Shown here one piece after another: positions 1-64,000 of a stretch of DNA of 64,000 nucleotides. A program made the position numbers and the translations under genes. The stretch lies in the NCBI GenBank assembly GCA_010093815.1, contig ML996572.1. The stretch is one strand, 5' to 3'. The notes beneath the pieces were generated by a model. That model did no database searches. It saw only the letters and a list, made by a program, of their open reading frames with translations, and had not been told where the DNA came from. The stretch is from Pseudovirgaria hyperparasitica (lineage: Eukaryota). Each line of letters starts with the position of its first letter. Position 1 is the stretch's first letter.

Positions 1-235
1 TCGAGGATGCCAAAGAATAATGAATGTAATAGTGAAATCACCACGAGTGTGGACCTCAATCGCACATTAAGATAGACACAATGGTGGCAAATGATGCAAA
101 TATAACAACGATGAAGTCTTAGACCCATATTGTCAATTTTTATGGATAATTTCGTGCTGTTGCTAGGCCTAGACTACTAGACGTTCACCCTTCACTTGTC
201 GTAGGACAAAACGACCCGATATTCATGGTCGAGAC

Positions 236-911
236 TTACAACTGACCACAGTCGGAAATGACAATCTTCTGCTTTGTCTGGCCGCTCTTGCTGCCCTGTC
301 CTTCAATAGCCTTGACTACGTCCATACCTTCAATGACCCTACCGAAGACGACGTGCTTGCCATCGAGCCAACTGTTCATCATGAGTCAGTCAGTGTCATG
401 TGTACTATGGATTCTGCGCATTGCATAACATGTGGACTGAATGAAGGAGAAATCTGAACAGGCCAGGATGACACTCACCCAGTTGTCTCAGTGCAGATGA
501 AGAACTGGCTGCCGTTGGTGTTTGGCCCAGCATTAGCCATACTCAGTATTCCAGGGCCGGTGTGTTTGCTTTTGAAGTTCTCATCGGCGAACTTCTCGCC
601 ATAGATGCTCTTGCCACCAGTGCCGTCTCCTCTGGTGAAGTCACCGCCCTGAAGCATGAATTGAGGAATGACACGATGGAAGGTCGAGCCCTTGTAACCA
701 AATCCTTTCTCGCCAGTGCACAGAGCACGGAAATTCTCGGCAGTCTGTTGGTCCCTCAAAGTCAGCACACAATTCCAAGGGTCAATCAAGTAAGAATACA
801 GGGGATATATCTTGCCTTTGGCACTACGTCGTTGTCCAGCTCCATCACGATACGCCCGAAGGGTGTACCACTGGCGCCAGTTACCTGGAAGAAGACCTGA
901 GGCTTAGACAT
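236..911 (-). CDS. CPR1: Peptidyl-prolyl cis-trans isomerase, cyclophilin A type (3 exons: 911-816, 744-479, 371-236)
   Basis: Spliced product MSKPQVFF...[54 protein letters not shown]...[16 protein letters not shown]...[10 protein letters not shown]...SDCGQL* carries all cyclophilin signature motifs. Intron 1 is GC-AG, intron 2 is GT-AG. Confidence 0.96.
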
Positions 912-1698
912 TTTGTTCACGTTGATGAGAGATGAATTGATGCGAAGATAGATTGTAGCGAAGTCGGGATGAAGGTTTTTAAGGTATTGTTGGGCGATGG
1001 AGGAAGGCACTCACTGCTCATTGGTCAGTGCAGGCGGGGTACCCCTCTAGAAATGGGCTGCGTCATTTGCATTCTTTTCAGCTGAGACCGGCGGCGACGG
1101 GAGCTCCAAACCCGACGCCGCTGAAACTTCGGGTGATGTAAATGAAGCCTAACACTTCAGCAGCGAATATGTTCAATCCAGAAAGCGTTGTAGCTTCAAT
1201 CTTCAATGTCATATTCCCTTGGTACAAGATCCATCCTAAGATGCTCACGGAGATTATCATATTTGGACCTAAATACCACTTCAAATTAAGACTCGCTATT
1301 CATAACACATCAAGAACCTAGTCAGGTTGCATTGCACATTACAGGGACGCTGAATATGAGCCAATATTATGCTGTCTGCCAGATAAACCACCCGATGAAA
1401 TAACATCGCAAACCATGCATCATAGTTCAAATGCTGAACGATTTCCCCTCAACACCTACGAAGCAGCAACTGACCAATACAAATAATCCCACAACCACAG
1501 GGAAGACAACGCTGTAGACAGAAGGCTAAATAGGTATTCGACGTCGCTAAGCAGTGCCTGGAAGCCAATGGGTTGAACGTTGCTTGAGTTCGACGGAGAT
1601 CATATAGTAATCGCATCATGAATCGAAGGGAAGGCTTGGTACCATACCATGAGTCGAAGTGCGGAAGCCTTGGATAGCAGCTCCACAACGCCTACAAG

Positions 1699-4267
1699 TC
1701 AGTCACTTGTAGTCGGGGAGCACGGGCCGTCCGCCTCTTTCGTTATTTCTTCCGTGACAGCGAGATGCTCTGGCATTTCTCTAAGGGGTATAGGCTTGCC
1801 CGGCGGGGGACTTTTAAGGTGTTCGATTTCGACGAGCGATCCGCGGCGGAGATTATCTAGTTGCTCGTCCGGGTTCTTAAATATTTATCCAATCAGCGTT
1901 TTGTTCAATGTATGACGTGACGCGTCAAATCTGATGGGAATTGAGTCGTAGACTGGGTGCAAGCTTGGATACAGGACGCAAATGTTCGGGGAGGGTATAA
2001 TAATGATAAGCAGGTGGAGGGTGCAAGCTGAGTGGTAGAAGCTGCGGTGATGTTGGCGGACTCGAGCCTTCTGATTCGAAGGCATCCTCATTCTGTGCAA
2101 TGCCAGGTGCTTCCACTTCTTCAATCGCAACTGAAACTGGTTCAGTGGAAACATCAGGGGCGTGCTCAACTGTGGTCACACGAGACACAACGTTGGCAGA
2201 ATCAAAGAGTGGTGGATTCGATGCGTTGAAGGAGGATTCATGAGATGTAAAACCGCACTGAGGACAAACAAACAGCTTTTCACGTACCCAGTCGGTCTGA
2301 TCTGGCACTCCGTCTGCAGCTGGTAGTGCTCCAGTCTCATCTCTCTCTTCACCCCAGAATGTCGGTCTTCGTATGGGAGCCGGCGTGACTGGCAGACTCG
2401 GTCGCTCAATAGCTGTTGGGAAATCAGTTAAAATCAGGCTCTCTCTGCGCTGTGCGGTATCAAGCGGCGGTGATAATATCTGACCTTCGGTTGAAGGTAT
2501 CTGGATCGCCATTGACTTGTTCTTCCTTGGAGACTGTTGTTCCATAACGGAGCGAATATAGTTCTCTATACCTGGCACCGCGTCCCAGGCATTCACAGAT
2601 CGGTTGTTGAACGACTGCCACGTCTCTGTGGAAGATTTATGGGTTGTCGAAGAAGCCGATGGCACCGCGTCGACCTCAAGTTCAGATGTCATCGATAAAG
2701 ACTGCCATGGCGTCGAATGAGGTGACGGTTGGTCGTCTGCAAATACACGAGTTGCCTTAGGCACTATACGATCTTTCTCCCACGGAAAAATGGGTTTAGG
2801 TCGTTCTTCTGCGGCTGGTTTTTCCTGCGGGACCTCATACCACATATCTTTAGGCGGTTCCGGATATGACTTGGGTGGTTGAAACAATTGCCTGCTGTCG
2901 TTGAAGGTATACTGCTGGACGGGGAAATCCATGGCCTCCGGCCTAGACTCGGCTGGCGGGGCGGATCTGGTGTCCATGTTGTGAGTGGGGTGTACACATA
3001 TTAAACGTCATGCTGATTTACGAACCTGGTTGCATCCCATTCCATCTGTGGGGCTGAAAACTCGCGAGGCTTGGGTTCAGAACGCTCCTCCCGTAAGTCA
3101 TCGGTTAGCACTTCTGCGTTGTCAGAAGGATTCGGCAGTGGCTCTTCTATAGAAGGTGGCGCATCACCCTCTGGCGATGCTTCATGGGGCGAGAGTACTA
3201 CAGGTTCGGATTGGACGTTAGCCCGTTCCTTACTGGTGTCATCCGATTCGCTTTCTTTGGCCGTCGCTACAGTGTGTGAAGCCGGGGGCGCAATCTAAGA
3301 TGGTCAGAAGATATACAAATCTGAACATAGGTTCCTAACTCACAGGGGGCTTCGAATGCCGGTCGTATACAGCCCACCAATGGCTCAAAAGCTCATTATA
3401 TACTCCAGGTCCAGACGCTGACTGCCGCGCTTTCATCCAGGGCTTCTGCTTTCCGATGAAATGTACCATCTTGATGTCTCTCTTATAATGACGATAGGCC
3501 GGCTCCCACTGATATTGCGCGTTGGGAGTAGTATTGTACGTGAACGAGAGTCGCTGCCAGTCTCTATGCTCATAGTATTGGTTCAACAGGCCTTGATCTG
3601 CTCCGTCGAAGCTGTCGCCGGACGCTGCCATAGTCTGCAGCGCCCAATACTCGCCCATATCTGGTGTCAGGACCATGACCCCAGAGTTGAAAGCGTCTGG
3701 CCAGCCTACATCAGGGGCTGCGGCAAAGGGTGCGTCAATCTCGAATAATTCGTCTGGAGCCCTGAGCGCCACGATATCTGCATCCAGATAGACGATCTTT
3801 CTAAACTGAGTCTGCCGCCAGAGGTATATTTTTGTGAACGCAAAAGAAAGATCAGCGCGGTCCATAAGGTACAGGTTTTTGGGATTTGGGTTGCGAATGC
3901 GGTCGACCGTAATTAGATAATCGAATAGTTCCTAATAAAACAGTGAGTGTGGTACAATCGCCGCCCGTGGGAGACTGACCTTAAGCTCGGCAATCGTGGC
4001 TGCCGATAGTGTGTCCAACGTAATGAGCGCGGCCAGTTTCTTCTTGGTTCCAGCATCTCGTAACGAGTGGGCGAGCACCGCAGCCCCTGCGATATGTGAT
4101 TAGTATTGTGGCGAGTCTCAATTATGCCTCTGAAGCTCTTTGCATGTGGTACCTTTGAGGTAGTTGTCGCTCATAACAAGCTGTGACGGATCAGCACATG
4201 CAAGCGTTTCGAAGGTCTTGAGCAAGTCACTTACCGTACAGTAAACATCCTCTCCCATTGTCGCCAT
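1699..4267 (-). CDS. GLG1: Glycogenin (GT8 self-glucosylating initiator), multi-exon, with long fungal C-terminal extension
   Basis: Starts MATMGEDVYCT; motifs FTKIYLWRQTQFRKIVYLDAD, AAPDVGWPDAFNSG, SFDGADQGLLN, HFIGKQKPW. C-terminal PKPIFPWE and DFPTAIERPSLPVTPAPIRRPTFWG. Last exon 1875-1699 (NPDEQLDNLRR...) is inferred from a GTACGT donor at 2287 and an AAG acceptor at 1876. Confidence 0.9.
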
Positions 4268-4944
4268 TCTGGCAAGCGACTTAGTGTATAGACAAGAATT
4301 GATAGATTCGAAGAGGATCGCAGTGCCGCTTGGATCGAGGGTCCATGGATGTAATAGTTAGGTTCATAGTACAGTCCACGGTTGGACTAGCAACCTTTCA
4401 GACCCACCCGTAGCATTTCCCACCGCAAGGATAGTGAAGATCGTCAGTGGAGCTGCTCACGCACGCGGGAACGTCCCATTCTAATTTCGCGAGCTTGTTA
4501 GGAACAAATTTGCGGTTCTATTGAACCCTGGAAAGAGATTGGAGCAATAACATTTGAACAATGAAGTTCCTACCACAGTCTTGGCTACGAGCCTGTTGTG
4601 AACGCATGGAGTTGGCATCTCGTTTGGTTATACCGCTTGTACTCAGTGCACATCTTCACGACGATTGTCTGGCATCTTACATACAATGTCACTGGTGTAA
4701 TGCTTATGTGCATACGTTTTATTGCATATTAGCCTAGCCGTACGGCCTAGCTCTCCCGGACGAAATTGAAGCTTGCATGCCTGACTACTGCCCACGCACG
4801 CGCTGGGTAAGTAAGACATCGAGCTTGAATTGTTATTGTGCAAATTGAATCGCCCATCTGCGTGCCTGAGGACTTTAGTCAAGGAACAGTTGAGAGGTAT
4901 GCGGACCTGAGACACAATATGGTATCATGCGCAACGCTACGGGG

Positions 4945-6011
4945 CTACCATATAAGTGGAATCATATTCGCTTTCCCTCTAACACTCTCCTGACCCCATG
5001 TACAGATCCAGAATTGTCTTGTGCCTATGGCTGTCACGCCAAGGTTCACTGTTACGAACACCAAACCGCAAGCCACAGTCCAATTGACTACATTTCCGCG
5101 TGGTGCGGATAGGATGGTTAGACTAGTGTATATTAAGACCTCAAAGAAGTAATGAGGCGTTACAGACATGGAGAACGTAGGATGTGTCGGACGAGTGTAG
5201 ACGACTGATGAACCGGGGTATCTAGGTAAACTGTAGAGATACTTGTGCGTTACGTATTGCAGTCCAGAAGCAAGCAGAAATAGAGGTATAAAGACGACGT
5301 TACGGCCACTTGGTGTGATGACATAAGTGATTGATCGGCCAGCTCCTGACATTTGTTTATCATGTTGCAGGTGATGGAACCTCTCCTCCTGGATCATGGT
5401 TGGTATGCCCTCGATCCAGATAGCCAGCCCGATGCCGACGTAGAACAACAGCCCGAGCGCCCAGTGCCCTACCCACATGGTCGACTTCGATGAGCGTGAG
5501 AAGACGAGGCTCTCGTAAAGACGGCGCGATCCCTGAACGCAGAGTAGCATCCAGGCGAGCACAATGCTTTCGAAGCTCATGGCTGGACGACGGCTGGAAA
5601 GACTTGCATGTTGGGCTATGTTATTAAATATTGATCCTTGGGTCAAGAGCTGTTGCGCCCATACTAAAGAGCCAACTACAGAGACAATGTAGAAGTGTGT
5701 AAAGTAGTTGTGAGGCACACGATAGGCAGCGAGACGGTCGAGGATCGCAATATAGTGATTGGCACGGTTCGAAGATGCGTCGATTGGAGGTACGACAGAC
5801 GAACGAGGACCATACGCAAGGAGTCGATTGCGTAGTAGAGGAATAGCATACACCAAGAGTACCTATTCATGATCAGGGCCTCGGGGAATCGGTCGAGAAC
5901 TCAAAGAACACTTACAAAGGCAGAGCCGGCCAGGAAGGCCGCACGTATCGCAATGGCAGGATCTATCCCAAGCGGAAGAACATTCACTCTACGAGGGGCT
6001 GGGTCGGCCAT
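4945..6011 (-). CDS. DFG10: Polyprenol reductase / steroid 5-alpha-reductase family membrane protein (2 exons)
   Basis: Motifs LLAYGPR, VPHNYFTHFY, QGSRRLYE, SKSTMWVGHW, PHYFFEVLIY, VTVNLGVTA, MIPLIW*. First exon MADPAPRR...AGSAF ends at a GTAAGT donor. Confidence 0.9.
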
Positions 6012-6479
6012 GTGTCGAGATCGATTGCAACAACGCTAGGTTCTGAACAAGCGCATGGATGTTTCATGCTGTTTATACACGAAGCGTTAAGAGTTTCAAT
6101 GGACGAGGTGTCAACACTTAAGATATGGTTTGGTATTAGGTGGTTAATTACCACGGGAAATCTCTGGGTAGATAACGTTAGAGTTCCAAGGTAGAGGCCA
6201 AAGGCGCGCTAGTGGCTGCCTGCTCAGCTTGAACTTCGCTCTTGAGTCTGTTGGCTATCATCCCCTACACCAAACACACCTACGACGAGATCTTGCCCGA
6301 CTCCAATCCATGACCGCGCCATCATCGGAATTTATAGCACTATCTCCTATCGTCTACACGTAGACAGATATACTCGCAGGCGCGTCGCCACTGCGCATCC
6401 TTAAAATAATCGGACCGTCTGCATATTACACGATGTACGGAGCAGAGAACGTGCTCGACATCACATCAATACGAACGCT

Positions 6480-9400
6480 ATGCCTGAGAATGACACGAAC
6501 GACAATGCCACGGCTCCTCATGGCACCAATATCGACGACACTTCAGGAGACGACGACGTAGAACAGCACACACATAAGATCATCCCAGTCAGTCTATCCA
6601 GTGCGATTGACGTAACAGCATCAGGCAATGCTAGACAGATTGCTAATATCAGCGGTATTCAGAGCGCACCAGAAGAGACCACGCATGACTCGGAAGCGGA
6701 AACTGAAAAGCTGTCTGATGTCGATGCAGAGACCGATGAAGATGCTGTGGGTTCTTCGATACAGGACGAAGAGAGCGAGACAGAGGATGCTAGCGGACAA
6801 CGAGTCACGCGAGCTTCTGTCGAAAAGCCATCGCACGGAGAGAACGAAGCAGACGAACGTAAAGACGAGAGGGCGAATGGACGCGATTCCCATGGTAGTC
6901 CGTCAAGCTCCACACGGCGACGAAAGAGCTCTGGTGCAGCTTCGAACGCCATGAGTTGGTCAAGCAGTGCGCAATTCAAAGAGGACACGCGTCGAAGTCC
7001 AACCGAGGCCACGAGTTCACCACGGCCTCGTAATGCTTTTTCACCTTCAGTGGCTTCTGGGCGACGCGATAGGAGCAATTCTATACCAGAATCTCGAAAA
7101 CGGAAAGCGCGAGACGAAGGACATATCCGTAACCTTGAACCTCCTAGGCAGCGTCACAAAACAGATGGCGCTGTACGCGAACTTTCAAATCCTCGGCAAC
7201 AACAGCCACAGTCAAGCCTGTCGAGTACGACAGCTGCATCCCGACAACACAGACGATCTGCTTCCACGCAATCTGCAGTGCAGGGTTCTTCCTCCACTCA
7301 AGGCCGAAAGCGACGCGATGCTTCTAATCTTATTATCAGTACGCACGATCATAGAGCTTGGTCTTCACATTCTAGTTCGGATGAAGACTCTTCTCCTCGT
7401 CGACCCTCGCAACCGAAGCTCCAGCATATGCGCCTCAAGAGATCATCCCATAGATCGCTCACCTCACCTGCAAGGACGATGCCAAAGAAAGATACTGACA
7501 AATTCGGCGCAACCAAGCTTGCACGAGAAGCTGAGCGAGGTGACCTCAAATCAGTCATTGCCGCGTACAACGAGAAAAATGACGACTTGAATCGTCCTGA
7601 TTTTGCTGGATTCACACCACTCCAGAAGGCCGCTCTCAATGGGTATGATGACGTCGTAAAGTTCCTCATTGACAAAGGGTGCGACACGTCATGCCAATCA
7701 GGTGATCGTGATACTCCACTTATTGATGCGGCGGAAAATGGCCATATCGAGGTTGTGAGGCTCTTGTTGCGTCAGGGGAAAGTTAATCCACATCATCAGA
7801 ACAAGAAGGGTCAGCGCGCAATCGACGTGTTGAAAGACGGTAGTGACTTCGAGGAGCTTGAGAAGGAACTCAAGGAAGCTATGTTGAGGGAGGCCGACAC
7901 GAGCGCAAACAAGGAAGAAGACAAAGCCAATCTACCCAGTAAACAAGCATCAAGTCTGCTCTACAATGAGTATAACGTTGAGACTATGAAGGATAAAGCC
8001 GCTGAGGGCAATGTGCAGCTTGTCGGGGAGTTGCTTGAAAGTAGAGTAAAGCCTAACATAGCTTGCGGGATTGCTGCTGCTCGTGGAGGTCACGATGATA
8101 TCCTCAGTCTATTCCTTGCTGAGGGACTGAAAGCAGACCCCGATCCCGCCAAACACAGCGAAACCTACATGACAGTCGCCATCGGGAGAGGTCACCTCAG
8201 AGTCATAGAGCTTCTACTCAATCAAGAAAATTTCGATCCGACACGAGAGAATCGTGAAGGCCTCAATTACTGGCAGTTGGCTGAACAACGACGGGGTCCA
8301 AAATGGGAACAAGAGCGGAGCCTACTGAAAGAAAGGTACGATGCATATTTGAACAAGAGAAGCCCTAATAGATCACGAAAACATGCTCCTGCTTCATCAA
8401 ACTCACCACCGCCCGCTCGAACGAAGCTAGCACGCCGATCGTCGCCGCAGCCAACCGATCGATCATTATCCCCTGTATCTGCGAAGCATCGTCGATCACA
8501 AATAGAGAAGCAAAGTGTTGAAGCGCCTAGAACTAAAATGTCATCTAACAAAGAGTACTTGAATCAGCGCGATTACAAACGAAGGCGCCGTGTAGTTGAC
8601 GAAGAATCTTCGGAAGAGGACACGAAAGATAATCGGCTTTTGAAAAGAGTTGTTTCGAAGGACCGTGCCGCAAGCGAGGGTGAACACGAGCGATCAAGCA
8701 AGCTACAGTCGCAAAAGGTTACCGAGCAGCGGAAGAGTTCCTTGAAGCCTTCGAAGCAATCAGAAGCCAAATCAGATGACAGTGATGTCGAAGCTCGTGC
8801 GCGAGCTCAAAGAACAGGACGGCAGCGAAGGTCCGCTGAGCCCTCAACATTCGCCATTACGCGGTCTATTCAACCTACACCAGACGCAAGCTCAGATATT
8901 GAGTCGCGGAAGATAACCAAAGGGAACACAGTCTCTGGCCCGGCCAAAGTCAAGAGTGAGCGTCCGGACTCGCCAGCCTTACAAGGCAGGACTGATAAAC
9001 AATCTTCCTCCCGCGACTTTGGTGCGCCGAGTGAATCCCGTAAACCGAAGCCGTCATCACGAACCCCATCACCAGTACGAGAAGCTCGATTTGCTGAAGC
9101 GAGAAGGAAGGAAGAAGAGCTGCAACGCGAAGCCGACAAAGCTCGTCTCAAGAAAGAAGAAGACGAAGCTAGGCAGAAAGAAGAAGCCACCCGAAAAAGA
9201 GAAGAAGCAGAAGCTCGTAAGAGGGAAGAAGCAGAAGCTCGTAGGAGAGAAGAAGCAGAAGCTCGTAGGAGAGAAGAAGCAGAAGCCCGCGAGAGAGAAG
9301 AAGCAGAAGCTCGCAGGAGAGAAGAGATCCGGCTTCAACAAGAAGAAGATCGTCGCCGTGAAATCGCTGAACAGCAACGTGTCGCCAGGCTAGAAGCTGC

Positions 9401-10235
9401 TGCTGCCCGCATCGCACGATTGGAAAAGCTACCCCCTACTCTAAAAAGTGCATGCGAAAAGGGTCTAGATCGTCCAGTCTACTTCGACAACGACACGATT
9501 GGTATTATACCCCTCTGGTTCCCCGTATATGTCTTTCCTAGTCAATACATAAATCCGACGTTGACGAGCGATGATATGTGGATGCATTCGTTCCAATGTG
9601 TGGGCATCCTGGGTCTTCCAGAGCTGGACATCTCGGAGTTTTTCCCAACTTGGGAAAAATACACAGTTACAGACCGCCAACGAGACCACCTAGTTCAAAG
9701 CTGGGACATGGCGCCCCTTGCACAAGAACTGCAGTATCCGGTACCCGGTATGGCTAGTTTTAATTGCAACGAAATCGAGAACAAAATCTCCGAAACCCGC
9801 GGCAAGTTCAAGACCATGAACCCCTTGTATTGGATCAAATTTTCAGACTTCGAACGAGAGCTTCGAGATGGTGGGAGGGATCTCGCATACCAGACGAATG
9901 GCACAGTCAAATCTGAAATTATAAGTGATGAATATCCGACCCTCGAAGCTTTGGAAGCGAACCCTAATGGTTCCACACTTGAGCAGACACTCATGGAATC
10001 AAGTTCTCGAGAACGAGCGAAAAGAACTCGAGACCAATTACGCGCACACAAGTTTCAGCCCGTTCAAGGCATACACACCGGAGAGATGGTACCCAAGACT
10101 GGCTCGGAAGTCAAGACCGTCAACGGTGTCAAAGGTCTCAATGGTAACACGAGCTCACGTGGCACTAACGGAGCGTCGCTGAAGCCCAGGAAAAGCTTAA
10201 AAGATCTGATCAGGGACAGTACTTCTACAGTCTAG
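6480..10235 (+). CDS. Large ankyrin-repeat protein with low-complexity and E/R/K-rich helical regions (Hos4/Set3C-subunit-like by architecture)
   Basis: 1251-aa uninterrupted ORF with ankyrin repeats (DFAGFTPLQKAALNGYDDVVKFLIDKG; DRDTPLIDAAENGHIEVVRLLL; VAIGRGHLRVIELLL) and a charged EEAEARRR repeat region. Confidence 0.85.
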   Translation: MPENDTNDNATAPHGTNIDDTSGDDDVEQHTHKIIPVSLSSAIDVTASGNARQIANISGIQSAPEETTHDSEAETEKLSDVDAETDEDAVGSSIQDEESETEDASGQRVTRASVEKPSHGENEADERKDERANGRDSHGSPSSSTRRRKSSGAASNAMSWSSSAQFKEDTRRSPTEATSSPRPRNAFSPSVASGRRDRSNSIPESRKRKARDEGHIRNLEPPRQRHKTDGAVRELSNPRQQQPQSSLSSTTAASRQHRRSASTQSAVQGSSSTQGRKRRDASNLIISTHDHRAWSSHSSSDEDSSPRRPSQPKLQHMRLKRSSHRSLTSPARTMPKKDTDKFGATKLAREAERGDLKSVIAAYNEKNDDLNRPDFAGFTPLQKAALNGYDDVVKFLIDKGCDTSCQSGDRDTPLIDAAENGHIEVVRLLLRQGKVNPHHQNKKGQRAIDVLKDGSDFEELEKELKEAMLREADTSANKEEDKANLPSKQASSLLYNEYNVETMKDKAAEGNVQLVGELLESRVKPNIACGIAAARGGHDDILSLFLAEGLKADPDPAKHSETYMTVAIGRGHLRVIELLLNQENFDPTRENREGLNYWQLAEQRRGPKWEQERSLLKERYDAYLNKRSPNRSRKHAPASSNSPPPARTKLARRSSPQPTDRSLSPVSAKHRRSQIEKQSVEAPRTKMSSNKEYLNQRDYKRRRRVVDEESSEEDTKDNRLLKRVVSKDRAASEGEHERSSKLQSQKVTEQRKSSLKPSKQSEAKSDDSDVEARARAQRTGRQRRSAEPSTFAITRSIQPTPDASSDIESRKITKGNTVSGPAKVKSERPDSPALQGRTDKQSSSRDFGAPSESRKPKPSSRTPSPVREARFAEARRKEEELQREADKARLKKEEDEARQKEEATRKREEAEARKREEAEARRREEAEARRREEAEAREREEAEARRREEIRLQQEEDRRREIAEQQRVARLEAAAARIARLEKLPPTLKSACEKGLDRPVYFDNDTIGIIPLWFPVYVFPSQYINPTLTSDDMWMHSFQCVGILGLPELDISEFFPTWEKYTVTDRQRDHLVQSWDMAPLAQELQYPVPGMASFNCNEIENKISETRGKFKTMNPLYWIKFSDFERELRDGGRDLAYQTNGTVKSEIISDEYPTLEALEANPNGSTLEQTLMESSSRERAKRTRDQLRAHKFQPVQGIHTGEMVPKTGSEVKTVNGVKGLNGNTSSRGTNGASLKPRKSLKDLIRDSTSTV
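9197..9325 (+). repeat. Coding 24-bp tandem repeat (about 5 copies) encoding REEAEARR/K
   Basis: Repeated unit agagaagaagcagaagctcgtagg with minor variants. Confidence 0.85.
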
Positions 10236-10740
10236 TTCGATGCCTGTGTAAGAACGCTTCGCACTGTATGTCTTTGTCTGCGGGCCTTTCTGAGTCTAGA
10301 GAGTATATACCTTCCCACTTCGGATGTGATCATGCCAGTAGCCAAAAAACGAATTCCAACTCATCTTGTACAAACACACCTTGTTTAGGAGACTTTTGAC
10401 ATCAAGGAATTGGTGTGTACATTCAATATGTGATAGATAACACAGCGGGCGATCGATGACTAAATATGACACCCTTGTCGACTCGCCTGATCCACCTACG
10501 GAAGTAGGTGAACTACTCGTCGGGTCGTACCACCATTCAGATCTGACCCCGCACTAATAAGGGATGGATATATTTACGATTTACTAAGGCAGCTTTGTTC
10601 GAGTGATGTAAGACCCCACTAAACACGGGTCAAACGCCGACAGAGGGCGGCTTTCAAATACCACTTCTTTCTTTCACTTTCTTAGGCCATTGCACCTCCT
10701 CCATCATCTGTATCGCAGAACTTATACCTCAAAAACCACA

Positions 10741-12080
10741 ATGTCTAGTCCCCCTCAAACAATTCGATGGGGAATCCTCGCTACGGGTGGAATCGCTCAG
10801 ACCTTGTGAGCCTACATGTACGCAGCTAAGGTATGAATTAAACCTAACGTCGGCTACAGCACCCGCGATCTCCTTGTTGATCCTAGCACCCGTGGTGTAC
10901 ACAATATCAAGCATACAGTCGTAGCGGCATCGTCCTCCTCCTCCACTTCTCGTGCCCAGGACTTTCTGGAAGAGGTTGGTGCGCCATCTGATGCGAAAGC
11001 CTATGGTTCCTATGAAGAATTTGTCAAAGACCCCAATATCGACATTGTGTAGGTGTCAAAGGCTTAGAACAGATAATCCAACAACTGACACATTGTAGCT
11101 ACGTAGCAACACCGCACAGCCACCATTATCAAAACGCCCGATTGTGTCTAGAAGCGGGCAAGAATGTTCTTTGTGAGAAGGCATTCACCGTGAATGCTGC
11201 ACAGGCGAGGAAACTTGTTGATATAGCTAAGACCAAAAACCTCTTTCTCATGGAAGCAGTCTGGACACGCTATTTTCCCCTAAGTATCTGGGTTCGCGAG
11301 ACGATCACATCCGGAAAACTCGGTCCTATTGCACGTGTGACAGCAGATAATAGCATGGCACTTAACCCTGAACAGAATTTTCCGGACGGTAAACACAGGA
11401 TGGTCAATCCCGACCTAGCTGGTGGAGCTCTACTCGATCTTGGCATATATTCACTCACTTGGCTCTTCCAATCTCTATATACTACACAGGATCCAAAAGA
11501 AAGACAGAAACCGGTGGTGCAGGCGATACAGAAGATATACACAGGCCCGAACGTTGACGGTAGAAGTTCCGACGAACACTCTTCCATTGTCATCAGCTTC
11601 CCAAGAAGCAAAGATGCTGGTGGCGATGCCCATGGGATCGCTACAACCAGCTTGGTCGTTGCAACTGATCCTGTCCCTGGGGAGCATAGCATACCGTCGA
11701 TCCGAATCCAAGGACCAAGAGGGGAGATACAAGTCTTTCCACCAGCGTTTCGGCCTACGAGGGCGAAGCTGATTATATCAAATGGCCCTGATGGGAAGCC
11801 GGTGGTAGAAGACAAAACTTTTCCCCAGCCTGGTCCAGGTTCTGGCAGTGGTTGGACCAATGGCTTCGGTTCGGACCGTAATGCAGAGGGTGAGGGTCAT
11901 GGTATGTTCTGGGAAGCAGACGAAGCAGCCAGGTGTATTCTTTCTGGACAACAAGAAAGTGCAACGCTCAGCTGGGACGAGTCTATCATTATCATGGAAA
12001 CCATGGACAAGGTTCGTGAGTATGGGGGGAGTAGATTTCCAGAGAAAATCGAGACACTGGATTTTCCAGTCGCACTTTAG
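10741..12080 (+). CDS. Gfo/Idh/MocA-family NAD(P) oxidoreductase (dimeric dihydrodiol / D-xylose dehydrogenase type), 3 exons
   Basis: MSSPPQTIRWGILATGGIAQT start; YVATPHSHHYQN, GKNVLCEKAFTVNA, FLMEAVWTRYFP, LAGGALLDLGIYSL, GMFWEADEAARC. Confidence 0.92.
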
Positions 12081-13886
12081 GAGTCACGAATCTCCTGAAG
12101 GTCCTATGAATTCTCATAGGTTGTTTTCTCTTGCATATAAGGCACACTATCGTAGTGCATAGTGCATATATATCCGAATCATGTTTAGTTCTCAATCTAA
12201 CTTGACCTCTGGGTTTGGTCCCTGTCTACCTAGGTAGCCTAGGTTATAGGTCAGAAGCAGGGCTTGAAGCGGGAGATCACGCGATCACCTCAGTGGCTGT
12301 ATTCAAGTACATACTTTCAAGGATCAAGGACTATGAGGATCATGAGATAGTCTGATATAAGTAGAACAGATCTTGGAGCTAAAGTAGAACAACATCGTCT
12401 ACGCGGTGTGCTGAAGAACAAGGTCGTCATGATAGGGAGATAGAGCAAGCCGTAGCCTATACTCGCAACACTTCAATTCCTATAAGCATCTTCTGCGCAA
12501 TCATGTGTGCCTCTGTGCCACCATCCCGTGACATGTCTAGATTTAAAGTACTGTTTGGTCTCGCTTGGGTCAACGAGCAAACTGCAGCATTCGCGAGCCG
12601 CTGTTCATCGACAGAAAAGGAGTAGTCTGGAGCTGGCCATTTGAGATCCGAAATTGGCTACCCAGATCTTCCCACGCCTGCATTTTACATTCATAGAAGG
12701 CAGTCTAGCCCAAGGTACCTAATTATGGCAGAATATTACTAACTTTCTCTACAACAATGCTGAAATGAACAACAGGACACACTTCCTTTAGGTGACTTGC
12801 TTGTTCAGCAAGCATTCCTCGCGATTATCTAAGAGGAGCATCGAATTTTCCCACCCGACAAGACTACCACGAGTTCGGAGCTGACTATGAACGGAGTCAT
12901 ATAAGAGCTCCGTGCACCCAGTTGCCATAGTGGATGTAATTCAGCTTTGCCTCTACATTGGTGAGCATTATTCGTAAGTGGTCAGGCTTTACATCGTCTA
13001 GGATGATGCAGACGAGATGAATTCCCAGACAAAGTCCCTGGCTAACGTTTTCCCCCTCGCCAATCTTATCATCTTCTTAGTACGTGGGATGCCACTGATA
13101 TAGTAGATTCACCAATTCCTGGCGTAAACACAGAGTGGCCGGGCTGGCGCTCGTAAATGCCACTTGCAAAAGCGTTGTCCTACCACACTGCATGCTACGC
13201 TTCAATCCCGTGTTCAGCCTCGCACATGAAGAAGTTAGTCTTGCAAAAAGAAGAGCTGCTCATACGGAAAACACATTCATAAGGATTTTGATCTTCCGTA
13301 GGGCTGTAGCGGGGGTTTTGTGCAATAGGACTGCTCCTGAAATTATGCGAACGAGTAATATTTCTTCTTCTTTTGGCAATCACTTCTTTGAATTCTAGAG
13401 CCGGCAGTGGAGCACAAGGCAACCACACAATACAAGAGCAATGCCCTCAAGTACGACAGATTGGAATCAAGCTACTTAGTAAGATATCTTCAACGCGTTC
13501 GCCGGATTCTGAATCATCGGAAAACCCCTTGTAACTCCTCAAAGCGCGAAACTCGGAAAGCCAGGATTTCGAGAAGGCTCTTGAGTTGAATGGATATTGT
13601 AAAAGGGTGCCTGTCGACTGCTACTTTCTCCCGTTGTCTGCGTTACCAGGACAAGCGACCCAATTCTCGTTCGCTCGGCTTCAAAGGTACGCATTCAACA
13701 CCGGACTATTACGGCTAAGAATAAATCTTCTCTATGCGTATTGTCAATTGATATGTACAATTCCTGTTAACTCGCGCATGCTAAATCGCCGGCGAACCGT
13801 CTACCCAGAGTACCTACATAGTGAACAGTCAGTTGAGTGGAAATTAAAACCCCCGCTCAAGATATATATATCTCAGTCGCGAGCAA

Positions 13887-16678
13887 CTATTGCCCCTTGA
13901 ATAATGTCGGCTCTACGGTTCCTGGCGCCGGAGGTGCATCACCTATTTCACCACCATCTTTTTTTCCTGGTCCGCTTGGTTTCGGCGTGTTCATGTCACT
14001 TCCCTCGCGGTCTCCTTTGCTGCCGAAATACTTTGACCATTCGCCCTTGTCGGGGAACGGTCGTTCGCCCAGTAGCCGTATCATGTCATCGCGGACAAGC
14101 ATTTCTTTAGAGAGCAGCTCTTCGGCGACTAGGCCGACCTCTCTCTTCTTTTCTGTGAGCAGGTCGCGACACTGCTTGTAAGCCTCGTCAACGATGCGAC
14201 GGACTTCTGAATCTATGTTCTTTGCTGTCTCCTCGCTAAAAGGCTTATGCAATTGACTTGACGGGTCATCTTCGAAGTAAAGGTGCCCGACCTTTTGTGT
14301 CATGCCCCATTTGGTCACCATAGAGTTTGCCATTAGTGTCACCTTCTTGAAATCGTCACTTGCACCGCTTGTGACCGTGTCGAAGTGCAGTTCCTCGCTT
14401 ACCCGTCCACCGAGGGTCATTGCCATGCGGTCCATAAGTTGGTTGACGTTCATGAGGTAGCTGTCACCGTTGGGTAGGTATTGAGCATATCCGAGAGCGC
14501 CTTGACCGCGGGGAATGATCGAAACCTTCAGGAGTGGGTCGGCCCACTCAAAATACCAGCCGCAGATAGCATGACCAGCCTCGTGGTAGGCGACTGTCTT
14601 CTTCTCTTCAGGGGAAAGCACAAGAGACTTCTTCTCCATGCCGACGATGACGCGTTCGATGGCTTGTTCGAAATGTGTCATGGCAACACTGTCGGCACCA
14701 AAGCGGGCGGCTAACAAAAATATTAGCAAAATATTAAAAGGGCGTAGAACCTTTACTGACCAACTAAAGCAGCTTCATTTACACAGTTGGCGATGTCTGC
14801 TCCAGAGAACCCTGGCGTGAGAGTTGCGAGCCGGCCCTCCAGATACGGAAGGTTTTCCGAGGTTACAATCTTCCTCAGGTGTACGCCGAATATTTGTTTC
14901 CGGCCCTCGAGTGTTGGCTTATCGATGGCGATATGTCGGTCGAAACGGCCTGGACGCATCAAAGCCTTGTCTAATACATCGGGTCTGTTAGTACCCGCTA
15001 GGACCACTACTTGTTCGGATGTATTGAAACCATCCATCTCGGTAAGGATTTGATTTAGAGTGCTTTCACGCTCGTCGTTGCCACCACCGAAGTTTTGTTT
15101 TGACCTGGACTTGCCAATAGCATCGATCTCATCGATAAAGATGATACAAGGCGTGGTCTTCCGAGCATTCGCGAATAGGTCGCGCACGCGCGACGGTCCA
15201 ACACCGACAAACATCTCGACGAACTCTGATCCACTGACGCTGAAAAAGGGTACACCAGACTCGCCAGCGGTGGCCTTGGCGAGCAACGTTTTACCAGTTC
15301 CTGGCGGACCTGAGAGAATTGCGCCTCGAGGGATCTTCGCACCGAGCTTCTGGAATCGGCTAGGCTCTTTGAGGAAGCTCACAAATTCCATGATTTCCAC
15401 CTTTGCTTCGTCCATGCCTGCGACATCGCTGAACTTGACTTTGATGTCTGTTTCATGATTGAACTTCTTGGCTCGACTGCGGCCCATACCGAAGATACCT
15501 CCTTGACCACCTCCAGCTCCTGATGCCGCACGCCTGGATATGAGCAGTAAAGCTCCGACGAAAAGCAACGTAGGTCCGAAAGAGAGTGCTAGATTTTGCC
15601 ATGCGCCTTCGCTAGAATAAGCGATGGGTATGCGTTCGCTCTGGGGAATTCCAAGACTGTTCTGGGCTTCGTCCATCTTGCGTTCGAAAGCTTCTACGGA
15701 GCCGAGTGTGATGCGATATGTAAAATTTGGGTTGGCGGCGGGGGAGTCGGGGTGCACTTGAGCAACGAGATTTTGATGAAGATGTACCTTAGCTACTGTT
15801 CCGTTCACAATTACAATCTTCTCCACCAGTCCCTTGTCTAGGAACGTGTTTCGAAACTCTTGCCATGTGATTTCACGGCCCATCTCTGTGGGCATGAAGA
15901 GACGGTATAACATGTATGCTGATATACCTGATATTAGGAACGTGTTCAGGTCGAAGTTGAATTCTGGCTGGCCTTGTGAACCCTCTTTCTTTCCCTTCTT
16001 GTCAGATGAACCCTCTTTCATCCCCTGTTTGCCAGATGAACCTGGGCCGACTTCGTGAGGTCCAGACTTTTGCTCTGCTTGGCTATCTTTCCGTGTATTG
16101 TCGTAGAATATATCTTTGCTTAGCTCTGCGGTCCTTTGTTTTCCGAACTTTGTTATTAGACGAGAAATTTTGGCGACGTCACCCATCGTCATGTTTTCTG
16201 CATCGACCTTGCCCATTGCTTCCTTGAGTTCCGCAGGTATACCCTCCCTCTTCATCCGGGCGATAGTCGCATCGATAACTTTCCGCATGCCCTTGGGAAT
16301 CCCTCTGTTCAGTTTGCTCACTATCTTCTCGAGTTGTTCCTCCTCTTCAGGAGACAGGCTAGCCATATTGCTCTTAGAGTTCTTGGCGGCATCGTGCTCT
16401 CCAGTCTCAGGCTCTGCTGCTGGTTGCCGCTCGTCTGCATTTTCGCCATCCTGCTTGGAATTGTCTTTTGCTGCTTTGTTTTTTGCCTCTTTGTTCGTCT
16501 TTGGTGGCTGCGGGTCTTCAGGCTGGACGGACGCATACCACCGCTGAGATTGGGGCGCACAAGGACAACGAGGCGCGATAGGTATTCTCCGAGGTCGATG
16601 ATGACTTCGCGAAGTTATTCGAAGATAATTGCGCGATAAGTTAGCTACCTGGCCAGAGCGGCGGAGGACGGAAGACAT
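13887..16678 (-). CDS. YTA12: Mitochondrial inner-membrane m-AAA protease subunit (Yta12/Afg3, FtsH family), 2 exons
   Basis: Arg-rich presequence, two TM segments, Walker A GPPGTGKT, Walker B IIFIDEID, second region of homology [10 protein letters not shown], zinc site [13 protein letters not shown]. One short intron near 14713-14760. Confidence 0.95.
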
Positions 16679-17549
16679 GGTGGTATGAGAAGGAGGGAGG
16701 ACAGAAGAGAGGAGGGGTGCTGAATGATGTCAGTGAGACACCATACAACGAGGCAAGACTTCGTTGAGATAGCGTGGGTGATCGTGATGATGGAGGCAAA
16801 AGTAAGAGACCATTCTGGGTCGCGAAGTCAATGACAGCTGCGCGGTGCGCCGTCGGTAGCTCGGAGCTTGATGGCCGGACTTCGTCCGAGAAACACTAGT
16901 CCATAGACAGTTAGCGTCAAATGTTTAATCATAAATACCATTCACAACCTCTGTTTCGCAGCACCATTTGCTGTGGACAGATTGGTGTATAGGTTGGGTG
17001 AGCGCAGCTAGAGTCACTTCACTAATTATCTTGCTGCTATCTCTCAGGAATTGTCTTTGCATAAGCCAACACTCTTCTGCACCGCTCTTTCTCACTGAGG
17101 CCTTGAGAAGTCTTATCGTATGGCAGCTTCACATTTATCTACATGAGCCTATCACAGGAGTTGTAGTAAGCTCTATTCCTGATCTGCTTGCCCCGCTGGC
17201 TAGCCTTGATGAATAGTTTTCTATATCATTAGCAACAAGATGCGGTTGCGAATACCCTCAAAACGATTAACGTCAAATAGAGGTCACATATCGACGATAG
17301 CATTTGTTCGAATTCAGAGAGTACAGTATCATGATAGTCATTGAAGCATAAATACTGATCAGTGTTCTTTGTACGACACCCCGCACCCTGCTTCAACGAA
17401 TCATCTTTCACCTCATGAAGTTATACTTGATATGCTACCCCTCCTTAAACCCAATATGTTAGCTGTGTGTTTACGCAACAGGTTCAAATCAATCACATCA
17501 TACTGGATGGTGAGAGTATAGCAAACTACAGGATTCACAACAACCGAAA

Positions 17550-18362
17550 ATGTGTGGTCGTCTTGAAGGCAAAGTAGCCATCGTCACCGGCGGTGGTTCT
17601 GGCTTCGGGCGAGGCATCGTCGACAAGTTTACCTCAGAAGGTGCCCGAGTCCTGGCATGGGATATCGACGGATCAAAGCTCAAAGACTTTGCGTCTGGCC
17701 CGTCTGGCAGCCCAGAAGCTCTCATCCTAGACGCCACCCTAGAACAAGACTGGCGCCTCGCACTCGCCCACGTCCTCCGTTCATTCGGCAAGCTCGACAT
17801 CGTCGTCAACAATGCCGGCGTCGTGCACCGCAACCAGCCGTCCGAAACGACACCAGAAGACGAAGTGGACCGGATGTGGCGCGTCAATGTTAAGCCGATA
17901 TACTACAGTAGCAAGGTCATCGTTCCGTACTTCCGTGAGGTCGGCCACGGACAATTCATCAACCTCTCAAGCATATCGACACCTCGGCCCAGACCGGGAC
18001 TGGTGTGGTATGCTGCGAGCAAAGGGGCTGTCACAGCAGCTACGAGAGGCTTGGCCGCGGAATATGCACCGTACAAGATCCGGGTGAATTGCATACAGCC
18101 AGTCTTTGGCGATACTGGGATGTATGTTGCTTTAGCAAACGCCATGTTGGTACTGCATGTGCTGACAGGATGTAGGGCAGAGAACGTCATGGGAGGGTGT
18201 ATCACTCCTGAGAAGCATGCTACACTGATTAGTGGTATTCCGCTAGGGCGAGGTGCTACGCCAGAGGATATAGGTAATGCTGCCTGCTATTTAGCCAGCG
18301 ACGAAGCAAGCTTTCTGACGGGTGTATGCTTGGATGTGGATGGAGGTCGTAGCTTGAACTGA
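17550..18362 (+). CDS. Short-chain dehydrogenase/reductase (FabG/TsaC-like)
   Basis: TGGGSGFG Rossmann motif, VNNAG, catalytic YAASK, IRVNCIQP, LASDEASFLTG...VDGG. Probable 54-nt intron at 18122-18175. Confidence 0.93.
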   Translation: MCGRLEGKVAIVTGGGSGFGRGIVDKFTSEGARVLAWDIDGSKLKDFASGPSGSPEALILDATLEQDWRLALAHVLRSFGKLDIVVNNAGVVHRNQPSETTPEDEVDRMWRVNVKPIYYSSKVIVPYFREVGHGQFINLSSISTPRPRPGLVWYAASKGAVTAATRGLAAEYAPYKIRVNCIQPVFGDTGMYVALANAMLVLHVLTGCRAENVMGGCITPEKHATLISGIPLGRGATPEDIGNAACYLASDEASFLTGVCLDVDGGRSLN

Positions 18363-18745
18363 TGCATTAAGTCTATCCTACCGTAAACAGCTAGGTCATG
18401 AATCCACCCACTGACGGAGCCGGAACGCCATTGAAGGCTTGATCGCGCGTTTTTGAGGGTCCCTTGAGGGAGAACGGCTATTTCTTTTACTATTTATCTT
18501 GGAACTCCATTTCAAGGCCATACTGGGTGTACTCGTGACTTATGGTGAGTTGAGAAATGTATACACAAGCGGCACCGACAATCCTCACCGATGAGACGAC
18601 TTGCGCCATGACTTAAACACAGGAACGCCTGATTTTGTTCTAATCAACAAACAATATGCAAATGTACAAAGCCGACACATCCCTAGCACCGAGACAATGA
18701 ATCGTAAAAATCTATCAAACACTACCGCTCAAACACTATGCCTAC

Positions 18746-21700
18746 CTACGCCTTCCACTTACCTTTTCCCTTCTTGCCACCACCAAGCACACCCATTGCC
18801 TCCTTCTCGCCATTCTCCACCTCTCCATCCACCAACTTGGCCGTATGATCCAATGCTCCCGTCTCCCCTGTCTGTCTGTTCCTCAGCAGATTGTCTGGGA
18901 AGGGAAACATTGTACTCCTCTTCGGCGGCTGTATTTGACTCGCGAATGCCCACCAGTGCCTTGCCAAATCCATCCCCAGCACATCCGTCATTGGCGTCAA
19001 AATTGGCACTACCAGCCCTAGAATAGCATAGCTTGTAACCCCAACAAGAGTCACAGACACGTCGTACGAGAAATTGTGATCTGTGAGGAAGACGAGCAGC
19101 CAGGAGCCCCAAGACCAGAAGATGACACCGTGGATCAGGTATATTGTGAATATGTGCGGAAAGATGGTCTGGAGGACGCGGTTGGAGAGGATCATCTGCA
19201 TGAAGGGGGATATCTCGATGATGGTTTGCAGTGAGCTTGCGGCGATCAAGCCGTTTAGGCGTGGTACGAAGTATTCCGGATACTGACTTCCCTTCGTCTG
19301 TGTGACGGGAGACGCGGTGGCCCAGTCTGGATGCCAGCCGTTCTCAGAAACACTCAGGTTGAACTTTGTGAGCTGCGGCGTAATGTTTGACACGACTGCC
19401 CCGATGGCGAGGAGGGTACATGTGGTGACAAGGGGATAGTACACCCAGAGGTGGCTGTGGAGATATTTTCTGTATTTGTATGTTATGTCGAGGTCGGAGA
19501 GGAGGATGCCGACGTAGAAGTACGCGTTCCAGCTTTGCGCGTACCAGCCGTTGACGATACAGAATGCATAAAAGGACATCCTTTTCCATGGATTGCGAAT
19601 CTCACGGATGACGAGGATGGAGAGAAGGATCAGCCATGTTGATTGAAGCTGGACGGCGACCGTCCACAAGACTCCTGTGCAGTAGTGGAATACCTATTTG
19701 AGTAGTGCGTTAGCTCAAGGAGTCCATCAATCAGAGCTTTTGACTTACAATCTGAGGAAAACCATTGGGGATGAGAAAGCCTAGTTCGAGCATCTCGTTC
19801 AGGAAGATAGCAAACGAAGGAAACCGCTCCACATACGGCCACTGAGACCAGGTGATCGAGGGAGTATACTGAAGGAACCGTGTAGCACCAGCGTCAATGA
19901 GAAAGTACTCAATAAGAACTATCGCTGTGACAGGAATCATGAATCGGGGGATCCTGCGGACTGCAACTGACGCAATATGCCTCAGATCGCCATCCTCGAG
20001 GTACCGATCAACCATGAAACGACAAGAACTAGTGAAGAAGAGACCGAGCCAAAGCTGAGAAAGAATCACAGGTGAAACGTACATCCGGACAAAGTTCTCG
20101 GAGCTGTGGTGAACAACCCGGTCTCCAGGTGAGATTGCGGCAGGAACAAAAGAGAGGCAGAAGTGCTGGACTGTTACAATGACCGCACAGAAAGCGACAA
20201 TACCTGCGAGATAGTCGACTCGAGCCCTCTTTGCCTCATTGAGTGGCTTTTTGACTGGCTCAGGGCCTGCTTGTTCCACGGAAGACGCCGCCTCTGAGTT
20301 TCTGATTTGATCCTTCGTCATGGTATCATCTTCAATATTCCCATCATTCAGGGTTAGATAGTCTTCCGCCAATGATCTCTCATGAGGACTTATCAGGGGA
20401 GTACCAATAGGACTTATCATGGGCGTTCCCAGGGGACTGTGAGTCGGGACATCAGTTCGAGATGTGCTTCTCGAAGAAGCTTTATGATGTTCGTGACGTG
20501 GGAGTAGCATAGATGTTATATGCGGTGTCCCAGGGGTTGCTGGGGTCCCAGGCGTGCCAGGTCTTGACGGTGGCTGATTCATTTGGTAGATTGACGTAAT
20601 CAGAGGCACAGCTGGCGAGTCCAAACCGAGGCAGCTGAAGTCCAAGCGACCAGGGTGCTGTCTGGATATGGACCGAGAAGATCCAGGTCTCGAATTTCCA
20701 TATCGAGGAGTTTCGGCTTGGGAACCACCAGGTCGGGAGGCTGTGGGCCGGGTGGTACCTGGCCTCAGTGTGCTAGAACTCGACATTGGATGAATGCTTC
20801 CAGAAGCAGGGCCAATAGTAAGATCGTCAGCCAACGTTACTCCAGAATATGTTGAGCAAGCCGATGATTGTGGGTTCTCGCTTCGGAGCTTGTCGACTTG
20901 ACGAGATCTTATATCGGAATGTCCAGCCTTAGTCCTTGAGCCTGAACTACTTGCACGTGAGGGGAAAGATTCCATGCTCTCTTTTGGAGAATTCCCATTG
21001 TCTGAAATCAATGTATCCTTCAAGCCATCATCGGCATAATCTGAAGAATCAATCTGCCTTGATCCACGAATCACACGAATTGAAGGAAGAGCACGTGGGG
21101 ACGTGAAGGAAGTTCCAGACTTGGCCTTGCGACGCTCTCGTACCAGCTTCCATGGTTCCCAAATATATATGGCATGGCATAGGACCAAGAATGAAACAGA
21201 CAGACAGAACACAGCGATAACAATTGCGGGAACCCTCTTTGGCTCTTTGGGGTGTTTGTGCTCATACTTCTCGAGTGCGGTGGCGTTGTATGAGGATACA
21301 CCCCTTAGTGTCGTGTCGTCGACTGAGCACGCCAGACTTGGTATACAGCGGGCATCGAAATCGCGGGCATCCGTCGTGGTACTGTTGAAGAACATTCTGA
21401 CCCATTCCACGCCAGCGAACCCGCGCTTCGTCGGCGGACCTTGCATAGAGTAATAATTGCCAGTCGACCAGTGCTTGATCTCAAATGGCACTGGTACGGC
21501 AGGGAGATCGGGCTGTTTCGCTTTGACAACCCTTCTAGTCGTGTTCGAGCCAATTGTAAAGTTCAACGTCGTGGCGTCCCAGTCAATCTTGTACTCCGTA
21601 AAGTTCCATGGGGACTCGATACCAATCTCCTTTGAACCGTTGGCAAGGACGGAAAAGTTAGACCCCAGGTTGCGGTCAGGAAATTCGCCGTTGACAAAAG

Positions 21701-22235
21701 TCCCAACCCACGCGTACGAGTCATTGGGGATGTCGGTGTTCATAAGCATGAATTCCATAGATTGCGTATCGTTCATCTGCAGGAGCATGGACAAGGCGCT
21801 GCCCCCTCCATTGTCCATTCCAGGCGGCTTCATTTTCGCTCTGAAGCTGCCAAACATTATATCTCTCCGGTCTGTCTGTATCGAAGATCCCATCACCAAA
21901 TGGTTCTTCAGGAACGGGTCAATGTAAAGCTGTGCCGAATCCGACGACGAGTCCAGATATACATTATTTGGGGTGGCGCCCTGTCGAAAGACGGAATTCC
22001 AACCCTTTTCTTTCTTGTTCTTGTAAGATTGCACGATCCAGCCATCATCAAAAGTAGATGACTCGTTGAAGAAAGTGACCATGCCATCAGTGAATATATT
22101 TCCAGACGAGGAGTCGCGGAATCCGCAGTCACATATGCTTCCATCCCCTCTTCGCACATCTGCCCATGCACCTGCCCCCAGAATCAAGATCAGAACGCAT
22201 CGCCGCAGGACGCTGAACGATGTCGCATACAGCAT
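18746..22235 (-). CDS. Fusion protein: signal peptide + GH16/ConA-like domain + TM helix + S/P-rich linker + multi-TM acyltransferase-3 (OafA-like) domain, 2 exons
   Basis: MLYATSF...GAGAWA signal; CDCGF, SSIQTDRRDIMFGSFRAKMK, EYKIDW, KHWSTGN...QGPP (GH16-like); RVDYLAGIVAFCAVIVTVQHF, RRIPRFMIP, GVLWTVAVQLQ, IYLIHG (acyltransferase-3-like). Intron 19748-19694. Confidence 0.85.
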
Positions 22236-24304
22236 AGTTGTGAGAGCATGCACCTTTGGGAATCTAGGATGTGCGACTGTAAGGTAGCATGAAAGGTGAA
22301 AGACCAAGGGGAAACCGACGTAATCCGAGCACCAAGCAGGCCAGATCCTTGGGGATGAACAATGATGCTCTCGACTAGCCCCTGCGGATCAAGTAGCCAG
22401 AATGCAGAAAAGGATCAGTTGCTGAGCGGATCGATTTAGGGACCGTCGATTGGGGTATAAAGTCCATTGCAGCTATGGCTGGACTTCACCCGGTCGATCA
22501 AACTCATGAATCTGGGTCGACTACAGTGAGTCCAACATGATGGTGATCATGTTGGCATCACTTTTGCAGGTCCACTTCCGCCTCAAGCGCGGAATTGAGG
22601 GTCCAGAATGTGAAGATGTAATCAGTATTCCGAGTTCCACTTTTTTGGCCGGAGGGCACGATGTAGGCCCCGATGCTGGACAACCAGCTAGGAAAGGTAC
22701 GGTCGGGGATGTAGATATCTCAGCCCGATTTGGACAAGGCATCGAGACATTGGATGAAGCCTTTCGAGCCGCTCGATCAGCCAGCTCGCTGCGCGCAAGA
22801 CCCCATATGCTGGAGCATCGTTCGCGCGCTACCGGCAGGATCTGTAGCCCATGTCCGAGAAATGCAAGTATACCAAAGTGGTTCGACTGCCTTCAATGAC
22901 ATCGTAATGCCCCTGTTTCGCTGTTCCAGCCCCGATGGAGTTTTGGCCAGATGTGGCCGTCGTGGACCGCCCAAAGTCGCGAGACTAAGTTGACGACTTC
23001 TCAATCGTGGCAAACATGGCTAGACAGTACACCAGTGCCTGGTCAACCACCCAAAGATGGCTGTCACGACCCCGCAAATGTTCAACCGAATGAGGATGGG
23101 ACCGATTGAAGAGGCTACCACCGGGGGTTCGGCGTCGAAAACATGCCCACGTCCGATCATCTCATGTGGGACACCACGTCAGCTTCACGCGGCGCAGTAA
23201 GGTGACAGAAACGGAATGTTCTCTATGACTTCAGCATCGAGATGGCATGCACCATTCGTAGCTTGGCAGAGGAGATGTTTGCTAGGCACGTCCAGTCCAG
23301 TCTAGTCCAATCTCCATGTCAGTCAGATGGGAAAGAGAAAAGGGTCAGGCACATTGGCTCTTGAACCCATCCCGTCAGTGCGAGCCTACATATGACAGCA
23401 CATACGTGAAAATAGTTGAGTATCTGATACGTATCCTCATAACACGTAAATGATGTATATACATCTACATATATCGCCAAAAACTATAACATAGCAACCA
23501 CATACTTCCAACACAAACAGGATAGTATCAAGCACACAGAACAACCACATCCAGACATCCCCAACCAAATAGCCCATCCTACCATCAGCATCCATCACAC
23601 GCCTGGAACCCAAAGTAACGAACCCGATCCAGACATCCACTAGACAAAGTCGATCCAAACAATCCATGGCGCACTATATCGCCCTGGCATCTCAGCCGCG
23701 CCAAGGAGTTTCCATGTACCTCGCTCGGTAGCAACGGAATCAGGGGTGTCAGCTCCCCTTTACTCGTGGATGCGCAGCTTCCAGCTTCCTTTTGAGGGGT
23801 AATTTAGTGGGTGGATGGAATGGAAAGGAATGAATGGATGGATGGATGGATGGGTAGATGGATTGGCCGTTCTAGGCCGGAATCGTGATTCCACCGAGCG
23901 CCAAACACAACCACAACACATAGTATGCACACTCCATGCTTTCATGTGAGACACGAAACGGGCGGGCCAATACCTCCACACCACCACCACTGCCCCCTCC
24001 CCTTTGGGAAGCTCGACTGGATCTATAGACTACGAAAAATGCTGAACAGAGAGGGCCGCACAGGCAGGGGGTGACTTGGCGGGTTGCTTGACATTGCCCG
24101 AAATGTGATTCGAGATGGTAGCTGTCATCGATTGCTAGTTTGGAGTGTGCTCGAGGCATTCGGTGCAGCAATTGACATGAATGTGGTGATGTGCAATGTA
24201 TGTGTGGCGAGCATACCTTATCTGCACATGATATGTAAAGTCTATAGAGTGAATGAGGTGAATAAACACGTAAAGCAATACCAAGAAAAACACAAACACC
24301 ACAA

Positions 24305-25908
24305 TCACGACCGCACCGTCGGATTCCACGACGAATACCGCGCCACCTGCCGCGCATGCCCATACAGCCCAATCGTCGCATTAACAATGATATAAAACGC
24401 ATAAAACACACTAAACACCACAATATCCCACCGTGTCACAAACTCCGACTTGACCCGATTCGTAATCCAGAGCGTGGCAACGAGGCACAGCACACTCAGA
24501 AAGAACAACCACCACGCAATCGGATACTGGAAAAAGAGAAAGTGCAGCGCCCCGAGCCCGCTCTTTGGCCACCGCGAGATGACGAAGCTGAAGGTGAGAC
24601 AGGTGCACTGCGTGACGAGGTAGTAGCTCCACTCGCGGATGAAGAGCAGGCTGAAGATGCCGAAGCGGATCCGGGCTGTTCGGGGCCGTTGCTCGGGAGG
24701 TGCGTTCCAGGTCATTTGGAGGTGGCGGGCGCTGGCTTGGGTCCAGCCTTGGGCCCAGCGGAGGCGCTGCTTCCAGAAGGTAGGCCAGGTTGTGGGTGCG
24801 AGCTCGTAGGAGGTGACGTTCATGTCGTGGACTGCGTTGGCGCCGTGGGAGAGGGCGCGGAGGGCGCTGTCGATGTCTTCGGTCAGCATGCTGCCGTCCA
24901 TCTTGAGCTTCTTCAGCAGGTCGCTGCGCCAGTAGCCGTTGGATCCGCAGAAGAGCTGTGCCGGGGGGATTAGTTCACTACTCTTATGTCGTAGAGATAC
25001 ATCTTTGTACTTACGCCGAAATTCCACATGACGGCCCGGCCGGGGTGCGACACGGCGTATATCTTGTCGAACTCGACCGCGATCATCTTCGTGAGGAAGT
25101 TGTCCTGGGAATTGAAGATGATGCAGCGGCCTTGCACGATGTCAATGTCGGACGACTGTGCAAAGCGCTCCATGGCCCATCGGCTCGCGTTCGGATGCGG
25201 GTAGTGATCCGCGTCAAAGATGGCGATGACGTCGGAATCAGGCTCAACGCAATGCGTCAGGAAGTGGTTCAGGTTGTCGGCCTTTGACGTTGAGTTTGGC
25301 ACTTTGACAACCCGGAGATGGTGGTGTTCCTTTGCCAGCACTCTGAGGTCGTTCTCGACGTCTGGTATGGCCTTGGGCGTGTTGTACAAGACGTTGATCC
25401 TGATCTTGTCGCGGGGATATATGATCTTGTTGACCATGTAGTCGACACGGTCCAGGATGATGTCCTTTTCGTTGGGCAGATAGGCGACAAGGATGAGATC
25501 CAGCATGCCCAAGTCGCTATCAGGGGTCGGAAACACCCAATTCTTGGCCGACGCCTTCTCCACCACCTGACGTGACTCCTTGATGGGTGTGATGGAGAAG
25601 AAAGCCTCCAGAACGGTGCCGGCTGCCACGTAGAAGTTTGTCGCCAGATAGATGAAGAAGAAGACCTCGACAAAGGTCTGCGAGCAGACGAGATAGAGAC
25701 AGACGGAGAATGGGAAGTACGAGGACACGAGAAGGAAAGGGGTCCACTCGTGGATAAACTGCGATACTCTTGCAACCAAGCGAGGTTTTTTTGTTTTTGT
25801 CGCGACTTCGATTCCTGCGTCGGTGATTGAACTGGCTCCGCTCCCAACGTCTACGATGAAGTCCTTTGGGGAGAAGGACTTCATCTCCAGAGAAGCATCT
25901 CCGCCCAT
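24305..25908 (-). CDS. Processive membrane glycosyltransferase family 2 (cellulose/hyaluronan-synthase-like), 2 exons
   Basis: VAYLPNE, SKADNLN, FDADH (DxD), FG|LFCGSNGYW, MLTEDID (TED), QRLRW (QxxRW), with N- and C-terminal TM helices. Intron 25014-24956. Confidence 0.92.
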
Positions 25909-25949
25909 GACGATCTGTTCCACGACACTTCAGAGCGGACGGTGGTTTT

Positions 25950-26036
25950 CAACAGCCAAGTGAAGACCACAAACAAGTAGACAGCCCAACAGCCAAGTGA
26001 AGACCACAAACAAGCAGATAACCCAACAGCCAAGTG
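25950..26036. repeat. 37-bp direct tandem repeat (2.3 copies) directly upstream of the GT2 start
   Basis: caacagccaagtgaagaccacaaacaag(t/c)aga(c/t)a(g/a)cc twice, plus a partial third copy caacagccaagtg. Confidence 0.9.
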
Positions 26037-26327
26037 GAAAAAATAAATCGACAGTCACAAAAGTCACAAAGAAGTACTAATTACCCCAACGCCGCCGAGA
26101 CCCCAAAAGAATATATCCAAAAACCCCGATTCCCACCACAAAAACTTCAACAAGCTCTAGATCACAGCCCCCTGGACCGAGGGCCGGGCTCGGAAGCAGT
26201 GACAGATCCGTCAGCCTGACACTCGATTCCCGCACTACTTACTGATGAAGAAACAATTTTTCTTCCTCTTCTCAGCCTTGAGCTACGGGTCCGTCTTGGC
26301 ATAGATCGGTGGTATGGAGCATGGCTG

Positions 26328-26401
26328 ATGGATGGATGGATGGATGGATGGATGGATGGATGGATGGATGGATGGATGGTTGGATGGATGGATGGATGGA
26401 T
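26328..26401. repeat. (GGAT)n microsatellite
   Basis: About 18 GGAT units with one interruption. Confidence 0.95.
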
Positions 26402-27250
26402 CGCGAGCGAGCAAAGGGCTGATCTCGGCACAAAAGGCGAGCGAGCAGGACGTGTATGTGATGCTACGTGGACCACTGAGGCTGAGCCCCAAGGCCTGGA
26501 ATGAAGAAGCGGGAGGTCCATCAGCTCCGTTCATTGCGATTTGGTGGAACGGCGCGATCGATCGATTGATGATTCGGGCATTCGAGCGTGCGCTCAAGTG
26601 CTGGAATGTGACACCAGCCAGCCGTGTTGAGGCCAGGTCAGGTCAAGTCAGGTCAGGTCAGGTCAGGGATTGGAAGTCCTCATGAATTGGATGTGGAGAC
26701 GTCGAAGACACACCCACACCATCCACCCACACCAGCCACCAATGCGGCCCAAAACCTGTCAGCCTTGCGTCAATCCGGATCGCCGTCATTCCGGGCGGGG
26801 GGTGGCCCGATCGATCGTCCCGGGCCCCGGCCGGTCTGCGAACCATGGTTCATGCACCGCAACTCGACAACAAGTCATCTTGTGGATTCGTGCATCCATC
26901 CGTATGTATCCTCGGCGTGCCATCATTGCCGCGAACTTGTGATGGATATGCTGGGTGTGTGAGATCCTGTGAGCTAGTAGGGTTTTTTGTTAAAACTGCT
27001 ACTTGATGAGGAACAGGGGCAGCAGTTCTATCGACAGGGTCAGATGTGGATTCGACAGAGAGATAGACCTTTTGGGTTGAATCGTCTATCCAGGCAGGGG
27101 GTTGTATCCATATGCCAGCGTGATAAGTACAGCATCACGGCAACACAGATCCCCTCTTCTCTTCTCTCCTCCTTTCCTCTGCCCTCCTCTCCTCTCCTCT
27201 CCCCTCCTCTCCTCTCCCCCCAACCCATCCTCCACCCTCCCCAAAACACA

Positions 27251-28753
27251 ATGCCAACCACCGCCCAAACCATCCAAACCGACCTCCACGCCCTCGAAAC
27301 CCTCCACCGCCACTCCCTCAACACCCACCTCCTCGGCCTCCGCGGCCTCCTCACCCTCCTCACAACCCTCACCTTCTTCCTCACCACCTTCGTCCCCTCC
27401 GCCGTCAAGACCGCCGACCCGTCCGCCCAAACCCCCGGGCCCCTGTACGCCACCATCCTCCGCAAGACCCTCGGCCCCCTCTTCTGGAACCAGTTCCTCC
27501 TCTACTCCTTCTTCATCTTCCTGTCTGCCCGCTCCGTCTGCATTCCCTTTCTGCATTCCCACGCCCGGCTGGATTTCGCGCGGGTTGTGTTTCAGCGCGG
27601 GGTGAGGCTGTGGACTCCTACGGCGGTGGCACTACTGTGTGCGTGGGGCGCAATGAGCAAGTGGGGGCATGTCGTCGAGCGGTTCAGGCAGCGCACGGGA
27701 AACAGCAACATGCAGCCGCTGTTCCACATCAAGGACACAGGCGTGTTCTTCAACGCGCTGTTCAACGTCTTCTGGGTCAACAAGGCGTTCTTCAATCAGG
27801 CTGCTAGCACCGCGTTTCCCGGCCAGATGCTGTGGATGGTCTCGGTCATATACCAGCAGTCGTACGTTGCCCTGAGAGTCACCCTTCCTGTAGCAAAGCC
27901 CAGAAACTGACGAGACGAACGCGTAGCTACACAGTCTACATGACCATGCTAATAACCCCCTACACGCTCCCGACCTGGCGCATCAAATCCCTAACCGCCC
28001 TCACCCTAGCCGCCTACTGGGTCCAGTCCTGGGCCTGGTACTCCATAACCGCCCTCCTCCTCTCCGACACCCTCATCAACACCTCCCTCGCCACCCACCT
28101 CCGCCGGCCCATCACGCTCAAGCTCGGCACGCGCAGACTCGGCTACTGGGCCCTCGGCCTGCCCACATGGCCGCTCTTCGTCCTTGTGATGCTGACGGGC
28201 GCCATCCTCTCGTACGTCTACGCCGCGTATCGCCCCGGGTGGACGAACAGGGAGCTTGTCGCGCACGCCGGGATGTATTATTCTGGGGGTTTGAATACGC
28301 GGCCGGATGTGCGGGAGCCGCAGGCGCGGGTGGATAATTATCTTGTTGTTGTGGGGTTTTTTGGATTGCTTGAGTCGTGTAGGGCGGTGCGGTGGTTTTG
28401 TCGGCTGCCGCTGTTTGTCTTTCTGGGGCGTCGGTCGCTTAGTATGTTTGCCGATCTTTCCCCCTATTCCCCCCCTTTTTTTCCCGTGGTGTTTGATACA
28501 TGGGTACTCATGACGATGATGACTGATACCAACAGGCTACTTCCTCACCACGCCCATCGTGCTCTACACCGCGGGCATCGGCCTGTTCGACGCGCTGCAC
28601 TTTTACAACGAGATGGGCAGAGAGGCTGCCGTGGCGGTTGTGGCTGTCATCATGGCTCCGGCTGTTGTCGCGGCGGCGGAGGTGTTTTACTGGGTTGTCG
28701 ACCGGCCGAGTATTGCGTTTGCGCGCTGGGCGTGGGCGTTTGCGACGGCGTGA
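27251..28753 (+). CDS. Multi-TM acyltransferase-3-like membrane protein, 3 exons, divergent from the GT2 gene
   Basis: HLLGLRGLL (LDGLRG-like), FFIFLSARS, FQRGVRLWTP (RxxRLxP), FPGQMLWMVSVIYQQS|YTVY, LGRRSLS|YFL, FYWVVDRPS. Resembles the C-terminal domain of the 18746-22235 gene. Confidence 0.82.
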
Positions 28754-29308
28754 TTGAGGGGGGTTGGCGTTGGAGGTGAATGATGTTGTTTAGCGCCTCT
28801 CTGTCTGTATCTCTATCGGGACGATGTCTGTGTGCGGTGCAGTGCATGTTTGGAATACGTCTTGGTGTAATGACGCTATCGTCAGAGACGGCATAACACA
28901 GCACCGTTATTCATTCGTGTATTTCTAGCAGTGTATGGGGGACTGCTTTGTCGTGGGTGCTATATGAGACGTATCGCTCGCTTTATACTCCCTAGCCCTG
29001 TCGTAGGTGGCGTGGATAGGGGTAGGGATGCGCCACCCATGACGTGTTGAGATTAGATTAGATAGGCGGATTGATTAGATGGATTAGATGGACTACCAAG
29101 CCGGAAAGGTCCCAACCTAAGTGCGTAAAGCTGGAAGGAGGCGCTGGGAGGACTGACTGGAAGATCTGTTGGACGAATGAACATGTCAGGCCGGATAAGG
29201 ACTGGATGTTGTATATATATATATACCAGCACCAGTACATAAGTAACAAACTCCACGCCCACCCCTGTCCTTTCCAAACCCCAACCCAACCCAACCCATC
29301 AAGACACG

Positions 29309-30774
29309 CTACAGAAACCACCGAAACTCCTCCCCCGCCGGCCCCTCCCTCAGCAACGCCGTACTAATCTCCCTCGCCCTCCTTGTCGTCGTCAACCCCT
29401 GCCTCCGATCCCTCCGCCGATTATCCCAGGCCATCCAGCCGCCCAGACAAAGCGTAATCAGGCCGCCGGCCGCGCCAAACGCCGCCGTCGTCGCCAGCGC
29501 AGGCGCATACCTGGGCGCATCCCTGTTCCGGAAGATGTTACTGCTCACGACGCCCATCAGGTTCGCCAGCGGGACGCCGACGGAGGTGAGGGTGACGCGG
29601 CGGCCCTCGTGCGCGACGTTGTTGTTGTACCATGTCGAGAGCAGGACCGAGGGCGCGGACGTGCCCCAGGTCATCATGAAGCAGGCAAAGTAGGCCGTCT
29701 GGACATGGCCGTGCACGTCGATGGCGGCGTAGATGATGAAGCCGGAGAAGGTGAGGAGGAAGCCGAGGGCGATGAAGGGGAAGCGGATGCGCGAGAGGTC
29801 GGAGGCGAAGGCGAGGAGGAGCAGGACGAGGGCGCCGACGATGTTTGGCGCGACGGTGTAGAGGTTTGTCTTGATGGGGCTGTAGCCGAGGCGGGCGACA
29901 ATCTGGGGCAGGAAGAGGGAGACGGACTGCAGGGGCACGCCGAGGCAGATTTCGATGGCGAGGAAGCCGTAGGTGGCGGGGGTGCGGAAGATGGCGAGGG
30001 CGTCGCGCAGGTTGAAGGGCTCGTTGACGGTCGAGGAGGAGTCTTCCTGGATGCGGGTGAAGGCGAGGTTGCGTTCTGGCTCGGAGAGGAAGCGGGCTTC
30101 GGCGGCGGAACGGGGGAGGTACCAGAATGCGAAGAGGGAGACTGCGAGGGGAGGGAGAGTGTGAGTGAGAGTGAGAGAGGAGGAAGGGCATGGAGAGGTT
30201 GCAAGGACTTACAGGCAACTGTGATGGCGCCTTCAATCAGGAAGAGATAGCGCCAGCCCGGCAGCGAGGAGTCAATGTGGAAGACGCCAAACGCAAGCAA
30301 GCCGGAAAAGGCGTTTGCGATGTTTGACGCGGCGTAGAACATGGCCAGCCGGCGTGCCAGCTCTCCTCTCCGGTAGAATGTGGTCAAGTAGTAGATGACC
30401 AAGGGGAAGAAGGCCGACTCGGCCATGCCCAGAAACCATCTCAGGGCAAAGATGCCCCCAAAGTTGTGCACACTCGCACTCAGGAGCGTCATGCTCCCGA
30501 ATGAAAACATGAGAATGGGCAGCACCCTTGCGGGGCCATACTTTTTGCCCAGAAAGGCCAGCGGCGGGGCGAAGAGCACATACGGCACGAAGAAGATGCT
30601 GAGGATGATGTTCCAGTCGGTGGGCTTGAGGTTGAGGTCCTTTTCGATGTTGCTGTCGTCGGCTGTTAGTCACGTGCTCGTGGACGTGGGATATGCCCGG
30701 GCGACATACTTTGTCTTTGCATTTCCGAGGTTGCCTTTGTCGAGGGCACTGTCGATGGATTAGTATGATGAGAT

Positions 30775-30848
<74 letters not shown>

Positions 30849-31067
30849 CAAACGTGGATGAGCGTACTTGCACAGGTACATAAAGGCCAAGACCGGCATC
30901 AGACGCACGTCAAACTTCAGGACCAGGCTCTTCTCGTGGTCGTATGTGTGGCTGGGCTGGACGTCGCCATGCCCATGCTGCTCGGGCGTGGCCGACGAGT
31001 TTACCGACTCGACCCTCTTGAGGTCGTCGTCGGCCGTGGCAGTCTTGGAGTCGTGGGTGGCTGGCAT
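29309..31067 (-). CDS. MFS transporter, anion:cation symporter family (Dal5/Tna1-like), 4 exons
   Basis: LKFDVRLMPVLAFMYLC|..LDKGNLGNAKT; LRWFLGMAESAFFP..YYLTTFYRRGELARR; FSGLLAFG; GWRYLFLIEGAITV; TNLYTVAP; WYNNN..EGRR; FRWFL*. Confidence 0.92.
30775..30848. repeat. (GAT/ATC)n microsatellite of about 24 units inside MFS intron 1
   Basis: Pure trinucleotide run lying between the GTACGC donor and the CTAAT...CAG acceptor on the minus strand. Confidence 0.95.
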
Positions 31068-31760
31068 GGCGACGAGAGATGGAAATGGACTGAAATGGAC
31101 CAAAGTCGAGCGCTGTTCATCTCAGGCCCTCTTCTCTGTATTGTGATGGATAGCATACATAACCAGGCAGTCAATCAAGGAATCACACGCCGTCTTGGCG
31201 CTTATCGATTGCAGAGGGTCGGAATAGAAGCCCGTCTCGACAAAAGACTACACCTCCACCCACTCGGCAAGGATACATCTACCCAGCAGGATCGCAATCC
31301 CGTCCGCTGACGCCCGGCATTCGCACCGAGACAACGAGGACAGCGATAAGGCGGCCGGGAGTGAGCGAGTGAGCGAGTGAATGAGAGCGTGGGTGGGTGG
31401 GTGGATGTTACCCAAGGAGCACACACACGCACCATCAGTCGCTTCATGCTTCATGCTTCATGTATGGATGGGATGGATGGGAGCATGCGGGGTTGCGGCA
31501 CAGACGCGGCGGAGACTGGCGATGAATGGGACGGATAAGGTACGAGCAGTGTTGGGACTGTGCCCGTGGACAGTGTAATTGGACAGTGTAATCAAGGTAG
31601 GTGGCTTAGGTAATAATTCTTATGTTCTAAAAACAATACCTATAATATTATACGTACCTACTAGATACGTGAGCAGACCCAAAGAAGAGAACATGAATGC
31701 TTGTTAGCTATCATAATAATAATATTCTTCACTGCTGGTTATCAAATCAGCAGGCTGGCG

Positions 31761-31827
31761 CTATCTTATCAAGCTATCAAGCTATCAAGCTATCAAGCTA
31801 TCAAGCTATCAAGCTATCAAGCTATCA
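31761..31827 (-). promoter_or_regulatory. Tandem 8-bp repeat (TATCAAGC)x7 forming an array of WGATAR sites upstream of the MFS permease
   Basis: The minus strand reads (TGATAGCT)n followed by TGATAAGATAG, about 700 bp upstream of the permease ATG. The repeat is directly seen; the regulatory role is inferred. Confidence 0.5.
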
Positions 31828-32229
31828 GGCACAGACATCCTAGTGGCCCTGGGTGCTATTCCGTACTATCAGGGGCCTGCAGCGAGGGTCCTGCATCCAC
31901 TAATTATCTAAAAAGGTAGAGCTGCATCTGCTGCTGCGGCTTGCTTGCTTGCTTGCTAGGCACGCCCACTGACTGCCTTAATTAATTACCAGACATGCTC
32001 ACTGCCCAGGAATGCTCATGCTCTCACTGTGGAGTGGGTGATGATATGTACAACAAGTATGTGGAATGGATGAAGATGGAAGTCTGTATATGGATTGTTG
32101 GGTGGGGAGAGTCAGATACAATAGACATGTCCAACACGGCCATATGTGCACATGCCCATGTGTCCACATGTCCAACAGCGCGTCACAGTTGATATGTAAG
32201 ATACAAGCGAAACCAAAGGGTGTCCAAGC

Positions 32230-32262
<33 letters not shown>

Positions 32263-32565
32263 TGAGCGTGGACGGTGTGTCCCAACAACTCTCTACATGT
32301 TGAAACGTCAGCGCCGAAAAAAGTGCCACTCCTCGCTCTCTCGCTCTGTCTATACACTCGTGTCTATCACAATTGCCTAAATAGCAAAACAAAACAACCC
32401 AAAATCCATGCAACGCCGCATCGCTTTTAGCGACTCCGTTCGCCATGCTGGTGTTGGCACTAACACCGACAAAAAGAAATCTATAGAATATGGGGGTAGG
32501 AGAGGAGACAAGGGAAAAAAAAAGGGAGAGAGTAAGTGGAAGAGAAGAGAAGAGCAGGGAGGGTA

Positions 32566-32986
32566 TCATCGAGAGTTTGCGTCAGTCTGCTTCTCCTTGC
32601 TGCTGCTGCTGCTGCTGTTGTTCTGGTGGCTGTTGTGCTGCTGCTGCATGCTGCGGATTGTGCGCATGGGTGTCCAGCTGGAGACGTTAATGTGCAGTGG
32701 CTCCTTGACTTTTGTGTTGGTGGAGAGCTTGCGCTTGCTGCGGCCGGAGACGTAGAGACTCGGCGCGGTCGAACCGGAGCCGGAGCTGGCATTGGCAAGG
32801 GAGGGCAACGAGGCCTTTGTACGCGGCTTCTTGTCGCGGTGGTGGTCGTCGTCGGACATGATGGAGTCGAGCGAGGATATGGGGAGGCTGCGTTCGGACA
32901 CGCCAGACACGCTGTGGGCCGAGATGCTGGCTTCGGACAGGCTGCGCTCCGAGTAGCTGCGCAAGGAGGAGGACTCGCCATTCTTC

Positions 32987-33041
<55 letters not shown>

Positions 33042-34398
33042 GGCTGGCGAGTGGGTGCAGGGCCGAGACGTTGGCCAGGACGTCGAGGCCGGAGAAGCGC
33101 TTGCTGGCCTCGGACTGGGTGCGTGAAGAGTATGGCGGGGGGTCGGCGTAGGAGTAGTCGTACATTATCCGCTCATCAAGGCTCTTGAAGTTTGCCTTGG
33201 CAGGGCCGTCCAGGTCGTCGTCGTGCTGCCAGCAGGCCTCGTTTGCGCCGGTGACGGCAGGCAGCCACTTGATCTCGGTCCAGCTGAGGTCGTCGTTGAT
33301 GAGGGCAATGTAGAGCAAGTCTCCCAGCAGCTTGTCGTGTGCGATGCACTGGCTGTCGATGAAGGAGTGGTCCCATTTGTTCCGGTCGAGCTGCTCGTCG
33401 GGCAGGGTGTGCAAGAGGATGCGGCCAAACGGCTCGTCTGCGGGACGATAGCCGATCAGAGGCATCCACGAACGAGCGCGTATGCACTGGCGAAAGACGG
33501 ATTCGATGGTGTTGACAAACGAGGCACTGTCGGTCCCTGAAAAGGTAATCTCCTGCTGTAGGCCACGCGAGAGACAGCGCTGGGTGGCCAGGCTGTCGTG
33601 CTCGGGAACGTAGCGCTGGGCGCGTCGCGGGATAAAGATGACGCGACAGGACCAGGTGGAGGGAGCAGTTCTTCTCTGGGTGCGTATGGGCAGATGGCGA
33701 CAGATGTCTGGCATGGGCTCTTCGACGTTTCTCTCGAGCAGAGGCGTCTCGACGACGGGAGTGAGCGATCTGGACAGCCTGCCAGCACCAGCACCAGCAC
33801 CAGCACCAGCACCAGCACCAGCACCAGCACCAGCAGCACCACCGCCGGGATCCAAACGCTCCAAGCGGTTTTCCAGGTCCATTGTCAGGTCGTCAATCAT
33901 GTCGACCTTTTTCGAGAGCAGATTGACCGAGTCCAGCTGCTCCGTCGCCTTGTCGAGCACGCTTTCGACCTTGTCGTCGAGATCAAGCTTGAGATGCTTC
34001 ATGTTTTGGTACTGCCTCGCATGCAGGCTGTTCCACGTTCTCTCAACGTCGGCATGTCTCCTGCATTCCATGGCGAATCTCTGTTCGAGTGCAGCAAGAT
34101 TGCGCCTCATTCTCTGCAGCTCTTGTACCACGCCCTGGTGTTCCTCGACCGAGACAGAAGGCAGCGGCTGGGCCTCATGGTGCCAGGCCTGATGCCCGCA
34201 ACCACACAGCGACTTGACCCGATCGTCTGGCGGGTAGAAGCTTCTACAGGAGCAGCGCTGACGGGTAGTGGCGCGGCCATTGGAGTCGGGAAGCAAGAAG
34301 GCGCATTCTCCCCGCGGTAATTGAGGATCGAGTTGAGCGGGCGAGCAGTGACGGGAGGGTATGGTGGTGGACGAGGGTTGAGCGAGGTTATTGAACAT
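32566..34398 (-). CDS. Hypothetical protein with N-terminal Cys/His cluster, coiled coil and low-complexity tracts
   Basis: Long open frame; probable start MFNNLAQP; GECAF...RCSCRSF...CGCGHQAWHH; predicted coiled coil (LDDKVESVLDK...LENRLERL); (GA)n, poly-N and poly-S tracts. Confidence 0.8.
32987..33040. repeat. (TTG/AAC)n coding microsatellite, about 18 Asn
   Basis: Pure TTG run inside the minus-strand CDS. Confidence 0.95.
33781..33840. repeat. (GCACCA)n coding hexanucleotide repeat encoding (GA)n
   Basis: About 9 tandem GCACCA units. Confidence 0.93.
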
Positions 34399-34867
34399 GT
34401 AGGACAGCGCCGCCGACAGTGGCGGTAGAGATGGGCGGCGTCGAAGGGGAAAGTGGCATTGACGGATGGATGCAACGATCAGCTTAGGGGATTTCGACGA
34501 CGGGAGACATGGGAGAGAGCGAGGGTAGAGGGATTGTGGAGTGTGGGTGTCGGTGGTGATGGGGGAGTGGAGATATAGAGGAGATTTGGCTGGGCGATAA
34601 AGCGGTCGGAGTGAAAGAGTGGAGTCGTGGTTCCCTCGCACACACACAGCCAGACCAAAACAGGGGCAGGACCAGGCAGGCGGACGGAGCCGCACAGGAG
34701 AGGGATTTGTATGAAAAGGCAAGCTTGGATGGAGGCAGACGAAGAGGAAGAAGAAGAAGGAGAAGCAGAACAAGAAGAGGAAGAAGAAAGGGGATTAAAG
34801 GAGGTAATTAGAGAAGAGGCAATTAGGTGGGGGATTGATTAATTAGTGGGAGTTTGTTGTATGGGTG

Positions 34868-34951
34868 GAGTGGTAGTAGTAGTGATGGTGGTAGTAGTGG
34901 TAGTGGTAGTAGTAGTAGTAGTAGTAGTAGTAGTAATAGTAGACGCTGTTG

Positions 34952-34984
<33 letters not shown>
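34868..34984. repeat. Adjacent (TAG/TGG)n and (TG)n microsatellites
   Basis: gtagtagta run to about 34940 and a TG run at about 34953-34984. Confidence 0.92.
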
Positions 34985-34987
<3 letters not shown>

Positions 34988-35572
34988 CTTTTGCGGGCTG
35001 TTGACTGGCTAAAGTTGGCGGGTCTGTCTACCGCGCGGGGGGCGTTGACTGGCTAAAAGTTGGCGTGAGTGGCCGCCGAGAAATGAAGAAAATAGCTGGG
35101 TAGCCGGGGTGTCTCTCTCCCCGCGTGGGAGGGTGGAACACAGCATTCTTTAGGGCACATTTAGGTTTTGGGGCACCGACAGCAGCACTGACTATTAGTT
35201 ACTACTACTAATACTACTATGTACCACTGCCCGAAGATGTCGCATTTTACAGACCTGTTGCAGTACAACTCCCCTTGCTGTCGGGATTTATTATCAATCT
35301 TGCAGTGGAGAGTGGATGATGGAGGATGGAAGATGGATGATGGGAGAATCCATCCACCATCCATCCACCATTCATGCAGACCGGGCGGGTGGCACGCAGC
35401 ACACAGCACGCAGCACACACACACACACAACCCACTCTCACTACATAATCTGTACACTGTGACTGTGGGCCCCCCACGCAATTACTATCAGCATTTCCTC
35501 GCGCGCACATAATACACACGTATGTATATATATGCATGCATGCATGGAAGCTGGGAGTCTTGGAAGTGCAGT

Positions 35573-35610
35573 GCAGGGCAGGGCAGGGCAGGGCAGGGCA
35601 GGGCAGGGCA
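35573..35610. repeat. (GCAGG)n pentanucleotide microsatellite
   Basis: About 7 tandem GCAGG units. Confidence 0.9.
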
Positions 35611-36974
35611 GTGCAGCATCCGACGTCTATGCCTGCTCCCTTCCTTCTCTATAGCATAGCTGGAGTGTATGTATGTATGTATGTATGCAGGTAGTAGATG
35701 ACGCCATAACAACAACAGAGACATGATGGATAGTAATGGTAATGGCAACAGTCATAGTCATCATGGATGCTCGCCGTGCATTACGACTATCTCGTATACG
35801 GAACACGTGCATGCTGACACATCACATGCCGCTGCTACTGCCACTACTAAGCTTGCCGGTTGCCGCTGCCGTTCCTGACCTGCCACTAGTCACTCACTAG
35901 TCATCCACTAGCCGCTCACTAGTCAGGGCCGCCGTCCTTAGTCAGCACTGCAGCCTCAGGCATCTTACTTGTCGACATTCATCATTTCGCGCACTCCATC
36001 ATCGCACCTCGCGCTCTCCTTCCTGCATCACCAATCTACTCCTATATCATCCTCTATCTAATTTCATATAAACATATATATATATATAGTCAACATCTAG
36101 TATATTTACTCCCTTTCCTACTATCCACTTCATTACTCACTCGACCCCTGCTATTTATGCCCTCATTCCTGCTCCCCCCCACGCCGCCGCCCATTCCGAA
36201 CCTTATCTGCCTCCTTGCCACCTCTTCCCACTCTCTCCCCATTCACTTTACTTGTTTGTCCATCCTCGTCATTCCAAATAACCACTACTACTCCACATCC
36301 ATCACCACTTAATCAGCCCTCCCGCTGCCCGCCTCAAGCCATATCCGTCCTCTACGCTTGTCGCCCGTCTGTGTGTAAACACCGCCAATTCCTGATCTTG
36401 TTTGTTCCTGCATTTGCCCCTCCCTCCAATCACCGTCTCCTGATCACATTCACAACTCACGCACTCGCCCATTTGCCCTCTTCATTAATCCTCTTTCCCA
36501 TCCTCCCATCCCAGCATGCCATGCCCCATCTACCATCTCTCTCCATCTTGCTCTCTCGCCAATCTACATGGCGCACACACTCGACTTTCATTCTAGCTCT
36601 ACGCTCCTGCACGCGAGTCAGGCGCTTGTACGTGCATGCATCACCCGCCGCCCGCTCCATCTTACGAGATGCCATCTGCAAATCTCTTTTTTCCCAATCG
36701 CATGCCTTGCCTAGGCTGCATCTCCACTCACATGTTTCTCGTCGGAACTTTCGTAGATTTAAATTGTGACAAAACGTTGATCAACAAAGCTAACTACTCT
36801 AGCCAAGCTCTGCTAGGACGGCTAAGCAACCTCCAAGCCCTCAAGTCAGCGGCGGGATGACATAACACCCTGCTGTCAAAGCCCTTCCACAACATATGCA
36901 ACCCCCGAACAAACACTCTCTATCCACCGTCTCACAACCCTAACCACCCCTTTTCCACTGCATTCCCCACCACC

Positions 36975-37979
36975 ATGTCCGCCCGCCTCGTCATACCCCG
37001 ACCCGGCTCCAACCCGCCGCCGCCCAAACCCCCCATCCCCGGTGCATCCGAGCAAGCCTTCACCGACACCTTCGGAGCCCTCCTCCGACCCGCCCAATAC
37101 CTCACCACCCCGGCCGGAAAAGCAGCATACTACCACCTCCCTCCCTCCGACCCGCACCCCTCACACCCCTCCTCACACCCCTCCTCACACCCCTCCCACG
37201 TCCTCCTCCTCCACGGCGTCCAAACCCCCGCCCTCGGCCTCCTGCCCCTCACCACCGCCCTCCGCAAAACCCACCCGCACACCCACTTCCTCCTCCTCGA
37301 CCTCTGGGGCCACGCCCTCTCCGACACTCCGCTCCTCCCACACACCCCCGCCCTCTTCACCGCCCTCATCCACGCCCTCCTCACACACCTCTCCTGGGAC
37401 CATGTGCACCTCATCGGCTTCTCCTTCGGCGCCGTCCTAGCCGCCGAATACATCGCCTCTACTCGCCCCGCTAGCGTGCACAGCTGCGTCCTCGTTGCCC
37501 CTGCCGGACTCCTCCGTAGCGCTTCCTTCGGCCCCGAGGCACGCGCTTTACTCGGCGCCGAATGCGCCGACGAAGACGCGGCGCGGGACTGGGTGCTCGG
37601 GTTCCTCGAGGGCGGGCCCCTGGTTGTGCCGTCGGACTGGCGCGAGCGTGTTGCGCGCGGCGAGGTCGTGGCGGAAAAGGTGCGCGAGTGGCAGATGGTG
37701 CAGCACGCCGGGCATGGCGCCAGTGTTGTAGCCTGTTTCCGGGATGGGCGCGCGTTTGATAACGGGCGGGTGTTTGAGGAGCTTGGGAGGTCTGGGGTGC
37801 CGGTGTTTGCGGTGTTGGGCGGGGATGATCCGGTTTGTGGGAGGGCGGAGCTGAGGGCGGTGGGGATTGAGGGTGGGGATCTTGTGGTTGTTGTTGAGGG
37901 GGCTGGGCATGGGGTTGTTAGGGAGAGGGCGGATGAGGTTGCGGGTGCGATTGGGCGGTTTTGGGGACGGCTTGCGTAG
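36975..37979 (+). CDS. Alpha/beta-hydrolase fold protein
   Basis: VLLLHGVQTP, LLDLWGHALSDTP, nucleophile elbow GFSFG, LVAPAGL, VLGGDDPV, EGAGHGV. Intronless, 334 aa. Confidence 0.9.
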   Translation: MSARLVIPRPGSNPPPPKPPIPGASEQAFTDTFGALLRPAQYLTTPAGKAAYYHLPPSDPHPSHPSSHPSSHPSHVLLLHGVQTPALGLLPLTTALRKTHPHTHFLLLDLWGHALSDTPLLPHTPALFTALIHALLTHLSWDHVHLIGFSFGAVLAAEYIASTRPASVHSCVLVAPAGLLRSASFGPEARALLGAECADEDAARDWVLGFLEGGPLVVPSDWRERVARGEVVAEKVREWQMVQHAGHGASVVACFRDGRAFDNGRVFEELGRSGVPVFAVLGGDDPVCGRAELRAVGIEGGDLVVVVEGAGHGVVRERADEVAGAIGRFWGRLA

Positions 37980-38515
37980 GGTTTACTCTCCTGGCCTGCT
38001 TTATGGTGGGTTGAATGAGGTGTTGATATGTTAATGTTCAAGACTCGTCCACATTAGTTGACTAAGATTGCCCGATTAGGAAAGGCGGCACGTGCGCGCG
38101 GCCATGTCTGGCGCGGACCGCGTCCCCTGGTGGCGCCGCTTCCAGGGTCCAGAATGCTCTGCAGCGCCATCATACTGCACCTTGCAGCACTTCATGCGTA
38201 TCGAAATAGCACCCGGAATGCGAATATCAAACAGTCGCCCTGCCGTCATTGGCCCGTCCTGCCGTACGAGGCTGTCTTTGACGGAGGCGAGACTCGCGCC
38301 CGGCACCATGTTTGTCCCGCTCGGGAACCTATGCATCTTTTCAAGCTGCCTTCAGCTGAACGAGCCATGAGTCTAGACACCCAGGCTCATGCAGGTGATG
38401 TAAGGCAGTCCAAGTAATTTCTGGAGGCATAAAACGGGATAGTCCATCGGCGATATGTCTCGCTTTCCATCTTCTTCCAACGACCTCAGCACACTCTCGC
38501 CCTGCCCTCTTCACA

Positions 38516-40437
38516 ATGGCGTCCAGGATCTTCGCCCGCCTCGCAACGAAACCGGTCCTCATCGGCGGATCCGCAGTCGGCGCCGGCGGCCTCGCAACAT
38601 ACTCCTACTCCTCCACCAACGGCACATACGGCAAGACGGACGCGCAGATCCAGTTCGAAAAGTCCTGGGGCTACCAGACCAAGGACGGACGCCAGGTCGT
38701 CGAGCCGCCGCCAAACTGGACGGGCGAACTCTTCCAGGTGCGCGTAGACTATCCAAAGTCGGCCGTCGATGCTGCTACTGCTGCTACTTCTACTTCCCAG
38801 CCCGTCATCCTACCCGGGCCTGACACGCCCCCGATCGTCGGACTCGATGCGCCCTGGCTGAACTACAACTTTGAGACGGATCCGGAGATGTATTGTAGCG
38901 TCATCAAGGAGTATTGCTGGGCGGGGAATGTCAATAATGACTTTGTCGTGCGGAAGAATCCTGTCCGGCAGTGGTATCACGCGCCGTGGATGCACTGGAG
39001 TGCGAATGGGCGGGAGCCTATCCATGGTCTGACGTTTGAACGGCCGACTCCGAAGTTGGAGCTGTCTAGGACCCAGGACCGTGTGCTGCAGACGTGGGCG
39101 TGTGGCTTCTACAATGCTGCTGGTAAGTAGGCCCTGAACGTCCGTCTGGTATCTGAATCTTCATCATCTGACGGCCGGGCCAGGGGCATCCGCGTTCGAA
39201 CGCATCTGGAGAGACCCAAACAATCCCCGATGGGACAAGAAGGAATTCCCCGACGGCTTCCAGTTCCCCGTGGGGACCGCCGTCTTCAAGGTCTGAGCCT
39301 CCACGAGCACGCTTGTCTCAACCTCTCTCTCACACCCAACAGATACTAATGACCGACGCAACAAACGACGAAGTCCCCTCCATGGCAGGCGCCCCCGTAA
39401 TGAAAGCTGTGATAGCTCAGCCGCCAACCCCAGAGCAAGAAGCCCAATCATGGACCTGGCAAGCCAGCAAACGCAACGACTTCGCCTCCGACCTGCGGCT
39501 CCTCCAGGTCGACTTTGCCGTCCGCGACGACCGCGCCCCGATCGGCTGGGTCTTTGGCACATTCATGTACGACGGCAGCCAGAAAGACCAGAACGTAAGT
39601 CAGACCTTCCAATCCCCAATCCTCATCCAAAACTAACCACCACCCGAAAGCCCTGGGATCGCATCATCCCCGTCGGCTTGATGTGGGGCAACGACCCGCA
39701 ACTCTGGCCCGCCGACGCCGCAAAAGGCGCGAAACCAAAGGAATCATGGCTATCCAAGTGCGCCGACGACCTGCGCAAGTCCATGGGCGGCACCCGGCCC
39801 AGCTGGGGCTGGAACGGCCGCATGAACGGCCCAGGTAAGTCCCACTTACCCCCTAAAACAACAACACACGTACCCCTTTTTCTAACATTCTACCTGTTTC
39901 TCCAACCCCACAGCCGACAACTTCATCTCCGCCTGCGCATCCTGCCACTCCACCTCCCAAACCGGCCCGCGCGCCCCCATGGTCCAGTCCCCCTCCTGGA
40001 CCGACGCGCAGAAAATGCACTTGTTTCGTAATATCAGGGGCACGGAGCCGTTTGGCGATCCTCTCGGCGCCTCGAGTAACACTCCAAGTACCACCACCAC
40101 CACCACCAGCAGCAGCAGCAGAAGCAACACCGCCCCCACAAAGGCCAACAACGACAGGGTCTCGGGCGACTACTCCCTCCAGCTCATGATCGGCATGGCA
40201 AACTACCAGGCCTGGCGCATCGGGCAGAGTCTGATCCGGCGGACGATGGTCAAGATTCCGTATACGAGCGCGTGGCGCGAGGCGGCGGATGTGGAGGCGA
40301 AGAGGGATTTGTTGCGGGCCGGGCCGGTGTATGTTGATGGTGATGGTGGGAGTGGGAGTGGGGTTGGGGAGGAGAGGAACGGTGAGGAGGGGAATAAGGG
40401 GGAGGGGAAGGAGGAGGAGGAGAGTGCGAGGTCCTGA
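38516..40437 (+). CDS. Uncharacterised protein with a C-terminal CxxCH motif and mitochondrial-type N-terminus, 5 exons
   Basis: Splicing at about 39123-39183, 39291-39342, 39595-39650 and 39835-39913 joins one frame: WYHAPWMH..GREPIHGLTFER..QTWACGFYN..FPVGTAVFK|ILMTDA..LRLLQVDFAVRD..GWVFGTFMYDG..PVGLMWGNDP..GWNGRMNGP|ADNFISACASCHSTSQ..DYSLQL. Confidence 0.85.
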
Positions 40438-41754
40438 GGAATGTGTTGGAGTTGTGGGGCTGTAAGGAGGGGATGGTAAGTATGGAGGTACTATAGTGTG
40501 TTTATGTTAGATATAGGGGAAGATATGCTGGGAGATACCGCGTGTAGGCCGTCGAGGTGGGATTAATCAGGCAATGAGTCAATACCAACATCCGAACTAC
40601 GAAACGCAGAACATGGCAGAACTACTCAGTTTACTACCTTGTCGAACATCATATCTAATCTGTTTCCTTCACCACTTACTCTGCGGATCAACCATCCTCC
40701 TCCCCAGCCCGCTACTGCAACACATCCTCCTCCTTCTCGCCTTCCTCTAGTCACTGCAACAGCGACACAGCCAGGCCAAACATCTCCTTCGCAAGTCACC
40801 ATCCGCACATCATCAGGAGTATTATCGTTACTCATCGCCTCGAAGAAGAACCCTCTCTCTATTGTGTGTGATTAGAGTGTATGTGTATTTATTGACTGTG
40901 TTGAGGAAGTTCTTGTCGTAGTTTAATGTTTGTGTTTGTAGGAGGGAGGTCCAGACTGGTCCTGATGCAACACCATGACATGGATCTCTTCAGTTCCAAG
41001 ACGACCGAGTAAGTGACCGACCAATGTCTGCTCTGACGTGAAGCTGCAGTCCACGATATCCCTCCCGTTCCGAACTGTGCACCCGAGTGCGGGGCGTCGT
41101 CCGAATTCGCGGGGTAGCCACGTGAGATCGAGATACTCACCACGTGATCTGATCTAAAATCAGATCCATCCCTTGCGTCCGTCCACTCGCCGTGATGGCG
41201 TAATCAACCGCACGCAATTCTTCTAGAAAGTCTCACCACGCCCTCTGTCAATTCACTCCCTCTCCTCCGGCTCTCAGACCTGAAACTCCCCCCTGATCTC
41301 GCCTCATGACAACACCACGGCCCACCCGGCGGACTCCACAATCTCTGAGCCTCGTCGCTAGGCCTGCGGCTCGCCTAATTCTCGCCAATCCGCCACTCTG
41401 ATTGGTCGCGCGGCACCCCGATCCGTATCTGGGAATGTCATCAAGGATGTTCGCAGGGGTTGTTGTACAGGACCACTCGCGAGTTTACTAGGCCAAGATC
41501 CATGGCGTTTGCGTTCATTGGCTCCGGCGCGCGTATGGCGTAGCGAGGGATAATGGTCGTCCAAAGTCTTTTGTGACGCCCTTTCCGCTGCTTGATTATG
41601 TGTGATTCGCATTTACTTTGGGGTTTCGTTGTATCATCATCAGAGGACGGACTGTGTGCAAGAGCAAGGTTTGTTGAGAGATATGGGTAGTATAGAGTGC
41701 CCGTCGCAGCATCGTCCGCTCAAGGTCCATCCTCATGATGTCCAGACTGTTGAA

Positions 41755-43131
41755 ATGGCCGCCCCGAAATCGTACGCTGACATCGCTGCGACTATCAACC
41801 ACGCCCTGGCAAATCTTCCAGCGCCAGGGGAGGGTAATATGGCGGAAAGATATCAACTGCTAGGGGCGATCGATAGGTTGAAGGCAGCCGTAGAGCCCCC
41901 CGAGTTTGCCCTGCAAAGAATGAACTGTGGAGTACGCGCGAAGCCACGTCCTCTCGAAGACCTGGGTTAATGGGATTATATAGGCGCATTCTCTGGTAGC
42001 TATGAGGATAGCAGTCGGAATGGGCATATTCGACGCTCTCCCATCTCATGTCGGCGAGGAGATCTCCTTCGACGACCTGGCCTCACAAACAAAAGGCTCC
42101 CCCGATCTCCTGGGTCCGACCGCTTCTCCTCAAGACCAGCACCCTCGCTGACACAAACAGAACGCATCCTCCGCCTCCTCAAGACACACAACATCATCAC
42201 CTCCCCACGCCCAAACCACTTCGCCCCCCTGCCCCTCGCCCTCTCCCTAACCTCCCCCTCCCCCTCCGCATACTCCGTCATCCACTTCTACTCCCACCTC
42301 AAGTCCCAAGCCCACATCTACGAATACCTCTCCTCCACCTCCTTCGCCACCCCAAGCAGCGTCTCATCCGGGCCCTGGCAATACGCCCTCTCCACCCGGA
42401 AGCCCTACCAGGAATGGCTCAAAGCAGACCCCCTCCAACAACGCGCCTTCAACGAAACAATGACCAGCTTCAACGCCTTCCGCCTCTCCCACTGGCACGA
42501 CACATACCCCGTCCACACCCTCGTCCCTGCTCCCCCGTCCAGCACCCCATCCCCATCCCCAACATCATCACCACCTCTCCTCGTCGACATCGGCGCCGGC
42601 CTCGGCTCCGACGCCCTCGCCTTCCGCGCCCGCTTCCCCGACCTCCCCGGCCCCGTCATCCTCCAAGACCTCCCCGCCGTCGTATCCTCCATCACCACCC
42701 CGCTGCCCCCCGGCATCCTCGTCCTCGGCCACGACATGTTCGCACCCCAACCTCCCATTGCACGTCATGCGCGTGCGTACTATCTGCGCAGCGTGCTTGT
42801 TGATTGGCCCGATGCACAGGTCCTGCAGGTGCTGCGGCACGTGCGCGATGCCATGGGCCCGGAGTCGGTGGTGTTGGTGAATGAGTATTTGATGCCGGAG
42901 GAGGAGGAGGGCGAGAGGGTGGGTAATGCGGTTGCGGCGATTGATTTGATTCAGATGAGTTTGTTTGGCGGCTTGGTTAGGACGGAGAGGCAGTGGGGGG
43001 ATGTGGTGCGGAGGGCTGGGCTGAGGGTGAAGAAGGTCTGGAGGACGGATCGGGGTGGGCCGATTCCGACGGGGGTGGTGGAGTGTGTGCTTGAGGATGG
43101 GGAGAAAGAGGAGGAGGAGGAGGTGCTATAA
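41755..43131 (+). CDS. SAM-dependent O-methyltransferase (fungal secondary-metabolism, COMT-like), 3 exons
   Basis: MRIAVGMGIFD dimerisation helix, LLVDIGAGLGSD, VILQDLP, GHDMFAPQP, ARAYYLRSVLVDWPD, RTERQW. Confidence 0.92.
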
Positions 43132-43272
43132 TGTGTGCTTGCTCGGATACTGGCGCTGTGGTTGCTGGTGTACGGATGATGTTTCCCGTTCATCAATCTT
43201 GATAATATTCTTCCTTAACAAATAGACGAGTGAACTACACACTGACACCACAACACATCCCCCCCTAACCCC

Positions 43273-44164
43273 CTACGAACCATGATGATGCTCCTCACTC
43301 GCCGCATGCTCACCCGTATCATGCCCGCCCCCATGCCCGCCCATCCCAACCCTCTCCTTCTTCCTCGCCACCTCCTCCGCACTCAACCCATAATACTCCC
43401 ACTGCGCCACAAACCCGACCAGCTCCTCCCAGTCCCTACAAACATGCATCGTCCCAAACCCCGTCACCCCACCGAGCCGCACATTCACCCTCTCCGCCGC
43501 CAAATCCGGATTACACATCAGACTCTGCCGCAGCAAATCGATGCAATGGCGCATATGCGGCGGGGCGAGATGGTCGGGCAGACTGGCCGGGTCGAGCAGG
43601 GCTGTCTGGGTGGTGGCGTGGTCGTAGATGGTCCAGAGGGCGGTGCGCAGGCCGTCGAGGCAGTGCAGCTGGTGGAAGACGGAGAGGGCGGAGCGCGTGG
43701 GCGCGTAGGTTGGGTGGGTGAGATAGCCGCCTTGTTCGGGGAAGAGGGCGGCCCAGGCGGCGTTTGTGGATGCGTTGGGCGGGGAGCCGAAGGTGCGGTT
43801 GTAGGTGAAGGGGTGTTTGTGGGTTGAGACTTTGGGTGTGGGTCAGTGTGGGAGGTTTTTATATGGTGGGCTTTTGGTGAGGGTAAGGAAGGTTGGAGAG
43901 GGGGTTGGGTGGGGAGAGGAGTGCTGGATACGTACTTGGGATTCCGTAGCCTGGGTTTATACTGCTGCTGCTGCTGCTGCTAATGCTGGCATTGCGGCCG
44001 CTGCTGGTGTACCTGCCCGCTGTGAAGCTGAGGATACATGCTAGAAGAACGGATAGGAAGATCATAATCTGCTTGACCAGAGGTGTGTTCCATTGCTGGC
44101 TGATGGAGGACGTCGAACCTTCAACACGTGCGTAGCGCGGCTTCTGGGTGTTGAGCAAGTCCAT
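43273..44164 (-). CDS. UstYa-like / DUF3328 oxidase, 2 exons
   Basis: N-terminal TM helix, NAAWAALFP, twin HxxHC motifs (SVFHQLHCL and HMRHCIDLLRQSLMCNPD), GFGTMHVCRDWE. Confidence 0.92.
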
Positions 44165-46450
44165 TTCGATGACGACGTTCACTCTTGAAGTAATCAGTCA
44201 CAGGCGACAGTGAGGTATGAGGCGGAAAAGAAAATACACGAGCAGTTTTGTACTGACTTGAAGCTGAGTGACATTGTGGTTGAAGAGGATTGCGGCGTAG
44301 GTACGTTCTAGAAGCGGGATGACTAAGGGAGTATGAATCGGTGACTACCTAGAATCTCCTTGAACAGTGTGTAAGACCTTTGTGTTCTCAATATTCATTT
44401 CCTCTTATGCTCAAATATCCAACACATGATCGGGATATGGGCCAACAGCCCATGAGTCTGCAGTGAACAATGACTGTTGCATGTTCACTCGAACTTGGGG
44501 AAGTCGCGGCACTTTTGATGCAAAATCAGTCCAACACATGAGCAGACCTGTGATTCAGGTCAATTGATCGGTTGTATCCCTTAGGCAGCCACATTCCCTC
44601 AAATCGTGTTTCTCCTTTTCGCGCCCTAGTTTGTCGGAGCTCTCCTTAATACTTGTCCGTTCTGTACGAGATCAACCAACCTTTCCCTCTCAACTACTTC
44701 ATAGCATCTGAGTCTACCGGAAATAGATATGTCATTGAAGACCTGCCTGTTTCATGCCTGATGAGCAGCAGGTCCGTGGATAGTGTACGGTGTACGGCGA
44801 CTAAAAAGGAGTAACTGCTGCATTGCGCAATGCACACATTGAACTGTTTAATTATATGACTTAGGGGTACGAGCTTTCCTCCTCGCTGTATCAGTCGCTT
44901 GCCAACCGGAGGAACCCCTTCGAGGTTGAGGTTCTGATCGTCCTATCTGAGCTACACCCTTGCAGCTTGACTAGGCTCAAGGGTCGATAAACGGTCACAA
45001 TTCGAGAAAAAATACTGCTCATAACCCAAAAGATGCTTTCGCAATCCATGGAAAGCCATTTCAGGACGCTTCCATGCGTTTCTGCCGAATGTTTCGGTAA
45101 ATTGATTTCATTATATCACCGATATCTTCGAGCTGAGAATCAGCCTGAAGATGGGCCATTTTCTTAGCGATCAAAGCACATACTGACCAAATAATTCTTT
45201 CATGTCGTTCCTGCACCCCAAAAGACCGCTTTTCATTCCCTGTTCAGTATAGTTTAATCGAAGCAGCCAACGGTCCGGTATAGTCTCTAAAGAATCTTTC
45301 GTACACGCGTAGTCGAGGTAACGCACCCTCGATATCAGCGATCACTGTGACTATACGGTCAGAATAATTGCCAAACTGCTTAGCCATTTAGTGCGCGTCG
45401 ATCAGTCTTTTCATGAGACCTTGATAGCTGTCCTACGTGGAAGCAGACGCGATAACTGCCTCATAGTGGGCATGAAGTCGACCTAGGCGTATTCGTATAG
45501 CCATGCAGGGTTGATCCATGTTCCGAGATATGCAGTCTATGAGCGGCTGGACTATGCCTTGTTCGCCGAACAGCTTGCTCTTGAGTTTATATCTCTTCTC
45601 GGCTACACTGACTGTGTAGAACAAATTCCGTGGAAGCGCTTCCTAAATTTCTCAGATTCCGAAGTCCATCCAGGAATAGCTCCCTTGCTATCTCCCATGA
45701 CTGCATACGGCAGGGGGTTTTGGTGGAGACAAAGCTTCGGTGGGACGCCTTGAGTCAACCAACTCCAGCAATGTTACGAGACTTGCCATAAGAATGAAAG
45801 TAGTGCAATCACGGCGGAATCGAGTAAGGCCATGCTGAATAGCAAACATTGGTGTGTATGGATGCATGCGGACTGTGGCTGTGCGTCCACAGCTTCGACA
45901 GGCTCGTTGTCGAACTCTCGCTTCTGAATGATGAGGGTATTATTCAAAATCCGGCACTCTTTCTGTCCGCGGTGTGATCCGTTGAATGACAAATTGGAAT
46001 ATGTATGAAATCCTGAGTTGAAGGTAAAGTGAGGAATAAAAGACATCCAAAGTTGGCGACTGATTTTAGTGGGGCAAATTCCGCGGTCTCCGATATATCT
46101 TCTTCGATACAGCCCGTAGCTATTCAATCTTCTTTCCTCATACAACGCGTTCGTATCGTCCTTGTCCCCAGCATGCGTTCGCATTCATGGTACCGTCACA
46201 TATCACGGTCGCCATTGTGTTGTAGGCTTGCTGCCTCAAATAGCATAATCACCCATCGGCCTTAATTCCGCGATGGGGGCCGACGTCACTGGTCTCCTCT
46301 TGAGAGCTTAGAAATGGACGACTATATATGCCAGTCATACAGTCAGCTTCCACCATAAAAGATTCGCCCAACAGCTTTCTTAGTTTGTCCAAACTCTGCT
46401 ACAGCTAGAAGACTATAATTTTCTGATTTTATCGGACCAACCGTAGCAAC

Positions 46451-47245
46451 ATGTCAGAACCCTCGACCAAACGCCAGAAAGTCACTTACGACCTCATCTA
46501 TTGGCCCGGTATTCCCGGCCGTGGTGAGCACATCCGTCTCGCCCTCGAAGCATCTGGCACACCATACAACGACATTGCGAACGACGACAAAGATGGAATC
46601 AAAGCAGTGCAAGCCCTCATAGACCCCAACTCCACAACCGATGATGCCGGGAACCCGCCCGCGTTTGCTCCTCCAGCCCTCAGAGTTCCCGGTGCTGGAA
46701 GGGACGGCAAGCCACTACTTATCACACAAACGCCCAACATACTATTCTACCTAGGCGATAAGATCGGCATGGTGCCGGAGGGTGACGAAGCTGGGAAATG
46801 GCATGCGAATGCTATTGTGCTCACAGCGCTTGACCTGAACAATGAGACACATGATACACATCACCCAGTTGCAGTGATGAAATACTATGAGGATCAAAAA
46901 GAAGAGTCGCTTAAGAAGGCGACCGACTTTCGGGAAAATCGGATACCCAAGTTTCTCGGATATTTCGAACGGGTGCTCAAGGGTAACACAAAAGGGGATG
47001 GAAAATACTTTGTTGGCGACAAGATTACTTACGCAGACACGACTGTATGGCAAGTTCTTGACGGGCTGTTCTTCGCATTTCCGAAGGAAATGGAAGCAAG
47101 GAAGAAGGAGTTTCCAGTGACCTTGCAAACATTTTACTCCAGTATCAAGGAAGAGAAGGGTATCAAGGAATACTTGAGCAGCGGGAAGCGACTACCATAT
47201 TCTCAGGGTATCTTCAGACGGTATCCCGAGCTCGACCGGCAATAA
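46451..47245 (+). CDS. Glutathione S-transferase
   Basis: YDLIYWPGIPGRGEHIRLALE, FAPPAL, ITQTPNILFYLG, HDTHHP, RIPKFLGYFE, GDKITYAD, GIFRRYPELD. Confidence 0.93.
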   Translation: MSEPSTKRQKVTYDLIYWPGIPGRGEHIRLALEASGTPYNDIANDDKDGIKAVQALIDPNSTTDDAGNPPAFAPPALRVPGAGRDGKPLLITQTPNILFYLGDKIGMVPEGDEAGKWHANAIVLTALDLNNETHDTHHPVAVMKYYEDQKEESLKKATDFRENRIPKFLGYFERVLKGNTKGDGKYFVGDKITYADTTVWQVLDGLFFAFPKEMEARKKEFPVTLQTFYSSIKEEKGIKEYLSSGKRLPYSQGIFRRYPELDRQ

Positions 47246-47475
47246 GTAACATCTGGAAGTGGCTCAGAATGAGGCTCAAAGACCCTGTCACGCAACGGAC
47301 CGACAATATAAACACGAAATTTTCAGATTGAAACTAAACCTAGAGTATCGTTTCAAACATGCTATAGATCAGATCCTGACTGCGACCATACTGTGCCTGA
47401 TGAAGCATTTCTAGGATATACGTATCAAACAAAATGAGAGTAACCAACAAGTAACAAACCACCCGGGTAAGGTAT

Positions 47476-48465
47476 CTACAAGCTCATCTCAACCTTCATA
47501 ACCTCCTCAATCCCCTTCCTGACCTTCTCGACTCCATCTTTTCCTAGTCTCTTCAACGGCTTCCTCGGATACCCACCATACCCATAGTAGCTTTCAATCG
47601 CACTCTTGGTCCCCGGAATGGCCGCCTTGGTCAATACCCAGTCACCCTTACTCAACACCTTCTGCAGCGCAAACGCCTCCTCATACTTCCCATCACGACA
47701 CAGCTCCCACACCTTGACACACGTCTTCGGCAATACATTTGCACCCCCAGCAATAATCCCGCTTCCACCACTGACCGCCGTCTGCGCCGTGAAATCCGCC
47801 ATGCCGCCAAACGCCATATACCTACTGCCCACTGTATTCGGCGTCACCGCATCCGTTGCCAGCGCCACGCGCGTCAGCTTGCCCGTATTACCACACGTAA
47901 ACTTGGTCCCGACAATGTTCGGATGCGCCGCAAGCCGGATCATTAAGTCCGAGTCCATATCAATCCCCGCCACGGCTCCCGGGTAATTGTACAGTATCAC
48001 CGGCACGGGGCTTGCATCCGCCACCCCCATGAAATATTCGTAAATCGCCTCTTCGTCCATCGCATACCGGTAGTAGCTCGGCGGTACAAGCAGCGCATAC
48101 TCGCCACCCGCATCCGCCAGCTCGGTGCATAGCGCGACCGTGCCGCGGATGCTGTTCTCGCTGGCGCCGACGATGACTGGCACATCCGTGTGGCCGGCCT
48201 CGTCGAGGGCGTCACGGGTTGCACGCGTGACGAGCTGTTTCTCGGCGAGGGAGAGGTGGACGGCTTCACCGTTGGAGCCCATGACAACGAGGCCGACGAG
48301 GCCGGCTTCAGCAAGACGTACAGCGTGTCGTTTGATGGTGGGGATGTCGAGATCTTCGGTCTTGGGGTCGAAGAATGTCATTGTAGGTGAATAGATGCCG
48401 GCACGGAGAGGAGTGCGTTGTTTGTGGGCGGTGCCGTGGCCGTTGCCTACTGCGCTGGGAGCCAT
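47476..48465 (-). CDS. gaaC: L-threo-3-deoxy-hexulosonate (2-keto-3-deoxy-L-galactonate) aldolase, DHDPS family
   Basis: GIYSPTMTFF, MGSNGEA, LYNYPGAVAGIDMDSD, Schiff-base Lys in GTKFTCGNTGKL. Divergent pairing with gaaA matches the known fungal arrangement. Confidence 0.9.
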   Translation of the reverse strand: MAPSAVGNGHGTAHKQRTPLRAGIYSPTMTFFDPKTEDLDIPTIKRHAVRLAEAGLVGLVVMGSNGEAVHLSLAEKQLVTRATRDALDEAGHTDVPVIVGASENSIRGTVALCTELADAGGEYALLVPPSYYRYAMDEEAIYEYFMGVADASPVPVILYNYPGAVAGIDMDSDLMIRLAAHPNIVGTKFTCGNTGKLTRVALATDAVTPNTVGSRYMAFGGMADFTAQTAVSGGSGIIAGGANVLPKTCVKVWELCRDGKYEEAFALQKVLSKGDWVLTKAAIPGTKSAIESYYGYGGYPRKPLKRLGKDGVEKVRKGIEEVMKVEMSL

Positions 48466-49165
48466 GGTTGGTCGGGCGAGATCAGAATACCGTTGGGAGA
48501 AAGCAGTGTTGGATGTATATCGTGTTTGCTTGGGACGGATATTCTAAACGGCTATATATGCTAATGAGGAGTACGAGGCGTATAGAGTGCTGACAATGTC
48601 CAGCGAAGAGGATTCGACAGCAAAGAGATCTATATGGTGGAATACACGATCTATCAGGCTCATGTGTATTATGCAGAAGTCAGAATGATCCACACAACCA
48701 GAACATGTCAGATTAATATAGACACTAATTATCTAGGTGCCCGCCTGGTCTGCTGCGGGTCTTTTCTGGTCTGACCAAACTCACACTATTATTACCCCGA
48801 GACCGATGGCAGACATGTCACTAAGCGACGGCCCTTTGGCGGTTTTATCCAGTATCCCTCCAGACGTGACACTAGTCAGTTGCGATGGTGGGTGAGACGA
48901 TGTGTATCATTCGCCGAGCTGTGGGTCTTCTCAAGACATTCGGACCTGTACGACATACGAATGATCAAGGAGTCCCCAGTATGAACTTTTGAACATCAGA
49001 TACGTGTGGAGATGCAGTTGCTGCCGTCGTACACCATCCACGCAAAACAGTGACTAACAATTGGCATGTGTGGCATCAATGAACGTTCACTTCGCGATAA
49101 ACAGACGTGTCGCAATTGAACGCAGACGCCGCGAGAAGCAGTCATCGCCGTCGCCAGGTAATTTC

Positions 49166-49174
49166 TCCACCAAT
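49166..49174 (+). promoter_or_regulatory. GARE (galacturonic-acid responsive element, TCCNCCAAT; GaaR site) in the gaaC/gaaA bidirectional promoter
   Basis: Exact TCCACCAAT. Additional CCGCCAA cores at 49313-49319 (+) and 48836-48842 (-). Confidence 0.8.
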
Positions 49175-49593
49175 GGTTTCAGGTGAGCAGACCTCTCTTA
49201 GGCAGATTCAGGAGGTGTTTACTAGTGCGCGCGGCTATCAACATTCACTACAGTTGAGGCGGGGGAGAGGCCGCGGCTTGAGCGGCATTTGCTGCCCCTC
49301 GTCTCATCTGCCCCGCCAAAGCCCGCCGCCTCAAGCATGTAACGCTCAAACGGCGGAAGATCTTCCGGGTGAATAGATGGGGCATTGTGACGCCCCCGTA
49401 GCTGAACTGCTGCTGCTGTACGACTCCATCTACCTGATTTCTCCCCTCGCGCGACTCGCTGTGTCGTTCACCATGTCTTCTCATCTCCAGCTTCTTCAGC
49501 TTCACTTGGCTGACAGTGATACTGACAGAGATCCAGTGTCTGATTGACGGACGCACTTACCAAAGTTCTCGTATCGACTGTAATTGATTCAAT

Positions 49594-50987
49594 ATGGCGC
49601 CACTCGATGTTCTAATGGTGAGTAAACAATACTAGTGTTGTCAGCGTTGGCGTGGATTACTCATTTCGGTGCTGTAGGTTGGCTCAGGAGAGTACACTAC
49701 TGGCTTCGTCGGTGGTGGTGCTTCTCAGTCAGACAAGAAAGTCGGTGTTGTGGCTCTGACCCTGTTCGACCTCAGGAGGCGCGGCAAGGTCGGTAACTTG
49801 TCCATGGTAGGAGCTTCAGGAGGGAAGTTTCCGGCCATTCGTGAGTCACGTTGCGCCTGATGATGCATAGTATTGTACTGACTGAGACAGGCGAACATCT
49901 CCAAAAGAACATCTCCGATGTCTACAATGGACTCGATGTGTCCTTCGAGTCTTACCCAAAAGGCGATGTCCGTGATGGTGAAGCATACAAGACAGCAATA
50001 GACGCTCTTCCAAAGGGCAGCGCCATCACCGTCTTTACCCCCGACCCCACACATTTTCCAATCGCAATGTACGCAATTGAGCGTGGCCACCATGTTCTAC
50101 TCACGAAGCCGGCAGTGAAAGACTTGGCAGAACATCAGAAGTTGATCGAAGCCTCTCGGAAACACAATGTGTTTGTCTATGTGGAGCACCACAAACGGTA
50201 CGACCCGGCGTATGCGGATGCACGGTACAAAGCGAAGAGCATGGGCGACTTCAACTACTTCTACAGCTATATGAGTCAGCCCAAGAATCAATTGGAGACG
50301 TTCAAGGCCTGGGCAGGGAAGGACAGCGACATCTCGTACTACCTCAATTCGCATCACATTGATATCAACGAGAGCATGGTCCCCGACTATAAACCAGTCA
50401 AGGTGATTGCGAGTGGCTCCAAAGGCATTGCCACAGACCTCGGCATCGAGACGGAAGATACCATCACGTTACTGGTCAACTGGGTCAAGAAATCAGACCC
50501 AAGCAAGATTGCCACAGGTGTATATACGGCGAGCTGGACAGCACCGCTGAAAGCTGGTGTGCATTCAAACCAATACTTCCACTACATGGCGAGTAAAGGC
50601 GAGATCCGCACAAACCAGGCAAAACGGGCATACGATGTCACAATGGACGACTCTGGTCTCGCATGGTACAATCCGTAAGTTACTTGGAAATGTGAGCATG
50701 TATCCAGTACTGACAGAGATAGGTTCTACATGAGATATGCACCCGATGAGGAAGGGAATTTCAACGGCCAAGGAGGATATGGCTATGTGTCATTCGAAAA
50801 GTTCATAGATGGCGTTACCGCGTTGAAAGAGGGACGAGCGACACTTGATGACCTTGATAAACGCGGTCTACCAACACTCAAAAACACGATTGCAACAGGA
50901 GCTATTCTTCACGCTGGACGGATATCGCTTGACGAGAACAGAACTGTGGAGATTGTCCAGGAAGGGGATCAATGGAGTCTGAAATGA
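49594..50987 (+). CDS. gaaA: D-galacturonate reductase (Gfo/Idh/MocA fold), 4 exons
   Basis: [111 protein letters not shown]. Confidence 0.93.
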
Positions 50988-51466
50988 GTTCGCATGACTA
51001 AGGCTCAACGTAAGCTTCCATATAACTTGCAATTTACTTGGTTATCGCCATCGAGCGAGACAGGAGTAGTTTGAGTTGCGACGACCTGTCATATCATCTT
51101 TCCGCCGCCTGTCCACTGTGGCGTGCATACGTGATGGATGTGTTGACTGACCTTGTTTACGGAAGCAGTCGTTCCGAGCCGGGTAAGGTTTCTCCAGGGC
51201 TAGGCGAGTTAGCGGGCAAGCCAGGAACAGGAACCCGCGGCTGATGACGAGATGTACGCCGGCACTTTTCCCCCACACAAACCTCCCTATATGTAAGTAA
51301 CAGAATAAACAGGGATCTTGCTGTCAGTGTTTTGCGCACCCTTCTTCTTCCCCAACATCCCCTGTTGTACTCCCCTTCAGCGGCTCAGCATTCTTCATTC
51401 GAGACCCAGTGTGGCGCGACTCTTGGTCTTTCTCCACGACTTGTGTCTAGGACGCCTTGTACCATC

Positions 51467-52342
51467 ATGGTCTCGACGCGCAACCACCCGCGCCAATTCC
51501 CGCCTCCCGAACTCGCGACGCCCTCCAAATCCTCTCCGACTAAAAGTCCCTCGAAGTCTTCTTCGCCGTCGGACAACGTCGTCGTACGTCGCAGTGCTTC
51601 CAAAACTACAGGATGGTCGCACACTCCCTCGACTCTTACGTTGGTCTGGCTGGCTATCTCTCTGCCACTTGTCTCATGGGACACAGGATATCTACTCATG
51701 CGCCCACACACGATGCCGGGCGGAAAATTTCATTGGCCGGTTTGGGCGCCGTATAAGCTGTACGGCACCGTCGACCGTCTATATGGCTTCCCGGGCTGGC
51801 AATCCAACAACGGCTTTGTGGGCGCACAGGCATTCATGAACCTGCTTGAGACTGCCGCATACCTTGTGTACTTGTATATTGTCTATACTGCTGGTGTGTC
51901 GTCTCATGTCCAAGGGACTGGAGCGCCAGATAAGAGCATCGTTGGAAGATTGGCTGAGGCGCGTGTTTTGACCGGGCGCGCTGCGGCTATTGCTGTCACG
52001 ATTGGCTTTGGAGCATCCGTTGCAACAGTCGCGAAGACTCTCTTGTATGGTGAGTGACTGACGAGTATCACGACTTGGCGTGCTGCATGGCTAAACCTGA
52101 TTTAGTTCTGAACGACGCGTTCAGCGGGTTCTCTTGGACAGGCCACAACGATTTGTTCACGCTGCTTACCATATACATCATTCCCAAGTTAGTGATTCTG
52201 GTTTTTCATTGTGTATCTAAACTAACCACGTGTTAGCGGTCAATGGCTCATCTTTCCCGTATACATGACCTACGTGTTCGCGTCAGAGCTACTTGATGGG
52301 CTTGAGGCTGCCTCGACTGGTGCTCTCAAGAAGGCTCAATAG
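51467..52342 (+). CDS. Membrane protein, EXPERA/emopamil-binding-like fungal family, 3 exons
   Basis: MVSTRNHP start; WSHTPS..LVWLAISLPLVSWDTGY..RPHTMPGG..WAPYKLYGTVD..GFVGAQAFMNLLE; KTLLY|..FSGF..YIIPN|GQWLIFP. Confidence 0.82.
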
Positions 52343-52754
52343 ATATACTCCCAATTTCGTTGACATATGGATGTATATGTAAAGCTGGCGGGTCACTGAC
52401 GAGGCACGTGGCTATCATTGAGATGAATGCATGCGTATTGTACGATGTACCAGGGAAACAAGCTGATATGTACATGATCTGGAAAATATATACCCCTTCT
52501 CTGGCCTGAACTGGCTTTAACGTTTGCGGTAAGCAGAGACGAGTTGGAGGGCGGACGGTATGCTTATATCAATTATTGTTCGTTTCTCCGCTGTGTATAC
52601 ACCGAGAGTGCGTATTATTTATCACGCCTCCATCAAACTCACGTGACTAGCCTTGACCTGCGATAACTTTGTCAAAATTGGTCTAACCAAGTAAAGATTT
52701 CCACCGCTTAGATCTCGATTCTGGGCACGGTACTATGTTCCATCGGGAGAACAG

Positions 52755-54293
52755 ATGAGGGTGTTCTGCTTCTCATGCTCGGCAAAGCTGCAAACATTGT
52801 CCAATGTGAGGAGCCATCCTTGCCAAGTGTACGAGTGCTGTCATGACGGCGGTCGCAATCAGAGCTTTACTTCGAAGACACAACTATGGGAACATATACT
52901 CGTGTGCAGCGAAAACCCAAGCGCCCTGAACAAGATACATTCCGAACATGAGTGGATCAAAAGCATAAAATCTAGATCAGCGAATGCTGAGCACGAACCT
53001 CCACAGGATGAACACGCGAAAATTCAGCCTTTACACGATAAATCTGGGGTTGTGCTTCAGCGAAGGGATCATGAGCCAGATAAACCTCACTCTGGGCGAA
53101 ACTCGAAATGGTTGTGTGTAGACGACAGCGAAGAAGCTCCGCGTAGGCTACTTGCAACGCTTGAATCCCACATCCACAGCGAGACAACTCTCAAAAACCA
53201 TGGTTTTAAGCTGCATGTACCACCAAACCAGTCGAAATATTGGATGGATTCTGCGAATCTGGAGCCCAGTTCATCAAAGCGCGCGGCTGTGGTGCTCGAC
53301 TGTGAATTCGCTCATAAAGATAACTCGCGGCATGTTGCACGTATTGCAGCCGTCGATGCACTCACGGCTGAGACACTCTTTGACTTCCTGGTTCACCCCG
53401 AGGATATTGATGGATACTGGGAGCAAGAATATGCAAAGTGGAAACGCTCAGATATGGATCCAGCCGTCGCTACTGGCGTAGTCCTGGACGGCGTGTACGG
53501 AGCGCTTCTGGCACTGACAGATTTCATTGACTCCAATACTATTATTCTGGGACACTCTGTGCATCATGATCTCAATGCCTTGCGGCTTGTGCATCGCAGG
53601 GTTGTTGACTCCCAGATCTTGATATCGGAACGAATAACGCAATGGAACAACAGGATTCGCTCGGTCGGTATAGGACTTCAGGTATTGTGTAAAAACCTGA
53701 TCGGTATTAAAGTGCAAGTCGGGTCTGAGTCTCATCATTCGCCCGTGGAAGACTCACTTGCTGCTCGAGAAGCTATCTTGGCACTCCTCTTCAAGCCAGA
53801 GTATCTAGAGAGATGGAGGGTCAAGATTCAGCGGGATGAGGCTAAACAGGAAGTCATGCGTAAGAAATTCGGGGGTTCCGCGAGGGTTGGATTCAAACAC
53901 ATGGATTCGAGGAGCAAAAAGAATACCGGCTTCGAGGCGTCTCTTCCGGCGAAGAAACAGCAGAAATCTGCTGGCTCCTCCCAGACGAAGAATCAAGTCA
54001 AGCAAAACAGTCAGGTCACACAGAAGGAACGAGTAAAACAAGAAGGTCCCAAAACACGAAAAGGACGTCCCAAACAACAGGGTTTAGGAAGACACAAGGG
54101 CGAGGTCCAGGTGAAAGGCCAGCCGAACAAGGCAACAGGACAGCCGAACGTACACATGTCGAAGGATGAGAGGCATGCGGCGAAGAAAGCTGCAAAACTG
54201 GAAGTGAATCTTGAGAACCGTCGACTGAGGAAGCTGGCTCGCGAGAAGAAACGTGAAGCCATGAAGGAGAAGAATCAAAGGGTTGCAATCTAG
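52755..54293 (+). CDS. DEDDh 3'-5' RNA exonuclease (REX/RNase T-like) with basic C-terminal tail
   Basis: ExoI AVVLDCE, ExoII ILGHSVHHDLNALRL..VVDS, ExoIII HSPVEDSLAARE; Cys/His-rich N-terminus. Start codon uncertain. Confidence 0.85.
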   Translation: MRVFCFSCSAKLQTLSNVRSHPCQVYECCHDGGRNQSFTSKTQLWEHILVCSENPSALNKIHSEHEWIKSIKSRSANAEHEPPQDEHAKIQPLHDKSGVVLQRRDHEPDKPHSGRNSKWLCVDDSEEAPRRLLATLESHIHSETTLKNHGFKLHVPPNQSKYWMDSANLEPSSSKRAAVVLDCEFAHKDNSRHVARIAAVDALTAETLFDFLVHPEDIDGYWEQEYAKWKRSDMDPAVATGVVLDGVYGALLALTDFIDSNTIILGHSVHHDLNALRLVHRRVVDSQILISERITQWNNRIRSVGIGLQVLCKNLIGIKVQVGSESHHSPVEDSLAAREAILALLFKPEYLERWRVKIQRDEAKQEVMRKKFGGSARVGFKHMDSRSKKNTGFEASLPAKKQQKSAGSSQTKNQVKQNSQVTQKERVKQEGPKTRKGRPKQQGLGRHKGEVQVKGQPNKATGQPNVHMSKDERHAAKKAAKLEVNLENRRLRKLAREKKREAMKEKNQRVAI

Positions 54294-54902
54294 CGAACGG
54301 ATCCATGAGCGAACAAATCCACGAGCGAACTTCCAAAGTTGACTCTCGTTATTAATACTGCGCCAATTTCGTCGTCCCAATACCTCATGCCAAGTCCGTT
54401 CCGTAAGGCTGAAGAACACCACCAACTAGTCGTTTCGCCCATCACTACCATTTTCCAAAACAAATACGATTGTCTAAACCAGAATAAGCAGCTAAGGGAT
54501 CGAAGGAATGTATCTTGAGCACGCTTTGCCATGCGGCGTCCCTGCATTGAGTACCGTGATAAATGCCAAGTTCGGTTGGCACGCTTGGCTTAGTCAAGAA
54601 CTGGTATTGTGTCACGTCTTCGCGGCCTGTCCGGGCCAATGCGCGTGTTATGAGGGAATTCGCGAGTGTTGGATGTACTGAGCATGCGGAGGCTTGTTCG
54701 CCATCCAGAATGTTTCAGCGCCATGGCAATGCTTGGGTGGCACGGATGTAACGTTTATAAATGGAAGCGTAGTGCCATTCTCGAGGTCATAACCTCGACC
54801 ATTAAATATCCTGACCATTCCGCGCGAGCTACATCTCTTCCTCTCTCACACTCGCTCTCGCTCTCACACTCGCTCGTGAATATATCCTCCAGCATACTCA
54901 AA

Positions 54903-55594
54903 ATGAAGTTTCTCGCCATCACCCTCGCGGCCGTCCTCCCTGCCGTGCTCGCCCAGAACATGACCGATATACCTCCTGCAACCGGCGTCTCTGCTGCCCC
55001 CTCTCAGGTCACCGGTATGTTCATTGCCTACATACTAGCATCCACTCGATCCTAACCAGACTTCCAGACCCTACCACCCTCTGCCACGCCCACGGAGACC
55101 ACTGGCACTGCCCCTCGGGCGTGCCTGAGCCAACCACTCCTCCAGGTACGCATGCCCGGCTCGAATTACGCCATCACGGCGGCAATCATGATGAGCCTCA
55201 CCATGACGGTACCGCCATTCCTCCCCCCTTCCCCGTAGATCCCATCGAACCGATCTTCCCCATCCTCCCAAAACTCATCTCAAACCCACGCCTCCTTCTC
55301 TCACCAAGCAATCACTAATCATCTGCATCGTCTATAGCCCCCGAGACCGATGACCACGATGACCACGACCACACCGCCACCGGCAGCGAGGACCCTGGCC
55401 CAAGCCCAACCGAGAGCGTAGGCTGCGAGCCGCACGGCGACCACTGGCACTGTGACGGTCCACGCTCCACCGGAGCTGTCGCGACGCCAACCACTGGTGA
55501 GAGTGCGCCCGCGAGCACGGCTGCTGGTGCCACGATGGGTGTGTACGGCGGCTTGGTCGCTGGTGCTCTTGCGGCTGGTGCGTTTGTCTTGTAG
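54903..55594 (+). CDS. Small secreted, probably GPI-anchored His/Cys-rich protein with two CxxHGDHWHC motifs, 3 exons
   Basis: Signal MKFLAITLAAVLPAVLA; introns 55015-55067 and 55146-55337; CHAHGDHWHC, DDHDDHDH, CEPHGDHWHC; S/T/A-rich stalk; hydrophobic C-terminus GLVAGALAAGAFVL*. Confidence 0.85.
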
Positions 55595-55992
55595 ACGAGA
55601 GAAAGGGGAACGGGGAGCTCCGTGTGGACTCCTGGGATGACTGTTGATGTGGATGTGGTTAGCATGTGGAGGGTAAAAGACCTCGTGGTCGTAGATGTGC
55701 TGGCTTGTATAATAGGTGGTGTAGATTGTCCCTAGGCACGAATCGAATGGATGTGTGTCTTGCTCGAACTGTGCTCGTTGTGCAATGCGGAGTAGAACTG
55801 GAAGTCGTCGATAACGCTGCGAGTTTGGCGTGGATGGCGATCTATGTCTGATATCAACTTGAATTCTAGCACATCCACGCGCCAAAATTATGGACTCTAG
55901 CACGATTACTCTCCATTCGCACCTCCTCCCCAATCCTCTCCACCTCGCACTTCCTCCCCTGCTACCCCCCCTTTCTCACAAGCCTATAAGCC

Positions 55993-57154
55993 TCATTTCG
56001 TCTTCAAATGCTCTCCCCCAAGCACTACCTCATCCCTCTCCCAAATCAAACACAAAACCGCACTCATCGGCCCCAAAAACACCGACCTCACAACCATATC
56101 AATCCACACACTGCCGGAACTAAACGCGCTACTACGCAGATTCACATTCCGCGTCGTCGCAACCGCCCACACAACATGCGCCAGCGCACCAACCGCATGG
56201 TCCCATTTCAACAACCGCAGCGCGCCCTCCGCCACAGACACAACGCGCGGCGCATGCAGAACCGGGAGAAACACGTTCGATGGCGCTAGAGTTGCCGCAC
56301 TCGCTTCATTGAAAAGCGAGGGCACGAGCGCAGATGTCACGCTCAGCCCAACGGTGTAGACATGCGCGATGGAGGATACCAGCAACGCAAAGGCGTACGC
56401 ACGGCGCAGAGACGGCAGTTGAGCGGCCGGCGATGCGTTCTTGGGGCCAGCGAAACAGGGCGCGAGGACATAGGACGACAGCGTGACAAAGACGGGGAAG
56501 ACCTGCCATGCTAGCACGGCGGCGATTTTGGAGTCGAGGGAGAGCAGGCTGGGGTACGGGAGGAGCATGATTGCGCTTGGGACGACGAAGCCGAGGGTGA
56601 GGGCGTAGGGGAGGGCTTTGAGCTGCTTGAGGTTTGGGTGCGAGAGCGAGGTTGGGGTTGGGGAGGAGGGGATTGTGGAGGAGAAGAGGTTGATGAGGAG
56701 GAATAGGGGGGAAACGACTGCGAAGCCGAGTGTCTGGACGAGGAGGCCGTAGATGGTCGTGCTGATGTTGTGAGTCTGGTGATTTTCTGGGGAACGAAAC
56801 TAAAGGTTAGACGTACTATGACCCTGCGCCTCCTCGGACGCCGTTTCGGTTTGCTTCGAGGAGTATCACCGTCCATCCGGACATGACAGCACCCGCGAAC
56901 GGGATGCCGCAGAGGAGGAGATCAGCCTGTTCCGCGTTTGCAAACGGCCAGAAGAAGCCCAGTAGCGGTGCTACGAGGCGGAATTCGTAGTCCTGGAGCC
57001 ATTGAGGCCATGCCGTGACACCGTCGGTCAACAGGTGTCTCTCGCCGACCGATTTGATCATCTCGTACATGCCGTTCTGGCTGGAGAGGGCGTGGAGCGT
57101 GTACGCGCCAATGCCGGCCAAGGCGACAAGTGAAGCTTTGTAAAGGGCAGCCAT
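55993..57154 (-). CDS. Multi-TM membrane protein resembling the CtvD/AurD/PaxA-type family, 2 exons
   Basis: LLGFFWP, GWTVILLEANRNG, QTLGFAVVSPL, AWQVFPVF, LRRAYAFA, LLKWD, GPMSAVLCLIWERDE. Intron near 56815-56762. Family assignment is from motif memory. Confidence 0.7.
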
Positions 57155-57805
57155 CGCTGTCAATGCTTCAGACGGATACTACGGTGGGATGTGAGATGGA
57201 TTTGAGTATGGATTTGATGATATGGAGACTGAAGACAAGTAATTGACCAGATTATAGAACGAATTGTAACTTTGGTTTGATCCAGGCGGGGGCGGCATGG
57301 TGGTGGGCCGTGGCACGATCATGCTGCCCTCGGTCAGCCCACGGCTATTCAACTTTTGAGACAACAGGGATATTCTGCGGCATCCTTCATCTTGGCATAT
57401 GATACAGTATGTCTCGACGTCGTGTAATAAGTCCGAGATGGATCTGGACTGTAAGCGGCTAGCGTTTCGGTACTTTGGCCGGGTCGCAGACCTTGTTGTT
57501 GATGTATAGGATTGAGTCTGAGATACTCGAGGCCTTCTGGTCTGCTTTCCATTGCAACTATTATCACTAAACATGCGAGATACAAAGTATTTGATGACAG
57601 CTTGTGATAGTGATATGGAGGCTGGTTGCCTGATATAGACTAGCGCATACAGGTCCAAGTAGTAGTGGAAAGTGTGACTGCAGCCTCCAGCTTTCCAGTC
57701 ATTGTTGTTCGACTCTCGACTCATCGCTGCCATGCAGAACCCTTTCAGTCGCTCCGCCTCGTCTTTTGAGAGCGCCAAAAATATGAAGACTACAATGGCA
57801 ACACC

Positions 57806-59182
57806 ATGACATCCTACCCCAGCACCCGGCCGGTCTATCGCAAGACGAGGTTCGTCTGCATCTCCGACACCCACAATCAAACACCGAAGCTACCAGCCGG
57901 AGATGTCTTGATTCACGCGGGAGACCTCACAAATCAGGGGAGTCTATCTGAGCTCCAAAAGACAGTCGCGTGGCTGGAAAAGGCAAACTTCGAAGCCAAG
58001 ATCGTGGTAGCTGGTACAGAGAGTTCCACAATGGAAGATGATAATGATGCCTGACTCCAACCAACAGGGAACCACGATATCACCTTAGATTCCCCCTTCT
58101 ACCAAGAGCACGGCGCCTATTTCCACAACCAACAGCCCCAAGACCCGCTAGCATGCCAGGAGCTGCTCAAGTCTTCGCCTACCATTACTTATCTCCAACA
58201 TGAAACCCGCGATATATACCTGAGTAGCCCTACCGGTCCCCAAACTGTCTTCACTGTCTTTGGCAGCCCATACTCCCCGGCGCAAGGGAGCTGGGGATTC
58301 CAGTACAATAAAGATAGGGCAGCCACAATCTGGGATGCCATCCCACTCAATGCCAGTGTCGTAGTGACTCACGCGCCACCCTTTGGCCACTGTGACTATT
58401 CTGCCGGGGGACGCTCAAAGGGCTGCGAGGCATTGCGCAAAGCACTATGGCGCGTCCGGCCCATGCTGTCTGTATGCGGCCATACACACGAAGGCCGAGG
58501 CATCGAACGCGTGACTTGGAAGATGGACCTACCTCTCTGTCCATACCTCGAGGACGGATACACATTCTGGGATGATCCAGGCGCCGGCACCAACAAGCTC
58601 AGCTACATCGACCTGACGGAGAAGGGAGGCAAGAAGCTGGACAATTACTATGAGTCAAAGCATCAGAGGCAATTGACTCCCAACCGGGTCTCCTTTTCGC
58701 CACCGCCAGAGGGCGCGTCGTTGCCATCTCCAACGAAGCACTCGATGCACAGCCACAAGACAGCCCTGGGACGAGCACGGTGCCGCTCGAATCCGAACAG
58801 GAAGAAGTCATCGTCGCGGTCTCGTTCACGCAGTCGATCTCGGAGACGCGCTGTACCTGGAAAGGACGCTAGAACGAGGGATATTACCGCCACCGACGTG
58901 AACACGGATAGCAAGCCTGCAACAGAAGCTCGAGGTCGACAGCCATCGAACGAGGTCTCAGCGCTCGAAGAATGGTATTCGCGTCTCGATGGACTCAACA
59001 TATCCGCAATGGCAGGCAGAGAGGGCAAGAAGGAGACATGTATCATCAACGCGGCCATCTGTGGTACAAGCTGGGGCCAGGGGCCGAGAAAGTTCAACAA
59101 GCCGATTGTTGTCGACCTCGACCTCCCGGTCTGGGACGGTGCGCCCACGCTGAATTCGAATCTATCTACTGCACCGCCCTGA
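57806..59182 (+). CDS. Calcineurin-like metallophosphoesterase (MPPED/239FB-like), 2 exons
   Basis: FVCISDTHN, LIHAGDLT, VAG|NHD, FGSPYSP, VTHAPPFG, GCEALRKALWRVRP, VCGHTHEGRG, ETCIINAA, KPIVVDLDLP. Intron about 58014-58067. Confidence 0.92.
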
Positions 59183-62100
59183 AGCTTGCCGTACGTCAAT
59201 TGAGGCTGTTATTCCTACCTACCTACAAAAATAGCTAGATACCTAATACCTACTAAATAAGCGAAGGGCAAAATTAACCTTTTCCCCCTTCCCGAGGAGG
59301 GAGGGCCAAGTGGTCGTCATAATCGCGTGCAAGGCGCAGCCAGGGTCTCTCTCCCTCCCTCTCTCCCTCTCTCCCGAGTCCCGTCATGCACATCATTTCC
59401 ATCGTGCAAAACTCTATCAGTCGAATAATTAACGATTGATGAGCCCCTGACGTCGTCATCGCTTCCTTCTATTGGCATTTCATGCATGCGTTCCTTACTG
59501 TACCTCTCGACGACGGGCGCGTGGCGCACAAGGTTAGCCCGTACGTAGCACGATACAGATTAGCTTTAGGTTGTAAGGTAAGCCACCTAAGCAAGCCAAG
59601 CCAGCTTACAGAAAGCAGCTTCGGCAGCTGCGGACATATACGTACTTGGACCTCCGTCTCCGTTTTAAGGTAGGGTCAGCCATGGGGAATGTAGTAATTA
59701 GTACCTAATTAACCCCCCGATGCCAGGCCCATGTGTGTGCCGTCCTTGAGCATCAGCATCATCGTCATCATCAGCAGCAGCAGGCCGAAGCTCCGTCGCG
59801 GATCGCGATGGATAGATGCTGTAGATATGACGGCATGCAGCATGCGACATATGTGGCAGATGCGCCGAGTCTGGACGTCGTTTCGTAAATGATAATGGAT
59901 CATGAGGACAGCTCAGTTAACAAGTGGTATGCACCGCTGCTGTACAATTGGACTGGACAGGACTGGACTGACTGGCTGGCTGTCTGGCTGGCTGGTTGTG
60001 TATTGGGTATGGGATATTGGGTTAATATGCGAGGGTCAATGCACTTATCTACTTTCACGTTCAGATTTGTTCACGTCTCTCTGCCAGGGATACACCCCAG
60101 ACAAATCACGGCATACCACGTTCACGAAGGGTAGTGTTGTTGCCGTGAGATTCGCAACCCATGGGGGATCTGTTTTGGTTGGTGGTTGGTGGTTGGGGGC
60201 TGGAAGGCTGGGCTGGCGCTGGGCGTGGTTTGGCATTGGTATTGGGGCTGGTGGCTGGTAGGTAGGTAGCTGGACAGCTATGCCTATGGTGTAGCCGTAG
60301 CTGTACCGTCTAGGTTAGGTTCAGGCTTGCGAGCTCCGGATGTATCTACGTGGTATGTAGTAAAGTGTTTTACAGGATGAAGCGAGCGAGGATTCTATGG
60401 TGTCTTGGTGTCTGCGCAGTGTCTGGCGTTCTGGAGGAGAGTGCCCGGGAATTGGATGATGGATGCCCCGGCAACAGGACATCCATAGATACCATGTATA
60501 TGTGACTTCTTGTGGGAATTCGTGGCGCTGTGTAAGTGACAGGGCGGCTGCGGTGGGAGGCCTCGCATGCATCGGGCACAGTACAGGCGAGGCGAGGCGA
60601 GTTTGTGGATGTGGTTGTGGTTGTGCGTGTAATCGTGAAACTCAGACGCTAAGCGGACGGGCCGTTGCGATTGGCTCGACATTGAGTGCTTCGGGATGAG
60701 GTGGATGAGGGCGGGGTAAATAGGTCAGGTAGGACGGGACATAGGCAGGACATGCTCCATTGGATAGCGATGCATCGATTGTGCATCGTCATTGTCGCAG
60801 ATATACGTGATCAACATTCAATCAATCTCCAAGTCTACAGTCTTCTTGGACTGCTAGAACGCAGGTCTGCGGACGCGGATAGTCTCGATAGAACCCGCTG
60901 TGGCAGCATACGGAGCGCCATGTAGATCAGGCGATCGCTATACATAGCCCCTGAGTAGAGTCAAGGGTTCCTTGGATGCGTCTCTTGTCAGTCAAAGTGA
61001 AGCGTTACGAGACGGCGCAAGTGTTGGATCATAAGTGGTCCTACGTGTCGTCGCTCTATTACCTCCAGCATGGATACGCTTGAACACCGGAACACACTTC
61101 TCCAGATAGATGCAGCCGGTGAGCGCTGTCACACGTTCCTGCGGGCCGTAGACAAGGCCACGAAGCGCTGGGCTAGGACTGTGCGATGGTCACGTCGGCA
61201 ATGCTGTATATGAGATACGGGGGTTAAGTGGGATGTTGGCGTCGATATGGGCGTGATAAGACGAGTTCTGGATGTAGACGACGCATCTCATGTGGTTGCC
61301 CTCTTCTGGCAGTCGTCCTGGCAGTCAGAGGACTTGGCCTCACTCTTTGGGTGTGTTGAGACTTGGGTGATGCAGCCGCTTGGGCCGCGGGGCTGAGGGG
61401 TTGGAGTCGAGGTGTCTCGACTGATCGAGATAGCTCTTAACATCGAGTATGGAGCACGAAGCACGCTGCTGCAAGAAGTCTCATGAGCGTGCGTATGATG
61501 GACACTTCCTTGCATGACTCGTGGTAGGAGATGGCATGTGAAGCTCTAATCTGGCTTCTTGAGGATGCATTTCTTTGGACACGATAATCAACCTTTGTGC
61601 ACAACGTGCAACAGTAGAGTGGGAATTGAGAAGTCCTCCCAGGGCGATGATCGCAATCCTCCATCGTTCTGACACATGGATAGTAATAGCGGCCGTCCTG
61701 GTCCTTGTCCTTGTCGCATCCACAACCCATGACGCCTTCTGGTAGTCAGCGAGCCGTGAGACCCCGCCTGTCGCTCCATGTTATCGATAGTCTGACGCCA
61801 AGCTTGGCTTAGAAGCCTTTGGAAGTCGAGTCGAATGATTCGTGGAGTAGGAGGAGTGCCGAGTTGATTGGCCACTTGACGGCTTCTACTCGACCGTAGC
61901 CGTAGCCGCCAACACTAATACCACATGCAGCTGCAGCTGCTACTGCAGGGCCTGGGTTCAGGTGGGCGATTGTATACTCTCTGGCGATTCGCACGGCTCT
62001 GCAAGGGCAATCCGACTCGTGGAACACGATGCAAGAATCCGCTCGCACTCTTCCTTACAATGTATGCTTCTAGAGCGGGGACAGAGACAGCGAAAGGTTC

Positions 62101-63988
62101 TTTTCGCGCAGTGGATAATGCGGACCAGTGATGGCAGCTTCCAAATGGCCCGACGCGTGCTTTTGCAGCGCCGCATAGGTGACTCTGTCCAATAGTAGAG
62201 GGCTGAGTGACGACAGCGCTGTGCTGAGGTTTTGCAGACGTTGCTGAATACGCTCAGCAGTGGATGTCGACATGGCGATAGAAGAGGACTAGAGCTGAGG
62301 AGGATGGGTGAGGCCTGAGTAAGACGACGTTTCATTCTCCCAGTGCTGCTTCTTGGTTGTCCATTTCCAACTTCATCGCGGGACAAGATTGGGCTGCTCA
62401 CAGGCATCGAATGTGCAGTCTTGTGTTGCCCTGTTCCTCCAGAAAACCGACCACACTCAAGGCTGATTGGCATTTGTGCCAGCCTTGTTGCGTACAGCCA
62501 GTTGACATCTATACCATTCACAACTCTGCCTTGTCACCTTTGTTCTTATAATTATACCTCACTGCCCTCCCACACTGACCTCCCGGTCTCTCCCCCGCCT
62601 CTTCTGCATCCTGCACAGTCGGAGGCGTAGTGGATCCTTTGTGGGACGAGACTCTCCATTCATAAGTTCCGCCAGGTTGTTGCTAGGAGACGACGACCTT
62701 CTGACCAAAGACGGTGAGAGAATCAGCGCAACCACAGCAAACAAGCCCGAGGCCAGAACCTATCTGGTAGTTTGTTATTACCCACCAGGAGCCGAAACAC
62801 TCACCGACATTTCGAGCGGAGGCTATAGAACGCTTCTCACAGAAGGGAGCAGGACTGTACGACGGCGACGGCGTCTTGCACCGCCTCTTTTCGTTGTAAA
62901 CGCCTCTCGCAGCAATACGCAATACGCAATAGACGGACGCGCCGGAACAATCATCGACATATTCGCCGCCGGCGCCGCACAATCCGAAGACGACGAGAAC
63001 GACGACAACAACGACGACGGATTCGTAACTCGGATTGCGGCTTAGTTCTGGCTTGGTCTGGCCGAAAAGACGCCGCAACAGCTTCCACGGGATTCGATCG
63101 GTGTCTGCCTCAGGCCACGAAGTCTGACCTATTCTGAATCAGCAACAGCATCGATCAACGCGACGTGCGACGCCATCAATCGCCGCCATCAAAATCCATC
63201 GCCGGCCAAAATCCGCACTGACCCCCCCTCGACCCCCGCCGCCAAACCCGCCTGACTTGGCTTCTACTTGGCTTCCATTTGGCTACTCACCACCGCCCAC
63301 CACCGCCCACCGCCGCCCACTTTCGCCTGCTTACTGGCCACTTGCTGCTCACCTACTGGTCGCCTCTCTCTCTCCCCCCCCCCAAAAAGCCTGACAACTG
63401 GGCATCCCTCCCCCCCCGGCTGACCGTTGTTGTCGTTGCTCACAGGCCCCAGGGTCAGGCTCTTTTTGCCCTTTTTGCCCGGGCCTTGTTCCTTGGGTTG
63501 GGTGGTGCCCTTGTGCCCTTTGAGCCCTTTGCCTCAAACCTCTCTATTAGTCTCTGTCACCGATCCTTCCGCCTCTCCTCTCCACGTTCTTCACTTCATC
63601 CACCCTCCCCTCGCCTTACCCAACAACATACACATCACTTCAATCAATTCAACCACTTCGTCGACTACGCTGTTACAGACTCTCCGCTTCTTTCTACACC
63701 ACTTCTTTGTCTACACTTCTTAATACCTACTTTGTTCAAAGAGCCAAGACGACTGGCTCGTCGTTTATCGCTTTCTTGGAACACCGCGTCTACCCTGCCC
63801 AACGCCTTTGCACTACCTTCTACTTCACCGGCACCGACACCGACAATCTTTCAATCCTTCACATCACCCTCAACTCGGCTGTTATACGTGAGCTGTCTAG
63901 AGTCAGCGCTCGATCGACTGAGCACTTCGACCACCACAGCCAGTGCAACGGCAGACCCACCAACAACAGCGGCCTCCCACCTCAAGTC

Positions 63989-64000
63989 ATGGACGAACCG
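63989..64000 (+). CDS. Possible start (MDEP...) of a gene continuing beyond the window
   Basis: ATG in a gtcATGg context after a long C/T-rich leader. Only 4 codons are visible. Confidence 0.3.

Follow-up and report, generated by a model that had tools for sequence, protein, structure and literature searches.

The window analysed here is a stretch of 64,000 nt from the Dothideomycete Pseudovirgaria hyperparasitica. It contains three adjacent genes whose outer ends lie exactly at 18746-28753, the interval in which a first, sequence-only reading of this DNA had proposed one coherent pathway. The genes and the region separating B from C are as follows:

22235..19749 + 19693..18746, minus strand: gene A (intron 19694-19748), 1144 aa, predicted fusion of a GH16-fold domain, a TM helix, a linker and an acyltransferase-3 (AT3) domain
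25908..25015 + 24955..24305, minus strand: gene B (intron 24956-25014), 514 aa, predicted membrane GT2 synthase
27251..27861 + 27927..28441 + 28536..28753, plus strand: gene C, 447 aa, predicted His-less paralogue of the AT3 domain of A
25909..27250, no strand: B-C intergenic region, 1342 bp
25950-26036: 37-nt tandem repeat in the B-C intergenic region
26327-26401: (GATG)19 microsatellite in the B-C intergenic region
27153-27217: CT-rich repeats in the B-C intergenic region

Genes B and C are divergent, with the start of C located 1342 bp from the ATG of B on the opposite strand. Their products are 100% identical to database proteins of P. hyperparasitica (P0001 and P0211, respectively), and the exon junctions of C are the same in the NCBI model P0211. 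The counterpart of A in this species, P0121, is a differently spliced model (87% identity). RNA-derived contigs of two runs (X1 and X2) of one sample were compared with the gene models. The predicted B intron was removed exactly in contigs of both runs, and one RNA contig carries at 19693 a loose end of 8 letters, which equals the end of exon 1 of A and fits its intron. The B-C intergenic region is covered by RNA contigs at 25909-26317 and 26416-27145. The sole contig across C is unspliced through both predicted introns and continues towards the neighbouring MFS gene, and therefore a spliced C mRNA was not seen in the contigs of X1 and X2.

Gene B matches Pfam GT2 models and contains the following motifs:

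25488-25470, minus strand: VAYLPNE
25215-25206, minus strand: DADH, residues 232-235
24952-24941, minus strand: FCGS, residues 300-303
24883-24877, minus strand: TED, residues 323-325
24769-24757, minus strand: QRLRW, residues 361-365

DADH, FCGS, TED and QRLRW are invariant or nearly so in an alignment of 26 orthologues and line up with the same motifs of the cellulose synthase BcsA; the full motif set of processive synthases, which had been read from this gene, is intact. Among NCBIfam models, PgaC_IcaA was matched over nearly the whole length (E 1.3e-22, 80 bits, the equivalog cut-off being 422) and CelA with E 2e-21. Judged by its sequence, gene B is an intact BcsA/PgaC-type membrane GT2. 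The sugar is not readable from homology, since accessory domains of the cellulose type (BcsB) and of the PNAG type (PgaA/TPR) both occur among the bacterial relatives of this GT2, and a beta-glucan-like and a GlcNAc polymer are about equally open as candidate products. Many orthologues carry the NCBI name 'N-acetylglucosaminyltransferase-like', which would suit a GT2 making short oligosaccharides, like the chito-oligomers of NodC, with the AT3 proteins decorating a secreted signal molecule; Nod-factor pathways also employ AT3 O-acetyltransferases. We consider this quite improbable, as the C-terminal TM bundle, FCGS and QRLRW of B are common to the channel-forming BcsA, no conserved NodA/NodB-like gene lies nearby, and a large TM-anchored extracellular lectin domain, such as that proposed below for A, is better suited to a polymer or the wall than to an oligomer that can diffuse.

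The product of gene A is, as had been proposed, a GH16-fold/AT3 fusion with secretory topology. Its features are:

21276..22148, minus strand: GH16-fold domain, extracellular, about residues 30-320
21161..21233, minus strand: single TM helix, residues 335-359
about 20271-21125, minus strand: Ser/Pro/Thr-rich linker of 285 aa, residues 371-655
18875..20222, minus strand: AT3 domain, about residues 672-1100, spanning the intron
20222-20204, minus strand: RVDYLAG in the AT3 domain
20171-20162, minus strand: VQHF in the AT3 domain, with the invariant TM1 His (H691 of the 1144-aa model)
20039-20018, minus strand: FFTSSCRF in the AT3 domain
19958-19934, minus strand: RRIPRFMIP in the AT3 domain
19162-19129, minus strand: FPHIFTIYLIHG in the AT3 domain

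A signal peptide precedes the GH16-fold domain, which bears 10 N-x-S/T sequons and conserved Cys pairs and matches Pfam GH16 with E 9e-7 (29 bits; cut-off 22). The linker, presumably cytosolic, is an open frame in the window, as it is in homologous loci with long single ORFs, and homologues of A (900-1160 aa) share the same architecture. The C-terminal part matches Pfam Acyl_transf_3 (PF01757) weakly (20.7 bits, with a cut-off of 31), this model being matched by 13/26 family members at E <= 1e-3; the TM1 His and the motifs S-x-R, R-x-x-R-x-x-x-P and YLxHG are invariant in 26/26 sequences.

The AlphaFold2 model of the GH16-fold domain (pLDDT 88) was matched best by lichenases and laminarinases in Foldseek (E 7.5e-12). 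No catalytic acid is conserved among the invariant columns of the family alignment: between G131 and W196 (P0121 numbering), where the catalytic strand has to lie, there is no invariant Asp or Glu, and in a HMMER alignment with VvEG16 the catalytic strand lands on A-W-V-G-T. The Foldseek matches include the solved structure of Rv0315, an inactive GH16 'pseudo-glucanase'. All of these argue against an active transglycosylase with non-canonical residues, which would cross-link the polymer to wall glucan or chitin in a Crh-like manner, with acylation as a side activity. We regard such an enzyme as unlikely, even though Crf1, a Crh-family transglycosylase from Aspergillus fumigatus, is the nearest sequence match of the domain in the PDB (E 2e-5, covering just 57 profile positions) and the cleft aromatics W196, W205, W242 and W264 (P0121 numbering) are invariant. 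Of the glycan-binding or hydrolytic module suggested by the sequence-only reading, the binding part fits better and a hydrolase is unlikely, because the catalytic acid is not conserved; the domain has probably kept the fold as a glycan-binding module.

Gene C, the following motifs of which were located, matches A by blastp:

27329-27346, plus strand: LLGLRG
27521-27535, plus strand: LSARS
28423-28440, plus strand: LGRRSL

In hhalign, C and the AT3 domain of A align over 389 columns (probability 99.3%, E 3e-20), and by this comparison C is a clear full-length paralogue of that domain. Neither of the two histidines invariant in the AT3 domain of A is present in C. Pfam yielded no match for the C family (0/32 members) and Foldseek no PDB match for the C model. 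The AlphaFold2 model aligned with HGSNAT at Z 14.4 (Z near 14 can arise for helical bundles) and with GWT1 at Z 11.2 (next unrelated chain 7.0), in both cases over 278-293 residues with 9-11% sequence identity; the predicted fold of C is of the transmembrane-acyltransferase type. The earlier description of C as a divergently transcribed acyltransferase-3 protein therefore stands as regards orientation and fold, C being a paralogue of the AT3 domain of A, and fails as regards a Pfam-recognisable AT3 domain with its histidines. HGSNAT and GWT1/PIG-W, of the TmAT superfamily, are the best structural matches of this model; they differ from C in their acceptors (heparan sulfate glucosamine and GPI inositol, respectively) and, unlike C, have no genomic link to a synthase.

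The loss of both histidines from C and of the catalytic acids from the GH16 domain of A might also indicate that A and C are sensors or structural and export partners of the synthase (cf. BcsB, PgaD), with the GH16-fold attaching the complex to the glucan of the wall and the polymer left unacylated. Other GT2 relatives are fused to BcsB or PgaA-type partners. Moreover, in a Capnodiales lineage (two sequences) the linked GT2 is retained although DxD and QxxRW are gone, together with TED in one of these sequences; this is not explained if the synthase is read as purely catalytic, and the retention of the trio beside a catalytically dead GT2 hints at non-enzymatic roles. We nevertheless give this explanation only a modest, though appreciable, chance, since the 26/26 invariance of the TM1 His, S-x-R, R-x-x-R-x-x-x-P and YLxHG in A is hard to explain without catalysis. 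For C there is a precedent in GWT1, described as an active acyltransferase despite having no catalytic histidine (PMC12423673, available text).

Conservation of the locus was examined in 80 metagenome loci fetched with the GT2, of which 64 were distinct and 18 testable (at least 6 kb upstream and at least 4 kb downstream). In all 18 testable loci, gene C and the GH16 portion of A are present within 10 kb, so that the orthologues in other fungi proved linked, in agreement with the coherent unit proposed earlier. The AT3 part of A was found at E <= 1e-30 in 17/18; in the remaining locus (L052) the contig stops inside it. Three gene orders occur (12, 5 and 1 loci), the window showing the one counted once. 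In 22 selected long loci, A, B and C were the sole families present in 22/22 and no fourth conserved gene was found, the next ORF families being other frames of A, B or C. The ORFs that flank the trio in the window lack conservation there, with one MFS ORF matching 4 of the loci. Among named species, the GT2 and an A homologue occur on contigs of equal size in 15, with adjacent locus tags (004904 and 004905) in Neocucurbitaria cava, and the GT2 and a C homologue on contigs of equal size in Halenospora and Acephala. One GT2 copy of Paecilomyces lecythidis (tag 005455) is 25 tags away from the GH16-AT3 gene (005430), which means that either adjacency is not universal or the genus has a second GT2 copy.

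The same domain types are also joined in single proteins. Among 36 scanned GT2 relatives (of 150 listed representatives), two, P0248 and the cyanobacterial P0300, are GT2-AT3 fusions, and the annotation of P0386 places a GT2-like part, GH16 and AT3 in a single model. Linkage by shared regulation or chance, with no common pathway, has nothing specific in its favour apart from the varying flanking genes, and is very improbable given these fusions and the presence of all three genes in 18/18 testable loci despite three gene orders. The co-location of A, B and C is not due to chance, and they form one conserved unit across many fungi.

The trio probably builds and modifies a surface polysaccharide. 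We think it reasonably likely that it is one conserved fungal module making and modifying an extracellular or outer-wall glycan in the following manner. B, as a processive membrane GT2, would draw on a nucleotide sugar in the cytosol, polymerise the sugar and pass the chain outwards via its own channel, like BcsA and PgaC. A would be a two-part modifier, in which the AT3 domain, with its TM1 His, takes an acyl group from acyl-CoA in the cytosol and delivers it at the outer face, and the GH16-fold domain, held outside on its own TM anchor and devoid of catalytic acids, acts as a lectin for the nascent chain or the wall glycan. C, which has kept the shared pore motifs and lost both histidines, may be a second acyl carrier with other chemistry, like the His-less GWT1, or a non-catalytic partner. 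The product may be an acylated beta-glycan with a role in adhesion or immune masking, as the sequence-only reading had suggested.

The analogy with bacterial synthase-plus-AT3 systems drawn by the sequence-only reading is apt, as GT2 relatives include the GT2-AT3 fusions, and the trio is a real, undescribed fungal variant of such systems. In the PNAG systems icaADBC (staphylococcal) and pgaABCD (E. coli), a PgaC/IcaA-type membrane GT2 likewise adjoins a membrane protein of the AT3 type; for IcaC, a stand-alone AT3, O-succinylation of PNAG has been suggested (PMC12423673, available text). The trio differs in that B scores far under the PgaC_IcaA equivalog cut-off, neither a deacetylase (IcaB/PgaB) nor a small partner (IcaD/PgaD) is conserved within 10 kb, two AT3-type proteins are present, one of them fused to a GH16-fold, and the host is eukaryotic. 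The E. coli genes for osmoregulated periplasmic glucans, opgGH/opgC (mdoC), comprise a membrane GT2 glucan synthase and a divergent AT3 succinyltransferase gene. B and C are arranged in this way in the window; the trio has no OpgG homologue, and B and C are divergent in just one of the three gene orders.

In fungi, membrane GT2s of ~500 aa (ZtGT2/FgGT2/CPS1/CpsA) have been proposed to make a polysaccharide of the outer wall or matrix that hyphae need in order to grow on surfaces, and a second GT2 paralogue group exists in Leotiomyceta (King et al. 2017, PMC5653360, available text). The Zymoseptoria tritici paralogue Mycgr3G38873 is listed without an InterPro domain (PMC5653360, supplement 3), and Pfam gave no match either for P0340 and P0319, the trio-type GT2s of Capnodiales; on this likeness in absent domain matches, the B family probably corresponds not to ZtGT2 itself but to the second, uncharacterised paralogue of the ZtGT2/CPS1 synthases. 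The available main text of PMC5653360 does not contain the words acyltransferase, GH16, neighbouring or adjacent. No description of the trio was found in the literature searched, in line with the earlier statement that a characterised fungal pathway of this composition is not known; the paralogous ZtGT2/CPS1/CpsA family has published mutant phenotypes. Another fungal GT2, AfTFT1, makes mixed-linkage beta-glucan upon heterologous expression in Komagataella, and GH16 enzymes typically act on such beta-glucans; the available part of this report (bioRxiv 10.64898/2026.09.17.752320) mentions no GH16 or acyltransferase. According to the same source, TFT1 is longer than B (residues beyond 558, switch motif 548-558) and members of its lineage share 70-96% identity. 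The PDB sequence matches of B did not include HvCSLF6, the structural reference for TFT1.

For A, the closest parallels are the AT3-SGNH proteins OafA/OafB and OatA, in which an AT3 acyl carrier and an extracytoplasmic domain that meets the glycan are combined in one protein (PMC12423673, available text). Both A and these fusions join an AT3 acyl carrier to an outside domain; that of the AT3-SGNH proteins is a C-terminal SGNH esterase, whereas that of A is an N-terminal GH16 jelly-roll without catalytic acids, borne on its own TM helix and followed by a long linker.

The open reading frames (ORFs) of this fungal window are broken by short GT..AG introns, and three gene models (the trio A, B and C) were obtained from them. 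These, together with the two genes that flank the trio, are:

Exons 22235..19749 and 19693..18746, minus strand: gene A, 1144 aa, a fusion of a GH16-fold domain, a transmembrane (TM) helix, a linker and an acyltransferase family 3 (AT3) domain
Exons 25908..25015 and 24955..24305, minus strand: gene B, 514 aa, a membrane glycosyltransferase of family 2 (GT2)
Exons 27251..27861, 27927..28441 and 28536..28753, plus strand: gene C, 447 aa, a paralogue of the AT3 domain of A
17550-18362, plus strand: short-chain dehydrogenase (SDR; Pfam adh_short, E 1e-41)
About 29309-30669, minus strand: MFS transporter

The limits 18746-28753, within which the sequence-only reading had placed a glycan system of three adjacent genes, are precisely where A and C have their stop codons. 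Two of the models agree with annotated Pseudovirgaria hyperparasitica proteins, showing 100% identity over the aligned part (B with P0001, 506 aa, and C with the partial P0211, 421 aa). The NCBI model of A from the same species (P0121, 870 aa, partial) agrees with the 1144-aa model at 87% across 51% of the query, and in it a Ser/Pro-rich linker of ~270 aa (window 20271-21125, minus strand) is spliced out as an intron. This stretch is a single open frame in the window, and a linker of about the same length is retained by homologues, in many cases within one long ORF. Judged from these sequences, the 1144-aa model is therefore more likely right than the P0121 splicing.

The gene structures were further compared with contigs of two public runs of one sample (X1 and X2). 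Contigs of both runs skip the intron of B exactly (24956-25014; GT..AG, minus strand), which identifies them as RNA-derived and confirms this intron. Where a contig of low depth breaks off at 19693, 8 additional letters are identical to the end of exon 1 of A; the parts of gene A within 19828-24111 are without cover in X1 and X2, and this has no bearing on expression. The RNA-derived contig over C (4884 nt in X1, 3934 nt in X2) spans 27232-29100, runs on towards the MFS gene and is unspliced at both predicted introns of C, and spliced C mRNA was not seen in the X1 and X2 contigs. Possible sources of this contig are antisense transcription, read-through, unspliced RNA and carry-over of DNA. The junctions of C are backed by homologues: intron 1 is missing in most of them, with the protein sequence continuous, and the position of intron 2 is conserved.

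That the three genes belong together had been proposed from their adjacency in the window, and this linkage was borne out in metagenomes. Contigs were scanned with a GT2 alignment pattern, by which 380 stretches were matched and 326 confirmed; the best 80 of the 326 were kept, and these represent 64 distinct loci, told apart by exact comparison of a 200-nt piece of their GT2. Eighteen of the 64 were testable, having at least 6 kb upstream and at least 4 kb downstream of the GT2. C (by tblastn) and the GH16 part of A were found in 18/18 of these loci, and the AT3 part of A (E <= 1e-30) in 17, the 18th (L052) being cut by the contig end. Three gene orders were observed. In 12 loci A diverges from the GT2 and C follows downstream; in 5, L052 among them, both A and C lie upstream of the GT2 and on the opposite strand; and in 1 it is C that diverges while A lies downstream, which is the window's own arrangement. 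Among the other 46 distinct loci, 28 are shorter than 8 kb and show neither partner, and 11 of at least 8 kb show both. A single partner was detected in four loci of at least 8 kb (2 with A only, 2 with C only), in all of which the flank where the missing gene would be expected is shorter than 4.1 kb, as well as in shorter loci (2 with C only, 1 with A only).

All ORFs of at least 110 aa were then clustered for 22 chosen long loci (the 18 plus L002, L059, L060 and L062). A, B and C were the sole ORF families present in 22/22, and the families ranking next arose from alternative frames of these three genes. Within ~10 kb, these loci thus have no fourth ORF family in common, and no linked polysaccharide deacetylase of the IcaB/PgaB type, and the SDR and MFS genes of the window are not conserved beside the trio in other loci. 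In named genomes, 15 species have the GT2 and a homologue of A on contigs of identical length (the shortest, 38 kb, in Lepidopterella), and the two locus tags are adjacent in Neocucurbitaria cava. A possible exception to strict adjacency is Paecilomyces lecythidis, in which 25 locus tags separate a GT2 copy (005455) from the GH16-AT3 gene (005430). The genus Paecilomyces (proteins P0074, P0218/P0394 and P0172) seems to possess the GT2 in two copies, P0074 and P0218.

Pfam GT2 models match B in both exons, and hydrophobic segments are located on either side of its catalytic domain. The motifs of processive GT2 enzymes of the BcsA/PgaC type are all present (DADH 232-235, FCGS 300-303, TED 323-325 and QRLRW 361-365); they are invariant or nearly so in 26 orthologues and align with the corresponding motifs of BcsA, which was the sole match of B in a phmmer search of PDB sequences (E ~5e-9). 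Residues 14-506 of the Atlas model of B align with models of bacterial GT2s with a TM-score of 0.81. B scored far below the cut-offs of the NCBIfam equivalogs for the PgaC/IcaA PNAG synthase (TIGR03937; 80.3 bits, cut-off 422.3) and for the cellulose synthase catalytic subunit CelA (TIGR03030; 75.7 bits, cut-off 699.1).

With the first exon of B as the query, 604 proteins were found at E <= 1e-3 among 1235 candidates. An exhaustive search of representatives gave 5207 at the same threshold. Among the 120 matches listed, the named relatives belong to Dothideomycetes, Eurotiales, Leotiomycetes and lichen fungi and have 50-69% identity to the first exon. Aureobasidium pullulans and Paecilomyces variotii are among the fungi with family members, and 25 full-length orthologues share 54-63% identity with P0001. 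Beneath these orthologues, again among the matches listed, are bacterial GT2s of ~35-46% identity (Nocardioides, cyanobacteria), as well as chytrid and basidiomycete proteins. A Pfam scan covered 36 of the 150 listed representatives. Two of these 36 are GT2-AT3 fusions with true Pfam AT3 domains, namely P0248 from a metagenome (GT2 followed by AT3) and P0300 from an Oculatellaceae cyanobacterium (PAS, AT3, GT2), and such fusions tie the GT2 clade of B to AT3 proteins. Many of the scanned proteins carry receiver or GGDEF domains, two carry BcsB, three have PgaA-barrel or TPR tails, and one, filed under Quercus suber, has a GH16 domain. Reading the sugar of B from its bacterial relatives was rejected as an approach, because their accessory domains indicate both cellulose-type and PNAG-type systems. 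Two relatives of B (P0274 and P0283), of which one is joined to GH16, were deposited as cork-oak (Quercus suber) proteins; they look like fungal sequence within a plant assembly.

A search with gene A matched 90 proteins among 8000 scored candidates, mostly of 900-1160 aa and with the same layout, in which a signal peptide is followed by the GH16-fold domain, one TM helix (335-359), a 285-aa Ser/Pro/Thr-rich linker and the AT3 domain. The GH16-fold domain has 10 N-x-S/T sequons and conserved cysteines, and is recognized by Pfam PF00722 (29 bits, cut-off 22), as are 24 of 26 family members. An AlphaFold2 model of residues 1-340 (pLDDT 88.1) gave 461 Foldseek matches at E <= 1e-3, mostly to GH16 proteins; the best were lichenases and laminarinases (top match 3wvj_A, E 7.5e-12, ~14% identity), and an inactive mycobacterial 'pseudo-glucanase' was also among them. 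The catalytic strand of GH16 enzymes has the motif E-x-D-x-x-E. From G131 to W196 (P0121 numbering), the stretch that must hold this strand, an alignment of 26 sequences has neither an Asp nor a Glu that is invariant or nearly so. A HMMER alignment with VvEG16 places the catalytic strand on A-W-V-G-T, and in the alternative register, based on strand order (S-M-E-F-M-L-M-N in the window's A), the conserved acid pair is absent too. The tryptophans of the cleft are invariant. On account of these two features, the lack of conserved catalytic acids and the invariant tryptophans, the GH16-fold domain of A is read as a putative glycan-binding module.

The C-terminal part of the window's own A is only weakly recognised by the AT3 profile PF01757 (20.7 bits at E 2.3e-4, with a cut-off of 31), although the alignment takes in positions 9-323 of the 326 in the profile, and 13/26 family members match it at E <= 1e-3 (best 3e-8). 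The AT3 motifs S-x-R, R-x-x-R-x-x-x-P and Y-L-x-H-G are kept, and H459 (in TM1), S505/R507, R529/R532/P536 and Y782-L783-x-H785-G786 are invariant in 26 sequences (P0121 numbering). In the 1144-aa model, the TM1 histidine is H691.

For gene C, a word-based search found only 7 longer proteins, and none of 32 members matches any Pfam family, PF01757 included (E <= 0.01). Its kinship with A was seen directly, in blastp against the C-terminal half of A (E 3e-8, 23% identity) and in a comparison of profiles with the A family by hhalign, which gave a probability of 99.3% at E 3.2e-20 and in which the 389 aligned columns are the whole AT3 domain. The predicted model of C (pLDDT 87.9) had no Foldseek match in the PDB at E <= 1e-3. 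An exhaustive structural search (VIA) placed it nearest to HGSNAT, with 288-293 aligned residues at Z 14.4, followed by GWT1 at Z 11.2 and, well behind, a further chain at 7.0; by hhalign and the predicted model, C thus combines homology to the AT3 domain with the 10-TM TmAT fold. C and A have in common the motifs S-x-R, R..R..P, E...H and R...E. The catalytic TM1 histidine is absent from C, in which V, F, L or T occupies the position of H459, and the histidine H785 of YLxHG aligns to Q or T. GWT1 is also without the catalytic histidine and yet still an acyltransferase, according to a paper on the TmAT superfamily (PMC12423673), so by analogy C may be either active or inactive.

Two Capnodiales proteins related to the GT2 of the trio, P0340 (Teratosphaeria nubilosa) and P0319 (Neophaeotheca triangularis), are without DxD and QxxRW, and P0319 is additionally without TED. 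Pfam gave no match for either of them, GT2 included. In one isoform (P0386), the Neophaeotheca triangularis gene is annotated as continuous with GH16 and AT3 domains. From its sequence, this Capnodiales GT2 relative looks like a pseudo-synthase kept in the module.

Among published fungal GT2s, ZtGT2 (~52-56 kDa) is needed for hyphal growth on surfaces and is orthologous to CPS1 (King et al. 2017, PMC5653360). King et al. also report a second paralogue group in Leotiomyceta, with one Z. tritici paralogue (model 38873). The latter, Mycgr3G38873 (chr 3:2141264-2143454), is listed as 'glycosyltransferase family 2' with TM yes and InterPro domain none, and deletion of ZtGT2 raised its FPKM in culture ~3.7-fold, from 16.6 to 61.8. 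Between it and a neighbour listed there is a gap of 5.2 kb (chr 3:2143454-2148649), which could hold a GH16-AT3 gene. The missing InterPro domain of 38873, like the missing Pfam match of P0340 and P0319, is an indirect hint, and it is fairly probable that B belongs to this uncharacterised second paralogue group. No protein named CPS1, CpsA or TFT1 occurred in the clusters of 30 representatives of B. Identity of B with the mixed-linkage glucan synthase TFT1 was rejected on the greater length of TFT1, on lineage identity and on the lack of a CSLF6 match.

The best-supported reading of the trio is a synthase-dependent glycan module. B would polymerise and export the chain; A would bind this glycan outside the cell through its dead GH16 domain and then acylate it via the AT3 domain; C would be another carrier with the TmAT fold, which may be non-catalytic or, as GWT1 is, active in spite of the missing histidine. 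The gene models, motifs, folds, paralogy and linkage were observed directly, and the activities, the sugar and the acyl group are inferred. Such a module would work like the bacterial synthase-plus-AT3 systems (ica, opg and the AT3-SGNH enzymes), but the tests made place it in none of these. No description of a fungal GT2/GH16/AT3 cluster, nor of the architecture GH16 fold/TM helix/linker/AT3, was found in the literature searched. A more far-reaching proposal, which we consider tentative, is that the trio is an undescribed synthase-dependent machine of filamentous fungi, in which a dead GH16 lectin would replace SGNH as the outside partner of AT3, the His-less AT3 paralogue would be an obligatory third subunit and the product would be an O-acylated glycan of the outer wall or matrix, the module being old and persisting even with a pseudo-enzyme synthase. 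If the module does O-acylate a glycan, it would be, within the literature searched, the first fungal counterpart of the synthase-linked bacterial AT3 systems of glycan acylation.

Polysaccharides of the fungal outer wall and matrix are poorly defined and shape adhesion, surface growth and host recognition, and the trio supplies three concrete genes, inherited together, on which tests can be made. In addition, it provides a natural series of pseudo-enzyme states: a GH16 that is dead and an AT3 that is His-less in every case, and a GT2 that is dead in one lineage. In the window, the divergent intergenic region between B and C contains the following repeats:

25950-26036: tandem repeat of a 37-nt unit (2.4 copies), close upstream of the start of the GT2
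26327-26401: (GATG)19 microsatellite
27153-27217: CT-rich repeats
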